Shown in pieces: positions 1 to 64,000 of a DNA stretch of 64,000 nucleotides. This stretch comes from Planctomycetales bacterium (GTDB taxonomy: Bacteria; 4484-113). Each line of letters begins with the position of its first letter. Position 1 is the stretch's first letter. The stretch is taken from the NCBI GenBank assembly GCA_037441675.1, contig JBBIRS010000006.1:51644-115643 (forward strand), given 5' to 3'. Made by a program: the position numbers and the translations under genes. Under the pieces are notes generated by a model, which was not told the DNA's origin, ran no database searches, and saw only the letters and a program-made list of their open reading frames with translations.

Positions 1-2
1 AG

Positions 3-1940
3 CGGTTCACTGTGCTACTTGCTGATGCCTTAAAGTACTTGGGCTTTGAAACTGCAACAACATCAGGAATTACAGTAGGTATCAACGATTTAACGATTCC
101 CTCTGAGAAACCGGAGATTATCGCCCGTGCGGACAAGTTGTCATCTGAGATCTGGAGTAAATTCAATAAGGAGCTAATCACTAGAAACGAGAAAGATGAG
201 GAAATAGCGCGGATTTGGGACCAAGCAACCAAGGACCTAACCAAGGCGATGAAGGAGAACTTTGCCGTTTTCAATCCTGTGTTTATGATGCAGGAGAGTG
301 GAGCTCGTGGCAAGATTGACCAAGTCCGTCAGCTAGCGGGAATGCGTGGCCTACTTGTGGGTCCTACTGGTAGAGTCCTTGATATTCCAATTAAGAGTAA
401 CTTCCGGGAAGGACTTAGCGTATTTGAATACTTTATTTCCACTCACGGAGGACGTAAAGGTCTTGTTGACACCGCTCTTAAGACAGCTGATAGCGGTTAC
501 TTAACTAGACGCCTTGTGGATGTTGCGGTAGACGTTAGCATTTCAGAGAGAGATTGTGGAACTAAAGAAGGAATTGAAGTTAAGCTGGGCTCTTCCAGAC
601 ACGAAACTCCCAAGAAAGCAAAGAAGATGCTTGTGGGAAGGGTATTGGCTGAGAACGTTGTAGCTGGCAGAGGTGGGAAAGTCCTCTTTGAGCGTGGTAC
701 TGAGATAACTTCAAGGATAGTGGATGAATTGTTCGAGCGCAAGGTTGAATCAGTAAAGGTTCGTTCCGTCTTGACCTGCGAATCAACTGAAGGAGTCTGT
801 GCTTTGTGTTACGGTTGGGACTTAGCATCAGGTCGTCTTGCAGAAATCGGCGATCCCGTAGGTGTTATTGCGGCACAGAGCATTGGCGAGCCAGGAACTC
901 AGCTTACAATGCGCACTTTTCACACAGGTGGTATTAAGGGAAGGGATATTACACAAGGTTTGCCCTATGTAGAGAGTCTGTTTGAAGTCAGAGGCGCGAA
1001 ACATCCTTTCGTCCTTGCTGAACGTGAAGGTGTTGTGAAGGATATTACAAAAATAGTTTATTGGCGTGTTGTTATTCAAGACCCAGAAGGTTACACCACG
1101 AAGTCTTACACTATCCAATGTAGTGAGGAAGAAAAACTACCGATAACCTATCAAATGAGGGTAACCCGCGGTACCCCTCTTGACCCTGCTAAAAAGGTAG
1201 TTGCGGAAATAGGAGGCATAGTCACTCATCTTTACACCGATTATAAGAGTACTTACCATCGTATCACCATTGTCCATGATGATGGCACTGAGAAGGTTTA
1301 TGAAACACCTCATGAGAATCGTCGTCCTCTTGTTCAAATTGGCGATAGAGTGGAGAAAGCCCAGCCTTTGTGTGACGGTGATTTAGATATAAGGCAGTAT
1401 CATTCTCTTGTAGGAGACCTGAAAACACAAATGTATCTTGTTAATACTATTCAGGACATCTACGAGTCTCAGAACGTTAACACGAACAGTAAGCACATAG
1501 AAGTGATTGCGAAGCAGATGATTAAGGTGGTTGAGGTTCTACATCCTGGCGATGCTGAAAACCTTTACGAAGGGGACTTGGTTCCTAAGCGCGAGTTTGA
1601 AATCTTGGTGGCGAAGTTAAAGAAGGAAGGTAAAAAACCACCACGCGGTAGAAGTCTGCTACAGGGTATTTCAAAGGCATCACTCACCACGGACTCATGG
1701 CTCGCCGCTGCGTCATTTCAAGAAACGACGCGTGTCCTTACTAAGGCGGCGATTGAGGGTCAGGTTGACCGTTTGCGCGGTATTAAGGAAAACGTAATTG
1801 CCGGTTCGCTGATTCCTGTTGGTACTGGAAGAGTCGTAAGGGATGTGCATAAGGCACTCCGTGAAGGCGTTCCTGGGCAAGTTAAACGCTTCTTTGAAGT
1901 GGAAGAGGAGGAAGAAAAACCCGTTAGTGGTCTTTTCTGA
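3..1940 (+). CDS. rpoC: DNA-directed RNA polymerase beta' subunit, C-terminal part (5' end lies outside the window)
   Basis: Motifs STHGGRKGLVDTALKTADSGYLTRRLVDV, AAQSIGEPGTQLTMRTFH (trigger loop) and SWLAAASFQET; the frame is open from the window start. Confidence 0.99.
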   Translation, partial: RFTVLLADALKYLGFETATTSGITVGINDLTIPSEKPEIIARADKLSSEIWSKFNKELITRNEKDEEIARIWDQATKDLTKAMKENFAVFNPVFMMQESGARGKIDQVRQLAGMRGLLVGPTGRVLDIPIKSNFREGLSVFEYFISTHGGRKGLVDTALKTADSGYLTRRLVDVAVDVSISERDCGTKEGIEVKLGSSRHETPKKAKKMLVGRVLAENVVAGRGGKVLFERGTEITSRIVDELFERKVESVKVRSVLTCESTEGVCALCYGWDLASGRLAEIGDPVGVIAAQSIGEPGTQLTMRTFHTGGIKGRDITQGLPYVESLFEVRGAKHPFVLAEREGVVKDITKIVYWRVVIQDPEGYTTKSYTIQCSEEEKLPITYQMRVTRGTPLDPAKKVVAEIGGIVTHLYTDYKSTYHRITIVHDDGTEKVYETPHENRRPLVQIGDRVEKAQPLCDGDLDIRQYHSLVGDLKTQMYLVNTIQDIYESQNVNTNSKHIEVIAKQMIKVVEVLHPGDAENLYEGDLVPKREFEILVAKLKKEGKKPPRGRSLLQGISKASLTTDSWLAAASFQETTRVLTKAAIEGQVDRLRGIKENVIAGSLIPVGTGRVVRDVHKALREGVPGQVKRFFEVEEEEEKPVSGLF

Positions 1941-2199
1941 TCCATTATGTGGTTATGAGTTGTTGTCACTTGAATTTAATCGGTAAGCTCCGTGAACGCA
2001 AGCCCATCTTTTTAACTAATCGTGAATTGTAAATCTCTTTCACCTGCTGATAATATCTTATTTCATAGAGTTTTATTACTGTGACTACTTCACTTGTCAG
2101 GGGCCAACTTGCCATAACAAAAGTTCTTCCCATTTAAGTAAAGCGGTTCAGCTTGCATTACCAATCTTTGGAGAGAGTTTTATAATAGTATTACTTGGA

Positions 2200-2727
2200 A
2201 TGCCTAACGTAGATTCACTTCCTGAAGAGTCGCTGATTAACACTGGTGCTACATCTACACTATCTGATATTCAAGATGTTTCTCAAGATATTTCAGCGCC
2301 CCAACCAGAATTTATAAAGTGGTCATTCAAACCATGGAAGGAACATCCGCTGCGCGCGCTGGCAGTTATCATCATCAATCTCGCAATTACCCTACTTATC
2401 TATTTCCTCTATAGAGATTTAGTAATGACTGACTTTGCGTTTCTTGTGATGTTTGGAATGACGTTAACAATTTATATTCCAGTGACGTATTTGCTAGATG
2501 ATGCGGGCGTTACCGTAATTTTCTTATCTGTTAAAAGCTTCCGACCCTGGAGTCATTATAAAAACTGCTATTTTCATGAAAATGGTGTTTTTCTCACCTC
2601 TCTTCCCAAACCGAGCAGGCTTGACCCATTCAGGGGTCATTTTATTAGATTTTCAAAAGACAGAGAACTGATTTCTCTTTTTATTAAATCACACCTCAAA
2701 AAGCCTTCTAGCAAAAACTCGGTGTGA
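2200..2727 (+). CDS. Hypothetical membrane protein (2 TM helices followed by a small soluble domain)
   Basis: 175-aa ORF with two hydrophobic segments; TATAAT about 18 nt upstream of the ATG. Confidence 0.7.
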   Translation: MPNVDSLPEESLINTGATSTLSDIQDVSQDISAPQPEFIKWSFKPWKEHPLRALAVIIINLAITLLIYFLYRDLVMTDFAFLVMFGMTLTIYIPVTYLLDDAGVTVIFLSVKSFRPWSHYKNCYFHENGVFLTSLPKPSRLDPFRGHFIRFSKDRELISLFIKSHLKKPSSKNSV

Positions 2728-2927
2728 AGTGCGAACTTTACATAATGTTGTAATTAGAGTAGGCGCGGTCTCCGACTTTTACCAAATATTTTTCTATAAA
2801 TTTCGCAACTATAGCTAGCGAATGCTCCCAATTTTCAAGCGCGTTTATATCTGAGTAAGATAAGTCTTTGCGATAGTCAAGCGCATAAAAAGGCATTTTG
2901 GTTTGGAGATTGGTTGAAAAGCAAAAT

Positions 2928-3397
2928 GCGGGGGAAATAAGCCGGGTTCTGTCTCTGCGGTCATTTCTCTAGCCTGTCCGTTCCTTTGGTAGTATCCGTC
3001 AGGATATGCCTAGGCGGACTTGCCGAAGTTCCCGACAGGTCAATCGGCATGATAGTGGCGAAGGATGAGCAGTTCGTTTTTCATTCGCGTCAGCGCGGAG
3101 CTTTCGCGAACGTCCGCCACCTGCCTTGCACCGGACGAGTTTGCCCACCCGTAAACTTCACAGTCACGGACGTGCGCTCTTACCGCACGGTTTCACCCTT
3201 GCCAGAGGTCACAACCGAAATTTCGGTTCATCCCGCCAGAGGCGGAACTTCCCGAGGGTCTGGCGGTATTTTTCTGTGGCGCTTTCCATACCCCGCTTTC
3301 ACGGAGTTCTGGGAATTACCCAGCGTCCCGCTCTGTGGTGCCCGGACTTTCCTCAGATGCGAACTTGCATTCACATCCGCGACCGCCTTTCCCCCGC
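2928..3397 (-). ncRNA. rnpB: RNase P RNA, bacterial type A, enlarged (~470 nt)
   Basis: Minus strand has GAGGAAAGTCCGGGCACC, GCCACAGAAAA, AGGGTGAAA..GCGGTAAGAGC and ACAGAACCCGGCTTA; terminal P1 is GCGGGGGAAA/TTTCCCCCGC. Confidence 0.97.
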
Positions 3398-3999
3398 TAT
3401 TTTATTTTACCAGAATCCGCTAGGATTAGACGCAGAGTTTATTTAAATAAATCTCTCCAAGTAGATTTCATTGACGCAATCTTAGACGGTTGGATTTTAT
3501 CACGATATTCTTGCCACTCATTGGCTTGCATTAGCGGAGAAAAGACATATTGGACATATGAGGCTTTTTTCACAAGTTATCCTTTTCGCAAGATGGAAGT
3601 TGTGTTTTGGTGATGAAGGGTGCTGTTTGGAACGAGGGAAATTTCTTCCACTCTGTGGTCATAATATCTTCTGCCTGTCCGTAGAGAATTATCTGGTTTT
3701 AATATGAGTTAGTGAAATGGCTCTTAGTAAAATTGTATCGCTAACTTTAGAAAATGTGTCTATCAGCTCTGTCCGCACTTTTTCGGGTCAAACAAGGTAG
3801 GCCAACCCGTGGGCGGTCATATCCTTATCTCTTGACATAGCCTGTACGCAACGCACATTTTCCCCTGCGCCTCCTCATCTCTTCCAAGATCCCCTATCGC
3901 TACCACCAGTTTATCGTATCCTAACGCAAAAGGTTTCATCAATGATTTTAATTACTTTATTTCCCCTTATTTCTAGCAAGGGTGAAAATTTTTCTTCCT

Positions 4000-4185
4000 T
4001 TAAAACGTAATAAAACTCAGAGTAACCATGATAATAGCCATAATAGCTATTCCAACACCTAATCCGCTCAAAACTGCCAAGCCCAAATATGGTATAGAGT
4101 GATTCCAAGCTAGATAAACAGATAGGCTTATTAAAGCTAAAAAATAAATACCCCACCCATAATCCTTTAATTTCTCATAATTCAT
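4000..4185 (-). CDS. Small AT-rich membrane protein, possibly the 5' fragment of a frameshifted gene
   Basis: ATG at 4185 preceded by GGAG; two hydrophobic helices. An overlapping frame continues to 3911. Confidence 0.35.
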   Translation of the reverse strand: MNYEKLKDYGWGIYFLALISLSVYLAWNHSIPYLGLAVLSGLGVGIAIMAIIMVTLSFITF

Positions 4186-4204
4186 TGTTTTGCTCCATCT
4201 TCCC

Positions 4205-4498
4205 TCATACAAAGCTCACTTCAGCGAGAATTTTGTCCCTAAGCTCCTCCATTAGCCCCATCCTTGTTACGATATCAACCTTTCTACCAAGCTCGCGTTC
4301 TAAAAGCGACGCAAGTCCGAGAGAGTCAAACAACTCCGCCTCTTCAGTGAAATCAACAAGAATAACAATATCGCTTCCCTCCTAAGCCTCTGCTCGGACG
4401 AAAGAGCCGAAAAGCCAAATTACTCTCGCCTTATAGGTCGCGCAAGCCTCATCTTTAAACGCCTTCAGCTATTCAAGTATATCTTCACTCGTAAGCAT
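4205..4498 (-). pseudogene. Minimal nucleotidyltransferase (MNT antitoxin) pseudogene
   Basis: Manual translation MLTSEDILE*LKAFK..VIG/(fs)LFGSFVRAEA*EGSDIVILVDF..LERELGRKVDIV: the MNT FGS..R..SDxD-type motif with two TAG stops and one frameshift. Confidence 0.8.
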
Positions 4499-4536
4499 AT
4501 CTCAAATGATACTAAAAAAGTATCTTAGAAGCTAAT

Positions 4537-5001
4537 TTATCCAAGCCTCTCCTTTGGCGAACTTCTTTTGTCCGCTATAGGGATCTTCTCGCACCTCTTA
4601 TCAATTCGCATTATCAGCGCTTCGATGCAGGCGCGTTTTTCCAAAACTGCCTGCAAACGGTTGTAGAATTCCATGCTAAGGTTCATTCCGAATGGGCTTG
4701 TAGCCACGTTCACGCCGTCCACCGCAGTATCAATTATCGGGCGGAAAAACAACATCAGCTGGCTCCCAAGATATCCCATTGGGCGCATACTCTCAAGAAA
4801 AACGATAGCGGGCACCGCCATTCCCGCGCGCACTACGCGCTCCGCTAGAATCTCCAGCGTTTCAAGTTCCTCCGCGCTTAGTTCATCCTCAGTGCCTTTT
4901 TCCACCTTGAAGGCATGAGCAAGGCCGTTTAGAAAGTTTCTCCAGAAGCCATGTTTGCCTTTGTCGCTCCAATTAGACCTTGTTTCTGATTTCGCCTTCA
5001 T
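4537..5001 (-). CDS. Conserved hypothetical protein
   Basis: Intact ORF with a helical segment GMAVPAIVFLESMRPMGYLGSQ; ATG at 5001 preferred over TTG at 5043. Confidence 0.7.
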   Translation of the reverse strand: MKAKSETRSNWSDKGKHGFWRNFLNGLAHAFKVEKGTEDELSAEELETLEILAERVVRAGMAVPAIVFLESMRPMGYLGSQLMLFFRPIIDTAVDGVNVATSPFGMNLSMEFYNRLQAVLEKRACIEALIMRIDKRCEKIPIADKRSSPKERLG

Positions 5002-5193
5002 CCTTCTGCCTCTGAGTATAGTATAGATAGGTTTCACAGACAAGAAAGCCCAGGCGTAACAACGTTTCTTGCCATTCTATATAATGTTTCCAAAGAGACC
5101 CTCTAATAAATCTAAATCTAATGTTAATCAAAGAGTCATTTTTATTAGCGTCTAGGTTATAATTTGAAATTGTTTTCAGGAGGTGATCTTAGA

Positions 5194-6043
5194 ATGGATA
5201 AGGGTGAAAGCTGAGGTGAGAAGCGACCCAAGAAAGTAGATATTCTGCGCCTGGAAAAGCGTGGACAACCAAATATTAGGCAAAGATTAGAGAATGCTGT
5301 ATTAACTTCACTGCCTCATAGGAGAGCGAGAAAAAATGGAAATGAATAGACCATTACTAAAGCCATGGATGAGGGTGTGGATTCAACTGAGAAGAGTGTT
5401 ACATCTTCAGATGCGAGTTCTACTCGTTCTACTTTTGCCCCGGCTGAACTTGAATACACAACAGAGCCGATTCTAAAGAGCGCAATTCGACTGAAGAGCA
5501 AGCTACAAGACCTTGAGGTGGATGAGAGATTCTTAAGGGGGAATTCACATTTAGACCGATCTGCGGATTGTATATCTTGAAAGTTGCCCTTTTGCCCTTC
5601 ATTCCGCTACCATTAATCGCCTTCTTCTATTCGATCCTCGCAGGTGCGCCAAGTTGATTCTGGATGGTTAGTCTCGTTAACATCTTTCTCTTTCCACTTT
5701 ACGCTGTCTATATGTTCGTAGCTCTTACTTACACAAATTACGATTCTCCTTGGTTAGTTGCTGGACATCTTGAACTTCTATCACAAAATGGACTAATTGT
5801 TCCCCTCCTTTACGCTCTGGTTCTGTTAATTGTTTTTGTCGCCTCATGGCTGATAGGTTGAAGACGTAGATGGGATATTTAGAATTCGCAAGCTTTGCGG
5901 AATTCAGGGAAGTTGAGGACCGCTATCAATTGGTCGGTATTGCTTTATTCTGCCTGTTTGTGTTTTTTACAGTTGGCTCGCTCGCCCTGAGCAATATACC
6001 TGACATTTTTAACTACATTTTTGGCTTGGAGTTCAAACCCTAA
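5194..6043 (+). pseudogene. Degraded membrane protein gene (charged N-terminal region, several C-terminal TM helices)
   Basis: SD AGGAGGT (5178-5184) before ATG 5194, which is in frame with ORF 5365 through a TGA and a TAG; hydrophobic fragments continue in shifted frames to TAA 6043. Confidence 0.55.
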
Positions 6044-6088
6044 TTAAAATGTGTGTTGTTAGTGCTATTAATTGTTTCGCTAAGGAAG

Positions 6089-6126
6089 AAAAAAAGAAGG
6101 TGGACGGCTAAAATCCGCCCACCTTC
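6089..6126 (-). terminator. Rho-independent terminator of the PKD lipoprotein genes
   Basis: Minus strand GAAGGTGGGCGG-ATTTTAG-CCGTCCACCTTC followed by a T tract, just after the stop at 6149. Confidence 0.85.
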
Positions 6127-6148
6127 ACTAAATTCAGTTTAGATTTCC

Positions 6149-9100
6149 TTAACCGTTCTTTCTGGAAAAGACTGGGAATGATAGGCCTGCGTCATCAGTA
6201 AAGCCGTAAACGACCGCCGGTTGACCTGCAACTTCCATTAGGAAGCAATACTGACCTGAGATGTCGGTAGTTCGGTCAACCCACTCAACGCTCCATGTTC
6301 CCGAGCCATCCGCAGCTGAGTTAACGAGATATACTAAGTTCTCGGTGGAATCATCCGCACCACGATAAGCGGAGATTGCTGGTAAACCGCCAACAATAGC
6401 GAGGGAGACAAAGTCGTTAAAGCCGGGGTAGAAGAGCTCAGTCTTGGTCCAGTTCGGTGTCAGGCCATCTGCGGTTGTTGCTCTGGCGAAGTAAAGTTTG
6501 CCGGTTTGCCTGTCAATATAAGCGCCAGCAGGTCTTCCGGATACTACCGCTAGAGAGCACGCGTTGAATGTGGCGCCAGCGGTTGTGTCAACATCAACGG
6601 TTGTCCAAGTCCCAAGACCATCCGCCTGGGAGTTTCTAGCGTAACGAACGATAGGACTGATATCTCCAGTGTAAAGTACTGCGGGATTACCACCGACAAT
6701 CGCAAGACTTACGGAGCTGAAAGTGTCGGAGCTGTCTATAATTCCCAATTGCCAAGTCCCCAAGCCATCTGTTGTGTTGCTTTTTGCGTAAGCGACATTC
6801 CCATTATTGTTAATATAAGCGACAAATGGAGCCCCTCCAGCTATACCGAGAGAATAACTGGCGCCCAAGTTTCCTTCGGCCGAACCTGTTATGTTTGCCG
6901 AACTCCAGCTCCCAGATCCATCTGGCTGAGAGCTCTTCATAAACCTTATCTGGAACGCGGGCGGGCGAGAACCAATGTTATGCAAGTAAACAAATGCAGG
7001 AGTGGTTTCAACGATTGCAAGATTTGAAACAGGGGATGAAGAGTTTGCTGGATCGCCACTATTAGTAATTTGCTGAGGTGCGCTCCAGGCGCCGGAGCCA
7101 TCCGAATTAGCGTTACGAGAGTAGAATATCTCATACGGACCCATATCTGATAGTGCAATATGTATTATCGCTGGGTTCCCATTTGCTATTGCCATAGACG
7201 TGAAAATTCCGCCATCTCCTTGATTATCAACCACACTTCTAGACCAATTTGTTCCCAGCGTTTTTAACTCAACATCCATTGCATAATCGTAGTTCGTGGA
7301 AACTCCTGTAATGCTCGCTCTTATGTACCAAGTTCCGCTAGATTCAACAGGCCATTCAAGGATTTGAATGCCATTCGTAACACGATACGAAGTAGCTATC
7401 GTTTGGTCAGAGGAGTTTCTCACTCTTAGCCTTATCGCGTTACCTAGATCGCCTGCGTTTGGATCATAATCTGCTCTCGCAAGGAGAATCTGACCAACGG
7501 ATGCAGTAAAGGTGAAGTAATCCCAAGTCCCACCATCGTAACCACCGGTTCCGAGGTTCGCTAGGAAATCCGTTTCGGGCAGTGTAAAGAGATTGGCCTC
7601 ACCAAGAGAGTTGTTAGGCTCAGTTTCGTCATAGCCAACGGTGAAGTTAAAAGTTTCGTCAGCATCTGGGAGAATACCGTTGGAAACTTGAAGCCGAATC
7701 GGATAAGTTCCAAAGACGTTAGGCACTGTAATATCTGGAGCGGTAACAGTGTCTCCACTGCCTGAGTAAGTTTCAGGACTAAAGCCATCTCCCGGATTTC
7801 CAAAAGTCCAAGTATAGTTAAACGGAGTTGTTCCGGTAACTTGAGCGGAGAAATCAACTGTTTGACCAGCGCCTGCGCTTAGCGGAGATATACTGATTAT
7901 TTCTGGCGGGAAGCCTGTGCTAGCAATGGAGTAGCTGAAGTTAACAATTGTGGTTCCATAGTTATTGGTAATTGCGACTGTGCCATTGCGAGGCCCAGGA
8001 GTTCCGGTAATAGTAACAGTCGTTTGTGAGTCAGATTCTGATGGCGCGGAAGGATTTGCCCAGTCACCATTGCTGTCGGAGAAATTCCAAGTGTAGTTTA
8101 AGAAGGGACCAGTGCCAACCGCGCTAGCAGTAAATGTAACCTCTGTTCCTTGCTCAGCGGTTGGTGGGTTACCCATGACATTGCCATTAAAGGGCCGATA
8201 ACCAACGTCTATATTGAAATTCACAGGACCAGCACTGCCAAAGGGATTTGATACGCTCAATGAACCCGTGTCAGTTCCTTCGTTTACTCCGACGACTGAT
8301 GGTTGTCTCTCATTGGAACTAGAGGGATTGCACAGCGTTCCAAACTGCCAGTTAAAGGTTAAAGGTTCACTACCGCTAACATCGGCGGAGATATTTCGCG
8401 CTGGGTCTGGGATTGAAACAATAAATGGATCAGGAGTAATACTGTCAATTAGCGGAGGTTCTCCTGGGTTTACCCTGAAGTCAATGGTCATTTCGTCAGT
8501 CAGGCTGTTTTTGTCAGAAACCTGAAGACTAACCTGATAATCACCAGGTGCTCCTAGCGTTGCGGTAGGTCGCTCAATTGTTGGGTTGTCCACAGTCCAA
8601 CTAACTGGGAAAGTCCACTGGAAAGCGTAAGGCGGTGTCCCACCTATGACTGTCGGAGTAAACTGAACGTCAGACAGTTCAGTTCCACTTTGCGGTTGAA
8701 TGTCAGTGATATCAGGAGGTGTTAGAAGCAGTACGTCAAATGGGAATGTCTCTGTGTCACTTAATCCGCTCGCATCCGTCACTTCAAGGGTGATGGCGTA
8801 AGTATTGGGATCAGTTGGCACAACGATGCCAGGTGCGGTAACGGTATCACCACTGGCGGAGTAAGTTTCAGGGTTGAAGCCATCTCCGGGCGATCCAAAT
8901 GTCCAGTTGAAGTTAAAGGGTGGAGTTCCTGTAACATCAGCGGTGAAGTCTATAACCTGACCAGGGCTACCTGAGCTTGGGCTGATTGAGTTGATCTCAG
9001 GACCAATTGGAGAGGGTTCGATCAGATACTCGTTTGAGCGTATAGTCTCGTCACTTACCCCTGTTGCATCAAATGGAATTACACTAACATACACTGGAAC

Positions 9101-9796
9101 TGTTGGGGGAGTAACTTCAACTTCTTTGAGGAATATATCTCTTCCCTCTGGAATAACTGACCTTTCAGCAAAAGTAACATCTACAATGTCAGTATAAGTT
9201 GTTGAACCATCCTCGCGCATTTGAATTTTGTATCCGTCCACCTTTCTTCTGAAATTTGATGCAAGTGGCGCTACTTCTCTAATATCCACAACTTTGTCAT
9301 TGTTGTAGTCCGCAAGTTCTGCCATTGGATTGTCCGAGGGGTTATCATATCTGCCAAAGAAGTTATCAGCTATTGGTTTTACATCACGAATATCAACGAC
9401 TCCATCTTCGGTTCCATCACCTTGATTTTGATAGCTCCATTGAAGCGACCACTGCCCAGGGGCTAAGACTGTTACGGTTAGGTCGTCAACCTTACTACCG
9501 TTTCCAACTGGTGGCGCGGATACCGTTTTGGAATTCAGAGAAATGCCATTTCTGACTAACTGATAAATAAGTTCTTCTTTCAGTTCCTTAAATAATTTCT
9601 CGTCCACACCTGATGGAGTTTCCGCTTTCATTATTTCTTCGCCGATGGTTAATTCGGTTTGGAAAATAGGCGGGAGGGGGCGAGGGGTTGACAAAGATTT
9701 GGTGCCACTTGAACCACCACAGCTTCCTGCAAAAATAAAAATTGTGAGGGCTGTCACAATTAGCGCATAAGTTGCTACTTTTTGTTTTGAATACAT
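6149..9796 (-). CDS. Large surface lipoprotein: dockerin-like Ca-binding pair, several PKD-like Ig domains, PPC-like domain, C-terminal beta-propeller
   Basis: Lipobox-like FAGS-C; GDGTEDGVVDIRD and ADYNNDKVVDIRE; repeated PxIxSISP..F.W.FG units; ETEPNN motif; repeated SLAIVGGxPA blades; SD GAGGAGG. Confidence 0.85.
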   Translation of the reverse strand: MYSKQKVATYALIVTALTIFIFAGSCGGSSGTKSLSTPRPLPPIFQTELTIGEEIMKAETPSGVDEKLFKELKEELIYQLVRNGISLNSKTVSAPPVGNGSKVDDLTVTVLAPGQWSLQWSYQNQGDGTEDGVVDIRDVKPIADNFFGRYDNPSDNPMAELADYNNDKVVDIREVAPLASNFRRKVDGYKIQMREDGSTTYTDIVDVTFAERSVIPEGRDIFLKEVEVTPPTVPVYVSVIPFDATGVSDETIRSNEYLIEPSPIGPEINSISPSSGSPGQVIDFTADVTGTPPFNFNWTFGSPGDGFNPETYSASGDTVTAPGIVVPTDPNTYAITLEVTDASGLSDTETFPFDVLLLTPPDITDIQPQSGTELSDVQFTPTVIGGTPPYAFQWTFPVSWTVDNPTIERPTATLGAPGDYQVSLQVSDKNSLTDEMTIDFRVNPGEPPLIDSITPDPFIVSIPDPARNISADVSGSEPLTFNWQFGTLCNPSSSNERQPSVVGVNEGTDTGSLSVSNPFGSAGPVNFNIDVGYRPFNGNVMGNPPTAEQGTEVTFTASAVGTGPFLNYTWNFSDSNGDWANPSAPSESDSQTTVTITGTPGPRNGTVAITNNYGTTIVNFSYSIASTGFPPEIISISPLSAGAGQTVDFSAQVTGTTPFNYTWTFGNPGDGFSPETYSGSGDTVTAPDITVPNVFGTYPIRLQVSNGILPDADETFNFTVGYDETEPNNSLGEANLFTLPETDFLANLGTGGYDGGTWDYFTFTASVGQILLARADYDPNAGDLGNAIRLRVRNSSDQTIATSYRVTNGIQILEWPVESSGTWYIRASITGVSTNYDYAMDVELKTLGTNWSRSVVDNQGDGGIFTSMAIANGNPAIIHIALSDMGPYEIFYSRNANSDGSGAWSAPQQITNSGDPANSSSPVSNLAIVETTPAFVYLHNIGSRPPAFQIRFMKSSQPDGSGSWSSANITGSAEGNLGASYSLGIAGGAPFVAYINNNGNVAYAKSNTTDGLGTWQLGIIDSSDTFSSVSLAIVGGNPAVLYTGDISPIVRYARNSQADGLGTWTTVDVDTTAGATFNACSLAVVSGRPAGAYIDRQTGKLYFARATTADGLTPNWTKTELFYPGFNDFVSLAIVGGLPAISAYRGADDSTENLVYLVNSAADGSGTWSVEWVDRTTDISGQYCFLMEVAGQPAVVYGFTDDAGLSFPVFSRKNG
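7722..9002 (-). repeat. Intragenic duplication of a PKD-like domain (units at about 9002-8816 and 7910-7722)
   Basis: PEINSISPSSGSPGQVIDFTADVTGTPPFNFNWTFGSPGDGFNPETYSASGDTVTAP versus PEIISISPLSAGAGQTVDFSAQVTGTTPFNYTWTFGNPGDGFSPETYSGSGDTVTAP. Confidence 0.8.
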
Positions 9797-9981
9797 TTAT
9801 TTCCTCCTCTAAACGAATTGATCCGTCCCTTCTGGTAGCTATTCCCCTAGTCAATATTATAACTCAAAATTCAGAAATGAAAATCAAGGTTCTTGGATTA
9901 TAACCGAAACGAGATAACAGGAAAGCTCACCTTTAATTTGAAATGCTAGCTTCTTCACAAGTTAGCACCTGAGAAGTAAAC

Positions 9982-12429
9982 CTAATTTATGAGCTCTGAG
10001 CTGACATCCATGCTGTAATCCGTGGTAGGACCGCTACGGTAGAAGCACCTTATATAGTATCTGCCATCAGCATCAACGTCCCATTGAAGTTCCTGTAAGC
10101 CATCTCCGACTATTATCCCATCAGCTTTCACTACTCCGCCGGAGTCAAGTAGACGGAAGCCGAAATCCGTATCCGAATTATACTCAATAGTTGCAGTTAA
10201 TCTTTGCCCTACTAATAAATCAACGAAAAAGTAATCGTTTTCATCACCATCGTATCCGCCAGGTCCGAGATTACCCCAGAAATCAACCACCGGCAGAGTT
10301 GGTAGAGCGTTTGCCTGGCTAGGCAGATCATTGTTCTCTATTTCGTTATAAAGAATTGTGAGTGTGAAATTATAATTTGCGGTCCCGACAGAGTTTGAAA
10401 CGGTGAGCAATGAATTATAGCGCCCTGGATAAAGAAGCCTAATAGAGGCGGTCACAGTGTCAGAATTTCCTGATACTATCAGTGGTTCCGTTCCGCCACC
10501 AAAGTCCCAAGTGAAATCATATGGTGGGTCACCAGTAACGCTAGCGGTGAGACTAAGTTCTTCTCCCGCCCTGCCGGATTTTGGTGTTACGTTTAGTATG
10601 CTTGGTGGTAGCAGAACTTTTTCAGTAATTTGGAATGTAAAAGCTAATATGTCAGTATCAAAGATATTTCCAATCAAAAGCCATCCGGCGTAAACGTCCG
10701 CGAGAGCGGTTAAAGTCACCTCGGGACTTTCTTCTATGCTTGCTTCAGGTTCAGCCCATCCGCTAAAGTTCCAGATGTAATAGATAGGTAAACTACCAGT
10801 AGTTCTTGCGCTAAACGTTACTATTGAATCTTTAACACCGCTGGTAGGCGATATGTCAATTATTTGCGGACGATAACCAACATTTATCGCAAAGTTTTTG
10901 CGTGCAGTGCCTAGAGGGTTTCTAACCTCTACATAAGCGCTATAAAAACCAGGGAAAGTCGGCTCGACCCTAGGAAACTTCTCGGTGGAAGTGTTAGGTG
11001 TAGCTGCCCCACCGAAATTCCAGTTGTATGTGAGTGGCTCTACACCTTCCGCCTCAACAGAGAATCGCGCCTCCTCAAACATAGGCAAGTTTGCTGGTGA
11101 AGGAGAAATACTGAGAATTCTTGGTCGCTCACCAAATACTACCTTTACCTGTGTTTTAAAGGTATCAACTCCAAGCTCGTTAGAAACAGTTAGCTGAACA
11201 GAATAATTCCCAGGCTCTGGAGTTGTTACCGTGGGGTTAGCCAAATTTGGATTATCTACCAAAAAGTTTTCTGGGAATTGCCACTCATATTCAAATGGCG
11301 GGTCCCCAGAAAGAATGGCAGAAAAAGTAACGCTGGTTTGGTCATAGGTTTGAGTTGGACTTATTCCTAAAATTAGTGGCGCACCGCTTGGTTGGATGCG
11401 AAATCTTATCAAAACGCTGTGCGAACCAAATGGATTGGTCACAGTTAAAGCAATGTTATAGTCTCTAGGGGTACTAAGCAAGACAGTTGGATGCGCCTCG
11501 CTTGATTCTGTTGGCTCCCATGTGCTAGGAAAGCCCCAACTATATGTCAAAGACTCTCCACCCACTACCTCAGCGGAAAAGGTAACTTCTTCGCTCTCTC
11601 TGCCAGAGGTTGGTGAAATCGCGAGAATTCTCGGAGCTCCTATGTAAACTGGATGAGAAGGTTCGCCAGAATTTCCTTCCACATCTATGGGAGTAACAAA
11701 AATACCAGTGCCTTCTGAGGGTAGGGTACCTGAGCGAAAGCTTGAGTTGGGCACATCTACAATAAAGTAGTCATTTCCAATACTGGGAGTTCTTTCATCA
11801 AAGGATACGCGGACAAGTTCATAATTCTCTCCGTCCAAAGGATTTGACACGTAAACTAAATAGGCTGAAACACTTGCACGGAAATTCTGAGCCAGAGTCT
11901 TCACATCACTTATATCAACCACTCCATCTAGGTTGTAATCTGCGACTCGGGCTAGCGGGTTATTTGAGGTTTTCAAGAAATTCTCAGCAATTGGGATTAG
12001 GTCGGAAAGATTCACCACACCATCTTCTGTGCCATCGCCTTGATTTTTGTATGTCCACTTGAGCTGTATGGATTCATCATCATAAGCGATAATTTCCAGA
12101 TCATTGACTTGATTTAAGATGCCGGTGGGGGCAACTTGAGTGCTTTTGACGCTATTAGAACCAGCCTGTTGGTAAATCTCTTTTATCAGCTCTTCTTTAA
12201 GTCGCTCAAATAAATCTTTTCCTACTCCTTTTGGAGTTGGCAGTTCTATTATTTGATTGACAAGTTCCAGTTGAAGACTTGATTTGACTTCTTCATTTTT
12301 TTGGTTAGCGATTAACTTCTTTTCTCCACTCGCAGAACAGCTTGCTAGCAGGAACAAAGAGAAGGTTATGAGAATGATTTCAAGAAATAATGAGGCTCTC
12401 AAATAATTAAATTTTTTCTCTGACCTCAC
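9982..12429 (-). CDS. Surface lipoprotein paralog: dockerin-like pair, about 5 PKD-like domains, C-terminal PPC-like domain
   Basis: Lipobox LLAS-C; YKNQGDGTEDGVVNLSD and ADYNLDGVVDISD; repeated PRILxISP..Y.W.F; EIENND..NLGPGGYDGD; SD GAGGAGG before GTG. Confidence 0.85.
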   Translation of the reverse strand: MRSEKKFNYLRASLFLEIILITFSLFLLASCSASGEKKLIANQKNEEVKSSLQLELVNQIIELPTPKGVGKDLFERLKEELIKEIYQQAGSNSVKSTQVAPTGILNQVNDLEIIAYDDESIQLKWTYKNQGDGTEDGVVNLSDLIPIAENFLKTSNNPLARVADYNLDGVVDISDVKTLAQNFRASVSAYLVYVSNPLDGENYELVRVSFDERTPSIGNDYFIVDVPNSSFRSGTLPSEGTGIFVTPIDVEGNSGEPSHPVYIGAPRILAISPTSGRESEEVTFSAEVVGGESLTYSWGFPSTWEPTESSEAHPTVLLSTPRDYNIALTVTNPFGSHSVLIRFRIQPSGAPLILGISPTQTYDQTSVTFSAILSGDPPFEYEWQFPENFLVDNPNLANPTVTTPEPGNYSVQLTVSNELGVDTFKTQVKVVFGERPRILSISPSPANLPMFEEARFSVEAEGVEPLTYNWNFGGAATPNTSTEKFPRVEPTFPGFYSAYVEVRNPLGTARKNFAINVGYRPQIIDISPTSGVKDSIVTFSARTTGSLPIYYIWNFSGWAEPEASIEESPEVTLTALADVYAGWLLIGNIFDTDILAFTFQITEKVLLPPSILNVTPKSGRAGEELSLTASVTGDPPYDFTWDFGGGTEPLIVSGNSDTVTASIRLLYPGRYNSLLTVSNSVGTANYNFTLTILYNEIENNDLPSQANALPTLPVVDFWGNLGPGGYDGDENDYFFVDLLVGQRLTATIEYNSDTDFGFRLLDSGGVVKADGIIVGDGLQELQWDVDADGRYYIRCFYRSGPTTDYSMDVSSELIN

Positions 12430-12723
12430 GCTTTCCTCCTCAATTTGTATTGAAGTTACTTATTAAACCACACTTAAATTGTAGCTTGAGAAGGCGGATT
12501 AAAGCAAGGAATTTCTAATTCGAATATTTTTTCGTCTATTTTTATGGCTAATTTGTCGCAATTTAGGAAAGAAGGAAAACCCTAGTGATTAATGACGGTG
12601 AACATCTACTAAAGAATTTATTCTCCCTAATCTAAAGAAGACCATTAAGAGAGAATCATAACAATGCTATCTCACTAGTTGTTGGCAGGCTGACGGGCAG
12701 GTGGTAGCTTCACTCCTCCATAG

Positions 12724-12978
12724 CTAGTTATCGGGAAGAACGCTGACAAATGTCTTTCCGTTTTCCTTTCTGAACTGAACCTTACCATCTTTTAATGCAA
12801 AGAGGGTAAAATCACGACCAAGGCGGGTGCCCTCACCGGGGTAGAACTTCGTTCCCCTTTGACGGATTATAATCCCACCCGCTCGCACCTTTTGTCCACC
12901 ATATACCTTCACCCCTAGACGTTGCCCAAGAGAGTCTCTTCCATTTCTACTGCTTCCAAGTCCCTTTTTATGTGCCAT
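12724..12978 (-). CDS. rpmA: 50S ribosomal protein L27
   Basis: [32 protein letters not shown]. Confidence 0.99.
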
Positions 12979-13015
12979 GTTGAATTCTCCTTTGAAATGT
13001 TAATGTTATTTTTTT

Positions 13016-13399
13016 CTATTCTTCCTTTGATTCTGCTTCTATTTCAAGCCCTTCTTGCGCTTTCTCAGGTTTCTTCGCTCCCTTTATAGCTATTTTTTCT
13101 ACCTGAACAACGGTTATTTTGTCGCGATACCCTTTAGTTCGCCGATAGTTTTTCTTTGAGTGGTACTTGAACACCCGAATCTTTTTTCCCTTTGACTGCT
13201 CCACGGCTTTCAGGGTAACTTTCGCTTTATCCAAAGTGGGATTGCCAATAAGAACTTCTCCATCATCAGGGGCGAATAGGATTACCTTTTCCACGTCCAA
13301 TCTTTGACCCACAGACACCTTCTGATGTGGAAGTTCCAAGAGCTCTTTCTCACGAACGTGATACTGCTTACCAAGAAATTCAATTATTGCATAACTCAT
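13016..13399 (-). CDS. rplU: 50S ribosomal protein L21 with a short charged C-terminal tail
   Basis: MSYAIIE..GKQY.V, KIRVFKY..KKNYRRTKG; directly upstream of rpmA. Confidence 0.97.
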   Translation of the reverse strand: MSYAIIEFLGKQYHVREKELLELPHQKVSVGQRLDVEKVILFAPDDGEVLIGNPTLDKAKVTLKAVEQSKGKKIRVFKYHSKKNYRRTKGYRDKITVVQVEKIAIKGAKKPEKAQEGLEIEAESKEE

Positions 13400-13566
13400 A
13401 TTAGAATTACTAGTTTAGCTTTTAAATTTGATAATGTCAATTATCATTACTCTTATGATTATGATTATTGTAAGAACGGAGTAAGCTCAATAGACGAGTA
13501 AATGAAATAGTATGAAAACATTAGCATTTTGAATGCAGTTTGAAGTTAAATATGTAACTATTACCT

Positions 13567-16194
13567 TTAGGATACTTCTAAAACACGTACCACACTTTCT
13601 AACAAGTGCTCAGATGAATAAGGTTTCATCAAAACGGCTGAAAATCCTATCTCCTCAAGCTCAGCGATATCAGCACTATCTGCAAGCCCTGTTGAAGCGA
13701 TGGCTTTGACGTTCGGATTGAGCTTCTTTAGCTCTGAAATAACGGTGCGCCCATCCATTATTGGCATAGAAATATCAAGAATAACCAAAGAGATTTCACT
13801 TAGGTACTTTCGGTAAATGGCTAGTGCTTCGGTTCCATTACTCGCAATAATCACCTTAAACCCGTTTGATTCCAACGTGAGCTTGGCAACTTCTGCAATG
13901 ACCTGTTCATCATCCGCAACAAGAATGGTTTGTCCTTTACCCTTTGTCTCCTTTGAAGTCCCCATTCTTTCTATACCAAAGTCCCTTATAGTTTCTGTTT
14001 CAATTGCAGGAATATAAACGTCAAAACGCGAGCCATTTCCAGGCTCACTATAAACGTTAATAAAACCTCCATAGCTTTTCACGATGTTATAAACAGTTGA
14101 GAGACCTATCCCACTACCCATTTCTTCTCCCTTTGTAGTATAAAATGGCTCAAAAATGTGGTCAATTACCTCGGGCGTCATGCCGGTTCCAGTATCGCTT
14201 ATTGTAATCAGAACATAGGTGCCGATTCTAGCGTCAATATGAATTCTCACGTAGTTCTCATCAATGAATACGTTTTCACAGCTTATTCTCAACAAGCCAC
14301 CATTTGGCATAGCGTCCTTTGAATTTATGCAAATATTTAGTAGGATCTGCCTCAATTGAGTTGGATCGCCCAAAACGCAATTATTGTCCTCCTTTAATTC
14401 AACTCGGAGCTTTATATTTTTTGGGAAAGTTTGCGAAATAAACTTGGCAGTTTCATTTATTATATCCTTTACATTCACCGTAATCCTTTCCCCTACCACA
14501 CCCTTCCCAAAAGATAAGATACGCTTCACAAGCTCCGCACCATGTTTTGTAGAATTGTCCAACAGCTCAAGAAACCTTTTGGATTTCTCGTCTGTAAGTT
14601 TCTCTTTCAAATTGCCCACGGCGACAAGAATAGGAGTCAGAATATTATTCAGGTCATGGACAATTCCGCTGTCGAGCCTACCAATACTTTCCATTCTCTG
14701 CGTTCGCATAATCTGAGATTCAAGAAGCTTTATCTCTGTTAAATCCCTTTCCACCACTAGTACTGATTCAGCTTTTCCTTCCGCATCTCGAACCAGCACC
14801 CAACTACTGCTGACGATTCTTTCTTTACCATCTTTAGTTTGGATTCTCAATTCTGTTTCCAGTGATCCCTTCCTTAGAACCTCTTTTATATAGTCCTGAT
14901 ATTTGCTTTCTTCCTTCAATAGCAAAGACTGAAATTCTTTCCCGATAATATCATCCTTCTTAAAACCATAAAGTTTAGTCGCTCCTTCATTCCAGAAATA
15001 AACTCTTCCTTGTAAATCTCTTACTGAAATAGCGTCGGGAGCTAAATCCAACAATAACGCTTGTTGTCTCAATTGTGCTTCACTCTTCTTTATCTCTTAT
15101 ATATCTTTTTCAATATTTTCAGCCATTTCATTAAAAGCTTTACCCATTAGGGAGAACTGACCATACAATCCTTGCGGGTTAATCCTAGTAGAAAGCTCGC
15201 CTTTTGATATCTTCAAAGTAGCATCCAGAAGCCTAGTTATAGGTTTGACTATCAATAAGTCTCCCATAAACCAAGCGCCCATTAAAGCTAAAGATGTTAC
15301 TATTAGCAAAACTAAGAGCTCTAGGTTCATCCTGTCCCTTAATTGAGAAAACGCAATCTCTTCAGGTATGATAAAGATGGCATAAGCCTTCATAGCCCCA
15401 GGGCTTGAAATCAATTGTGCATACGTGTAAAGATTGAGGACTCCTGCCTCATCCTTTTCAATAATTGTGCCAGTATCAAAGTCTAACTTTTCTTTCATTC
15501 TTGATAGCTCTTCAAACTTATCTCCTGCTTTCTCTTCCGTAAAGGGATAGCGCATCAGTATGCTTCCCCCTTCATCTACGAGTAGAAACTTTGAACCCAA
15601 TGGCGAACCAGATACTCTGATGAAATCTTGAAGCCACTCCAGCGACATTGCGGCGAACAAAACCGCAACAATTTCCCCACTTTCATCCAAAACAGGATAA
15701 GCAAAGTTTATCCCGGGCTTTCCTGTAACTCTACCGATCTGATACTCTCCTACTGAGAAGCCTTTATTTTGTATGACTCGTTTGAAGTAGAGCCTATCTC
15801 CAAGGAAAACCTTTTCCTTGACCGGTAGAGCGCTTGCCAGCAGATATCCATCCCTTCCGATAAGTCCAAAGTTTGCATAAATCAAGTGACTACTTAGGAT
15901 GTTTCGTAAAAGTCCATTCACCTCTTCAACGTTCATTTTCTTGATTGGCTCTGAAAGTGCTAATGATTGAAGAATGATCATTGTTTGATTAACCAGCATT
16001 TTCTCTCTTAAAACCAAAAGCTTTACCAGGGCAAGGAACTTTGCTTTCGTTTCTTCAATTTCTCTTAGCCTGTCTTGTTGTGTTTGTTTAATAGTGATAA
16101 CTCCGAGGGGTAAAGTGCTGACGAGAATAAGCAAAACCAGCGCTAACCTAACCCCAACATTCTGGGATGATGTCCTGAAAGTTTTTTCGCTCAT
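13567..16194 (-). pseudogene. Hybrid sensor kinase (TM-Cache-TM-HAMP-PAS-HisKA-HATPase-REC) split by one in-frame TAA at 15097-15099
   Basis: The two ORFs share a frame: ..ENIEKDI*EIKKSEAQLRQQ..; H-box HDLNNILT, G-boxes DTGTGM and GSGIGL, receiver motifs VADDE and LDISMP. Confidence 0.85.
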
Positions 16195-16640
16195 TCCTCT
16201 TTCCTTATGAAACTAATCATTTTACATCACCGTTATTCGCTACTCTAATTCAAGGATACCACTTTACTCTGTATAAAACATCTTTGAGTGACTTTCTAAA
16301 GATATACATAAGTTCAATTTCCAAAGCGAAAATTGACATTACATCAATATACAAACCTTTCAGATGAAATATCATTAAAACACAACACACTTTCACCCCC
16401 TTTATTTTAATAGTATAATAATGTCAATATTTGCAGTCTAATTATACCATAGAATGTCAACTAATACAAAATTAGCATTAAAATTAAATATATGTAATTA
16501 TGCTTTTCTGTAACGCAAAGCAAAGGTCTAAACTCATTGGATAAATCATTACCCTATCAATTCTTCAACGATTAGTATTTTTGGGAATGCCATTTGATTT
16601 GGTTACGAAGATAGGAAGGACATAATCTAAGAGATTGAAC

Positions 16641-16669
16641 TTGCAAAAATAGTTGCAAGAAGATATAAT
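16641..16669 (+). promoter_or_regulatory. Sigma70-type promoter of the ileS leader
   Basis: TTGCAA-N17-TATAAT. Confidence 0.75.
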
Positions 16670-16693
16670 TTTTACGTGAGGAGCTAGTGAAAG

Positions 16694-16765
16694 ATGTTGG
16701 TATGGAACGACGTTAAGGAGAGAAGAATTTCGCGATTTTCTATTATTATGACCAGGGCGGGATAG
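16694..16765 (+). CDS. Putative ileS leader peptide MLVWNDVKERRISRFSIIMTRAG
   Basis: GAGGAG at 16678-16683; 23 codons with three ATT (16727, 16742, 16745); the stop lies inside the 5' arm of the predicted antiterminator. Confidence 0.6.
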   Translation: MLVWNDVKERRISRFSIIMTRAG

Positions 16766-16821
16766 AGGAACGTGCGTTTTCTATCCCTAGCCCTTCTCGG
16801 AAGAGGAGGGCTTTTTTATTT
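16754..16821 (+). terminator. Attenuator: intrinsic terminator with a mutually exclusive antiterminator upstream of ileS
   Basis: Terminator AGCCCTTCTC-GGAA-GAGGAGGGCT-TTTTTATTT (16789-16821); antiterminator AGGGC-GGGATAG pairs with CTATCCC-(TA)-GCCCT. Confidence 0.8.
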
Positions 16822-16869
16822 CAGAATAATGGAATATTTTGGCTTTATCTTGTTTGATAAGGATGCGAA

Positions 16870-19800
16870 ATGGGCAGATTTGAAAAGGTTGACACTAGTT
16901 ACAACTTTCCGGAGTTAGAGAACAAAATCCTAAATTTTTGGGAGAAGGAGCGGATTTTCCAAAAGAGCCTTGAAAAACCCTCACTAATGGGAGAATTTGT
17001 ATTTTACGAGGGCCCGCCCACTTTGAATGCGCTCCCGCATCCTGGACATGTCCTGACCAGAGTGATAAAGGACATAATTCCACGCTATCGCACAATGAAA
17101 GGCTATCATGTATCTCGCAAAGCCGGATGGGACACACATGGCTTGCCTGTGGAGATTGAGGTAGAAAAAGAGCTCAATTTCAGCTCTAAACAACAAATTG
17201 AATCCTACGGAATTAAGAATTTCAATGAGAAGTGTTTACAAAGTGTTCGTAAGTACGAAGGCGAATGGGTTAATATAAGCAATCGTGTAGGCTTCTGGCT
17301 TGATTATACAGATGCGTATTACACTTACACTAACGAATACATCGAATCTATTTGGTGGCTCTTGCGTGAGCTGTGGAATAAGGGGCTAATTTACGAGGAT
17401 TACAAAATAGTTCCCTATTGTTTTAGATGTGGAACGCCGTTATCTTCTCATGAGGTTGCCCAGAATTACCGCGAAGTGTCTGACCCAAGTGTTTATGTCA
17501 AGTTCAAAATCACCACTGATCTGACCAAATTTCATTCTGACTTGCGAATAGGTAATGTTTACTTTTTGGTATGGACGACAACTCCCTGGACTTTAATCTC
17601 TAATGTTGCACTTGCGGTGAATCCGAATGCGGAATACGTGGCAGTTTATCACTCAGGTGATTATCTCATTCTTGCTAGAGATTTGATTGACTCTGTCGGA
17701 TTATCCGAAGAGCCATTTGTCGCAAGTTTCTCAGGTTCAGATTTAAGGGGAGTAAAATTTGAGCCTCTCTATGGGTTCTTTGAAGTTGATAGAGAAGGTT
17801 GGTATGTGGTAACTGAAGAGTTTGTTAGTTTAACTGAGGGAACAGGTATCGTCCACATAGCGCCAGCTTTTGGTGAGGAGGATTACGAGGTTGGCAAGAA
17901 AAACAACCTTCCCTTCATTCAGGCAGTTGACGATAAAGGTGCTTTCAAGGAGGAAGTGAAGCCTTGGGCTGGTATGAATGTTAAAGACGCTGACCCACAC
18001 ATCATTTCTGAGTTGAAGGCTAGACAGCTTATGTATCACGCCACCACATACACCCACGAGTACCCATTTTGCTGGCGTTGTGAATCGCCACTTCTTTATT
18101 ACGCTTTTATTTCCTGGTTTATAGCTGTAACAAAGGTGAAGGAGAGGTTGTTGGAGCTGAATCAACAGATTAACTGGATACCCAACCATATCCGTGATGG
18201 CAGATTTGGGCAATGGCTTGAGAGTGTTGTTGATTGGGCGCTTTCTAGGAACCGTTATTGGGGGACGCCACTTCCAATTTGGAACTGCGAAAGTTGTGGA
18301 CACAAGATAATGATTGGCTCCTATGATGAGCTTGGAAGGCTTGCCAATCTTCAGGTGGAAGACTATTACAACCGTGAAAGGTTTGACCCACATCGGCCAT
18401 TTATTGATGAGATTAAGATAAGTTGCGAAAAGTGCAACGGCGTGATGAGCAGAGTTCCCCATGTCATTGATTGCTGGTTTGATTCAGGCGCGATGCCCTT
18501 TGCGCGTTATCACTATCCATTTGAGAATAGGGAGCTTATTGATGATGGCAAGCAATTTCCGGCTGATTTTATATCAGAGGCAATTGACCAGACGCGTGGT
18601 TGGTTCTACACGCTTCATGCCATTTCCGTTATGATCAAGGATAGTCCAGCTTATAAGAACTGCTTAGTTCTTGGGCATATCCAAGATGAGCGAGGCCGGA
18701 AGATGAGCAAGAGCCTTGGAAACGTTGTTGACCCGTGGACGGTTATTAATAGGCAAGGCGCGGATGCGTTTAGGTGGTACTTCTACAGCAATACACAGCC
18801 TTGGGTTCCAAGCAGATTTAGCGAGCGAGCGGTTGTCAAAAGTTTGCAGGGATTTCTCATCCCCCTTTGGAACGTGTATTCCTTCTTTGTTATTTACGCC
18901 AACATTGATAATTTTGACCCAACTAGTGAGGCAAGTCCATGGCAAAGCAGAAGTGAGCTGGATAGGTGGATTTTAGTTAAGCTAAACCAGCTTGCTGACA
19001 AGCTAAACAATTACCTTGAGAATTATCAAATAACGGAAGGTGCAAGAGAATTGGAAACATTCTTGGATAGCTTGAGCAACTGGTACGTTAGAAGAAGTCG
19101 GCGTAAGTTTTGGAAAAGCGAGATGGATAAAGAGAAGTGGGACGCCTATCATACTCTTTACGAAGTTCTTACGACACTCGCAAAGCTCATTGCGCCATTT
19201 ACACCGTTTATTGCGGAAGAGTTGTATCAAAAGCTTGTTCGCAGGTTTTATATGGATGTACCCATTTCAGTTCATTTAGTTGATTATCCAACTCCAAAGG
19301 AAGAAGTTAAAGATGACGAGCTTGTGAGAGAGATGGATACTGCTCTAAGAGTAGTTAAGCTTGGACATGCTGCGCGTAATCTCTCCAAGATAAAGGTCCG
19401 TCAACCCCTATCATCCGCAACCATTATTTGCGATCGGGAGGAGATTAAGCAGGCTATTGAGATCCACAAACTGACAATTTGTGAAGAGCTCAACATAAAG
19501 GAACTTATTTTTGCGGAGGATGAAGAGGACTATGTAAATTACTTGGTGAAGTTGAACTATGCCCTTATTGGCCCGAGATTGGGGAATTTAACCCCAAAGG
19601 TCGCGAGCGCAATCTCTGCCATTAATCCTAAAGATATAGTGAGTGAGCTTGAGGAAAAGGGAACGGTTAGTCTTACAATTGAGGATAAGCAGATTGAATT
19701 AGCTAGCACGGAACTTGAGGTTCGGCTAATTGAGAAGCAGGATACTATTGCCCAAAGAGACGGAAACCTTCTACTCATACTCAACACTGAAATTTCCCCA

Positions 19801-20076
19801 GAGCTCAAGGAGGAAGGCTTGACACGGGAGTTCATCAGCAGGGTCCAAAACCTTAGAAAAGAGCTAAATCTTAATTACGAAGATAGAATTGAGCTTTTCT
19901 TTAAGACTGAGGAACCTGTGAAAAGCGCGATACTGAAGCACATGGACTTAATCTGTTCAGAGACCCTTGCGGTGAAATTTATTGAAGATACAAAGCTCTC
20001 TGAGGAGACTGAAGGTGCGCATACAACAGACGTTGAGAATGTGAAGACGGTGCTAAGAGTTGCTCCGGTGAGGTAA
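16870..20076 (+). CDS. ileS: Isoleucyl-tRNA synthetase, type 2 (archaeal/eukaryote-like clade)
   Basis: FYEGPP..PHPGH (HIGH), WTTTPWTL, DWALSRNRYWGTPLP, DQTRGWFY, KMSKS; IleRS2-type C-terminus (EGLTREFISRVQNLRK) with no IleRS1 zinc finger. Confidence 0.97.
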   Translation: MGRFEKVDTSYNFPELENKILNFWEKERIFQKSLEKPSLMGEFVFYEGPPTLNALPHPGHVLTRVIKDIIPRYRTMKGYHVSRKAGWDTHGLPVEIEVEKELNFSSKQQIESYGIKNFNEKCLQSVRKYEGEWVNISNRVGFWLDYTDAYYTYTNEYIESIWWLLRELWNKGLIYEDYKIVPYCFRCGTPLSSHEVAQNYREVSDPSVYVKFKITTDLTKFHSDLRIGNVYFLVWTTTPWTLISNVALAVNPNAEYVAVYHSGDYLILARDLIDSVGLSEEPFVASFSGSDLRGVKFEPLYGFFEVDREGWYVVTEEFVSLTEGTGIVHIAPAFGEEDYEVGKKNNLPFIQAVDDKGAFKEEVKPWAGMNVKDADPHIISELKARQLMYHATTYTHEYPFCWRCESPLLYYAFISWFIAVTKVKERLLELNQQINWIPNHIRDGRFGQWLESVVDWALSRNRYWGTPLPIWNCESCGHKIMIGSYDELGRLANLQVEDYYNRERFDPHRPFIDEIKISCEKCNGVMSRVPHVIDCWFDSGAMPFARYHYPFENRELIDDGKQFPADFISEAIDQTRGWFYTLHAISVMIKDSPAYKNCLVLGHIQDERGRKMSKSLGNVVDPWTVINRQGADAFRWYFYSNTQPWVPSRFSERAVVKSLQGFLIPLWNVYSFFVIYANIDNFDPTSEASPWQSRSELDRWILVKLNQLADKLNNYLENYQITEGARELETFLDSLSNWYVRRSRRKFWKSEMDKEKWDAYHTLYEVLTTLAKLIAPFTPFIAEELYQKLVRRFYMDVPISVHLVDYPTPKEEVKDDELVREMDTALRVVKLGHAARNLSKIKVRQPLSSATIICDREEIKQAIEIHKLTICEELNIKELIFAEDEEDYVNYLVKLNYALIGPRLGNLTPKVASAISAINPKDIVSELEEKGTVSLTIEDKQIELASTELEVRLIEKQDTIAQRDGNLLLILNTEISPELKEEGLTREFISRVQNLRKELNLNYEDRIELFFKTEEPVKSAILKHMDLICSETLAVKFIEDTKLSEETEGAHTTDVENVKTVLRVAPVR

Positions 20077-20298
20077 GTTTGTAGGAAAATAATTCGTTTT
20101 TCGCTAGAGATTACTGTTGGCTTTTATTGGGTTATTGTTGGATTTCCAATTTAGACCTTCCGTGAAGAGCGTTACTCTTCCCTCTACTCCGCCCTAATTT
20201 TTTGCGGTAAAAATGGTAAATAAGGAGACAACTTCCCGGTAAGAGATCTCTTAACCTAAGAACAGCTGTCTTCATTTGAGGAATAATGAGACTCGATG

Positions 20299-21126
20299 TT
20301 ACAGATATCTCGCGGAGATGGCTTGAACCATTTTTGCATTAAGTTTATGACCACTCATCACACCTAGGAAATGAGCTTTTACGCCTTTGCCTAAAATGTA
20401 CAAATCTCCTAGAATATCAAGCACCTTGTGCCTGGCAAATTCATCCGGTAGCCTAAGCTGAGGTATATCCCCTGCTCTTATAACTACGCCCATCGATTCA
20501 TCTGTCCCAGTGATAATCTGCTGCTCAAGTAGTTTTCTAGCTTCCTCCTCTGGGATGAATGTTCTCGCGGGCAGAATTTCAGTCAGCGCCTTTTCCCTGT
20601 CTCCATCAAAAGTAGTGAACTGAGTTTCTACATTGGGATATTCGGGGTATTTCAGGATGTAACTGACGCGAAAGGATTCAGCGGGACTAGCAATTAGGCA
20701 CTTATCCTCATTTTCCTTAACTACAATTGGCGAACGCAGCGAGATCTCCGTAACTGGAGCTTGCTGTTCAACCAGACCTGCGGACTGAAGATACTCAACG
20801 TAAGGCATGGCGCTTCCATCAAATGTTGGCAACTCCGGCGAATCAATCCTAACCTCAAGATTAGAGATGCCAAGAGCCCAACATGCGGACATTAGATGCT
20901 CAACCACGATAACTTTTACGTCGTTTTTTTCTAGTGTGGTGCAGTTTGGTGAATACCTTAGATTTTGTGGTTCAGCGCAAATAGCACAATCATTTTCAAC
21001 GTCTGTTCTTCTGAAGATGATACCTGTATTTTCTTCTCGTGGAATAAGGGTAACACTTGTCATCCTATCCAGCATGAAGCCTTTGCCGGAAAAGGATACT
21101 TCATTCTTTATGGTTTTCTGCAACAT
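20299..21126 (-). CDS. lpxC: UDP-3-O-acyl-N-acetylglucosamine deacetylase
   Basis: QKTIK, VEHLMSA, DGSA, ARTF, ARHKVLDILGDL and GH motifs. Confidence 0.92.
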   Translation of the reverse strand: MLQKTIKNEVSFSGKGFMLDRMTSVTLIPREENTGIIFRRTDVENDCAICAEPQNLRYSPNCTTLEKNDVKVIVVEHLMSACWALGISNLEVRIDSPELPTFDGSAMPYVEYLQSAGLVEQQAPVTEISLRSPIVVKENEDKCLIASPAESFRVSYILKYPEYPNVETQFTTFDGDREKALTEILPARTFIPEEEARKLLEQQIITGTDESMGVVIRAGDIPQLRLPDEFARHKVLDILGDLYILGKGVKAHFLGVMSGHKLNAKMVQAISARYL

Positions 21127-21257
21127 TTTAAGCTCACCAAGATAAACTAAATGAAACTCTCAATGTAATATATAGGTGTGAAAAGCTCTAGCAAAAATCA
21201 CTAATATTTTATTCTATTAAAGTAATGAACAATTATTCGGTCATTCACCCTAAATTA

Positions 21258-21286
21258 TTGAAAGAAAATGTAGGATAGTATATACT
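21258..21286 (+). promoter_or_regulatory. Sigma70-type promoter of hpf
   Basis: TTGAAA-N17-TATACT upstream of SD GGGAGG and the TTG start. Confidence 0.6.
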
Positions 21287-21327
21287 CTTATTAGAAATAA
21301 CAGCAAAATGCAAGGGAGGATTAAGAG

Positions 21328-21981
21328 TTGGAACTGAGAGTTAAGGCTAATGGCTTTGACTTATCAGAAAGATTGAAATTATACGCTGAATCAAAGGTTT
21401 CCCGTTTGGAACGATTCTTTAACCACATTCTCTATGCTGATGTTGAGTTCACGGAGGAAGCGCGCGGTAAGAAGGGTAACAGTAAGAAAGTTGAGGTAAC
21501 ACTAAAGGCCGCTGGACGCACGGTGCGAGCGGAAGTTATGGAAAGCTCCTTTTATACCGGTGTGGACGTTGCGGTGGATAAGCTTGAACGGCAGTTAAAG
21601 AAGTATAAGACCAAGCTAGAAGCGCAAAGGCGTTCGCAACGCAAAAGGCGTGAAACTTTAGAGGTGACTTATCAATCTTTAGACACCATTGAAAAAGGTG
21701 CTAGTGTTTCAGAATCTGTTTTGCAGGAGGCAAGGAAGTCGGACGGTGAAGAAGAATTTCAGGCTTCAACAGCGGGAGTTCTTCCAGAAGAAGGAACTTT
21801 TAGAATCGTTCGGAGAAAGACTTTTAGCACGAAGCCAATGACTTGGGAGGAAGCCGCGCTTCAACTGGAGCTTTCTGGTCATCCATTCTTCCTTTTTGTT
21901 AATGCTGAAACATCTCAGGTTAACGCACTTTTTAAGCGAGAAGCCGGAGGATATGGGCTTTTGGAGCCCAAGGATGATTAG
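21328..21981 (+). CDS. hpf: Long ribosome hibernation promoting factor (HPF/RaiA with S30AE C-terminal domain)
   Basis: DKLERQLKKYK; C-terminal KPMTWEEAALQLEL.GH.FFLF.NAET..VNALFKR..GGYGLLEP. Confidence 0.92.
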   Translation: MELRVKANGFDLSERLKLYAESKVSRLERFFNHILYADVEFTEEARGKKGNSKKVEVTLKAAGRTVRAEVMESSFYTGVDVAVDKLERQLKKYKTKLEAQRRSQRKRRETLEVTYQSLDTIEKGASVSESVLQEARKSDGEEEFQASTAGVLPEEGTFRIVRRKTFSTKPMTWEEAALQLELSGHPFFLFVNAETSQVNALFKREAGGYGLLEPKDD

Positions 21982-22277
21982 GAATGATTAGATAATAGAA
22001 AAGCGCAAAGTGGTTGTTTACCTCCCTTTCAATCATTCTTGCTCTCGCAGAATAAAAGACTGCTCAGACTTTTACCACCCAAATTTAGTTTTTGCTCTTC
22101 TATTTTCATATTAATACTTGATACTTCTGCATCTGAAAATCCTTGATTAAATACTTACCATTTTCTCTAGAACTGACTACTGAAACTCTCTGCGGGCATC
22201 CTCTAAAACCCGCATCTTATCTTAATGCAAGTGAAATAGGCGAATCGCAACTAAGATTTGAAAAGCGGCAAGAAAAA

Positions 22278-23234
22278 TTAAGCTCCGCGTTTCCACCAAA
22301 GGAAGTTATCATTCCCATAGGGTTTTGCAGAAGCGGAGAATAGTACTTTTTCTGAGGCGCTCATTGGCCTAAATGATAGAGCGTAAGAGTAATTCTCCTT
22401 GACATGCTCAGGCGTTCCCATGCCAATTATGGCGGTGTCTACTGGTTGGCTAAGAGAAAAGTGGAGCATCTTTTCCAGAGATAGCTTGTTAACAAGTTTG
22501 CCCTCCCCAAAAACTTTCATAGCAATTATGCCCACACCCTGTTTTTTTGCGGAAGGCATAAATTTGCCAGCAAAATCGCCAATGAATTGGTCTGCGACAC
22601 CGCATGCGACAAGAGCGGTTGTAAATGGATACCTTCTAAGAGCTTCTAAGAGGACTGATGGTCTTGTATGGCCTGTGATGCCTATATTTCTTACTAAGCC
22701 AGCATTCTTGGCTTCCATACAAGCACGAAAACTTCCATTTTCGCTCATTACTTGATTCAGTGTTTCCATATCATTAATGGCATGCAGTTGAATGCAATCA
22801 AGGGGCTTTTTTAGATTGAGACGTTTAAGACTCTGAGTAATTTCGACCTTCGATTCTGAATAAGTGCGCCTAAGCGTCTTAGTGGTTACCCAGATTTTAC
22901 TTTGATCCTCACCATTTAATCCTAATCCTAGCCTTCTTTCGCTTTCGCCGTCACCGTACTGGCTTGCGGTATCAAAATAGTTTACTCCCAGCTCAAGGCA
23001 TGTTTTCACGGTTGCAATTGCGGTTCTTTCGTCATTCTTTGGGAGGATAGTTCCACCTAATCCTAGAATTGTCGCTTGAAAGCCTGACTTTCCAAGTGGG
23101 CGTTTTTCAAGGACTTTTCTCTCTTGCGCAAATATTGCTTTAGGAAATGATGAAATGATTCCGCTCGCGGATATTACACCCTTTGCTAAAAGTTCTATAA
23201 ATTTCCGCCTAGATGTTTTTCCTTGTTCTTCCAA
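22278..23234 (-). CDS. Aldo/keto reductase with a Tat signal peptide
   Basis: SRRKFI signal; GVNYFDTASQYG..SE..LG, LDCIQLH, IGITGH, IIAMKV. Confidence 0.88.
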   Translation of the reverse strand: MEEQGKTSRRKFIELLAKGVISASGIISSFPKAIFAQERKVLEKRPLGKSGFQATILGLGGTILPKNDERTAIATVKTCLELGVNYFDTASQYGDGESERRLGLGLNGEDQSKIWVTTKTLRRTYSESKVEITQSLKRLNLKKPLDCIQLHAINDMETLNQVMSENGSFRACMEAKNAGLVRNIGITGHTRPSVLLEALRRYPFTTALVACGVADQFIGDFAGKFMPSAKKQGVGIIAMKVFGEGKLVNKLSLEKMLHFSLSQPVDTAIIGMGTPEHVKENYSYALSFRPMSASEKVLFSASAKPYGNDNFLWWKRGA

Positions 23235-23381
23235 TTGATTAATATTATAGGATGAATTTTATTTCTAGTAATTTTGGTAGAAAAGTATTTGCGGATATTT
23301 GCCTTGTGGCAAAAGAAGATAATAACATCCTAAAATGCGGAATGTGGCAATGAGAAGTTATGAAAATGATTCAGTAAATTT

Positions 23382-23424
23382 TGTGATATAGGTCACATAA
23401 ATTTTAATTATTGCTAGGTATAAT
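23382..23424 (+). promoter_or_regulatory. CRP/FNR-family (or Rex-like) operator and -10 box of the oxidoreductase operon
   Basis: TGTGA-TATAGG-TCACA (23382-23397); TATAAT at 23419-23424. Confidence 0.65.
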
Positions 23425-23554
23425 AATAGAAATTCGTAAGTAAGGAGTATTTTTACGGATACGGAGATTGAAATTGATCTCTTCTGCACAAACAATTCTG
23501 GGAGTATTCTCCCAGAAAGGGACTTCTTTCGTTTTATTCTAGAGGTGTTTAATC

Positions 23555-23896
23555 GTGGCTGAACATCTTGAACATAAAGAAGAGGGCATTAAAGAGTTTC
23601 CAGTTCCCGTTGACAATAACTCTCTTTACATTAACTACCATTGGTGCAAGGGTTGTTCAATTTGCGTTGAGTTTTGTCCAAAAGATGTATTTGATTATTC
23701 AGTTATAGGACAACCAGTTGTAACTCGTCCCGAGAGCTGCAACCTATGTATGATTTGTGTGCATAGATGCCCCGATTTCTCCATTGCAGTTGGAGCCTCA
23801 GGGCAAATTTTGCCTGAGCGAAAGAAAACGCCTGTGCTAAATCATGTTGATAAAGGCGGAAAAAAGGAAGAGTGGGTGAGGTATCCCTGGTGGTAA
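23555..23896 (+). CDS. 2-oxoacid:ferredoxin oxidoreductase delta subunit (2x[4Fe-4S])
   Basis: CKGCSICVEFCP and CNLCMICVHRCP. Confidence 0.9.
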   Translation: MAEHLEHKEEGIKEFPVPVDNNSLYINYHWCKGCSICVEFCPKDVFDYSVIGQPVVTRPESCNLCMICVHRCPDFSIAVGASGQILPERKKTPVLNHVDKGGKKEEWVRYPWW

Positions 23897-23909
23897 ACGG
23901 GAAAAGGTT

Positions 23910-25043
23910 ATGGCAAAGACATATCTAATGAGTGGCAACGACGCTTGCGCAGAAGGTGCTCTTTATGCTGGATGTCGTTTTTTTGCTGGATATCCCATCA
24001 CTCCAAGCAGTGAAATTGCGGAACATCTTGCCAAAAAACTTCCGCTAATTGATGGCATATTTATCCAAATGGAGGATGAAATCGCCTCCATATGCGCGTG
24101 TATCGGTGCGTCAATGACTGGGGCAAAAGCAATGACTGCCACCAGCGGTCCCGGATTCTCTCTGATGCAAGAGAACATAGGTTATGCAGCAATTACGGAG
24201 ACACCGGTGGTTATTGTGAACGTGATGCGAGTTGCACCTTCCACTGGAATGCCCACTGGCACCGCTCAAGGTGATTATATACAAGCACGATTCGGCAGTC
24301 ACGGCGATTATCCTATCGTTGCTCTGGCGCCTGCCACCGCCAATGAGATGTTTGAGTTTACTGTGAAGGCTTTCAATATTTCTGAAATTCTGCGAACTCC
24401 CGTGATTGTAATACCAGAAGCGGTCGTCGCGCACATTCGCGAGCCGGTGAAAATCCCCGGAGCCGGTGAAATGGAAGTGGTAGCCAGAATTAAAAGGGAT
24501 TTTGACGGGACTTTCTTCTTCTCACGAAATGAGGATGGTGTAGCTCGCCCACCTTCAGTGGGTGATGGCTACAAGGTTCATTACACCAGCCTAGTTCACA
24601 CCGAATCGGGATTCTTCAGCTCTAGTCCCCTTCAGGTTGAAAGTTTTACTAGGGCTTTAGTGGAAAAGCTTAAGTCAAAAGAACATCTGCTTGTTGACTT
24701 TGAGGAGGAAGGTTGCGAAGATGCGGAGATTATTCTAGTTTCTTTTGGCGTGACAGGAAGAGCTTGCATGCGTTTAGCTAGAGATTTGCGAAAAGCTGGG
24801 GAAAAAGTCGGTTATTTTCGTCCTAAAATAGTATGGCCGTTTCCTGAAAAAGAATTCATTAATCTAGCTGAGAGGGCACATTCCATCATTGTCGCAGAGT
24901 TAAATTATGGCCAGATGAGACGTGAGGTTGAACGGCTTTTCGGAAGAGAAAAGCGCATTCTTGGTGTGAACAAGGTTGATGGAACTATGCTTGAGCTTAG
25001 CCGTATTAAGGATGTCTTGAGGGAGGTGGTAAAAGATGCTTGA
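23910..25043 (+). CDS. korA: 2-oxoacid:ferredoxin oxidoreductase alpha subunit (KorA-like)
   Basis: FFAGYPITPSSE, QMEDEIAS, TATSGPGFSLMQE. Substrate specificity cannot be determined from sequence. Confidence 0.88.
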   Translation: MAKTYLMSGNDACAEGALYAGCRFFAGYPITPSSEIAEHLAKKLPLIDGIFIQMEDEIASICACIGASMTGAKAMTATSGPGFSLMQENIGYAAITETPVVIVNVMRVAPSTGMPTGTAQGDYIQARFGSHGDYPIVALAPATANEMFEFTVKAFNISEILRTPVIVIPEAVVAHIREPVKIPGAGEMEVVARIKRDFDGTFFFSRNEDGVARPPSVGDGYKVHYTSLVHTESGFFSSSPLQVESFTRALVEKLKSKEHLLVDFEEEGCEDAEIILVSFGVTGRACMRLARDLRKAGEKVGYFRPKIVWPFPEKEFINLAERAHSIIVAELNYGQMRREVERLFGREKRILGVNKVDGTMLELSRIKDVLREVVKDA

Positions 25044-25902
25044 GAGTTTTATTGAGAAATACGCACGTGAGTTCAACTTTCCCACTATATGGTGTTCAGG
25101 TTGCGGACTTGGAACTTTTATGCGGGTTATGATGAAGGCTTTTGATGCCATTTCCCTTGACCCGAATAAACTCGTGCTGGTATCTGGAATTGGCTGTAGC
25201 TCAAGGGTTACCGCATATACTGATTGCAACACTGTTCACACTACTCATGGCAGAGCTTTGCCTGTGGCAACCGGTATCAAGCTGGTAAATCCTTCTCTCA
25301 CAGTTGTAGTAATCACTGGTGATGGTGATGGTACGGCAATTGGTGGTAATCATCTTATTCATGCTGCCCGTAGAAACATTGATTTAACTTGCATTTTACT
25401 TAATAACTCTTGCTATGGAATGACGAGCGGACAAGTTTCGCCAATGACCCCCCACTCCGCATACTCTTCAACTTCGCCTTATGGAAACATTGAGCATTCC
25501 TTTGATCTTGTGGGAATGCTGAAGAGCGCTGGAGCTACTTATATCGCACGTGGAACGGTTTATCATTATCCTCTCGCGGAAAAGCTAATAGTAAGCGCAA
25601 TTGAACATAAGGGCTTTTCCTTTGTGGAGATTCTTTTTCAGTGTCCTACCTATTTTGGTCGCTTTAACAAGGTTCCAGAACCCGCGGATATGCTCAGGGA
25701 GTTTAAGGAGAATGGAGTAAAGTATGTTCCTGGAAAGGATAAACCGCTTGCTGAGAATCAGTTTTACATTGGTGAGCTTTATAGGGATGAGAGTAAAGTA
25801 GAATACGTGGAGCTTCTAAAGAAGCACAGGCACGAGCGCTTAAATCTTATGAAACTACAAGGGCAATATGATGGCTGCAAAACAAAGAATCGAACGCTAT
25901 GA
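25036..25902 (+). CDS. korB: 2-oxoacid:ferredoxin oxidoreductase beta subunit (TPP-binding)
   Basis: WCSGCG, SGIGCS, HGRALP, GDGD..IGGNH, NN..YGMT.GQ.SP. Confidence 0.88.
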   Translation: MLESFIEKYAREFNFPTIWCSGCGLGTFMRVMMKAFDAISLDPNKLVLVSGIGCSSRVTAYTDCNTVHTTHGRALPVATGIKLVNPSLTVVVITGDGDGTAIGGNHLIHAARRNIDLTCILLNNSCYGMTSGQVSPMTPHSAYSSTSPYGNIEHSFDLVGMLKSAGATYIARGTVYHYPLAEKLIVSAIEHKGFSFVEILFQCPTYFGRFNKVPEPADMLREFKENGVKYVPGKDKPLAENQFYIGELYRDESKVEYVELLKKHRHERLNLMKLQGQYDGCKTKNRTL

Positions 25903-26470
25903 GATACTTGTTTCCGGTTCAGGCGGACAGGGAGTTTTACTCACTGGTGAAATTATTGCCGAATCTGCTGTACGGGAAGGCTTACAGGTAGCTCAAACCG
26001 CAAGCTATGGTCCCGAAAGTCGAGGTGGTGCTTCTCAGTCTGATGTTATTATATCCACTGAACCAATTGACTATCCAGGAGTTCTATCTCCTAACTTCTT
26101 AATTGCGTTAACACAGGAAGCTGCTGATGCTTTTGCTAACGAATGTGCGGATGACGCTATTATACTTCTTGATGCTACCTGGGTTGAGACCATTCCAGAA
26201 TTTCAAGCTAAGCTAATCTATCATGTCCCTATCACAAAAGAAGCCGCAAAGCGCTACGGTAAGCCCATTTACGCGAACCTTATCGCCATTGGGTTTTTGA
26301 CTGCTGAGACTGAGATTTTTCATCCTGTAACTGTAATTGATGTTATTAGAGAGAAGGTTCCCGTAAAGACAATAGAGCAAAACCTTTCCGCATTCCATTT
26401 TGGTCTTGAGATGAGTAAGGAAGTTAAACCAGTCCAAATAACTAGGCAAAGAGATATTGTATTGAAATAG
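25868..26470 (+). CDS. 2-oxoacid:ferredoxin oxidoreductase gamma subunit
   Basis: GSGGQGV, SYGPESRGG, N..AF..G motifs. Confidence 0.9.
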   Translation: MMAAKQRIERYEILVSGSGGQGVLLTGEIIAESAVREGLQVAQTASYGPESRGGASQSDVIISTEPIDYPGVLSPNFLIALTQEAADAFANECADDAIILLDATWVETIPEFQAKLIYHVPITKEAAKRYGKPIYANLIAIGFLTAETEIFHPVTVIDVIREKVPVKTIEQNLSAFHFGLEMSKEVKPVQITRQRDIVLK

Positions 26471-26491
26471 TAGAGCTTAATATTTCCGGAT

Positions 26492-26515
26492 GGCGAAATT
26501 ATATTTCGCTTCTTT
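26492..26515 (+). terminator. Possible weak terminator after the oxidoreductase operon
   Basis: GCGAAAT-TAT-ATTTCGC followed by TTCTTT. Confidence 0.4.
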
Positions 26516-26689
26516 GAAAAGAAGAGGGCAAAAGATAAGGCTAAGATAACTGTAGTTCCTTCAACACATTAATTACTTGCGTGCATTGAGAAATACTCCA
26601 TAAACTTTGCTCAATCTCTATCATCCTAGCACCGCCCCAAATTGTATAGAAGCTACTTTTCCTTAAATACCACCGAGTTGAATTCACCT

Positions 26690-27685
26690 CTATCTAAATG
26701 GTTTTCTAGGCGTTTTCGCATCTAAAGAAGAACTAGCAGGCTTTTTTTCCTGCTTTGGTGTCATAATCCTGCGGGAAGGCTTTTTACTCCTGGCATTACC
26801 ATGCGCTTCTAATCCTTCTTTTTGACTTGCTCCTAAGACTAACTCTGATATAGGTTTATCCCAATCTGCAGGACATCCTTTCTTATTAACCGCAACTAAT
26901 CCAAAAATTGCTACGATTATGAAAAAAATTGATACCAACTGGGTCATTGTAACCCCACCAAAGCCGTAAAGCTCATTTTGAAAGTCAATAATGTAATGCG
27001 GCACATTTCTAAAAGGCTCTTCAATTAGTGATCTTATAAGTGAGTAGCCAAGGATGAAAGTGTAGAAATTTGTTCCGGGCGTTGTCTTCTTAAACCAAAC
27101 AATTAACGTGATGATAAGGAGAAGAAGTCCAACTATTCCCCCATAGATTTCAGTAGGATGTCTTGGGATGAATTCTGTTGGGTTCTGACCGAAGTTGTGG
27201 TACTCATCCTGAGGGAAGCTAAGTGCCCAAGGGATTATCTTTTGTGAAACCTTATAACCTGAAATATCGCCGTTGCTTAAATTTCCTAAGAAGCGAACGA
27301 GCATTATCCCAATGGACACCCCCGGGGCTGCTGCATCCATAATTTCAATGAACCTAATTTTTTTATTTCTAAAGTAAAGCCAGCAACCGAGAATTCCACC
27401 TAGGATCCCACCGTGGAAGGATAACCCCCCTTGATTAACGTAAAAGACAGAAAGGGGATTATCCGCGTAGTTACTCCAGTTAGTGAGAACGTAGATAATC
27501 CTAGCTCCGACAATACCAAAGATTGCAGCCCAAATGACACCATCCCAAACGAGTTCTCCTTCACGTCCACGCTTTTTCAGAAGGGCAGAGGCTAGCCAGG
27601 TGGAGACAAGCAAAGCTAGCGCCATTGCAATTCCATACCACCTAATTGGATATCCAAATACAGTAAACGCTACAGGGTTAAACAT
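26690..27685 (-). CDS. lgt: Prolipoprotein diacylglyceryl transferase
   Basis: IRWYG, GARIIYV, GGLSFHGG, R.LGN, RHPTEIY. Confidence 0.95.
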   Translation of the reverse strand: MFNPVAFTVFGYPIRWYGIAMALALLVSTWLASALLKKRGREGELVWDGVIWAAIFGIVGARIIYVLTNWSNYADNPLSVFYVNQGGLSFHGGILGGILGCWLYFRNKKIRFIEIMDAAAPGVSIGIMLVRFLGNLSNGDISGYKVSQKIIPWALSFPQDEYHNFGQNPTEFIPRHPTEIYGGIVGLLLLIITLIVWFKKTTPGTNFYTFILGYSLIRSLIEEPFRNVPHYIIDFQNELYGFGGVTMTQLVSIFFIIVAIFGLVAVNKKGCPADWDKPISELVLGASQKEGLEAHGNARSKKPSRRIMTPKQEKKPASSSLDAKTPRKPFR

Positions 27686-27895
27686 AGTCTTAGTGATTCT
27701 AGCATAGGATATAGTCTACTCTGGATAGAACTCTTATGAGAGACAGAAGAGCGAGAGCATAAATCCCCTCAAGATTAACGTTTCGTGAGTTAGGAATTAA
27801 GAGGATTATTAGCTTGTGACATTTCCTATCATAGATTTTGATGACTTTGTGATGCTGTTGTCACACAAAACTTACCGGGAGTAAAATAGCAATCC

Positions 27896-28633
27896 TTACT
27901 CGCCATTATTGTTATTTATTATCTTGAGTGCGGTTAATCGTGAGGCTTCAATGGCAAATCCTGCCTTAACTAGTTTTCTAAAGATTTTCTCTCTCAACTT
28001 ATTCTTCGCTTGGCTGAGAGATAATGTATTTAGTCTTTCATTAAACGCATCTTTTTCACCTGAGTTCACCTCCATACGTTTTCTATTCTTTATAAGTGTT
28101 TTTTCATATTCCTTATTTAACTCCCTAAGAAAAAACTCCTTTTTATTTCTAACGAATCTACTTAATTCTATGCTCTCAAAGTTTGAGGGAACTATCTCTT
28201 TCAAAAGATTTATTGCTCTTTCTTTTTGAAATCCTTTACTAATAAGAAGGGATAGAATTTTATTTGTGCCGATACCACCTTTTGAAATCTTTTGAAGGAC
28301 TAGATACTTCGCTGATTCTTCTTCGTTCAGATATCCTTTTTCAGTCAGCTCATTCACAACTCGCTCGATGATATCGTTGTGAAACCCGCGCCTGAAGAGC
28401 TTATCCTTCAATTCTTTAATAAAAAGATCGCTCCTTGCAAGAGAGCTTAAGGCTATGTGGCGCGCCTTAAGATAGCTGGATTTTTCTTTTAGAAACTCAA
28501 CCGTTTTGAGTGGAATACTATCTCCTTCGTTAAAAATCGCATCACCCATCTCAAGCCAAAGCACTTCACCATCTTCTAGTTTCAACTCGTAAATGCCATC
28601 CTTAACACGAAATTTCTTCTCTGTTACGAACAT
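27896..28633 (-). CDS. recX: RecX family regulatory protein
   Basis: ELKDKLFRRGF..IIERVVNEL.EKGYLNE, G..KI...L..KG, LVKAGF repeats. Confidence 0.75.
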   Translation of the reverse strand: MFVTEKKFRVKDGIYELKLEDGEVLWLEMGDAIFNEGDSIPLKTVEFLKEKSSYLKARHIALSSLARSDLFIKELKDKLFRRGFHNDIIERVVNELTEKGYLNEEESAKYLVLQKISKGGIGTNKILSLLISKGFQKERAINLLKEIVPSNFESIELSRFVRNKKEFFLRELNKEYEKTLIKNRKRMEVNSGEKDAFNERLNTLSLSQAKNKLREKIFRKLVKAGFAIEASRLTALKIINNNNGE

Positions 28634-28806
28634 AATTGCAAATTATAATGTGGCTAGTAGTAGAGTTTACTTATCTTAAATATACGTTTTCTAATTTGCG
28701 TGGAAAATTTTAGTAAATTCCTTCAGCTGATGGTTATTTAAGGAAAGTTGAATTAGGCTGGTATTTGGAATGGTGTACGATTAATTGAGAAAATATTCGC
28801 AAGCAC

Positions 28807-28970
28807 TTGAAATTTTCTCTAATCTTCGCTAAACTGAAATTTAACATGCCTAAGGTCTCTCTCGGCTTAGTAGAACTGCTGGGAAAGGGACCGAATTCTT
28901 TTTATCCCCGAGAAAGTAAGTTTTCGCGAGGAGGATTGGTGCAATTTTCTCTGCTATCGGGGTTACTTTC
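28807..28970 (+). promoter_or_regulatory. Promoter and long structured 5' leader of the cytidylyltransferase gene
   Basis: TTGAAA-N17-TAAACT (28807-28835); hairpin 28854-28892; CCCCGA/TCGGGG-closed multiloop 28906-28962. Confidence 0.5.
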
Positions 28971-29000
28971 ATATAAATTCAAAGCTTATGGAGTTATGCT

Positions 29001-29762
29001 ATGAAAAGTGTAATAATTCTTCAGGCGCGTCTTGATTCTTCGCGTCTGCCCAGAAAGGTGCTTTTACCGCTTGCTGGTAGAGCCTGTATCCTTCATATCC
29101 TTGATCGGCTCAGTTGCTCTCGGGAGGTGGACGAAGTTGTTGTTGCAATTCCCGAGCAAGAGATTGGTAAAGAGCTAGCTCAACTTGTTCAAAACGCTGG
29201 ATTTAGGGTGATTGGTGGACCAGACCATGATGTTTTGTCCCGCTATATAATTTCCACCTATGAAACCGGGGCGGAGATTATCGTAAGAGCTACCGGGGAT
29301 AATCCTCTGGTTGAACCCAGCATAATTGATCAGCAAATTACATTTCTTAAACAGAATCCCGAATTTGAATACGTTTTCACCCGCAGGCTTCCTCTTGGTA
29401 TTTCCACGGAAACACTCTCCAGAAAAACGTTGGAGAAGCTGGATTACTTAGCGAGGATACCACTTCATCGGGAGCACGTCACATATTACTTAGTAGAGCA
29501 TCCCGAACCGTTTAACATTCATTTCCTTGAAGCTCCAGCTGAGCTTGAAAAACCACAGTTACGTCTTACTATGGATACCGAGGAGGATTACAGACTAATA
29601 GATGAAATTTACCGAGAGTTATATACCGGGGAAGGAATAATCCCTCTTGATAAGGTTCTCTCTTTTCTAGAAGAAAGAAGTGATTTAACTAATCTGAACT
29701 CTCACGTTGTTCAGGTTCCTCCTCATATTGAGCAGGTACTTGCTTCCGTAGAGAGCTTATAA
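29001..29762 (+). CDS. SpsF-like (CMP-nonulosonate synthetase family) cytidylyltransferase
   Basis: ILQARLDSSRLPRKVL, DVLSRY, R.TGDNP, REHVT.Y, RLTMDTEED. Confidence 0.88.
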   Translation: MKSVIILQARLDSSRLPRKVLLPLAGRACILHILDRLSCSREVDEVVVAIPEQEIGKELAQLVQNAGFRVIGGPDHDVLSRYIISTYETGAEIIVRATGDNPLVEPSIIDQQITFLKQNPEFEYVFTRRLPLGISTETLSRKTLEKLDYLARIPLHREHVTYYLVEHPEPFNIHFLEAPAELEKPQLRLTMDTEEDYRLIDEIYRELYTGEGIIPLDKVLSFLEERSDLTNLNSHVVQVPPHIEQVLASVESL

Positions 29763-30114
29763 ACCTGCCGAGGAAGTATGAGATGGGTGTGAGTAAAATA
29801 AATGCAACCTCTAAATTAAAGCCGTCGGAGTAAGAGAGCATTGATAAATTTAGGCTTTTAGCACTTAAGATGGCGACAGCGTCAATAACTATTATGGCAA
29901 TGCTTGCAAGGAGAACGCCTTCTCTAGCACCATCAAACATAAACCAGAGGCTTAAAACGATAAAGAACAAAGTTCCAAGGAGGACAATTGAAACAAAACT
30001 ACTTCTGGGAATAGGTTGCCAAGCGGAATACCAGAAGAAGAAGATGTGGGAAACACTTAATCCCGCAAGTAGAAAAATAACCCAGATTAGTTTATCCCAA
30101 AGTCTAGCAGTCAC
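29689..30114 (-). CDS. Hypothetical 4-TM membrane protein
   Basis: Four hydrophobic helices; overlaps the 3' end of the convergent upstream gene. Confidence 0.6.
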   Translation of the reverse strand: MTARLWDKLIWVIFLLAGLSVSHIFFFWYSAWQPIPRSSFVSIVLLGTLFFIVLSLWFMFDGAREGVLLASIAIIVIDAVAILSAKSLNLSMLSYSDGFNLEVAFILLTPISYFLGRFISSLRKQVPAQYEEEPEQRESSD

Positions 30115-30442
30115 AACACTACTATAACAGGTTTTAGAGTTGCTATTAAAGCTATAAAAGAAATATGCTCAAGATGTTAAGCGTAGCTCTCTAAATGATA
30201 AACGTAAAGGTTTTGCGTTGGACGCGTATTGGTTGAAGTTCATTGAGAGGACTCATCGCAAATTGTCTGCAGGGCTTAGTGAGGATAGGAAAGGTTATAG
30301 TTGGACCAAGTAAGATGAAATATAAAGATAATAATTCAGAAATTATGATATAATAATAAGATTTGGAGAGCTGAAAAAGGATGAGAAAAACTCTCGTGCC
30401 CAAAAGGGCAAGACATTGATTCCCAAACCCGCTTGGTTAAGA

Positions 30443-30919
30443 ATGGGTATTGTTCAATCATTTTTACGTTTTTTAGGATTTCAAGAGCATGGCGAAGGGA
30501 TGGTGCTAGATTATAAACCTCGTTACGGAACGCCTGCAGAGCCCGAAGTGCTTGAACATCCAAAATTCACCGATTTTGCTAAGACCGATGAAAGTCTTTC
30601 CAAGTTTAATTCTCTAGCTTTCCAATCTAATCCTCAAAGAGAGATCAAAGTTTCCATTGTTAGGCCTGAACTAGGTAAATACGGGAAGATCAATTATTCC
30701 TTATATGTTTATACCGAAAACCTGAAGGAAGGCTATTTACTATTAGTTGATGTAAGCAAGCTTCTAACCCAAAGTAGGGATGAAGCGAGAAGGGTTGTAA
30801 ATTTCTTATCGGGAGTTACTGAAGCTTTAGGTGGGGCGAGGAAAGAAGTCGTGCGCGACTTATACCTCTTTGTTCCTCCTGGAGTAACACTTTACGGTTC
30901 ACACTCCAGCGACTATTAA
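30443..30919 (+). CDS. sepF: Cell division protein SepF (divergent)
   Basis: MGIVQSFLRFLG amphipathic N-terminus; ARRVVNFLSGVTEALGG..V...LYLFVP.GV signature. Confidence 0.75.
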   Translation: MGIVQSFLRFLGFQEHGEGMVLDYKPRYGTPAEPEVLEHPKFTDFAKTDESLSKFNSLAFQSNPQREIKVSIVRPELGKYGKINYSLYVYTENLKEGYLLLVDVSKLLTQSRDEARRVVNFLSGVTEALGGARKEVVRDLYLFVPPGVTLYGSHSSDY

Positions 30920-30950
30920 TGTCAGCAATTCTTTCTACACAGACTGATAG

Positions 30951-32678
30951 ATGACTAACAATACAAAGTTGCGTTTTATTCCACTTGGGGGGGTAGGGGA
31001 AATTGGCAAGAGTTGTGCGATTCTTGAGTATGGCAACTCCGCTGTGATGATTGACTGTGGTCTTGCCTTTCCGGATATTCATCTGCTTGGAGTTGATCTG
31101 GTAATACCTGACTTCACGTACGCGCTAAGGCATCGAGGCAAGCTGAAAGCAGTTTTCCTCACGCATGGACACGAAGACCATATTGGCGCGCTTCCTTACC
31201 TTCTTAATGACTTTATCCCCCCAAAAATTTATGGAAGTAAGCTAACCCTAGGACTACTAAAGAGCAAGATTGAAGAAGTAGGGATAGAGGGAGAAGTTCC
31301 TCTTATTGAAATTGGTTCCGGTGACAAAGTTCAAATTGATAAGAACTTTGAGGTGAGTGCCTTTCATATATCCCATTCGATCCCAGATGAGCTAGCCTAT
31401 GGCATTTCAACTCCAGTTGGGAAGGTATTTTTTTCTGGGGATTTCAAAGTTGACCAATCTCCCGTAGATGGCAGGCGCACAGAGATTGAGGCAATTAGAA
31501 AATTCGCAGGTGAGCAAGGCATACTTGCGCTTTTTGTAGATACCACTAACGTTGAAAGGCCGGGTTGGACTGGTAGCGAAAGCGTCGTTGGTCCTGTATT
31601 TATGGATTTCTTTAAGTCCCATTCCAACAGAATTCTAATAACAACGTTTGCCAGCAATATTCATAGAATTCAGCAAGCTTTGGATACCGCAAAGGAGACA
31701 GGAAGAAAAGTATTTCTTGCTGGTAGGGCTATGCTGACTAACGTTGCACTGGCGAGGGAGCTGGGATACTTGAAGGTTCCTGAGGATACAATCGTTGAAC
31801 CAAATGCGCTTAATAGAATCCCCCCGAAAGAACTGGTTATTCTGGCAACTGGAAGTCAGGGCGAGCCAATGGCTGCTTTAACGCAGATGAGTAGAGAACA
31901 GCATCGGTTTGTTTCTATCCACAAAGGGGATTTGGTAATCTTCTCCGCGAGCCCAATACCAGGCAATGAAACCTATATCTACACTGTCATTGACAACCTT
32001 TTCCGATTGGAGGCAGACGTAATCTATGGACATGGAACGAACGTTCACGTTTCGGGTCACGGTTCTCAGGAAGAGATAATGGAGCTTCTTAAAGCCACCC
32101 GCGCGCGGTTTTTGGTTCCAATCCATTCGCAGTACAGGCATCAGATGATTTTCAAGAAGCTGGCACGAAAGTGGGGGCATCCAGATGAAGATATTATCAC
32201 TATGTCAATTGGGGATGTGCTTGAATTTAATCAGGAAGGTTGGGAGATAAGGGAACACATAAAGGCAGGTGCTACCTACATTGATGGACTATCAGTGGGA
32301 ACAATATCAACACGAATTTTAAGTGAGAGAACTGCCCTGGCGGAGGATGGCGTGGTTTCATTCACTCTTGTCCTTGATAGTACTGGAGACACCATCTTGC
32401 GGGGTCCTTTCATTTCCGCGCGAGGTTTCCCAGCTGAACAGGACAATCCGGAACTTTTCAGAGAAATGAAAGAGCTTTTAACGGAGAGCCTGTTCCATAA
32501 CAGACTAAGGAGTGATGCCTATCAGACCCAGCTTAGGAATAACTTGGCTAACACGCTTCAACATTTCATCTTTGAGAAGTTAGGTTTTCACCCAGTGATT
32601 CTTGGCACGGTAATTCATCTTGATCCTAATCGAGAGGCGGATAGGGTAAGGGAAAGCTGGGGGATTCAAAAAAAGTGA
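30951..32678 (+). CDS. rnj: Ribonuclease J
   Basis: PLGGVGEIGK, THGHEDHIGA, GDFK, FASNIHRIQQ, TGSQGEP, HVSGH. Confidence 0.97.
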   Translation: MTNNTKLRFIPLGGVGEIGKSCAILEYGNSAVMIDCGLAFPDIHLLGVDLVIPDFTYALRHRGKLKAVFLTHGHEDHIGALPYLLNDFIPPKIYGSKLTLGLLKSKIEEVGIEGEVPLIEIGSGDKVQIDKNFEVSAFHISHSIPDELAYGISTPVGKVFFSGDFKVDQSPVDGRRTEIEAIRKFAGEQGILALFVDTTNVERPGWTGSESVVGPVFMDFFKSHSNRILITTFASNIHRIQQALDTAKETGRKVFLAGRAMLTNVALARELGYLKVPEDTIVEPNALNRIPPKELVILATGSQGEPMAALTQMSREQHRFVSIHKGDLVIFSASPIPGNETYIYTVIDNLFRLEADVIYGHGTNVHVSGHGSQEEIMELLKATRARFLVPIHSQYRHQMIFKKLARKWGHPDEDIITMSIGDVLEFNQEGWEIREHIKAGATYIDGLSVGTISTRILSERTALAEDGVVSFTLVLDSTGDTILRGPFISARGFPAEQDNPELFREMKELLTESLFHNRLRSDAYQTQLRNNLANTLQHFIFEKLGFHPVILGTVIHLDPNREADRVRESWGIQKK

Positions 32679-32752
32679 ATCCGATTATCTATTTGCCAAT
32701 TTTTTCATACGAAGCTCTAATTTTAATCAGCAATGCCAATCAATCTATCCAA

Positions 32753-33565
32753 ATGAATCCTTACGCCAACTTTTTTCTTCTTGGAGTTATTCAGGGATTA
32801 ACTGAATTTTTGCCTATTAGTTCCTCAGGTCATTTGGTTCTTTTGGAGAACATTTTGGGCTTTAACCCGCAGGGAGTGGTAATTGAAGTCGCCTTGCACT
32901 TGGCAACTCTTTTCGCGGTAGTTATTTTCTACTTTAGAGACATCAAATCATTGTTGCTTTTGCGTAAAGGCAAAACAATAAACAAGCCTAAAGCTTATCT
33001 CACGCGGTTACTCTTCGTGACCCTCATCACCTCTATCGTTGTTTATCCTTTTAGAAATGCTCTCGCCTCAATGACGGAGGATTCTCTAGCCCTTTTCAGG
33101 ATTGGCGTTGCTTTTCTTGTGACTGCCTTGATGCTTGTTACAACTGATACGCTTTTGAGGAGAAACGGACTTCGTTTTGAAGAAGTAACCTATCTTGGTT
33201 ATATGGCTCTAGCTCTTATAGGCGTCGTTCAGGCGGTGGCAGCGATACCCGGTATCTCCCGCTCAGGTTCCACAATATTCGCAGGAATACTGTGCGGGCT
33301 AAGTCGCGAAGAGGCCGCGAGATTCTCTTTTTTTATGTTCATTCCTATAGCCTTGATTGCTTCCATTTACGAGTTGATTAACGAGGCAACTGGGCTCACC
33401 TTTCCTTCTGAGCTCTGGCTACCACTTGGCGTTGGTTTTCTAGCTTCTTTGTTAACGGGAATCTTTGCCATAGGATTGTTATTGCGCTTGATTAAGAGCG
33501 CTCGCTTATCATACTTTTCCCTTTACTTAATAGTTGCCAGTATCGTTGCATTTATCTTTGCTTAG
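32753..33565 (+). CDS. uppP: Undecaprenyl-diphosphate phosphatase
   Basis: GVIQGLTEFLPISSSGHL, PGISRSGSTI, AARFSF; ATG at 32753 preferred. Confidence 0.95.
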   Translation: MNPYANFFLLGVIQGLTEFLPISSSGHLVLLENILGFNPQGVVIEVALHLATLFAVVIFYFRDIKSLLLLRKGKTINKPKAYLTRLLFVTLITSIVVYPFRNALASMTEDSLALFRIGVAFLVTALMLVTTDTLLRRNGLRFEEVTYLGYMALALIGVVQAVAAIPGISRSGSTIFAGILCGLSREEAARFSFFMFIPIALIASIYELINEATGLTFPSELWLPLGVGFLASLLTGIFAIGLLLRLIKSARLSYFSLYLIVASIVAFIFA

Positions 33566-33666
33566 AGGCTTAAGCTGATTAAGCGGCAAACCCCTCCCTC
33601 TAATCCTTGTCTTACTTACGAGGAAAAGAAAGTAAAGCGAGCCCTGCGGAAAGATTAAGTCGAAGG

Positions 33667-34677
33667 CTAATAAGTCCTTTTACCAAAAATCTCTTCAATT
33701 TGAACCTTAATAAAGATAGGGAAGTGGTAGCCTTTTCTATCTTCAAAGCTTCTCATTTCTTCTCTGGGCCGAACGTTGCCTGCTCCAAAAAGAGGCACAT
33801 AAAGGGTAAAGCCCTGATAATCTTTTCTTGGCTGGTAAACGATAGTATAGGCGTTATAGGGTTCGTGCCAATCTCTACCCTTTCTCCAGTCATTGGAGCA
33901 ATCCACGCGGTCTCGTTGATCTCGGCACCGAACCATTTAAGAAGCTCTTCAATACTAACAGGAACGCGCTTATTGAGAGCCCTGTACTTGAGGGCTAGCC
34001 ACACTAGCGTTTCTTTTTTAGGTCATCGCTCCAAAGAATCTGTTCCAGCTCCGTACGGTCAGCTGCCCATACTGATAACAAATCGTAGTAATCTTTGGAG
34101 AAACGACCTGTCACAAAGTCCTCTTTCGTTAGCCCTTTGGAATACATCTCCGGAAACTCAAGGGAGTCTTTGTACATCGCTTCTAGATATTTCTTCCGAT
34201 TTTCTTCGTAAGCCGTAGAACCCGGCCTGTAATGCACTATCCTTGTTATGTGCTCTGGTTTATCCTTACCTGAAACCTTGAAAATCGCAGTTAATCTATC
34301 TCCTTCAATGATCCTGCTATCGGGTAAGTATGTTGTTTGTTTGTTGTTTGTTTAAAGAATAAGAAGCCAGCGTCTATCAGAGCTTGGTAAGAGTCTGGTA
34401 GCTCATCTTTTACTCTAATGTACCTTTCCATAGCTCTCTTAAACATCAGTAACCATTCAAAGGAAAATAATTCCGTTTCGGAGTACTCGGTAGAAATTGT
34501 AGTTCCCAATTCAAAATTCTTTGAAGCCTCCACTTCTTTGGGATGAGAGGAAAAATGAGAGACAAGGAAGATAAGGGTAAAAATGCCCATTAGGAAAAAC
34601 AAGTTGAATAAAGTATTGCGAGAGTGTACGCGCTGAAAAATTTTCCAGTTATATACTTTACCGCCACTTTTATTCAT
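33667..34677 (-). pseudogene. Fragmented gene for a membrane-anchored or exported hypothetical protein
   Basis: SD GAGGTG; N-terminal TM helix; consecutive short ORFs 34291-34677, 34004-34237, 33753-34004 and 33667-33936 that appear to join by frameshifts. Confidence 0.5.
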
Positions 34678-34735
34678 CTTGGGTCACCTCTCAATCGTCT
34701 TTATTCACAATTTTGACTTTCGATTTCTTTCGACA

Positions 34736-35065
34736 TCACAAACAAGGACACTTTACGCGAAGTGCGCAGTACTCCACACCGCATAGAAAACCGAGCATAA
34801 TTTCTTCTAAGACTGTGCAGGGTAACTCGTGGCCCTCAGCAATCTCCCAAGTAAAGCTGTCCCTGCACTCGACCGGAGTTTTTGCGATGATAATTGGTTC
34901 TCCATAATACTTACACTGAGTACCACCCGATATCACACACGTAGTGCTGTCTGATTCGCATTCCCAGTCATAAATTTGAATAGGACAATTTGAGTCTACA
35001 AGAATGACGCAATTCGTTCCTGCTATTTGGAGGGGAAACATGTCCATCTTCATACTATCTGTCAT
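34736..35065 (-). CDS. Small Cys-rich protein, possibly having lost its signal peptide by frameshift
   Basis: 11 Cys in 109 aa; a hydrophobic GILLLMAVCCL stretch lies upstream in another frame. Confidence 0.4.
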   Translation of the reverse strand: MTDSMKMDMFPLQIAGTNCVILVDSNCPIQIYDWECESDSTTCVISGGTQCKYYGEPIIIAKTPVECRDSFTWEIAEGHELPCTVLEEIMLGFLCGVEYCALRVKCPCL

Positions 35066-35313
35066 AGCCCTGCTTCAGACAACAAACTGCCATCAACAGT
35101 AATATACCTTAAGTACTTTTTTCCCAAGGAACAAATGTTTACTTTTGAGGTGGCTGTCGTTTACCATTCACTTTCCCGATAATTAGCTCTACTTCTCTCT
35201 TGGGCTTTCTTTACTTTACGTAAATTCCATCTAAAATCTAATTGTTACTAAGGTTCTCAGGGGTATTTTCGTGCAAACTGATGTTACTAATTAAAGGTAT
35301 TAAGGAGTAAAAA

Positions 35314-36294
35314 ATGCGAGCGGTAGTATACTATGAATTTGGAAGTCCTGAAGTACTAAAATTGGTAGAAATTGACAAGCCAGAACCATCTGAAGGTGAA
35401 GTTCTCATTCGTCACGAGATGATTGGCGTTAACTTCGCGGATACCCTTCAGCGGAGGGGGATGTATGCCCGAGGCGGAATGGTGGATTTTCCAGCCATTC
35501 CCGGCTTGGAGGCGGTTGGTGTGATTGAAGCAGTCGGCGATGGAGTTGATGCGTCCCGTCTTGGCGAGCATGTTGTAGCTTTCTTTCCTAAACCTTGCGC
35601 TTATGCGGAGTACTCCGTATTGCCTGAAAAACTTGCAATCCCAATTCCTAGCGATATTCCTTGGGATATAGCCTGCGCATTTCCAATTCAAGGTATGACC
35701 GCGTATTTTATGCTTCATCGTGTCCATCCAACGAGAAGGGGTGAAACGGTTTTGATACACGCCTGCGCTGGTGGGGTAGGGCTACTAGCGATTCAAATGG
35801 CGAAGAACCTGGGCGCTTTTGCCATAGGAACTTGTTCCAGTGCGAAAAAGGCTGAACTGGCGAGGAGTATGGGCGCGGATTATGTTATTGATTACACAGT
35901 GGAGAACTTTACCGAGAGGGTATTGGAATTCACAAATGGTCGCGGGGTAGATTTAATTCTAGATTCTGTTGGCAAGGATACCTTTGAGAAGGGGCTCAGC
36001 ATTCTTGCCCCGTTTGGCAGATTGATTCTCTACGGTTCTTCTAGCGGAACAGTTGATTCAACTAACCCTCAGCTTTTGATGCGTGGAAGCAGAGGCGTGC
36101 ATGGCTTTTGGCTTGTGACCGCGCGGGAAAATCCTGAGCTTGCTAGAGAAGGAGCAAATGCGGTTCTAGGTATGTGGAAAAACGGCAAGCTCAAGTTCAC
36201 AATTGAGGGTATTTATCCCATGGAGGAAGTGAGAGAAGTTCATCGGCGACTAGAAAATCGACAGACTTTTGGCAAGCTTTTATTGAAGCCATAA
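35314..36294 (+). CDS. qor: NADPH:quinone oxidoreductase (zeta-crystallin/MDR family)
   Basis: GVNFAD..RRG.Y, PGLEAVG, HACAGGVG, GRGVDLILDSVG, GKLLL. Confidence 0.9.
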   Translation: MRAVVYYEFGSPEVLKLVEIDKPEPSEGEVLIRHEMIGVNFADTLQRRGMYARGGMVDFPAIPGLEAVGVIEAVGDGVDASRLGEHVVAFFPKPCAYAEYSVLPEKLAIPIPSDIPWDIACAFPIQGMTAYFMLHRVHPTRRGETVLIHACAGGVGLLAIQMAKNLGAFAIGTCSSAKKAELARSMGADYVIDYTVENFTERVLEFTNGRGVDLILDSVGKDTFEKGLSILAPFGRLILYGSSSGTVDSTNPQLLMRGSRGVHGFWLVTARENPELAREGANAVLGMWKNGKLKFTIEGIYPMEEVREVHRRLENRQTFGKLLLKP

Positions 36295-36451
36295 CTTGGG
36301 CATCAACTACCGCTCTCCATTAAATTTGGCAACAAAGCGCCCAATGGCTTATTCAAGGATAGCGTTCCACCCTTGCGAGGCTATATCCACTAGAATTATC
36401 TTTTGCTCGGCAACAGTGAACCTTCTGTTTATTCTGTTCGTTAGGGCAGGG

Positions 36452-36691
36452 TTATTCAACTGCAATGAGAGTTTCGGTGAGGAAGTTACCTTCCTTTCTG
36501 ATAAATTCAGCAAACTTTGCAAATGAGTTCAATTTATCCGCACTGCAGGTAATCACGCCATCAAATCTCCCGAAGCAGTAAAGTACACTGTTAACCTCCA
36601 CATCTTCAGCTTTTTTAGCAAGCTCTTGAAGTGCCTCTGAGCTAATTACTTCATAACCCGGGCGAGCCTTTATTAGAATTACCGCTTTCAT
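36452..36691 (-). CDS. Small Lrp/AsnC ligand-binding (RAM)-like protein
   Basis: MKAVILIKA.PG..CFGRFDG..TETLI pattern; strong SD AGGAGG. Confidence 0.65.
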   Translation of the reverse strand: MKAVILIKARPGYEVISSEALQELAKKAEDVEVNSVLYCFGRFDGVITCSADKLNSFAKFAEFIRKEGNFLTETLIAVE

Positions 36692-36864
36692 TTAACCTTT
36701 CCTCCTTAACTATTTTTAATCGTAATCTCCGTTTTCGAGGAGTTCAATTCTCCTAACTTATAAATATGATAACAGGTCATATCCCACCTGACAAGAACTT
36801 TACCTGTGTGTATGGTCCTAAGTACCTATTGCTTATTTAGGAAAATAAATTAGAAAATTTCTTT

Positions 36865-39727
36865 CTAACGATTTGCTTTAGTCAATTCTTTAACCTTGCT
36901 AACAAGCTCTATCGGTAGAAATGGTTTTTGAAGTAGCTCAACATTTTCCAGCAAAGCTTCATCTTTTAGTTCTTCTTTGGTGTAGCCGCTCATTAGAAGA
37001 ATCGGAGTAGTTGGGCTAATCATCCTTATTTCACGTGCGCAATCAATCCCACCCATTTTGGGCATTACTACATCTAAAACAACAGCTGAAACAGTATGAA
37101 TCTTTTTACCAAAATCATTTAGTAAGGCTTCACCGTTGTCATAGCATATGACATTGTATCCGTAACCCTGAAGAATTCTTTCTATTAGCTCACGAATAAT
37201 CGCCTCGTCTTCAGCTACTAGAATGGTTCCGGATCCAACAAGCATCTCCTTGGATTCTTCAAGAATTTCCTTCTTTTCTTCTCCAGCTTCAATCGGTAGG
37301 TATAGGCGAACTGTAGTCCCTTTTCCAAGCTCACTTTGACAGCTGGTCAGACCGTTGTGTTGTCGCACAATTCCAGCCACCATTGCCAGTCCTAGTCCGG
37401 TTCCTTCTCTAGGGGCTTTCGTGGTGAAGAAAGGTTCAAACACATGCCGTAATGTTTCTTCGTCCATTCCTATACCAGTGTCTTTTACGCTTATTACACA
37501 GTACTCTCCTTTCAGGTTTTGAAGTTAAGGGTTTCTAATCCAAAAGTGATCGGAAAGTGATAGGTCTCTTGTTTCTATTACTCCTAGCTCAAATGTTAGA
37601 GTTCCTCCAGATGGCATAGCATCTCTAGCGTTTACCGCTAGGTTCAAAAGCGCCTGCTCTAGAAGCCCTGCGTCTAAATTAGTGACAACCTTCTCCTCTG
37701 GCAATACAACTTTAATCTCAATATTCTCGCGAATCAGTCTCCTTGTAAGGCTGGCAAATTCCGACAAGAATTGATTTAGGTTGGTAGGTTTCTTAGTTAT
37801 TTCTCTACTTCCTGTAAATGTCAAAATTCTACTTGTCAGAGTTCTACCTCGTTCAATAGTCGTGAGTATTCTTGTTATCTCGTCGCTAACAATGTTGTTC
37901 TCACTAAGTTTTCTCTTTAAGAGATCCGTATATCCTAAAATAGCAGTTAGCAGATTGTTGAAATCATGAGCCATTCCCCCTGCGAGTGTTCCCAGGGCTT
38001 AAATTCTTTGAGCCTTCGCCAATTGTTCAGTTAGTAGTTTCATCTTGCTCACATCTCGGATTATTAGTAACGCGGCGGGCTTTCCTTCATATGTAATCTT
38101 TACACTCGTGACGATAGTGTAAATGTTGGTGCCGTCTCGACTTATAAATCTGCCTTCTAAGCTGGGTGGAATACTTTCCTCATCCGCTACATTTGTTTCT
38201 AAAAGTTTAGTAATAAATTCTTCCGCAACCGCTCTATCTTCAGGATGGATGACTTTCAGCGCTGACATTCCTTCAAGTCTTTCTGGAAAGTTTATTCCAA
38301 ACATTCTTGCCAGTTCATTATTAGCCGTAGCAATTTGACCTTCACAAACAAGCGCAATACCACTGGGAGCTTTATTGAATAGAGTCCTATACCTTTCTTC
38401 TGATTCAGCTAGCTTTTCTGTTCTCTCAGCCACTAGCTTATCCAGTTGTTCCAGATGTTTCCTTAGATTCTCCTCCGCCTCAAGTCTTAAGTCCATCGTT
38501 GATTGAACTGCTCCGCAAGTATTCCTATCTCATCTTTTGAGGATACTTTGGCTCTAGCGCTTAACTCTCCTAGGCTGATTCTCACTGCTGCGTTTGCAAT
38601 TTGTGCTATGGAACGTGTTGTAAATGAGCCAACAACATAAGCGAATGCAAGCCCAAGAGTCATAATCATAACAGTGATAACCGCTAGCCTAAGCGCAATT
38701 GTTCGCGACGGCTTGCTTGTTTCATCGGATGGTATCTGGATCATCACGTACCAAGTAGATGCTTTAACGTCATCTCTGGATGATGTAACCAATGCGGGAG
38801 CAACGAATATGTGCTTATCCTTTAACCTCAGAGTGCCGACGATTTTGTCATGTTCGAGTGCCTCAGCGATTAGGATTTTCGGACTATGACCCGCGGCAAA
38901 TATGGGACTGTTATACTCCACTGGAAGTATCGCATTAAACCATATTGAATTTTCTTTCATCTGAGCAAAAAGGTAGTGTTTGAAATCTTCTGTGATGATT
39001 ATCTCTGCTTTCTCAGAGCCAATTTCATATATAATAGGTTTAATTAGTTCCTCTAGCAGTTTTCCCAAATCAATGTAGATTATTACGAAACCTATCGGCT
39101 TCCTACTTTTTCATCCACAACTTTTGTAGCGGAACCTATGGTGAGGGTTCTTTGGCTGACTTCGCCATTTTCACCCGAGGGAATTTCCATTGGCGAAAGA
39201 TAAACTCTCTTAAATGGTAAGTTCATAAACTCGTTAAAGAATGGCTCATTAGAAATATTTTCAAGCTCGCTATCATTGGTAAATCTAGTAACTTTCCCAT
39301 CAAAGTCCGCTCTAATGATCTCGTTTCCGTTTAGGTCTATATACCTGATGCGCTTGATAATAAGGTGGACTTCCAGCATCAATTTGATAAGCTGTTTGCA
39401 TTTAACCTTTAATCTGTTTAAGGTTTCATCTGAGCCGTAAACTTTTGAAGTTCCTAAATTTCGTTCTAGTATTTGGATAACACATTCAGAATTCGCGAGG
39501 AGAAGGGTATGCTTGGAGGTTTCTTTTAGAATTTCTTTTACGTTGGCTGAAAGCTCACGTACCCTTCCGCTATACTCCTGATCTATGAGGCGTATGGTTG
39601 TTCTGGAGGTTGATATTATGTCGACTGAGCCAAACGATATACCAGCTATAAGGGTAAGTATCAACAATAATAACGCAAATTTGCCCCTGATCGATAGTAG
39701 GTATTTAATTTTGGTCAATCTACTCAT
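36865..39727 (-). pseudogene. Hybrid sensor kinase (TM-Cache-TM-HAMP-PAS-HisKA-HATPase-REC) with four lesions
   Basis: Frameshifts at about 39105 and 38500; in-frame TAA at 37999 (QRI*ALGTLAGGMAHDFNN) and at 37525 (RNP*LQNLKGEYCVISVKDTGIGM). Confidence 0.88.
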
Positions 39728-40079
39728 AACTTTATTTGCTAAAGTGCTCTAGTTTTCTGAGATGAAATATATGAATAGAAATGAGGTAATCCTTTGACTG
39801 TTTTGGCAGTTTATTCCACTGAATGTAGGGCTTTTGAAGCAAAGGTTTTATTCCTAACCTCACATTCCTGTGGCTCGTTGCTTTCCCTGGAAGAATTTTA
39901 GCCTTCCTGGTATTAAAATAAAATTTCATTATTATAATATACAGCTTGTTAACAACGGATGTGTAGATTCTTCCTAAAGCCGAGAAACTGAGGCGAAGTA
40001 TCCAGTAAAGATTAAAAAGTAATTTTGGCTACCAAAGCACTTATCCTCTGAGTGATTGCCTCTTTGATAAACTTCTAAT

Positions 40080-41423
40080 GTGAGAAGTCGTATTTACTTC
40101 TTAGGATTTTTGTTTCTCTCCGCAATATTTTTAATAGTTATTTTGGTTAGTGTAAAGCTAAGTGATTTCCAGTCTCAACTCTTTGTGGGAAAGACTAAAA
40201 ACAAACTAACCAAAATTGGCTTCACAAAAGATGGAGTAGAGATGCTAGGCGAGCTTCTCGCTAATACAGGTTATGAGGTGAAGCCTATAAGACTTGCGAG
40301 AAGGAATGAGATAAGGTATCACCTGAATGACAACACAATTGGGGTTGATGAACGATTAACGCTACTCTTCTGGGCGCTACTTCGGAAAATTGATATTTCC
40401 TATGAAACAGTGTTGGATATTGTAACAAATCAAGCAGAAGATCCTCTACATAGTGATGACTGGGACTTTGTTCGCGCTAGGATAAGCGTCTTTTACTCTC
40501 ATCCGCGTTCCGGTGGTTTTGAGCTTAAGACATTTCTTCCACTGGCAAAGAATTTCACCTTATCCTCACTAGGATTAACCGAGGCGGACTTGGCAAAGGA
40601 TAGTGAAACTATTTCTGGACTACTCAAGGACAAAAACTTGCTATATGTGTTATATGCGATTGGTGTTCTTTACTTAAACGATAGGTATCTTGAAAAAAAT
40701 ATTGCAAAAACTGAAATTAGTATGGGTCAAAAGGGTATTAGCTCTGATGATGGAATTAGTGGTACTTGGTGTGGAAGTTACGATAAGCTTTTGCCCTGCT
40801 TGAGTGAAATTAAAGATGTGAGACTTCGCCTTCCTCCACCTTTTTTATCTCCATTTGACAGTTTTGAAAATCTTCCTCGCGAACTAAAGCAAACAGGAGA
40901 ATCTGATTATCCATGGGAAAAGATAGATGCATACTCATTCCTTATTGCTTCCGAATGGAAAGACGATGCGCTTAGACGGTTTGTCCAGGGAGATGCCTCA
41001 GAGTTGATAGATTTAATAAATCTTCAAGTTGCATTTTTAAGACTAGAGCCCCCAACGAGCTTTAGCTTTTTACCAGCTCTAGAAGGTTTAGATGTATTGT
41101 TCAATGGGATATATGAAATTCTTGACATTGATTCTAACACTTCGGAAAGTGATAATTCCAAATCTGCGTTTGGCTTAAAAAAGCAGGATATAACTCTTCA
41201 GATAAGTAATGAACGCAAAAGATCAATAAAAGAAGTACTACAGAGTTTCAAGGAACTCAAGGATGAGCTAAGGCAGACTGCGGATATTTCCTTACAAGGT
41301 AGACTAATGAAGAGGGAGCTAATAAGCAAAGACCCAAGGACACTATTTGAGAAGCTTTACATCCAAGCTCGCTCTTATTTTATTCAACTCGCCATGGATA
41401 TGATTGGACTACTTAAAGGTTAA
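40080..41423 (+). CDS. Hypothetical protein with an N-terminal membrane anchor
   Basis: 447-aa intact ORF with one N-terminal hydrophobic helix; no recognised motif. Confidence 0.7.
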   Translation: MRSRIYFLGFLFLSAIFLIVILVSVKLSDFQSQLFVGKTKNKLTKIGFTKDGVEMLGELLANTGYEVKPIRLARRNEIRYHLNDNTIGVDERLTLLFWALLRKIDISYETVLDIVTNQAEDPLHSDDWDFVRARISVFYSHPRSGGFELKTFLPLAKNFTLSSLGLTEADLAKDSETISGLLKDKNLLYVLYAIGVLYLNDRYLEKNIAKTEISMGQKGISSDDGISGTWCGSYDKLLPCLSEIKDVRLRLPPPFLSPFDSFENLPRELKQTGESDYPWEKIDAYSFLIASEWKDDALRRFVQGDASELIDLINLQVAFLRLEPPTSFSFLPALEGLDVLFNGIYEILDIDSNTSESDNSKSAFGLKKQDITLQISNERKRSIKEVLQSFKELKDELRQTADISLQGRLMKRELISKDPRTLFEKLYIQARSYFIQLAMDMIGLLKG

Positions 41424-41591
41424 AGAAATAGCACTTTTATAGGCGTTTTCTAATACGGCGGCACTTAAAAGGCGTTTATTCAATTACTAGAATAATGTAT
41501 TTGCGATAAAAATGCCGATAGGAATAGCTGAACCCTTAAGCAAACTCCGTGAACACTTGCAAAGAGGGTTCTTCAATAGTACCTGCAACAA

Positions 41592-42338
41592 TTACTTGCC
41601 TCTTGCGGCAGAAAATCTATTAGCTACATCCTGCCAATTAACTACGTTCCACCACGCATCCACGTATGCTCCGCGGTTGTTCTGGTATTTCAGGTAGTAA
41701 GCATGTTCCCATACATCAAGCATCAGAAGTGGGACCACCGCTCGCACGGTTTGGTTCTGATGATTTTCAGCTGTATAGATGAGAAGTTGATTACTCAGTT
41801 TATCCCAACCAAGAATTGCCCAACCGCTCCCTTCAACTGCTTTAGCTTCGGAGGAGTAGTGGGCTTTGAAATTGTTGAAGCTCCCAAAATCCTTGATAAT
41901 TTGCTTTAACAGTTCGCCTTCAGGTTCTCCACCTCCGTTTGGACTCATATTTTCCCAAAATATGCAGTGATTTATGTGTCCACTAGCATGGAACGCAAGT
42001 TCACGCCCCCAGTGCTTAACCATGGAAAAATCATTATTCGCTCTTGCTTTTTCAAGAGCTTCCAAAGCGGTATTAGCGCCGTTGACATACGCAAGATGAT
42101 GTTTATCGTGATGAAGGCGCATAGTTTGTTCATCAATGTGTGGCTCTAAAGCATTGTAATCATATGGTAGTGGTGGTAATTCGTATCTTGCCATTTTAAT
42201 TTCCTCCTTCCTTTTATCTAAAGAATTAGTTAATATCGTCAGAGCCTTTATAGGCTTAAGCAACACTAAAGCAAATCCAGCAAGGCTTAATTCACTAATT
42301 GTTCTTATGAACTGCCTTCTGGTAAGAGAAAAATCCAT
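41592..42338 (-). CDS. sod: Fe/Mn superoxide dismutase; canonical start at 42194, in-frame Tat-signal extension from 42338
   Basis: LPPLPYDYNALEPHI, HHDKHH, GHINH, GSGW, DVWEHAYY; upstream LTRRQFI plus a hydrophobic segment. Confidence 0.95.
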   Translation of the reverse strand: MDFSLTRRQFIRTISELSLAGFALVLLKPIKALTILTNSLDKRKEEIKMARYELPPLPYDYNALEPHIDEQTMRLHHDKHHLAYVNGANTALEALEKARANNDFSMVKHWGRELAFHASGHINHCIFWENMSPNGGGEPEGELLKQIIKDFGSFNNFKAHYSSEAKAVEGSGWAILGWDKLSNQLLIYTAENHQNQTVRAVVPLLMLDVWEHAYYLKYQNNRGAYVDAWWNVVNWQDVANRFSAARGK

Positions 42339-42452
42339 AAACCTACTCTGGCTAACAAAACTAATACTACCCTATGCCTAATGATTTTATCCTAAAATTA
42401 TGAAACCTAGTTGCAGAAAAGAATGGCTCGCTTCAAGCTAATTTAGTCCTAC

Positions 42453-42992
42453 TTAGATAAAACGCGCAATAGCGTCATATGGTTTCCTGGAGGATCTCAC
42501 CTCAAGGTGTTTTGGCTTACCCACAGGGATTATTGCGACAGGTCTTTCATATTCTTTCAGAGCAAGAACATCACTGACTTTTCCCTCATCAAATGCCCCA
42601 ACCCAGACCGAGCCATAGCCTAGACATTTAGCAGAGATCATCAGATTCATTCCCGCGCAAGCTGTATCTTGGATTGAATAAAGCTCTCGTCCCCGTTTCC
42701 CATATCTCCATTCGCTTTCTCTTGGAATTGCGCAAATAACAAAAACTACTGGTGCTTCCGCTATAAAATTCTGCTCATATGCTGATTGCGCTAACTTTCT
42801 TCGCACTTCCGCGTTGCTAACAACATAGAAACGCCAGGGTTGAAGGTTACCCGCGGATGGCGCCCATCTCATAGCCTCAAGAAGGAGTTGAACGTGCTCT
42901 TCAGGTATCTTTTCATTTAGGAAAGCTCGGCAACTCTGCCTTTCCAGGATGCATTCCCTAATAAAATCCTCACCCTTCATCCTTCCTCCCAA
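42453..42992 (-). CDS. Nitroreductase family protein
   Basis: RQSCRAF, APSAGNLQPWRF, LGYGSVWVGAF. Confidence 0.92.
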   Translation of the reverse strand: MGGRMKGEDFIRECILERQSCRAFLNEKIPEEHVQLLLEAMRWAPSAGNLQPWRFYVVSNAEVRRKLAQSAYEQNFIAEAPVVFVICAIPRESEWRYGKRGRELYSIQDTACAGMNLMISAKCLGYGSVWVGAFDEGKVSDVLALKEYERPVAIIPVGKPKHLEVRSSRKPYDAIARFI

Positions 42993-43038
42993 ATGTTGGT
43001 TATTTCAATATACGCTAATGTTTCAAGCATCACTCTCG

Positions 43039-43965
43039 TTATTTAGGCGCACACTCAAAAAGGAATTTGGCGGATTCCTCAACCTCGTCATAACGAGTGA
43101 GTTTATCCAACCATCTTTTAGGAATACTGTTAATGCCAAGTTTTGCTCCAAGCAATGCGCCAGTAACTGCGCCTGTTGTATCCGCATCATGTCCGAGGGA
43201 TACTGCCTCAATTAGCGCTTCTTCAAAACTCTGGGAGTTAAATAGAAACCAGAAGGCAGTTTGAAGGGTATCAAGTACAAACCCCCCCGTTTGAAGTTCT
43301 TCTAGTTCTGTGGTTGGAATGCTTTCAATTCTTTTGGCGACTGCGGGATTCATCCCCCTTGCCCAGGTGAAAACGTCATCGAATGAAATATCATCTCCCA
43401 AACTAAGAAAAGCAATAGTGTGGTCAATGAGCGAGGCTGAATCTAAGCATCTTGGATCGCCATGGGTAATGCTCGCAACTGCTTTTGAAGCTTCAGTTCT
43501 TCTTTCAAAGCTTGCTCTTCTGAGGTACAAGCCGATCGGTGGGGTTCTCATTATACAACTATTTCCCGCTAGCCAACCTCCACTTTCCTTCCATACAGTT
43601 CTACCCGCCTCTTCGGGTGGAACGCCTCTCATCAATGCTTCAATTGCTTGGTAGGTTTGTCCGCCTATATCTTTTGGCTGAGTTTTCATCCACATAATTA
43701 AGCCATTTGCAATTTCATTAAGGTCAATTCCACCTGCTTGCTGGATTGCTTTCGTGATAATAAGTGCAAGCTCGGTATCGTCAGTGAATTCTCCCGGTCT
43801 TAAGTTTAGCCAGCCTCCCCCTATCATTTCCTTTATCTTCCCATACTTCTGTCTTACTTCTTCTCGGGGTATTCCCTCTAACGGTGCTCCTAATGCGTCT
43901 CCTACCGCGAGCCCAAATATACAGCCGAATACTCTATCTCTTTCCCCCACTTCCATCTTGGTCAA
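43039..43965 (-). CDS. ADP-ribosylglycohydrolase (DraG/ARH family)
   Basis: GLAVGDALGAPLE, TDDT, GNSCIMR, ITHGD, GHDADTTGA. Confidence 0.92.
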   Translation of the reverse strand: MTKMEVGERDRVFGCIFGLAVGDALGAPLEGIPREEVRQKYGKIKEMIGGGWLNLRPGEFTDDTELALIITKAIQQAGGIDLNEIANGLIMWMKTQPKDIGGQTYQAIEALMRGVPPEEAGRTVWKESGGWLAGNSCIMRTPPIGLYLRRASFERRTEASKAVASITHGDPRCLDSASLIDHTIAFLSLGDDISFDDVFTWARGMNPAVAKRIESIPTTELEELQTGGFVLDTLQTAFWFLFNSQSFEEALIEAVSLGHDADTTGAVTGALLGAKLGINSIPKRWLDKLTRYDEVEESAKFLFECAPK

Positions 43966-43982
43966 AATTATAGCACTATCAT

Positions 43983-44849
43983 CTAAAATTTCGCTTGCGC
44001 TTTAGCGCAAATGAGTATATTCTCCATCAGTTGGGCTATGGTCATAGGTCCTACCCCTCCCGGGACTGGTGAAATGGCGTAAACCTCATCTTTCACTTCG
44101 TCAAAATCTACATCTCCAACAAGCCGTTGTTCTCCTTGCTCGCTTAGTTCTCTATTGACACCAACGTCAACAACAATTGCTCCTTGACGAACGAAATTTT
44201 TCCTCACGAGTCTAGCTCTCCCGACTGCGCAGATGAGAATATCCGCCTCTCTTGTAACATTCTCAAGCTCCCTTGTTTTAGAATGACAAATGGTAACCGT
44301 AACGTTTTCTGCTAAGAGCAAAGCGGACAGCGGTTTTCCAACAATATTACTTCTTCCAATAATTACAGCATGTTTTCCTTCAATATTTAATTCATAGAAT
44401 TTAAGCAACTTGATGATACCTTCTGGCGTGCAAGGTTTCACGTAGGCATTTCCAAGCCATAGTTTGCCCACGTTCTCAGGATGTAAGCAGTCAACATCCT
44501 TCAGGGGATTAATCCTTGCCATCACCAGTTCCGATGATATATGGGAAGGTAATGGAAGCTGGATTAGTATTCCATTCACATCCCAGTTTTCATTGAGCTC
44601 GTCAATTAGATTGAGGAGAGAATTCTCACTTATTTCTGCTGGAAAGTGATGGAGTGTGCTAGTGATACTTAGTTTCTTCGCGACTTTAATCTTGTTATTA
44701 ACATATACAGTGGAAGCAGGATCATCACCCACCTGAATAACCGCTAAATGCGGTGCAGGTTTACCGAGCTCTAAAATTTTGCTAAGTTCGCCAGTCACTT
44801 GAGATAACAGTTTTTCAGCTGCAGGTTTACCTGCTAGAAGTATTTCCAA
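43983..44849 (-). CDS. folD: Bifunctional methylenetetrahydrofolate dehydrogenase/cyclohydrolase
   Basis: VGDDPAS..YV..K, GILIQLPLP, PCTP.G, GRSNIVGKP, PVPGGVGPMT. Confidence 0.97.
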   Translation of the reverse strand: MEILLAGKPAAEKLLSQVTGELSKILELGKPAPHLAVIQVGDDPASTVYVNNKIKVAKKLSITSTLHHFPAEISENSLLNLIDELNENWDVNGILIQLPLPSHISSELVMARINPLKDVDCLHPENVGKLWLGNAYVKPCTPEGIIKLLKFYELNIEGKHAVIIGRSNIVGKPLSALLLAENVTVTICHSKTRELENVTREADILICAVGRARLVRKNFVRQGAIVVDVGVNRELSEQGEQRLVGDVDFDEVKDEVYAISPVPGGVGPMTIAQLMENILICAKAQAKF

Positions 44850-44870
44850 TCGTTGCTCTTTCTCCTTTGT

Positions 44871-46412
44871 TTATTTGATTTGAGGTGGGGTTTGAGGAGT
44901 CTCCGGGATTTCTGGTGGGATAATTTCAATCTTTTCAAAGGGACCTTCAAATCTTGTGCCAACATTAGCTGGAACTTGGATGATCTCGGTGTGTATAATT
45001 CCGTCAAAAGTTGCAACGTAAGCTGTGTAACGAAGGTCTACCTTGTCTCCATCAATCACTTCGCGAAACATCTTTTGAGCAAGCGTGTTATCTCCCATTA
45101 CCTTTGCTATCTCATACAAATATTCCTTGACGATGGATAAATCTCGAGTGCCATCGTCCGCTCGATTTATGTATTTCTCCAAAAGCTCCTTAGCAAAGGC
45201 GAGTCTCTTTCCATCTACGAGGACTGCGGCTTTTAGATAATTCAGCGTTGGGGAGAGTGGGTCAGCCTTCTCTAAAACTTTTAGATGTGCCTTTAGAACC
45301 TCCATATCTCGGTTGTAAAAGAGTATCTTTGAAAGCTCTTCATAGTACTCCTTCATGGCGGGATACCTTTTCTCTAAAAGAACACGCGTGACCCGTTGCA
45401 TATTCGCATATTCCTTCTTTCTAGCGTAAATAAGCCCCAGTAGGGCAAGCGAGTCGGGTTGATACTTTCCCCTATCTCCACCCAACTGCATTAACGCTGT
45501 GTCATAATCACCGAGAATGTAATAGAGTTTGGAGTTGTCATACGATGGTAAAGGTTGGTTAACGCTAGGGGAGTTGGAGTTGTCTGGGCCATTCTCAAGG
45601 CTAGGGTTATAGCTGTACGTTCCCTTCTGGGATTGCTTTATGGCTTCAATCTCAGCGGAGATATATCTCATATTCTCGTTAATAATATTTCTAAAGATAT
45701 TGGCAACCATATTTGCTTCTTCTAGCTTTTGCTGAGCTGATTTGAGCTCCCCTTGAAGGAAAAGTTGAACCGCTCTATTATTAAGAATTACTCCTTCATC
45801 CTCTGGGTTGAACGGGATCTTTCTCAAGTGAAAGCCAAATGAATATGTGCCGGTGGTCGGATCGAAAGTAATGAGGTAGTAATTGTATTTGTAAGGCAAA
45901 GAAACGAGGTTGTAGTAGGATTGGTCTTTCTGCCAAAGGAGAAGAGTATATTCAGAGAGCTGTTCAATTCTAGGCTCGAGCACTTTGGTTAAGCGAAAAA
46001 TCTTTTCCCCCGGATTCACTCCGAGAGAGTAAATACTTATATCTACGAAGATACGATTTTGCCGACGTTCCCCCACAGTGATGAGAGCGTGTGAACCATC
46101 ACCAACGAAGGATAGTCCTGTTAGCGGAATTGAATCTTTCTTAATTCTTCCCGATTTAACTTCAACAACTTTTTCTTTCTCTAACTTCAATAGTCGCCAC
46201 TCGCCGTATTCTCCCATATCTAGGAGAAATCCAGCGAAGCTATAAAATCCACCGGCGAATGCGCTTACTACTACTTTCTCGTTGGAGACTGATTTTTGAA
46301 ACAATGCTTGTTCTTCTGGAGTAGTTGCGTTGCCTGCCCTCCCGATAACAATCGTTGCAATTATGAGAACGTGAACGCTTAGAGTTATTCTTAAGCCCCA
46401 AAACACAGACAT
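44871..46412 (-). CDS. Exported protein with TPR-like repeats
   Basis: N-terminal hydrophobic signal; helical repeats such as ILNNRAVQLFLQGELKSA and ALLGLIYARKKEY. Confidence 0.7.
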   Translation of the reverse strand: MSVFWGLRITLSVHVLIIATIVIGRAGNATTPEEQALFQKSVSNEKVVVSAFAGGFYSFAGFLLDMGEYGEWRLLKLEKEKVVEVKSGRIKKDSIPLTGLSFVGDGSHALITVGERRQNRIFVDISIYSLGVNPGEKIFRLTKVLEPRIEQLSEYTLLLWQKDQSYYNLVSLPYKYNYYLITFDPTTGTYSFGFHLRKIPFNPEDEGVILNNRAVQLFLQGELKSAQQKLEEANMVANIFRNIINENMRYISAEIEAIKQSQKGTYSYNPSLENGPDNSNSPSVNQPLPSYDNSKLYYILGDYDTALMQLGGDRGKYQPDSLALLGLIYARKKEYANMQRVTRVLLEKRYPAMKEYYEELSKILFYNRDMEVLKAHLKVLEKADPLSPTLNYLKAAVLVDGKRLAFAKELLEKYINRADDGTRDLSIVKEYLYEIAKVMGDNTLAQKMFREVIDGDKVDLRYTAYVATFDGIIHTEIIQVPANVGTRFEGPFEKIEIIPPEIPETPQTPPQIK

Positions 46413-46832
46413 CTTTCTTCTATCTCTATGGTTAATTGCATTTTCATTATAAACCTAAATGGAAGAAACATCCTTGAATGTGAAAACTGATGGCAATTCT
46501 ATAGCAACTATTATAGACTAATTGCTCCTGAGTGTTGTTTCAAGATATTAGACACACCTATTATAGTTATTCTAAGTGTTTTAATGAGCGGAAATAATGG
46601 TAGATGCCTGAAATTATATAGTCCTTTAGTTTTCTCTTAATTGAAACTTCCGACTAGCTGATTGACAAACAGGAATTACGCGTATTAGAATGAGAGCAGG
46701 TCTTAAGATTTTACGATTGATTTTCTTTTTTCTCTTTTGGATTTCAAAGCTTTGGGCGAGAGGGGTATGCGCTTCTACCACGTTTAGCTTTAGGATAGGC
46801 GAAAAAGTTTGTATAAATGAGGAGGCAAGTTT

Positions 46833-48384
46833 ATGAATTTCTCCAATTGTAATCATTGTGCATTGTTCCGCGCTATATTTACTGGACAGGCTGGGAGAGT
46901 GCTAGCTCTATTTTCTGTCTCGTTGTTAATCTTATTTAGCGTTTCAGTTTGTTGTGGGAAAAAGTCAGTCTCCACAACCTCCCAATTAAGCCCCAAGGCT
47001 TATGAAGAAGAGGCGGGTAAAGTTACTACCAAGGTGAAACCTCGCCAGGTGGCGATCGCGGATGTTATTTTAGAGTTGGAGGGGTTAACCGCGCCTGATG
47101 ATGTAGATGAAGGCATCTTTGAGCAGATAAAGCTTGAGCTTTCATCTCTCTAAATTAGAGGAAGCCAGCTAGATTGTCCAGCAAGCCTCCAACAGGGGCC
47201 CGAGCAACCGCGTGGAGGATTTGCAGTTATCGAGAAATACTAACGGAACATTAAGCCTTAATTGGAGTTATCGCAACATTGGTGATTATAACCTGGACGG
47301 AAAAGTTGACATTCAGGAAATTTCTCATCTAGCGAGACACTTTTTTCATGCATCTGAAGCCCAAGGAGGAACTCCAACCGATTCTCCTATAGAAACGTTG
47401 ATTATCCTTATATATACTTTTGGACCCTAGACAGAATTCCACGTAACAAAAGGAACAATGACTGTTTTTATAGGGCTTTGCGGTTAGCGGAGTCGATTGA
47501 GAAAGCGCAAAAGGCCTAAGGATGAATACTCTCTTAACAGCAACATCTGGAATCTATGTATGGAAACATCCAGCGAACTTGACAAGAAGAAGGCTATTCT
47601 ACTTCTTGCATCCACAATACTGCACGAGTTTGGACATCAAAAGCAGCATCTTAAGAAGGATGGTGGAGTTAGGATGTCGGTGAGGCGGGACTTGAAAAGG
47701 GAAGACTGATCGAAAAGAATATTTTCTGTGGAGACATTGACTACGACCCAGCGACTGGACAACTCACACTTGACCCATTAGATAGTAGTGCACCAACGGA
47801 GTTAATTGAACAGAGAATTGACGAACTGATTGACGGTGATAGGTGGACGTGCGGAGAAAACTCTGTGCGTAGCACTAGTCAGTCTGAACCAAGTGGATTA
47901 GAGATTACCATTGAGTATCAAAAAACCAGTTTTGATGACCACTTGCCGAAACCTTTTGATATTACCAACAGAAATGGTAGCTCTCAGCCCTTAAAAATCC
48001 TACCCACAATCTTTGGTGTTCATTACCCAATAAGATTTGACATTTCTAATGGGAGCGGTGAATAAGTAGCATGGATTTATCCTGAATTTGATTTGTCCAT
48101 GGAGCAAGATACATACTCAACCTTGAACCCGGGCGAAGAAGTTACCGTTTCTTGGGTTCTCAGATATGATGAATACGGACAAGCAACACGATAAGCGCTT
48201 TTTACCTTTAGAGACTATACTGTAAAAGTAGTTTACTCTGAGTTTGTTTCTCATTATGACCCAGTATAATCAGTGGAGCTACCAAGCGGGTGGAAGCTTC
48301 AACAGAACCTGAGCAGTAATAGGGCAGGACGGTTCCCTCTATGTAGGAAGTGACGATAGCAAGCTCTATAAATTCAAGGATTAA
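46833..48384 (+). pseudogene. Degraded third paralog of the dockerin-like surface lipoprotein family, with remnants of HExxH and PQQ-type propeller domains
   Basis: Fragments SVCCG, APDDVDEGIFEQIKLEL, KPPTG/PSNRVEDL, LNWSYRNIGDYNLDGKVDIQE, TILHEFGH and GQDGSLYVGSDDSKLY, separated by stops and frameshifts. Confidence 0.7.
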
Positions 48385-48691
48385 ACGATGTGTTTAGCTG
48401 TCCATGCTTGTCTTAGCGAATTGTAAGGATGGTAGCTTGAACTTGGACATAGGATTGTCTCGCCTTGCTATGTGCCTTTATGGGACAAGCACAGTTCGTC
48501 TTACCAGCAGCTCTAATTTTAATTTTATTGGGCGAGCGAGACAATTTGCTCCCAAGTCAAGGGATGACACATCCATTTGCAATTGTAAAGCTCTTGTGGT
48601 ATAAAATTTAGTTAATTAAATAAGGGAAGGTGAACCTGTTTAACGTTTTATAACCTTCGCATTAGTGGTAGGTAAAAAACAGGGCTTTTGA

Positions 48692-49516
48692 ATGAGCGCA
48701 AGTGGGTTTTTGCTAACAAGCAGGGCTATTTCTGGAGCCGAGGTTGTTGAGCTAATTAGCGGTGCAGTTTTAGGAACCGTTTATGACACGCTCGTTGACC
48801 TTGACGACAGGAAAGTTGACTGCCTAGGAATACTGCCTGCCTCGTGGTACCAAGGGGGAACAATTCTCGCTGTTACCGACATACTTGGCTACGATGAGGG
48901 GGTTTTGCTGATAGAGAAAGCTACCGACCTCGTTTCGCCTCGACTTAAAGACGTTAAACCGAACAAGAATCTGACCGGAGTTAAAGAACTAACCAGCAGA
49001 ACCGTTGTTGACAAGGCTGGGCATGTGTACGGAAGAGTGCTTGCCGTTTTGTTCGACTCAAAGGGCAAGATTTGTGGGCTTGAAGTTGAGAAAGAGGTAA
49101 TTGAAAGGATAATAAACGTTGACAAAATAATCGCCATTGGGGATAAGTACATCATCGTTGAATTAACTAAAGAGTCTGCTGGAGGTGAAGAAGAGGATAA
49201 AGGTAAAAAAGTTTTTGAAGGCGAAACTCTTGACGCCCAAAAGGCAGGTGCGCTCAGGGTTGCTAGTTCGGTAAACTCTATCAGTGAAGAACTTTCCGAA
49301 TTCTCTCAACTAGGGAAATTTAAGGGACGAAGATTAGAATTTTACTTGGATAAGCCATCACCAGTGAGTTTTATCACAGAGGGCGGTGAGACAATTGTTA
49401 GCGTTGGCGAAAGACTTACTCCTTACGTACTCAATCGCTTACTTAGTGAGGGTTTACTTCAGGAGCTATATACCGTATTTCCAGAGGAAGAAAATAGCTC
49501 TAACTTTAGCTCCTAA
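48692..49516 (+). CDS. PRC-barrel domain protein (two barrels)
   Basis: ISGAEVVELISGAVLGTV.D.LVD and VVDKAGHVYGRV..IIAIGDKYIIV. Confidence 0.8.
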   Translation: MSASGFLLTSRAISGAEVVELISGAVLGTVYDTLVDLDDRKVDCLGILPASWYQGGTILAVTDILGYDEGVLLIEKATDLVSPRLKDVKPNKNLTGVKELTSRTVVDKAGHVYGRVLAVLFDSKGKICGLEVEKEVIERIINVDKIIAIGDKYIIVELTKESAGGEEEDKGKKVFEGETLDAQKAGALRVASSVNSISEELSEFSQLGKFKGRRLEFYLDKPSPVSFITEGGETIVSVGERLTPYVLNRLLSEGLLQELYTVFPEEENSSNFSS

Positions 49517-49708
49517 GATCTCATATTTCGGTTTTGAAATATAACTAGAAGGATTTTCCACTAATTCGTTCTTAATAATCTATTCACACTTATCAATTAC
49601 TTTTTCTTTGTATTAACAAACTTTTATACTTAAAACGGGTATTGATTATAAGAAATGTAGAATACTTAATGAGATTATGTATCAGGAGAAAAGTATTGTT
49701 TTGGAGAT

Positions 49709-50035
49709 ATGGGTGAAGAAAATACCTTGAACACATATGGTGGACAATTAGAAATAGAAATTGATAGCGTTAACTTTTCTGAGCTCCCCATTGAGTTAAA
49801 ACATAAAATATTCTCTTTTGATGGTGGAGGAGTTTACGCTCTTGGAATATTTCCAAACCTACCCGCAAAGGAGAATATGGAATTTAAGATTTTAGAGAGT
49901 GGTCGTAAATTAAGAGTAAGATTTAAGAGGGAATTAACCAAAGAAGATGAAAAGTATGTTGGCGTTGTTACTAAAAGATCAGGAATACTTGTTTTACACC
50001 TGCTTAATACCGAGGGGGATACTATTAGTGGATGA
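49709..50035 (+). CDS. Hypothetical protein
   Basis: 108-aa AT-rich ORF with a GGAG SD. Confidence 0.55.
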   Translation: MGEENTLNTYGGQLEIEIDSVNFSELPIELKHKIFSFDGGGVYALGIFPNLPAKENMEFKILESGRKLRVRFKRELTKEDEKYVGVVTKRSGILVLHLLNTEGDTISG

Positions 50036-50170
50036 TTGGAGAACTAATCTTCTTACTCCTTCCAAAATTTTTTTTCGCTTGTAAGGTAGAGAGAAGATTA
50101 ATTTGTATCTTTAATTATCCTTAAATATTGGACATAATGCTTATCCAACAACTGAAAAATCTAAGGGATT

Positions 50171-51976
50171 CTAATGACGCCTTGTTCTGTCTCTTTTCAT
50201 CACTGCGAGGAAAGCCTCTTGCGGGACATCAACCTTGCCAATTGCGCGCATGCGCTGTTTACCTTTTCTCTGTTTCTCTAAGAGCTTCCTCTTTCTAGTA
50301 ACATCACCGCCGTAACATTTTGCAAGGACGTCTTTTCTAAGAGCAGGAATTGTCTCTCTTGCTATGATTTTGTTTCCAATCGCTGCTTGTATTGGAATTG
50401 CGAATAGATGCCTTGGGATTGTCTCACGTAGAATTGAAACAACTTCCTTCCCTCTTTCGTATGCCTTAGTTTTGTGCGCCATAAAAGATAAAGCTTCGGC
50501 TCGCACCTGATTCACTAGTATATCTACTCGAACGAGATCACTCTCCCTGTAACCTAGAACCTCGTAATCAAAACTGGCGTAACCTTTGCTTTTGGATTTG
50601 AGTTCATCGTAAAACTCGTAAAGGATTTCTGCTAGCGGTAGCTCAACTGTTACAGAAAGGCGCGATTCAGTTAAGTAGTTAATATTCTTCACTTCCGCTC
50701 TATGATGCTTTGCAAGCTCAATAACCGCTGACTGATATTGCACGGGTGTGATAATTGTTCCAAGAATAAAAGGTTCTTTAATTAAGGCAATTTTGGTTGA
50801 ATCTGGAATTTCAGCTGGATTGTCAACCACTAAAGTTCTTCCATCGGTAAGAGTAATCTCATAGGCAACCGAAGGTGCGGTTGCAATTAAATCAAGGTTG
50901 TATTCGCGTTCCAAGCGCTCTTGCACTATCTCCATATGTAGCAAACCTAAAAATCCGCATCTAAAGCCAAATCCTAGTGCTTCGCTACTTTCCTGCTCAA
51001 AGGACAATGCGGAATCGTTAAGGGAAAGTCGCTGAAGAGCGGTGCGAAGATTTTCAAAGTTTTCTCCTTCCCTACAATAGAGACCGCAAAAAACCAGTGG
51101 TTTGACCTTCTTAAATCCAGTTAGCGGTTTCTTGGCTCTTCTCTTCGCCTGAGTTATCGTGTCGCCAACCCGAGCGTCGCCAATCTCCTTAATCCCAGCC
51201 ATTATGTAACCTACATCACCCGCACTGAGCCGTTCAATGGGCGTAAGCTGAGGCTTGAAAATGCCTGTTTCAGTAACGATAAAGCGCTTGCCGGAAGACA
51301 TCATCTCAATCTCATCTCCGACTGCAACACTTCCATCAAAGACTCGCACATAGGTGACGATACCCCGAAATGGATTGTAGTGGCTATCAAAAATGAGAGC
51401 GCGAAGCGGAGAATCTAAGTCTCCCTTTGGAGGCGATACTCTTTTGACCACGCATTCTACAAGCTCCTCCACACCTTCGCCAGTTTTAGCTGAGACCTTT
51501 AGGATATCCTCTCTCTTACCTCCTATTAGTGACAAAATTTCCTCCTCTGTCTCAAAAATTCTAGCAACTGGGAGGTCAACCTTATTGATGGCGGGTATAA
51601 TGTCTAAGCCTTCCTCAATTGCCAAGAAAAGGTTTGCGATGGTTTGAGCTTCCACACCTTGCGTAGCATCAACAAGAAGAATCGCACCTTCACAAGCCTT
51701 GAGGGATCTACTTACCTCATACGAGAAATCTACATGACCAGGTGTGTCAATTAAATGTAAGGTATAAGCCTGACCATCCTTCGCGGTGTAGTTCATCCTT
51801 ACCGCCTGCAGTTTGATTGTTATCCCCCGCTCACGCTCAATCTCCATTGTGTCCAAAAATTGCTCTCGCATTTTTCTCGGCTCAATGGAATAGGTTTTCT
51901 CCAAAATCCTATCCGCTAGGGTTGATTTACCATGATCAATGTGAGCGATAATACAGAAGTTGCGGATATGCTCCAT
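50171..51976 (-). CDS. lepA: Elongation factor 4
   Basis: [43 protein letters not shown]. Confidence 0.99.
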
Positions 51977-52170
51977 CTTTTTGCTAATTGTTACTCTGAA
52001 TAGAATGACTCACTTTCTTAACAACACGATTATACAGAGATGTGACTACGATTGAAAATGTAAGGTTTAGCGATGGATGATAAATGATTAATTATGTAAT
52101 ACGATAATTTTGAATATTGTTAAGAAAGCTGATGTTAGTATAATAAGATGAGATATTAAGGGGATGGAAA

Positions 52171-52650
52171 GTGAAACATAAGCCCTTTGTCAAAATCCTC
52201 TGGCTAGCTTTCTTCTTTGCACTCATAATTTATCACGCACTAAGCTACTATGTACTTTACGGCGCAGTCAAGGGAATTGATCAATTTGTCTCAATCTTGA
52301 GTTATGTTTTTCTCTTCCTAGGGATATTTAGCGTGGTAGCGCTAATTAACGTAGATATTTTTATGCTAAGCAAGCCAGGCACAATTAGCATCTCTGTGGA
52401 AAGCCTGCCAATTGGAGTTGCAGATAAAAGTGAAGAAGAAATTCTAAAGATAGCAAAGGCTCATTGGTTTCAGATTAGATACATCCTCACTTTATCACTT
52501 GCGGAATTAAGCGGGATATTGGGATTGGTCCTTAGTATTCTTGGAGGCAATCAGGTTTATATCTCTACCCTTTTTGGCTTTGCGTACTTCTCACTTGTGT
52601 ACTTGCGCTTTAGACTTGGTATGACCTGGGAGAAGTTATACTTATCGTAA
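52171..52650 (+). CDS. Hypothetical 4-TM membrane protein
   Basis: Four hydrophobic helices; LSLAELSGILGL segment. Confidence 0.65.
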   Translation: MKHKPFVKILWLAFFFALIIYHALSYYVLYGAVKGIDQFVSILSYVFLFLGIFSVVALINVDIFMLSKPGTISISVESLPIGVADKSEEEILKIAKAHWFQIRYILTLSLAELSGILGLVLSILGGNQVYISTLFGFAYFSLVYLRFRLGMTWEKLYLS

Positions 52651-52723
52651 CCCCCACCAAAGCTGGGTAAATTTAGTGATTTTGTAAACAATTGCTTTGT
52701 CATCTGATAAGATATAAGAACTA

Positions 52724-53629
52724 ATGCTAATGAATTTCACGAAAATGCACGGTTCGGGAAACGACTTTATTGTCATAGATGATAGGGATGAGGCATGCAA
52801 AGGTCTGGAGATGGAGCTTGCAAAGAGACTTTGCCACAGGCGGTATTCAATAGGCGCTGATGGAATGATCTTTTTGCGACAACCTTCGTTACCATCCTGT
52901 GATGTAAAAATGTATTACGTTAACTCTGATGGAAGTTATGCAGGAATGTGTGGGAATGGTATTCGGTGTACTGCCTGGTATTTTTATAATAGAATAAGCA
53001 ATGAGAAGCGAGAACTTTTTATAGAAGTGGCAGGAGAAGCGAGAGCGGTTTTTATTCAAAATGGTGAAAGCACTAGGAGCGCTTACATAACTACAGATAT
53101 GAGAGTGCCAAGCTTAAAGCTTGCTGATATCCCTGCAAATATTGAGGGTTTTCGGGGGGAGGAGAAATGGATTGACCGCGAACTAGAACTTTTCAAACGG
53201 TATGCACCTAGATGTACTCTTGTTTCAATGGGGAATCCGCATTGTGTAATATTTGTGAACGAGGATGAACTCACTGATCAGTTGGTGCATATAAATGGGA
53301 GGGAGATTGAACGAAACATTAAGATTTTTCCAGAAAGAACAAACGTTGAATTTGCCTGCATTGATTTGGGCGCAGAAGATGCGATGAGCGAAGGCATCTC
53401 GTTGACGATGAGGGTGTGGGAGAGAGGGGTAGGGGAAACGTGGTCTTGTGCGAGTGGTGCAAGTGCCGCGGTGGTAGCAGGTGTTGTTTCAGGTAGGTTG
53501 CAAGCCGGCAAGGAAATTTCTGTCCATCTTCCAGGTGGTGTTTTAATGGTAACCTGGCACGGAGAAGGAACGCCAGTTACCTTGAGGGGGTTGGCTGAGT
53601 TTTCCTTTGATGGAACTGTTGAAATTTAA
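52724..53629 (+). CDS. dapF: Diaminopimelate epimerase
   Basis: FTKMHGSGNDF, MCGNGIRC, SMGNPH, TNVEF, VWERGVGET.SC.SG. Confidence 0.96.
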   Translation: MLMNFTKMHGSGNDFIVIDDRDEACKGLEMELAKRLCHRRYSIGADGMIFLRQPSLPSCDVKMYYVNSDGSYAGMCGNGIRCTAWYFYNRISNEKRELFIEVAGEARAVFIQNGESTRSAYITTDMRVPSLKLADIPANIEGFRGEEKWIDRELELFKRYAPRCTLVSMGNPHCVIFVNEDELTDQLVHINGREIERNIKIFPERTNVEFACIDLGAEDAMSEGISLTMRVWERGVGETWSCASGASAAVVAGVVSGRLQAGKEISVHLPGGVLMVTWHGEGTPVTLRGLAEFSFDGTVEI

Positions 53630-53640
53630 TGGAGTAATGG

Positions 53641-54519
53641 GTGAATCGCGAATCGCCAATTCTACTTATTGATACTCCGGGATTGATTTTTCGTGCATTC
53701 TACTCCATCAGCGACCTCTCCACCGCAGATGGATTTCCGACGAACGCGGTTTATGGAGTTCTCCTTCAGGTTCTCAGGGTTATCAAGGATACCCAGCCTT
53801 CAGCCTGTGCTGCATTTTTTGATACTCCTGCGCCTACTTTTAGAGAGAAGGAGTTTGAAGAGTATAAGGCTCAAAGACCGCTGCCACCATCAGAGCTAAT
53901 CGCCCAATTTCCAGTTGTAATTGAGGCGTTTGAAAAAGCGCTTCTCCCGGTTTTTCTTGAGCCAGGCTATGAAGCGGATGATTTAATTGCATCCTACGCA
54001 TCTAACCACCCTCAGAAACTCAAGTATGTTTTGACTGGGGATAAAGATATGCTACAAATTGTAAGTGATACCCTCTTTGTTATGATGCAAACAAAGGGGG
54101 TTACAGAGGCTAAGCTTTGGACTAAAGAGAAGGTCTTGGAAACTTACGGTTTTCCTCCCGCCAATTTCGTTGATTTCAAGGCTCTTAGAGGTGACCCCTC
54201 GGATAACATTCCAGGCGTTTCTGGGGTAGGAGATAAGCACGCAACTAAGCTTATTTTAGAGTATGTCAACCTTGAGGGTGTTTATGAACATATTGATGAA
54301 ATAAAGCCAGTAAGGATTAGAGAAGCATTAAAGCTAGCTAAGACCGAGGTCTTCAAGTATCGTGAACTCGTAAGGTTAAGAACTGACTTGAAGCTTGCGG
54401 AGGAAGCAATGAATCTTAGACTACCGGATTTCTCGCGCAAGGAGTTCTTAGAATTCTGCGATAAGTATGCACTGAGGGCAATAAAAAAACAGGTATTGGC
54501 TAGCTTTACCTCAGGCTAA
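53641..54519 (+). CDS. Stand-alone 5'-3' exonuclease/flap endonuclease (PolA N-terminal domain homolog)
   Basis: FRAFYS, PTNAVYG, YKAQR, EADD, TGDKD, GDPSDNIPGV.GVG.K.A; ends at 292 aa with no polymerase domain. Confidence 0.92.
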   Translation: MNRESPILLIDTPGLIFRAFYSISDLSTADGFPTNAVYGVLLQVLRVIKDTQPSACAAFFDTPAPTFREKEFEEYKAQRPLPPSELIAQFPVVIEAFEKALLPVFLEPGYEADDLIASYASNHPQKLKYVLTGDKDMLQIVSDTLFVMMQTKGVTEAKLWTKEKVLETYGFPPANFVDFKALRGDPSDNIPGVSGVGDKHATKLILEYVNLEGVYEHIDEIKPVRIREALKLAKTEVFKYRELVRLRTDLKLAEEAMNLRLPDFSRKEFLEFCDKYALRAIKKQVLASFTSG

Positions 54520-54710
54520 TTGGTAACGAGGTTTCGGTCGATAGTTTTACTGGCTGATTAAATTTTCTTTTGTAATTTTAAGATTCTAGAACTGGTATCT
54601 CTTATTACTCTCAGTTCGATGCCTTCAAATTTTTTCCCCTATAAAAATCTCTTGCGCTAGTTATTTGCGAATAAGTCTATCCACTCTAGAGCTCACTTGC
54701 TATAATCAGA

Positions 54711-54950
54711 TTGATGCTATCATTGATTGTGGAAGTATATATTTTCCTCATCTTCTTATATGTGTTGCTATCCTGGGTGCCAGAATTTAGGTACCAGAGC
54801 TGGTATAGAACCCTTGGCACGATGACAGAGCCGTATCTTTCCTTGTTTAGGCGAGTAATCCCCCCAGTTGGTCTCATTGACTTTTCTCCAATGGTAGCCA
54901 TCTTTGTCCTAGTTATGATTGAGCAGATTCTCAGACGTTCTGGGCTTTAA
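54711..54950 (+). CDS. YggT family membrane protein
   Basis: VLLSWVP..TEPYL..FRRVIPPVG.IDFSPMVA. Confidence 0.92.
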   Translation: MMLSLIVEVYIFLIFLYVLLSWVPEFRYQSWYRTLGTMTEPYLSLFRRVIPPVGLIDFSPMVAIFVLVMIEQILRRSGL

Positions 54951-55131
54951 TTTAAGATTAGCCAACTTCACATTTTAATCAATTCTTTAACTTTCTTAAT
55001 ACGATATTTTTCAGTGATATTGTCAGCTGTTGCGATTAACCCAATTCATCTTCAGAGAAAGAGGTATGGCTAATTTTACGTTGATATTATCATGCGTAAA
55101 AGCAATAACAATCGCATCAATTATGGGCTAA

Positions 55132-55953
55132 TTATACATTTCGCCCTATTTCAACATCAATAAGCGACAACGAGACTTCCTCAAAATACCGATTAATAAC
55201 GTAAAGATTGTCAGGCATCTTAGACACACCCGTTATCTCAGTAGGATTATGAAGAGGAAGCTCTGACGGCTTAAGTTCAGGTGGGACAATTTTTGTAAAA
55301 TCATATATAAGGCTGGTCTTGATTCCTGCTGACTTACAAGTATCCAGAAGAACACAAGTTCCAATTTTATTTATAAAAGTATCATCAAATACTGCGTCAG
55401 CGCCAACCATTACAAGCCTTACTTTTTCTAAGTGCTCACGAAAGGCAATATCAGGAAATACATAGCATTTTATACCCTTACTTGCGAGTTCGGTGGCGAG
55501 CAGTAAGCCCTCCATCTTAGGTCTACCTTCGCCGATGAACAGTGTCGGCTCTGCTCCCTCAGCCTTAGCCGATATCAGGCAGTTACGAACTAGTCCCGAG
55601 TAACTGATGCTGATAATGTTTTCTGCCTCGCAAACCAGTCTCGTGCCTTGGGCAATAACTTTACGCTTATGCTCAATTCTCCTTTGTTCCAGCCTTTCTG
55701 CTGCTAAGCTAACGCTCCCAGTTTCGTTTAGTTCATCCTGAATTAGCCGACATAGGTTCACAAGGGATGGAATGCCGGCTTGTGTCTGCTTCAATTGCCT
55801 CTCAAGGTTGGATACTAGTAAATTTCCGTTTCTAACATCAGTATGCGAACGCAGAAATTCAAGCGCCCAGTCAATCAGCACACTAGCGCCGTGCCTTTTA
55901 TCCTCTAGTATCTCCCGCCATCTAGGATCTCTTAGTATATCCTCAATTTCCAA
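55132..55953 (-). CDS. eIF-2B alpha/beta/delta-like protein (MtnA / ribose-1,5-bisphosphate isomerase superfamily)
   Basis: DKRHGAS, ISYSG, EGRPKMEG, VGADAV, INKIGT, NRYFE. Confidence 0.8.
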   Translation of the reverse strand: MEIEDILRDPRWREILEDKRHGASVLIDWALEFLRSHTDVRNGNLLVSNLERQLKQTQAGIPSLVNLCRLIQDELNETGSVSLAAERLEQRRIEHKRKVIAQGTRLVCEAENIISISYSGLVRNCLISAKAEGAEPTLFIGEGRPKMEGLLLATELASKGIKCYVFPDIAFREHLEKVRLVMVGADAVFDDTFINKIGTCVLLDTCKSAGIKTSLIYDFTKIVPPELKPSELPLHNPTEITGVSKMPDNLYVINRYFEEVSLSLIDVEIGRNV

Positions 55954-55959
55954 ATGGCA

Positions 55960-56701
55960 TCATTCCCTCCAATATCTGGCTTTTCTCCTCCTGCTATAGT
56001 CTATCAAAATCACTGTAATACACCAGGAGTGAGAGCCAACAGTGCCTAGAATTAAAGTACCAATTATATACCCTCCTCTAGGCAAATCGTAAAGTGCATA
56101 ACCCTGATTAAAATACTCAAGAAGTAGGAACAGCAACACGAAAAAAATTTTCGCAGGAAAAGAAATTCTGCTTTCTAGCCACCTGGGATTAAGTGTTTCA
56201 TTCCTCCTGGACTTGACCTTTCGCTTCATTTTTCTAGCTTGTTATTCCAATGCAAATTCTGTTTCATCATAATCTCTAGTGGCGGATTCAAATCGTTTAG
56301 CCAACTGAGACGTTGTTTGGATTTGCTCGTTACTTGACACGTTTTTCTTCAAAGGTACACTATCATCTTCCAATGTTGGAGGTTCTCGTTCCGTAGCTTC
56401 AGCTTTTAATTCTATGGAACGAAAGCGATTTGTGACAGGAGCTCTTCTTGTCCTAAAACTTGATTGCAGAACGGATGATTGAGGTGTTGCTTCAGGACTT
56501 GTGGACTTTTGTGGTTCACTGACAACTTCCAGTGGTATGTCTTCTAGTAAATTCAACCTGAAGTAAGGGCAGAAGTTGAGCCACGTCCTCCAAAGCCTTC
56601 CGCACTGCTTGCATTACCGATAGTGTGCTTGGAATTGCTGGCAGTAAAGGCTTTTCTCGTCAATCTCAGCTTCGCAAGTAGGGCATTTTACTTCTGCTCA
56701 C
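55960..56701 (-). pseudogene. Double zinc-ribbon plus membrane protein pseudogene (downstream copy)
   Basis: Manual translation KCPTC..YCQQF..*CKQC..FCPYF, continuing into the low-complexity ORF 56242-56556 and TM ORF 55960-56229. Confidence 0.55.
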
Positions 56702-57411
56702 TCCTTAATTTTGAAATATAAAAAAATGATAAGCCATAAATGCCAGAAATGAGAAAACTTGCCCCTGCAATAAGCCATAAGGCTATATTTAACCAAGCGA
56801 GGGAAACTATATATTTTGCCCCTGGAATTTCCGTAGTAATTTCTTGCGTTGTTGGAATGATGAAAACCTTGTTATAAAGCCAATCGCGCCCGCAATTAGC
56901 GCAGATATTAGGAGGTAGGCTGATCGCCTTATGACTGCGTCCTTATTTTCAAAGGGGAAGCCAACACTTTCTTCCTTACGCTTTACTCTTTCCCAATCCC
57001 TGGGGAATTTACCTAAAGGGGTAGGTTCACCTTCCCCGACTGAAGCGATAGTCCGCTGACTAACGCCACTTTGTTAATTTATGGCGCTTATTTCTTGTTC
57101 AGCAATCGCAGAAGCATTTTCGCCCTCAAAAGCAATTGCTTGAGTATCAATATCAGAAAAAACTTCATCGCCAAGCTCAATCCTTGAGATTCTCTCTTTT
57201 GGCGAAGATCGAAACTCTTCACCCATCTTATCAACGCCAAGGATGGGCTAGTTCGGTGCGCGCCCAGTAGTGGATAGTTGCACTTGGGTCAGTTAATCTC
57301 GCGCACATCAACAAGCTCTAAGCAGTTGGGACATCCCCTAATTCGTATGGCGCATTAAGGGCAGAGAACCTCTGGTGGTATCAAATCTCTCCTGCACACA
57401 GGACACAGCAT
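56698..57411 (-). pseudogene. Double zinc-ribbon plus membrane protein pseudogene (upstream copy)
   Basis: MLCPVC..LCP*C..GCPNC..N*PKC, then a charged linker and hydrophobic C-terminal fragments; the stop overlaps the next start (GTGA). Confidence 0.55.
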
Positions 57412-57464
57412 TTGAATCAAAGTTTAGCACAAAGCCCAACCGATGTAGAATAATGCCAGATTGA

Positions 57465-57959
57465 ATGGATAAAAGCTCACTTAAAATTAGATACGCAGAC
57501 AAGGATGACATTTCTGATATAGCCGGATTGCACCTTCTGACTTTGGAGGAACTTGCGGGGATAGCACCTGCTGGTTACGGGGATAGCCTGAAGCATTGCC
57601 TTCCCACCGCCGAAGAATTTGAGAAATTGTTTACTTCCGAGCTTGAGGACGAAAGAAGCGTTCTAGTAATCGCTGAGATTGATGGAATCTTAGCGGGATT
57701 TGCCTTCGGCTTTCTTGAGAAGCATTCTGACGATTTAATAGAGGCGCCCTATCTCTCGATTGTCTACCTTGAAACGGCAAAAGAATTCAGGAAGCGCGGG
57801 GTCGGGCGTGCGCTTCTTAAGGAGATGGAACGGCTGGCAAGGGAGCGCGGGATAAAAACGATTGACCTGCAAGTCTGGCTCACGAATAAGCCAGCAATGA
57901 GACTTTCTGTTGAAGCAGGCTATCAGCCTCTAGAGATGCGTATGGGGAAACGTGTTTAG
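57465..57959 (+). CDS. GNAT family N-acetyltransferase
   Basis: IRYA...D, FRKRGVGRALL (acetyl-CoA motif A), V...NKPA..L....GY. Confidence 0.88.
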   Translation: MDKSSLKIRYADKDDISDIAGLHLLTLEELAGIAPAGYGDSLKHCLPTAEEFEKLFTSELEDERSVLVIAEIDGILAGFAFGFLEKHSDDLIEAPYLSIVYLETAKEFRKRGVGRALLKEMERLARERGIKTIDLQVWLTNKPAMRLSVEAGYQPLEMRMGKRV

Positions 57960-57961
57960 GA

Positions 57962-58401
57962 CTAGAGTATACTGGGATATGATTTTTCTACCAGTTTTCG
58001 CACCTTTACGGTCAGTTCATTAGCTCGACTAATTGCCTCCTTTACCTCTCTTTCTGAGACGCTTATGCCTCCTTCGTAGAGATCCTTATGTCTTTTCACT
58101 CGGAGTTTTTGGAAAAGGCAACTAGCGACAATTCAGTCTTCACCGTGTGTTTAAGGGTCTCCAGTGTTCTAAAGTTTTCATTCCTCTTTTCCTTCCGTTT
58201 ATAACCGTTACATAGCAAAGCCAACTTTGCAAGGATAAATATCGCGTGATAGGCGAGGTCCAGCCTGCTTTCGAATGTGAGTTATTCTAACTTCGCATCC
58301 TTAAGTTTGTTTTGTGCGGTCTTCCATAAATTTCCTATTTCCTTTTGAGAAGCCCGTGCGGAGATAATTTCTCCCCAACTTTCAAGTTCGGTCAAAGTCA
58401 T
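57962..58401 (-). pseudogene. HEPN-domain toxin pseudogene
   Basis: MTLTELE..KDAKLE*LTFESRLDLAYHA..(fs)FQKLRVKRHKDLYEG: Rx4Y variant of the HEPN motif; start overlaps the end of the MNT gene. Confidence 0.7.
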
Positions 58402-58974
58402 CCCATTCTCCTAAAAGCAAAATTTTTGCTCCATTATGCACATCGTAAACGAAACCATCCTCTTTAGCCAATGAAAGCTTGTACTCCTTTGGTGTATAGA
58501 CAGTGGGGTTCAATTCACGCCCAAGAACACAGGAGGCGTTCATCAAAGCGGATACGATGTCGTATAGCTTCACAGTTCCGACTACCATTATGTCCACATC
58601 GCTTTCGGGTGTTATCTCTCCAGTTGCGAAACTGCCGTAGATATTGGCAAGTTTAATTCTCTTGCGAAATGGTTCTAATGCATCCCTTATTACATCTGCT
58701 AATCCTACTGTCTTCAGAATTAGTCCTTTCAACTCAGTATAAATAGGACATTTAGAATTCAACCGATAGAAGAATTGCCTGCCGACCTGCTTAGATTCAA
58801 CTATTCCAGCCTTTTTCAGTGTATTCGGCTCACGGCTGGAGTTGATGGAGTAAATGCCAGAGCGTCTGGCGATTTCACGTAAATGTAGCCACTCTTCGCT
58901 AGAGCGAAAAAGTTCCGCAATGATTTTCAGTCTCGTTTTTCCAAATATCAGAGTGATATTTGAATAGCAGTCAT
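58382..58974 (-). pseudogene. wHTH-MNT nucleotidyltransferase antitoxin, frameshifted just after the start
   Basis: IFGKTRLKII..HLREIARRSG (wHTH) is in frame with YGSFATG..ESDVDIMVVG..LGRELNP; ATG 58974 is out of frame. Confidence 0.78.
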
Positions 58975-58977
58975 TGT

Positions 58978-58993
58978 TGCTACAATTGTGGCA
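58978..58993. promoter_or_regulatory. Palindromic operator candidate for TA autoregulation
   Basis: TGCTACAATTGTGGCA, a near-perfect 16-bp palindrome 4 nt upstream of the wHTH-MNT start. Confidence 0.45.
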
Positions 58994-59126
58994 TTTTTTA
59001 CTACTATTTCAATCGTCAAATCTGGCTCACGAATAAGCCCGCAATTGGAGAAAACGTCTATGCAAGCTTTCATAATCTATAGTTGCGTCCGGGGAAATGG
59101 GATTTAAGGTTGAAACTCTTACTAGA

Positions 59127-59155
59127 TTGACAGATGTTTAGCATCCGCTTATACT
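59127..59155 (+). promoter_or_regulatory. Near-consensus sigma70 promoter upstream of the R-M locus
   Basis: TTGACA-N17-TATACT. Confidence 0.6.
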
Positions 59156-59501
59156 TTACTTTTCACACGGGCATGTGACCTACAAGCTTCAGGAACTCTC
59201 GCTCTATCAGGAGTTCAGGAATTACCTCGTTAGACTCGTCTGAAGAATGTGTGCGCCATTACTGAAGGTTCTTGGAACTAAGAAAACACCTGATATTCTA
59301 TGGAAAACTGACGTTTACTAGATAATCCTTGAAGGGAAGATATGACCTGGGCTAAAGAATCTTCCCGACGCTATACTTCAGGCGGCTGAATATAGGCAAG
59401 AAGCAAATGCTGATAGTCACGCGGTTTTCTCAAAGGCGTCATTTACTGTAAAATAGTATTAGGAGAGAGCGACTTTAACCTTAAATTCTCGTGAAGCAAA
59501 A

Positions 59502-60785
59502 TTGCATAAAGCAGTAAACAATCTTTCTACCCCACTAGAGGTCAAAAGTGAAAGAAAGAGAGCGATCAGAGGGAGGGAGGTCTCGATTCTCTTTAGGAAT
59601 TCCGTCCCTGAATAACCTGCGTCCCTTAATGGAGTGTTCGCCATTTATCAGTATCCAGCCAAGTTCATACCTCAAGTTGTAGCCTATGCAATTAAGGAAT
59701 ACGCAGAGCCCGGAATGACCGTTTTCGACCCGTTCGCTGGGTATGGTTCTGCGGGAATAGTCGCAAGGCTTTATGGTTTGAATTATGAGCTTTGGGATTT
59801 GAATCCGATGTTGGATGTCATTCATAAGACCGCGATGCTGAGCCCTACCATCCCCTTCCATATCTAGCCCGAGCACCTGCTCAGCGCGTTAAGAGATTCA
59901 GAAAGGGAGTACTTACCCAAATGGTCAAACCTAGACCATTGGTTCCCCTGCGAGTTTGTGACTATGTTAGCCAGGGCTTGGGGCGCTGCTCACGCATTAC
60001 CTGAAGAACTAAAGTACTATGTTTACATACCACTTGCAAAGACTACGAGGTTATTTTCCTATAGTGACGAAAAGGTTCACAAGCTTTACTCCTCCAGTAA
60101 AGCAAAGCTCAAGGTCAAGCGGTTTCTAGAAGGAAACTGGCGACAAAGTTTCTTCTCTCATTTAGAGCGCGAAATGGCTAGCCTTATTGAGAAATTGCGC
60201 ATATACCAGCAACTGGGGCCAAGACCAGTTGAGCACACGATTAAGGCTGCTGTTGACACCCTTGAATGCGAGTTGGAACACGACGTGGACATGTTCATTA
60301 CGTCACCACCCTACTTGCAGGCTCAAGAATACTTAAGGTCAACTAAGCTTGAACTGTTCTGGATGGGATATGAAGAGGAAGAGATAAGACGCTTAAGTAA
60401 ATTAGAGCTTCCCTATAGGCAAGTTGAGAAGAGTGAGATTAGAACAACAACTTTCTGGAAATTTAGAAGCCAAATTAGAGAACAACATCTGATTTCTCTC
60501 TACGATAATTATTTCCACTCTATACTCTCTGTCTTCGAAAGACTTAGTAAGCGCGTTACGAAGTACATGTGCATATTCGTGGGTCCCGCTACAGTAAGAA
60601 CAGTTTCCATTCCCATTGATAAGGTCGTTGTTGAACACATGGTGTCCAGAGGTTGGGAGCATCAGTGTACATACATTGACAAGATAGTAGGGAGGGTTAT
60701 GTTTGAATCGCGAGTTAATCCTGCTTACGGTCTAGAAGACAAACGAATTCCAACGGAACGCCTTGTTGTTCTTCACAGGAAATAA
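59502..60785 (+). pseudogene. Amino (probably N4-cytosine) DNA methyltransferase with two in-frame stops
   Basis: YPAKFIPQ, motif I FDPFAGYGS, motif IV ITSPPY; in-frame TAA 59613 and TAG 59865; start uncertain. Confidence 0.82.
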
Positions 60786-60787
60786 AG

Positions 60788-61763
60788 ATGACTTGATTGC
60801 TCAAGAAGCATCTTCAAGGCCCATCCGCAACTGAAGAACTTTCAGACTACATCCATCAACTGCATCGGGAGCTATCAGGTATCTTTAACCCAATTTGGGA
60901 TGAAAACGAAATAGGTAAACTTGTACTTTCCGCACTTAGGTCTAACGATTTTAATACTATCAGGGTTAGTGGTCGCAGGAGCTTTGTCAATGACGATGCG
61001 GTCAAGACTTGGTGTCGCGAGATACTTATTCCTAGCTCGTTGGCGATTTCAATCGATGATGTTGACATAGTGAGATTATTATTGTTTTCAATTGAAATAA
61101 CACATAAAATGTTTGCAGGTGGGACTAGAGCTACTGTTACGCAAAAGGGTTTTCGCGACAGACGAAGGACATTTGAGAGCATACTGGCTGACCAGTTTGT
61201 TGGTAAACTCGGTGAAGTCGTCTTGAAGAAGTATCTGAAGCGGATACTAGATGTTGAAATAGACCTAGACTGGGAGATATCCACAGAGATAGAAAGAACG
61301 GTTCAGGAACGATATTACAGGGGCAGAAATGATGGTAAGCATAAAGTCGTCACCCACGCTTGCTGGTATCTGGGCTGAAGCGCCTATTGGTTATGATTTC
61401 GGGGTATATGTCAAGTGCTCGGTTCCACAGGCTACTATTATCCAGTTCTTCATTGAAGCCTGTGGTTTTAGCAAGTTATTGGATTACGCTAGTTCTAAAA
61501 TACCTGCAACAGACGAGCGTTTCAGTTCCTATCTGAAGGATATAAGTGAGAGAATCCGTCGATACAAATGTGGTGAATTTCAGACTACGCTGAAGGGTGT
61601 GGTGTGCGGATATTTTGAGACGTCCAACCAGTCACTAATTCCAGAGGGGGCGAAGCTTGACTATTTGGGTGTGGTTAGGGAAGAAAGGTATTTTTCGAAG
61701 CTCTCAGACCTAAAGTGGGGATTAAATGATTGGAAGGAATTTAGAACACGATGCGTATTGTAA
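60788..61763 (+). pseudogene. Putative type II restriction endonuclease, frameshifted
   Basis: Directly follows the MTase; GKLGE..D..SIKS (PD-(D/E)xK-like); AGAA duplication at 61291-61298 shifts the frame; TGA at codon 3 if ATG 60788 is the start. Confidence 0.65.
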
Positions 61764-62380
61764 AGCTACATTCACCGAGAGCTTTCCTGCTATGGTGGAG
61801 ATGGATATGGAGGTGCTTCAGGCAATGGGGTACTCTGAGGGTGAGGAATAGGCAATCATTGACGAGATCTACCCCATCATCGCCTATGAACTTACGCAGA
61901 CGAAACAGGCAATGTCGTCAAGATAAGGATGATATTTGGACTTTTTTTAACGGTGCGACTCATAAGTCATCGCCGATGACTTAACTCAGGAAACAGGTTA
62001 TGTCAGGGAGGTAAAGCCTATGAAGTGTTAGGCTCAGGGACATCCATCCCAAAATCATCGCAGAATTCCTAAGTAGCTCCAGCGTTTATCAGATAACCTA
62101 TTCGTTGAAGGCTTTCGTTGAAGGCTGCCTGAAAAAGTGGGGAAGAGGAAACGTTACTTGTGTTGAGTTTGAATAGCTTTGGGCTGGTCACTGCTGAGGA
62201 TAATATTCTAGGTGATATACCCTTGATCCAATATTGAAGCCAGGACTGCGGGAGCAAGCTCTTCGCCCTACAGGTCACAAGCTTGCCACCCATCAGAATA
62301 GACTAAAGAATTAATTTAACGGCAAAAGGATATATTCACGCGCAACTCAGCACTTTTTCGTGATAAACTAAAAGGTTGGA

Positions 62381-64000
62381 ATGGCGGTAAGACATAAGGT
62401 AAAGGAGCAGGTAAATGCGCAGGGGCTCAGAAAAGGGCTCAGAAATGCGGGATACCCCGGCGAGACTGCCGAGACTGCGGAGACTGCGAGTCGCGCGAAA
62501 AGTAAGCTAAACCAAGTGGATGAGTTCCGCGGTGGCAATTCCACTAAATTCATCCATATTCAGGGCGCGAGGGTGCATAACCTCAAGAATATCACCGTCA
62601 AAATACCAAGGGAGAAGCTTGTAGTATTCACGGGCGTTTCCGGTAGCGGAAAGTCAAGCCTAGCGTTTGACACCATCTACGCGGAGGGGCAGAGGCGTTA
62701 CCTTGAAAGCTTGTCAAGCTACGCGCGTCAATTCTTGATGAATTTTGAGAAGGCCGATGTTGATCAGATTACCGGACTTTCTCCAACAATCGCCATTGAG
62801 CAGAAAAGCGCTAGCCACAATCCTCGCAGTACCGTTGGAACTGTCACTGAAACCTACGACTATTTTCGCGTGCTCTTTGCGCGGGTGGGCGAACAGCACT
62901 GTGTGGAATGTGGTAATAAAGTTGGACGTCAAACGGTGGACAACATTGTTGATGTTATTCTTTCCTATCCGCAAGGGTCGCGCATCTATCTTCTTTCGCC
63001 AATTGTCTACGGAAGAAAGGGCGAGTACAAAGACCTGTTCCTTTCCGCGCGTATGAGGGGTTTCGCTAGGGTACGCGTTAATGGTCACATTCTCAGTCTT
63101 GAGGAAGATATACAGCTTGACAAGAAGCGCAAACACGATATTGAGATTGTCGTGGACCGCTTGAGAATTGAAGGTGATATCAAAAAGCGCCTATCGGAAT
63201 CCATAGAAACCGCACTGAAAGAGGGAAATGGAACGCTCATAGCGCTAAATGTGGATAGTGGAAAGGAGCGCGTGTTTTCGGAAAAACTTGCCTGCGCAAA
63301 TTGCGGGATCTCTTACGAGGAGCTTACACCACAGATGTTCTCATTCAATAGCCCATACGGAATGTGCAGTGCTTGTGATGGACTTGGGACTAGTCTTGAG
63401 GTGGATGAGAATTTGGTTGTGCCTGAACCTGAACTCTCCATCGCTGAGGGCGCTTTAAAACCTTGGTTCTGCCAGGAGCGCTCATTTCAATATTACACTG
63501 GCCAGATTCTAAGGCAGTACGGCTATTCATTATCTACTCGCTGGCTAGAACTTCCTCAAAAGGTGAAGGATGCAATCCTGTTGGGCAACGGCGCTCGGAA
63601 TCCTCTTGAAGGCGTGGCAAATACAATAAGAAGGCTTTATAGGCAGACAGAGAGTGAAGGCGCGAGAAAGTATTACGCATGCTTTTTCGCAGATACACCA
63701 TGTCCATCCTGTAAAGGCAGACGGCTGAAACCCCAGCCCCTTGCGGTTAAGATTGCAGGAGTAAACATAGCAGAACTCTGTGAAATGAGCGTGGACAATG
63801 CTTATGAGTTTTTTAGAAAGCTGAATCTTAGCGGTTCAGCAGGAGAGATAGCTAAAGATTTACTCAGTGAAATAAAGGCTAGACTCAAGTTTTTAATGGA
63901 CGTCGGGCTTGGTTACTTAACGCTAGCTAGGAGCGCACCCACGCTATCAGGTGGGGAAAGTCAGAGAATTCGGCTAGCTAGTCAAATTGGTAGCGGGCTT
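62381..64000 (+). CDS. uvrA: Excinuclease ABC subunit A, 5' part (runs off the window; missing from the ORF track)
   Basis: Manual translation [72 protein letters not shown]. Confidence 0.97.
62423..62488 (+). repeat. Short in-frame tandem repeats in the uvrA N-terminal extension
   Basis: GGGCTCAGAAA twice with 12-bp period; GAGACTGC(C/G) three times with 9-bp period (ETA ETA ETA). Confidence 0.7.

Follow-up and report, generated by a model that had tools for sequence, protein, structure and literature searches.

Leader-peptide attenuation of aminoacyl-tRNA synthetase genes is established for pheM-pheST of E. coli, and in the enterobacterial leaders ilvL (of ilvGMEDA), ivbL and thrL, Ile codons sense the charging of Ile-tRNA via ribosome stalling and the choice between an antiterminator and a terminator. 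The textbook regulators of ileS are T-boxes, in Gram-positives as well as in Actinobacteria. The relevant passages of PMC1262725 cite pheST as the gamma-proteobacterial example of a leader peptide, list classical attenuators of trpS and leuS in Streptomyces that are predicted by comparative genomics only, and assign actinobacterial ileS to a translational T-box and not to a leader peptide. For Caulobacter crescentus, an “ileS leader CDS” (CCNA_03934) is named, but in the passages of PMC4117421 that concern it the ORF is not studied and serves as a negative control. Our full-text search, which covered few subscription journals, found no ileS leader-peptide attenuator beyond this name. The original prediction for the locus described here knew of no such arrangement for ileS; partial precedents do exist, in the Caulobacter name (PMC4117421) and in the attenuators predicted for Streptomyces trpS and leuS (PMC1262725).

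In the window, by which we mean the whole 64-kb stretch of DNA that was analyzed, ileS is preceded by a small ORF with tandem Ile codons and by two competing RNA helices, which together probably act as a ribosome-mediated transcription attenuator and adjust ileS to the availability of charged tRNA-Ile. As in pheM-pheST, a short ORF rich in cognate codons and a choice between terminator and antiterminator are located 5′ of a synthetase gene. In contrast, amino acid, gene and lineage are different, there is no sequence relationship, and pheM-pheST has a full 1:2, 2:3 and 3:4 set of helices. The targets of the ilvL, ivbL and thrL leaders are biosynthetic operons, and several amino acids are sensed, whereas the target here is a synthetase, in a genome in which no ilvC or ilvD was found. 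T-box leaders of ileS (RF00230) share with our locus the gene, the uncharged tRNA-Ile signal and terminator read-through as the output, but there an RNA of ∼200 nt reads the tRNA directly, while the proposed sensor in the window is the translating ribosome. With Streptomyces trpS and leuS, as presented in the relevant part of PMC1262725, the locus has in common that attenuation by a leader peptide is predicted for a synthetase gene outside the proteobacteria and is known by comparative genomics only, although those leaders belong to Actinobacteria and use Trp or Leu codons instead of Ile codons. CCNA_03934 is likewise small, translated and labelled as the leader of an ileS gene, but the passages of PMC4117421 that name it describe no Ile codons, terminator or mechanism. 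The mechanism that we propose would thus be a textbook one, and what is new is very probably a conserved and uncatalogued family of ileS attenuators that, judged by its sequence distribution, is limited to a single order within a small, uncultured phylum. Here, the uncharged tRNA-Ile signal would be read by the ribosome instead of a T-box, in a little-known phylum.

The ileS gene (16870–20076, plus strand) encodes an isoleucine--tRNA ligase of 1068 aa (TIGR00392, 960.6 bits with a cut-off of 621.4). The protein aligns end to end with MupA/MupB-type models, with 957.3 bits for MupA (residues 16–1051) and 876.3 bits for MupB, both below the 1900-bit exception cut-offs, and its sequence fits a type-2-like enzyme. 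Only a single ileS was found in the window genome (1.99 Mb, 18 contigs, 91% complete), all other matches being weak paralogues (E 1.6e-14 and weaker); termination in front of this sole copy must therefore be leaky. The genes 5′ of the leader (13567–15072 and 15097–16194), which are histidine kinase-like, and lpxC 3′ of ileS are encoded on the minus strand, so that ileS stands alone behind its leader. Since ilvC, ilvD and argG were not found in this 91% complete assembly, isoleucine is probably taken up from the surroundings, and making more IleRS as charging falls may be the chief answer of the organism to a shortage.

Promoter, Shine-Dalgarno sequence, ORF, Ile codons, hairpin and terminator of the original prediction were each found in place, all on the plus strand. 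The leader begins with a promoter-like site (16641–16669) composed of TTGCAA (16641–16646), a 17-nt spacer and TATAAT (16664–16669), with 10 of 12 consensus positions matched. Such sites occur six times in 900 nt compared to 3.5 ± 2.0 times in shuffled sequences, i.e., the promoter match alone is at chance level. A Shine-Dalgarno sequence, GAGGAG (16678–16683), is located 10 nt 5′ of the ATG at 16694, which opens a leader ORF of 23 codons and a TAG stop codon (16694–16765, TAG at 16763–16765) with the translation MLVWNDVKERRISRFSIIMTRAG. The ORF contains one upstream in-frame Ile codon, ATT, at 16727–16729 and the tandem ATT-ATT at 16742–16747, the putative sensing codons. Its stop codon is part of a G-rich segment (segment 2, AGGGCGGGAUAGAGG, 16754–16768), which in folding and duplex predictions forms the 5′ strand of the antiterminator. 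The antiterminator core is a hairpin, GGGAUAG/CUAUCCC (GGGAUAGAGG ... UUUUCUAUCCC, 16759–16787), that is present in the MFE as well as the centroid structure and has −14.9 kcal/mol alone. It is followed by GCCCU (16790–16794), the base of the terminator 5′ arm, which is common to both structures and can pair with AGGGC (16754–16758) across a 2-nt bulge. The intrinsic terminator (16789–16818, −17.7 kcal/mol) consists of a 10-bp stem (16789–16812) with six G-C pairs and a GGAA loop, and of a run of six T (16813–16818). Its stem ends 57 nt before ileS, which has its own Shine-Dalgarno sequence, AAGGA (16859–16863), 6 nt 5′ of the ATG at 16870. Between the leader promoter-like site and ileS there is no other promoter-like site in the window, and thus ileS must be transcribed through the terminator. 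Folding of the window leader was more stable than expected from shuffled sequences (z = −3.94), and only one of 200 shuffles was equally good.

Searches with Rfam and Infernal ruled out a T-box or another known RNA family as the identity of the leader. Between 16200 and 17000 no Rfam family reached its gathering score, the best match (E 0.24) being an unrelated sRNA hairpin, and the T-box model (RF00230) had no match at E ≤ 10. Likewise, no T-box was found at gathering score in the whole window or in 19 related loci, while the same model detected matches in two of 19 unrelated type-2 ileS loci that were used as a control. The lack of a T-box, degenerate or otherwise, had been part of the original prediction and is confirmed for the window and these related loci. 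Over its full length, the window matched a single Rfam family, RNase P RNA (2923–3398). An ileS leader that belongs to no Rfam family constitutes an element that can be annotated and tested, and is another case for a family model.

Conservation was analyzed in the phylum of the window, which is represented by 24 species genomes in our collection; the order of the window comprises the window's own family (f1, nine genomes) and a second family (f2, 10 genomes). Of the 19 genomes of the order, 16 have an assembled type-2 ileS, and the three without it are 77–84% complete. All 16 of these genomes, from eight of eight genera, as well as one metagenome contig (L139) carry the same three-part design 5′ of ileS: an ORF of 16–23 codons with two to four Ile codons, a stop codon within a G-rich strand that is able to pair with the 5′ arm of a strong terminator, and the terminator itself, at most loci 40–60 nt 5′ of ileS. 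L139 is the closest relative of the window, with an ileS that is 76% identical, the leader peptide MRFVVSRIGIIRVAPRAG and a terminator stem identical to that of the window. As these 17 leaders stem from only eight genera of one order, the statistics given below overstate their independence.

The 16 leaders of the order were used to build a covariance model, which found exactly these 16 sites, each directly 5′ of ileS (E ≤ 3.9e-15), but none in the four sister-family genomes that have ileS. Of other loci, none of 80 type-2 ileS loci from distant genomes (Clostridia, Anaerolineae and others) and one of 80 from metagenomes was matched, so that 159 of 160 other type-2 ileS loci lack the leader and L139 is the lone match. 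How often a similar arrangement occurs by chance was estimated from 157 further type-2 ileS loci for which 250 nt or more of 5′ sequence were available. Six of them have a small upstream ORF with at least two Ile codons among its last 10 codons just before a terminator-like hairpin, namely L139 and five unrelated loci (5/156), and none of these five has tandem Ile codons in the last ten.

The 17 leaders encode 15 distinct peptides of 16–23 aa, each with two to four Ile residues (e.g., MHRKPAIGGSIIVPPRAG, MLLILVECTASIIIPPWAG, MYRIAMTVEIIRPLGG, MAMRNAKYAIIIFCPPGG and MRYMVFSIVITCPRGG). Ile accounts for 44 of 263 leader residues (16.7%), compared to 3.6–6.2% in the IleS proteins of the same loci. 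It is the 7th residue from the peptide end in 14 of 15 distinct peptides, a further Ile is found 12 residues from the end in six, and tandem or near-tandem Ile occurs in all 15. In the alignment columns of the window's tandem Ile codons, an ATT or ATC codon is present in all 16 rows, and every one of the 17 leader ORFs ends with I-I-x-x-(R/L/P)-(A/G)-G/A-stop. All 17 related leaders hence keep the ORF and its Ile codons, with unchanged spacing to the stop codon, a conservation that the original prediction had named as a check. The signal is specific to the reading frame, with 44 ATH triplets in frame versus eight in the other two frames together. Moreover, it runs against codon usage in the GC-rich genomes of f2: in their ileS genes ATT makes up 0–9% of the Ile codons and ATA is used zero or one time, whereas each f2 leader contains one ATT, and the leaders of L008, L010, L014 and L016 (three distinct peptides) contain ATA as well. 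Sequences resembling a Shine-Dalgarno motif are, by eye, clear 5′ of only about half of the leader ORFs in the relatives, and some of the start codons are ambiguous. The C-terminal Pro, Arg, Gly and Ala residues appear to follow from the G/C-rich helix strands in which their codons lie instead of being conserved at the peptide level. Also the invariant AUU and the codon next to it lie within a protector helix described below, opposite the stop codon, and part of their conservation could therefore be at the RNA level.

A terminator hairpin with a U-rich tail (−16.9 to −23.4 kcal/mol) is located 23–37 nt past the leader stop codon in all 17 loci; in L015 its U-run is poor. The stop codon lies on a strand that can form a helix with a stretch ending in the base of the terminator 5′ arm, and all relatives share this overlap. 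The f1 helix consists of AGGGCGGGGUGA and UUACCCGGCCCU and has one G-G mismatch, L139 has a perfect 9-bp helix (AGGGCUGGG/CCCAGCCCU), f2 leaders use GGGGGCUGAUG with CAUCAGGCCCC and similar pairs, and in the window AGGGC-GGGAUAGAGG pairs with UUUUCUAUCCC-UA-GCCCU. Thus, the alternative helices are retained between the families despite differing sequences, in line with the covarying stems that the original prediction had called for. Because the MAFFT registers of the antiterminator differ between f1 and f2, its covariation was counted within f1, and a duplex-rank test was applied across all loci. Within f1, 90.5% of the cells of the antiterminator are paired compared to 27–58% in slid registers, with no pair changed on both sides. 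In the duplex test, a 24-nt segment spanning the stop codon ranked in the top 1% of ∼700–1200 control windows per locus for pairing with the terminator arm in 17 of 17 loci. At 10 of the 17 it outranked every control, and the window locus is one of these (−19.9 kcal/mol versus a minimum of −16.2 kcal/mol among 1223 control windows).

The effect of a ribosome on this choice was modelled by folding the transcript up to the terminator loop while masking the covered bases, with a footprint assumed to extend 13 nt from the first base of the A site. For a ribosome at the penultimate Ile codon, 4–8 terminator-arm bases are captured in all 17 leaders (−20 to −30 kcal/mol), whereas with the ribosome at the stop codon the antiterminator is gone in all 17 (−0.5 to −6.1 kcal/mol). 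The latter agrees with the original prediction, in which a ribosome at the TAG at 16763 covers the antiterminator arm. The stalled state was predicted for the Ile pair as a whole, and here only the first codon behaves as expected in the model: with 16742, the first ATT, in the A site, 4 of 10 arm bases are captured in the window, but with 16745 in the A site AGGGC is covered and none of the 10 is captured. Masking of the last Ile codon also gave 0 of 10 arm bases in L003, L006 and L007, and 1 of 10 in L005. Since a stall at the second ATT covers AGGGC, the first codon of the pair is predicted to be the effective sensor.

The window antiterminator captures only 4–5 of the 10 terminator-arm bases, the shortest overlap of the set, and with −21.2 kcal/mol it is weaker than the core hairpin (−14.9 kcal/mol) and the terminator (−17.7 kcal/mol) together. 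Being thermodynamically weaker, it would have to permit read-through as a kinetic outcome, as in other attenuators.

Relatives of the window have a third helix, in which the Ile codons and CCCGCC (or GCCCCC) pair with GGCGGG (or GGGGGC) and the stop codon. This protector helix has −11.2 to −18.0 kcal/mol in 15 loci and −9.6 kcal/mol in L139, but only −3.3 kcal/mol in the window because ATGACC replaces CCCGCC there. Over the 15 distinct sequences, 93.8% of the cells of the protector and terminator helices are paired, compared to 84.0 ± 1.5% after shuffling (reached in 0 of 500 shuffles) and 47–65% in slid registers, and five of 14 pairs show compensatory changes, although these counts lean towards the model since the alignment was fitted to it. 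In the relatives, the protector helix would impose termination on untranslated leaders. The window leader, in contrast, is a two-helix switch that has lost the upstream protector hairpin, and in the fold model 7 of its 10 terminator-arm bases are captured when it is untranslated; with the protector almost lost, the untranslated state is predicted to read through. Such a protector or pause hairpin is not essential to every leader-peptide attenuator, and three-helix relatives next to a two-helix window represent a small natural experiment on dispensable parts of an attenuator.

The original reading of the locus as an Ile leader-peptide attenuator is supported by its sequence elements and their conservation, by the bias towards Ile codons and by the potential for alternative pairing. 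From sequence and fold models we infer that the leader is translated, that ribosomes stall on it and that read-through responds. Transcription would start near 16675, and the 23-codon leader would be translated while the RNA polymerase moves on. When Ile-tRNA is plentiful, the ribosome would reach the TAG at 16763 and cover 16754–16768, which leaves GCCCU free, so that the terminator stem (16789–16812) and its U-run could form and most transcripts would end before ileS. When Ile-tRNA is scarce, the ribosome would stall while its A site holds the first ATT of the tandem (16742), or earlier at 16727. Segment 2 (16754–16768) would then be naked and could pair with 16776–16794, thereby capturing the base of the terminator stem and allowing read-through into ileS.

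The least improbable alternative is a translation-coupled attenuator that senses the general supply or speed of ribosomes instead of isoleucine, with the Ile codons being kept mainly as an AUUAUC protector strand; the antiterminator would then be exposed whenever translation of the leader slows down. Such a switch would explain why, in the consensus fold, the invariant AUU has the region of the stop codon as its partner, and why the C-terminal Pro, Gly, Arg and Ala are those expected from G/C-rich helix strands. We nevertheless consider it unlikely, as additional in-frame Ile codons occur outside the helix, where their position varies (residues 12, 9 and 8 counted from the peptide end). When the ∼30 ATH triplets of the helix region (two per leader, by simple subtraction) are taken from the 44 in frame, ∼14 remain versus the eight in the other two frames. 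Furthermore, the rare codons ATA and ATT are used in GC-rich genomes, the regulated gene is an Ile-specific synthetase, and the window keeps three ATT codons even though its protector helix is lost. These points favor the ribosome-mediated attenuator that responds to charged tRNA-Ile.

Alternatively, the leader could act without translation, as an RNA that binds IleRS, tRNA-Ile or a small ligand, in the manner of a non-T-box riboswitch or an autoregulatory operator. Such a role could account for an RYGCG motif which, by eye, is found between the stop codon and the terminator arm, at an apical position, in 12 of 15 distinct leaders. However, the leader matches no Rfam family and forms simple hairpins only, the apical parts of which are variable; no conserved anticodon-like or specifier-like loop was seen, and the codon signal is strong and frame-specific. 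We therefore regard this reading as very unlikely compared to an attenuator that is driven by translation of the leader.

A tRNA-Leu(UAA) gene is located just 5′ of the leader in 18 of 19 related loci (Rfam), with the anticodon confirmed in all five that were checked, and in the sister family the tRNA is directly followed by a plain terminator; a constitutive partial terminator without sensing, left over from tRNA-Leu or serving as an insulator behind an untranslated small ORF, is nonetheless highly improbable, since the window and L139, which have no tRNA gene in the window and in the contig flank, respectively, keep the ORF, the Ile codons, both helices and their own promoter-like site, and since reading frame, stop position and Ile bias as well as the mutually exclusive helix (17 of 17) are conserved. 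Retention of the leader without the tRNA also indicates that it travels with ileS and not with the tRNA.

Within the attenuator reading, a more specific evolutionary scenario appears possible but is put forward tentatively. Attenuation of ileS may have been invented independently in this one order, with Ile codons of the rare ATT/ATA type and the stop codon doubling as protector strands, and the genus of the window may later have dropped the protector helix and thereby default to read-through. For experiments, the response to IleRS inhibitors such as mupirocin that came with the original prediction has to be treated with care. Type-2 IleRS enzymes are usually mupirocin-resistant, and hence the drug would be of use chiefly in a heterologous host whose own IleRS is sensitive.

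The RYGCG motif is unexplained by the attenuator model. It was also considered as an elemental pause site, which has the consensus G−10 Y−1 G+1, but by eye this fits L002 and not the window.

Strict terminators are rare in the 1.99-Mb window genome, with only 29 in total, and the terminator of the ileS leader is one of them. Eight of the 29 are located within 200 nt upstream of an ORF of at least 150 aa. Five of these eight lie away from the 3′ end of any long ORF, and an amino-acid-biased upstream ORF is present only at ileS. Weak matches of the leader model in relatives (E 1e-4 to 1e-2) were tried as further Ile leaders and rejected, as 11 of the 12, all that were inspected, are ordinary terminators at gene ends; the remaining match, L058, lies on the opposite strand of the ileS leader region of genome G010. 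One group of these weak matches adjoins a leader of a different kind, since relatives carry an Arg-rich leader (RRRRSIRRR) and a terminator 5′ of argG. The lineage thus has a leader of this design at a second gene, argG, which speaks for the attenuator reading at ileS.

Conservation of the ileS upstream region showed that a tRNA-Leu(UAA) gene lies just 5′ of the leader or of ileS in 18 of 19 loci across the phylum (L002–L020), with the UAA anticodon confirmed for five of them. Neither the window, where no tRNA gene was found within the 64 kb, nor the flank of L139, the metagenome contig with the same leader design, which likewise has no tRNA, retains this synteny. In the sister family (loci L017–L020), ileS is not preceded by an Ile leader, and a plain terminator directly follows tRNA-Leu. 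The hairpin loop of one of these loci, L018, contains GCACGCG, which resembles the apical motif of the attenuator and might represent either a relic or a forerunner.

Of the 15 distinct leaders, 12 carry this apical motif, RYGCG (GUGCG, ACGCG), 2–6 nt past their stop codon, as judged by eye; it lies at positions 16771–16776 in the window and in the equivalent apical part of the leaders in relatives. It is not required by the attenuator model and could represent a pause signal or have arisen by chance within G/C-rich loops. Folding of the full leader to its minimum free energy paired the Ile-codon stretch UUCUAUUAUU (16738–16747) with AAUAAUGGAA (16826–16835), just 3′ of the terminator. Since inspection of the L139 sequence by eye revealed no matching complement, this pairing is probably due to chance. 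The leaders of the GC-rich relatives L008–L016 use the rare Ile codons ATT and ATA, which in the ileS genes of these loci account for 0–9% of Ile codons (ATT) and for 0–1 uses (ATA). Such rare codons could confer higher sensitivity or reflect pairing constraints.

Among 19 other, distant type-2 ileS loci (L059–L078, mostly from Clostridia MAGs), a T-box reached the Rfam gathering score in only two, one of which sits far upstream, so that most of these ileS genes are without a recognised leader.

Profiles for ilvC (TIGR00465) and ilvD (TIGR00110), which matched 14 of 14 control genomes, found no match in the genome of the window (1.99-Mb assembly, 91% complete), suggesting branched-chain amino-acid auxotrophy. 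Strict intrinsic terminators number only 29 in this genome. The window also encodes a class A bacterial RNase P RNA (2923–3398, minus strand, 202.1 bits).

A search of the same genome returned no match for argG, the gene associated with a further leader in GC-rich relatives of the other family of the order (L049, L047, L050, L053 and L056). In these loci, the elements come in the order promoter-like TTGACA-N17-TATTAT, Arg-rich leader ORF encoding the peptide MSVNIHSIQRRRRSIRRRMRADGARG (then a stop), terminator hairpin, and finally an argininosuccinate-synthase-like gene with the motif AFSGGLDTS. Located at about 1560–1840 of the reversed locus in L049 (reverse strand), this arrangement looks like an arginine leader-peptide attenuator upstream of argG.
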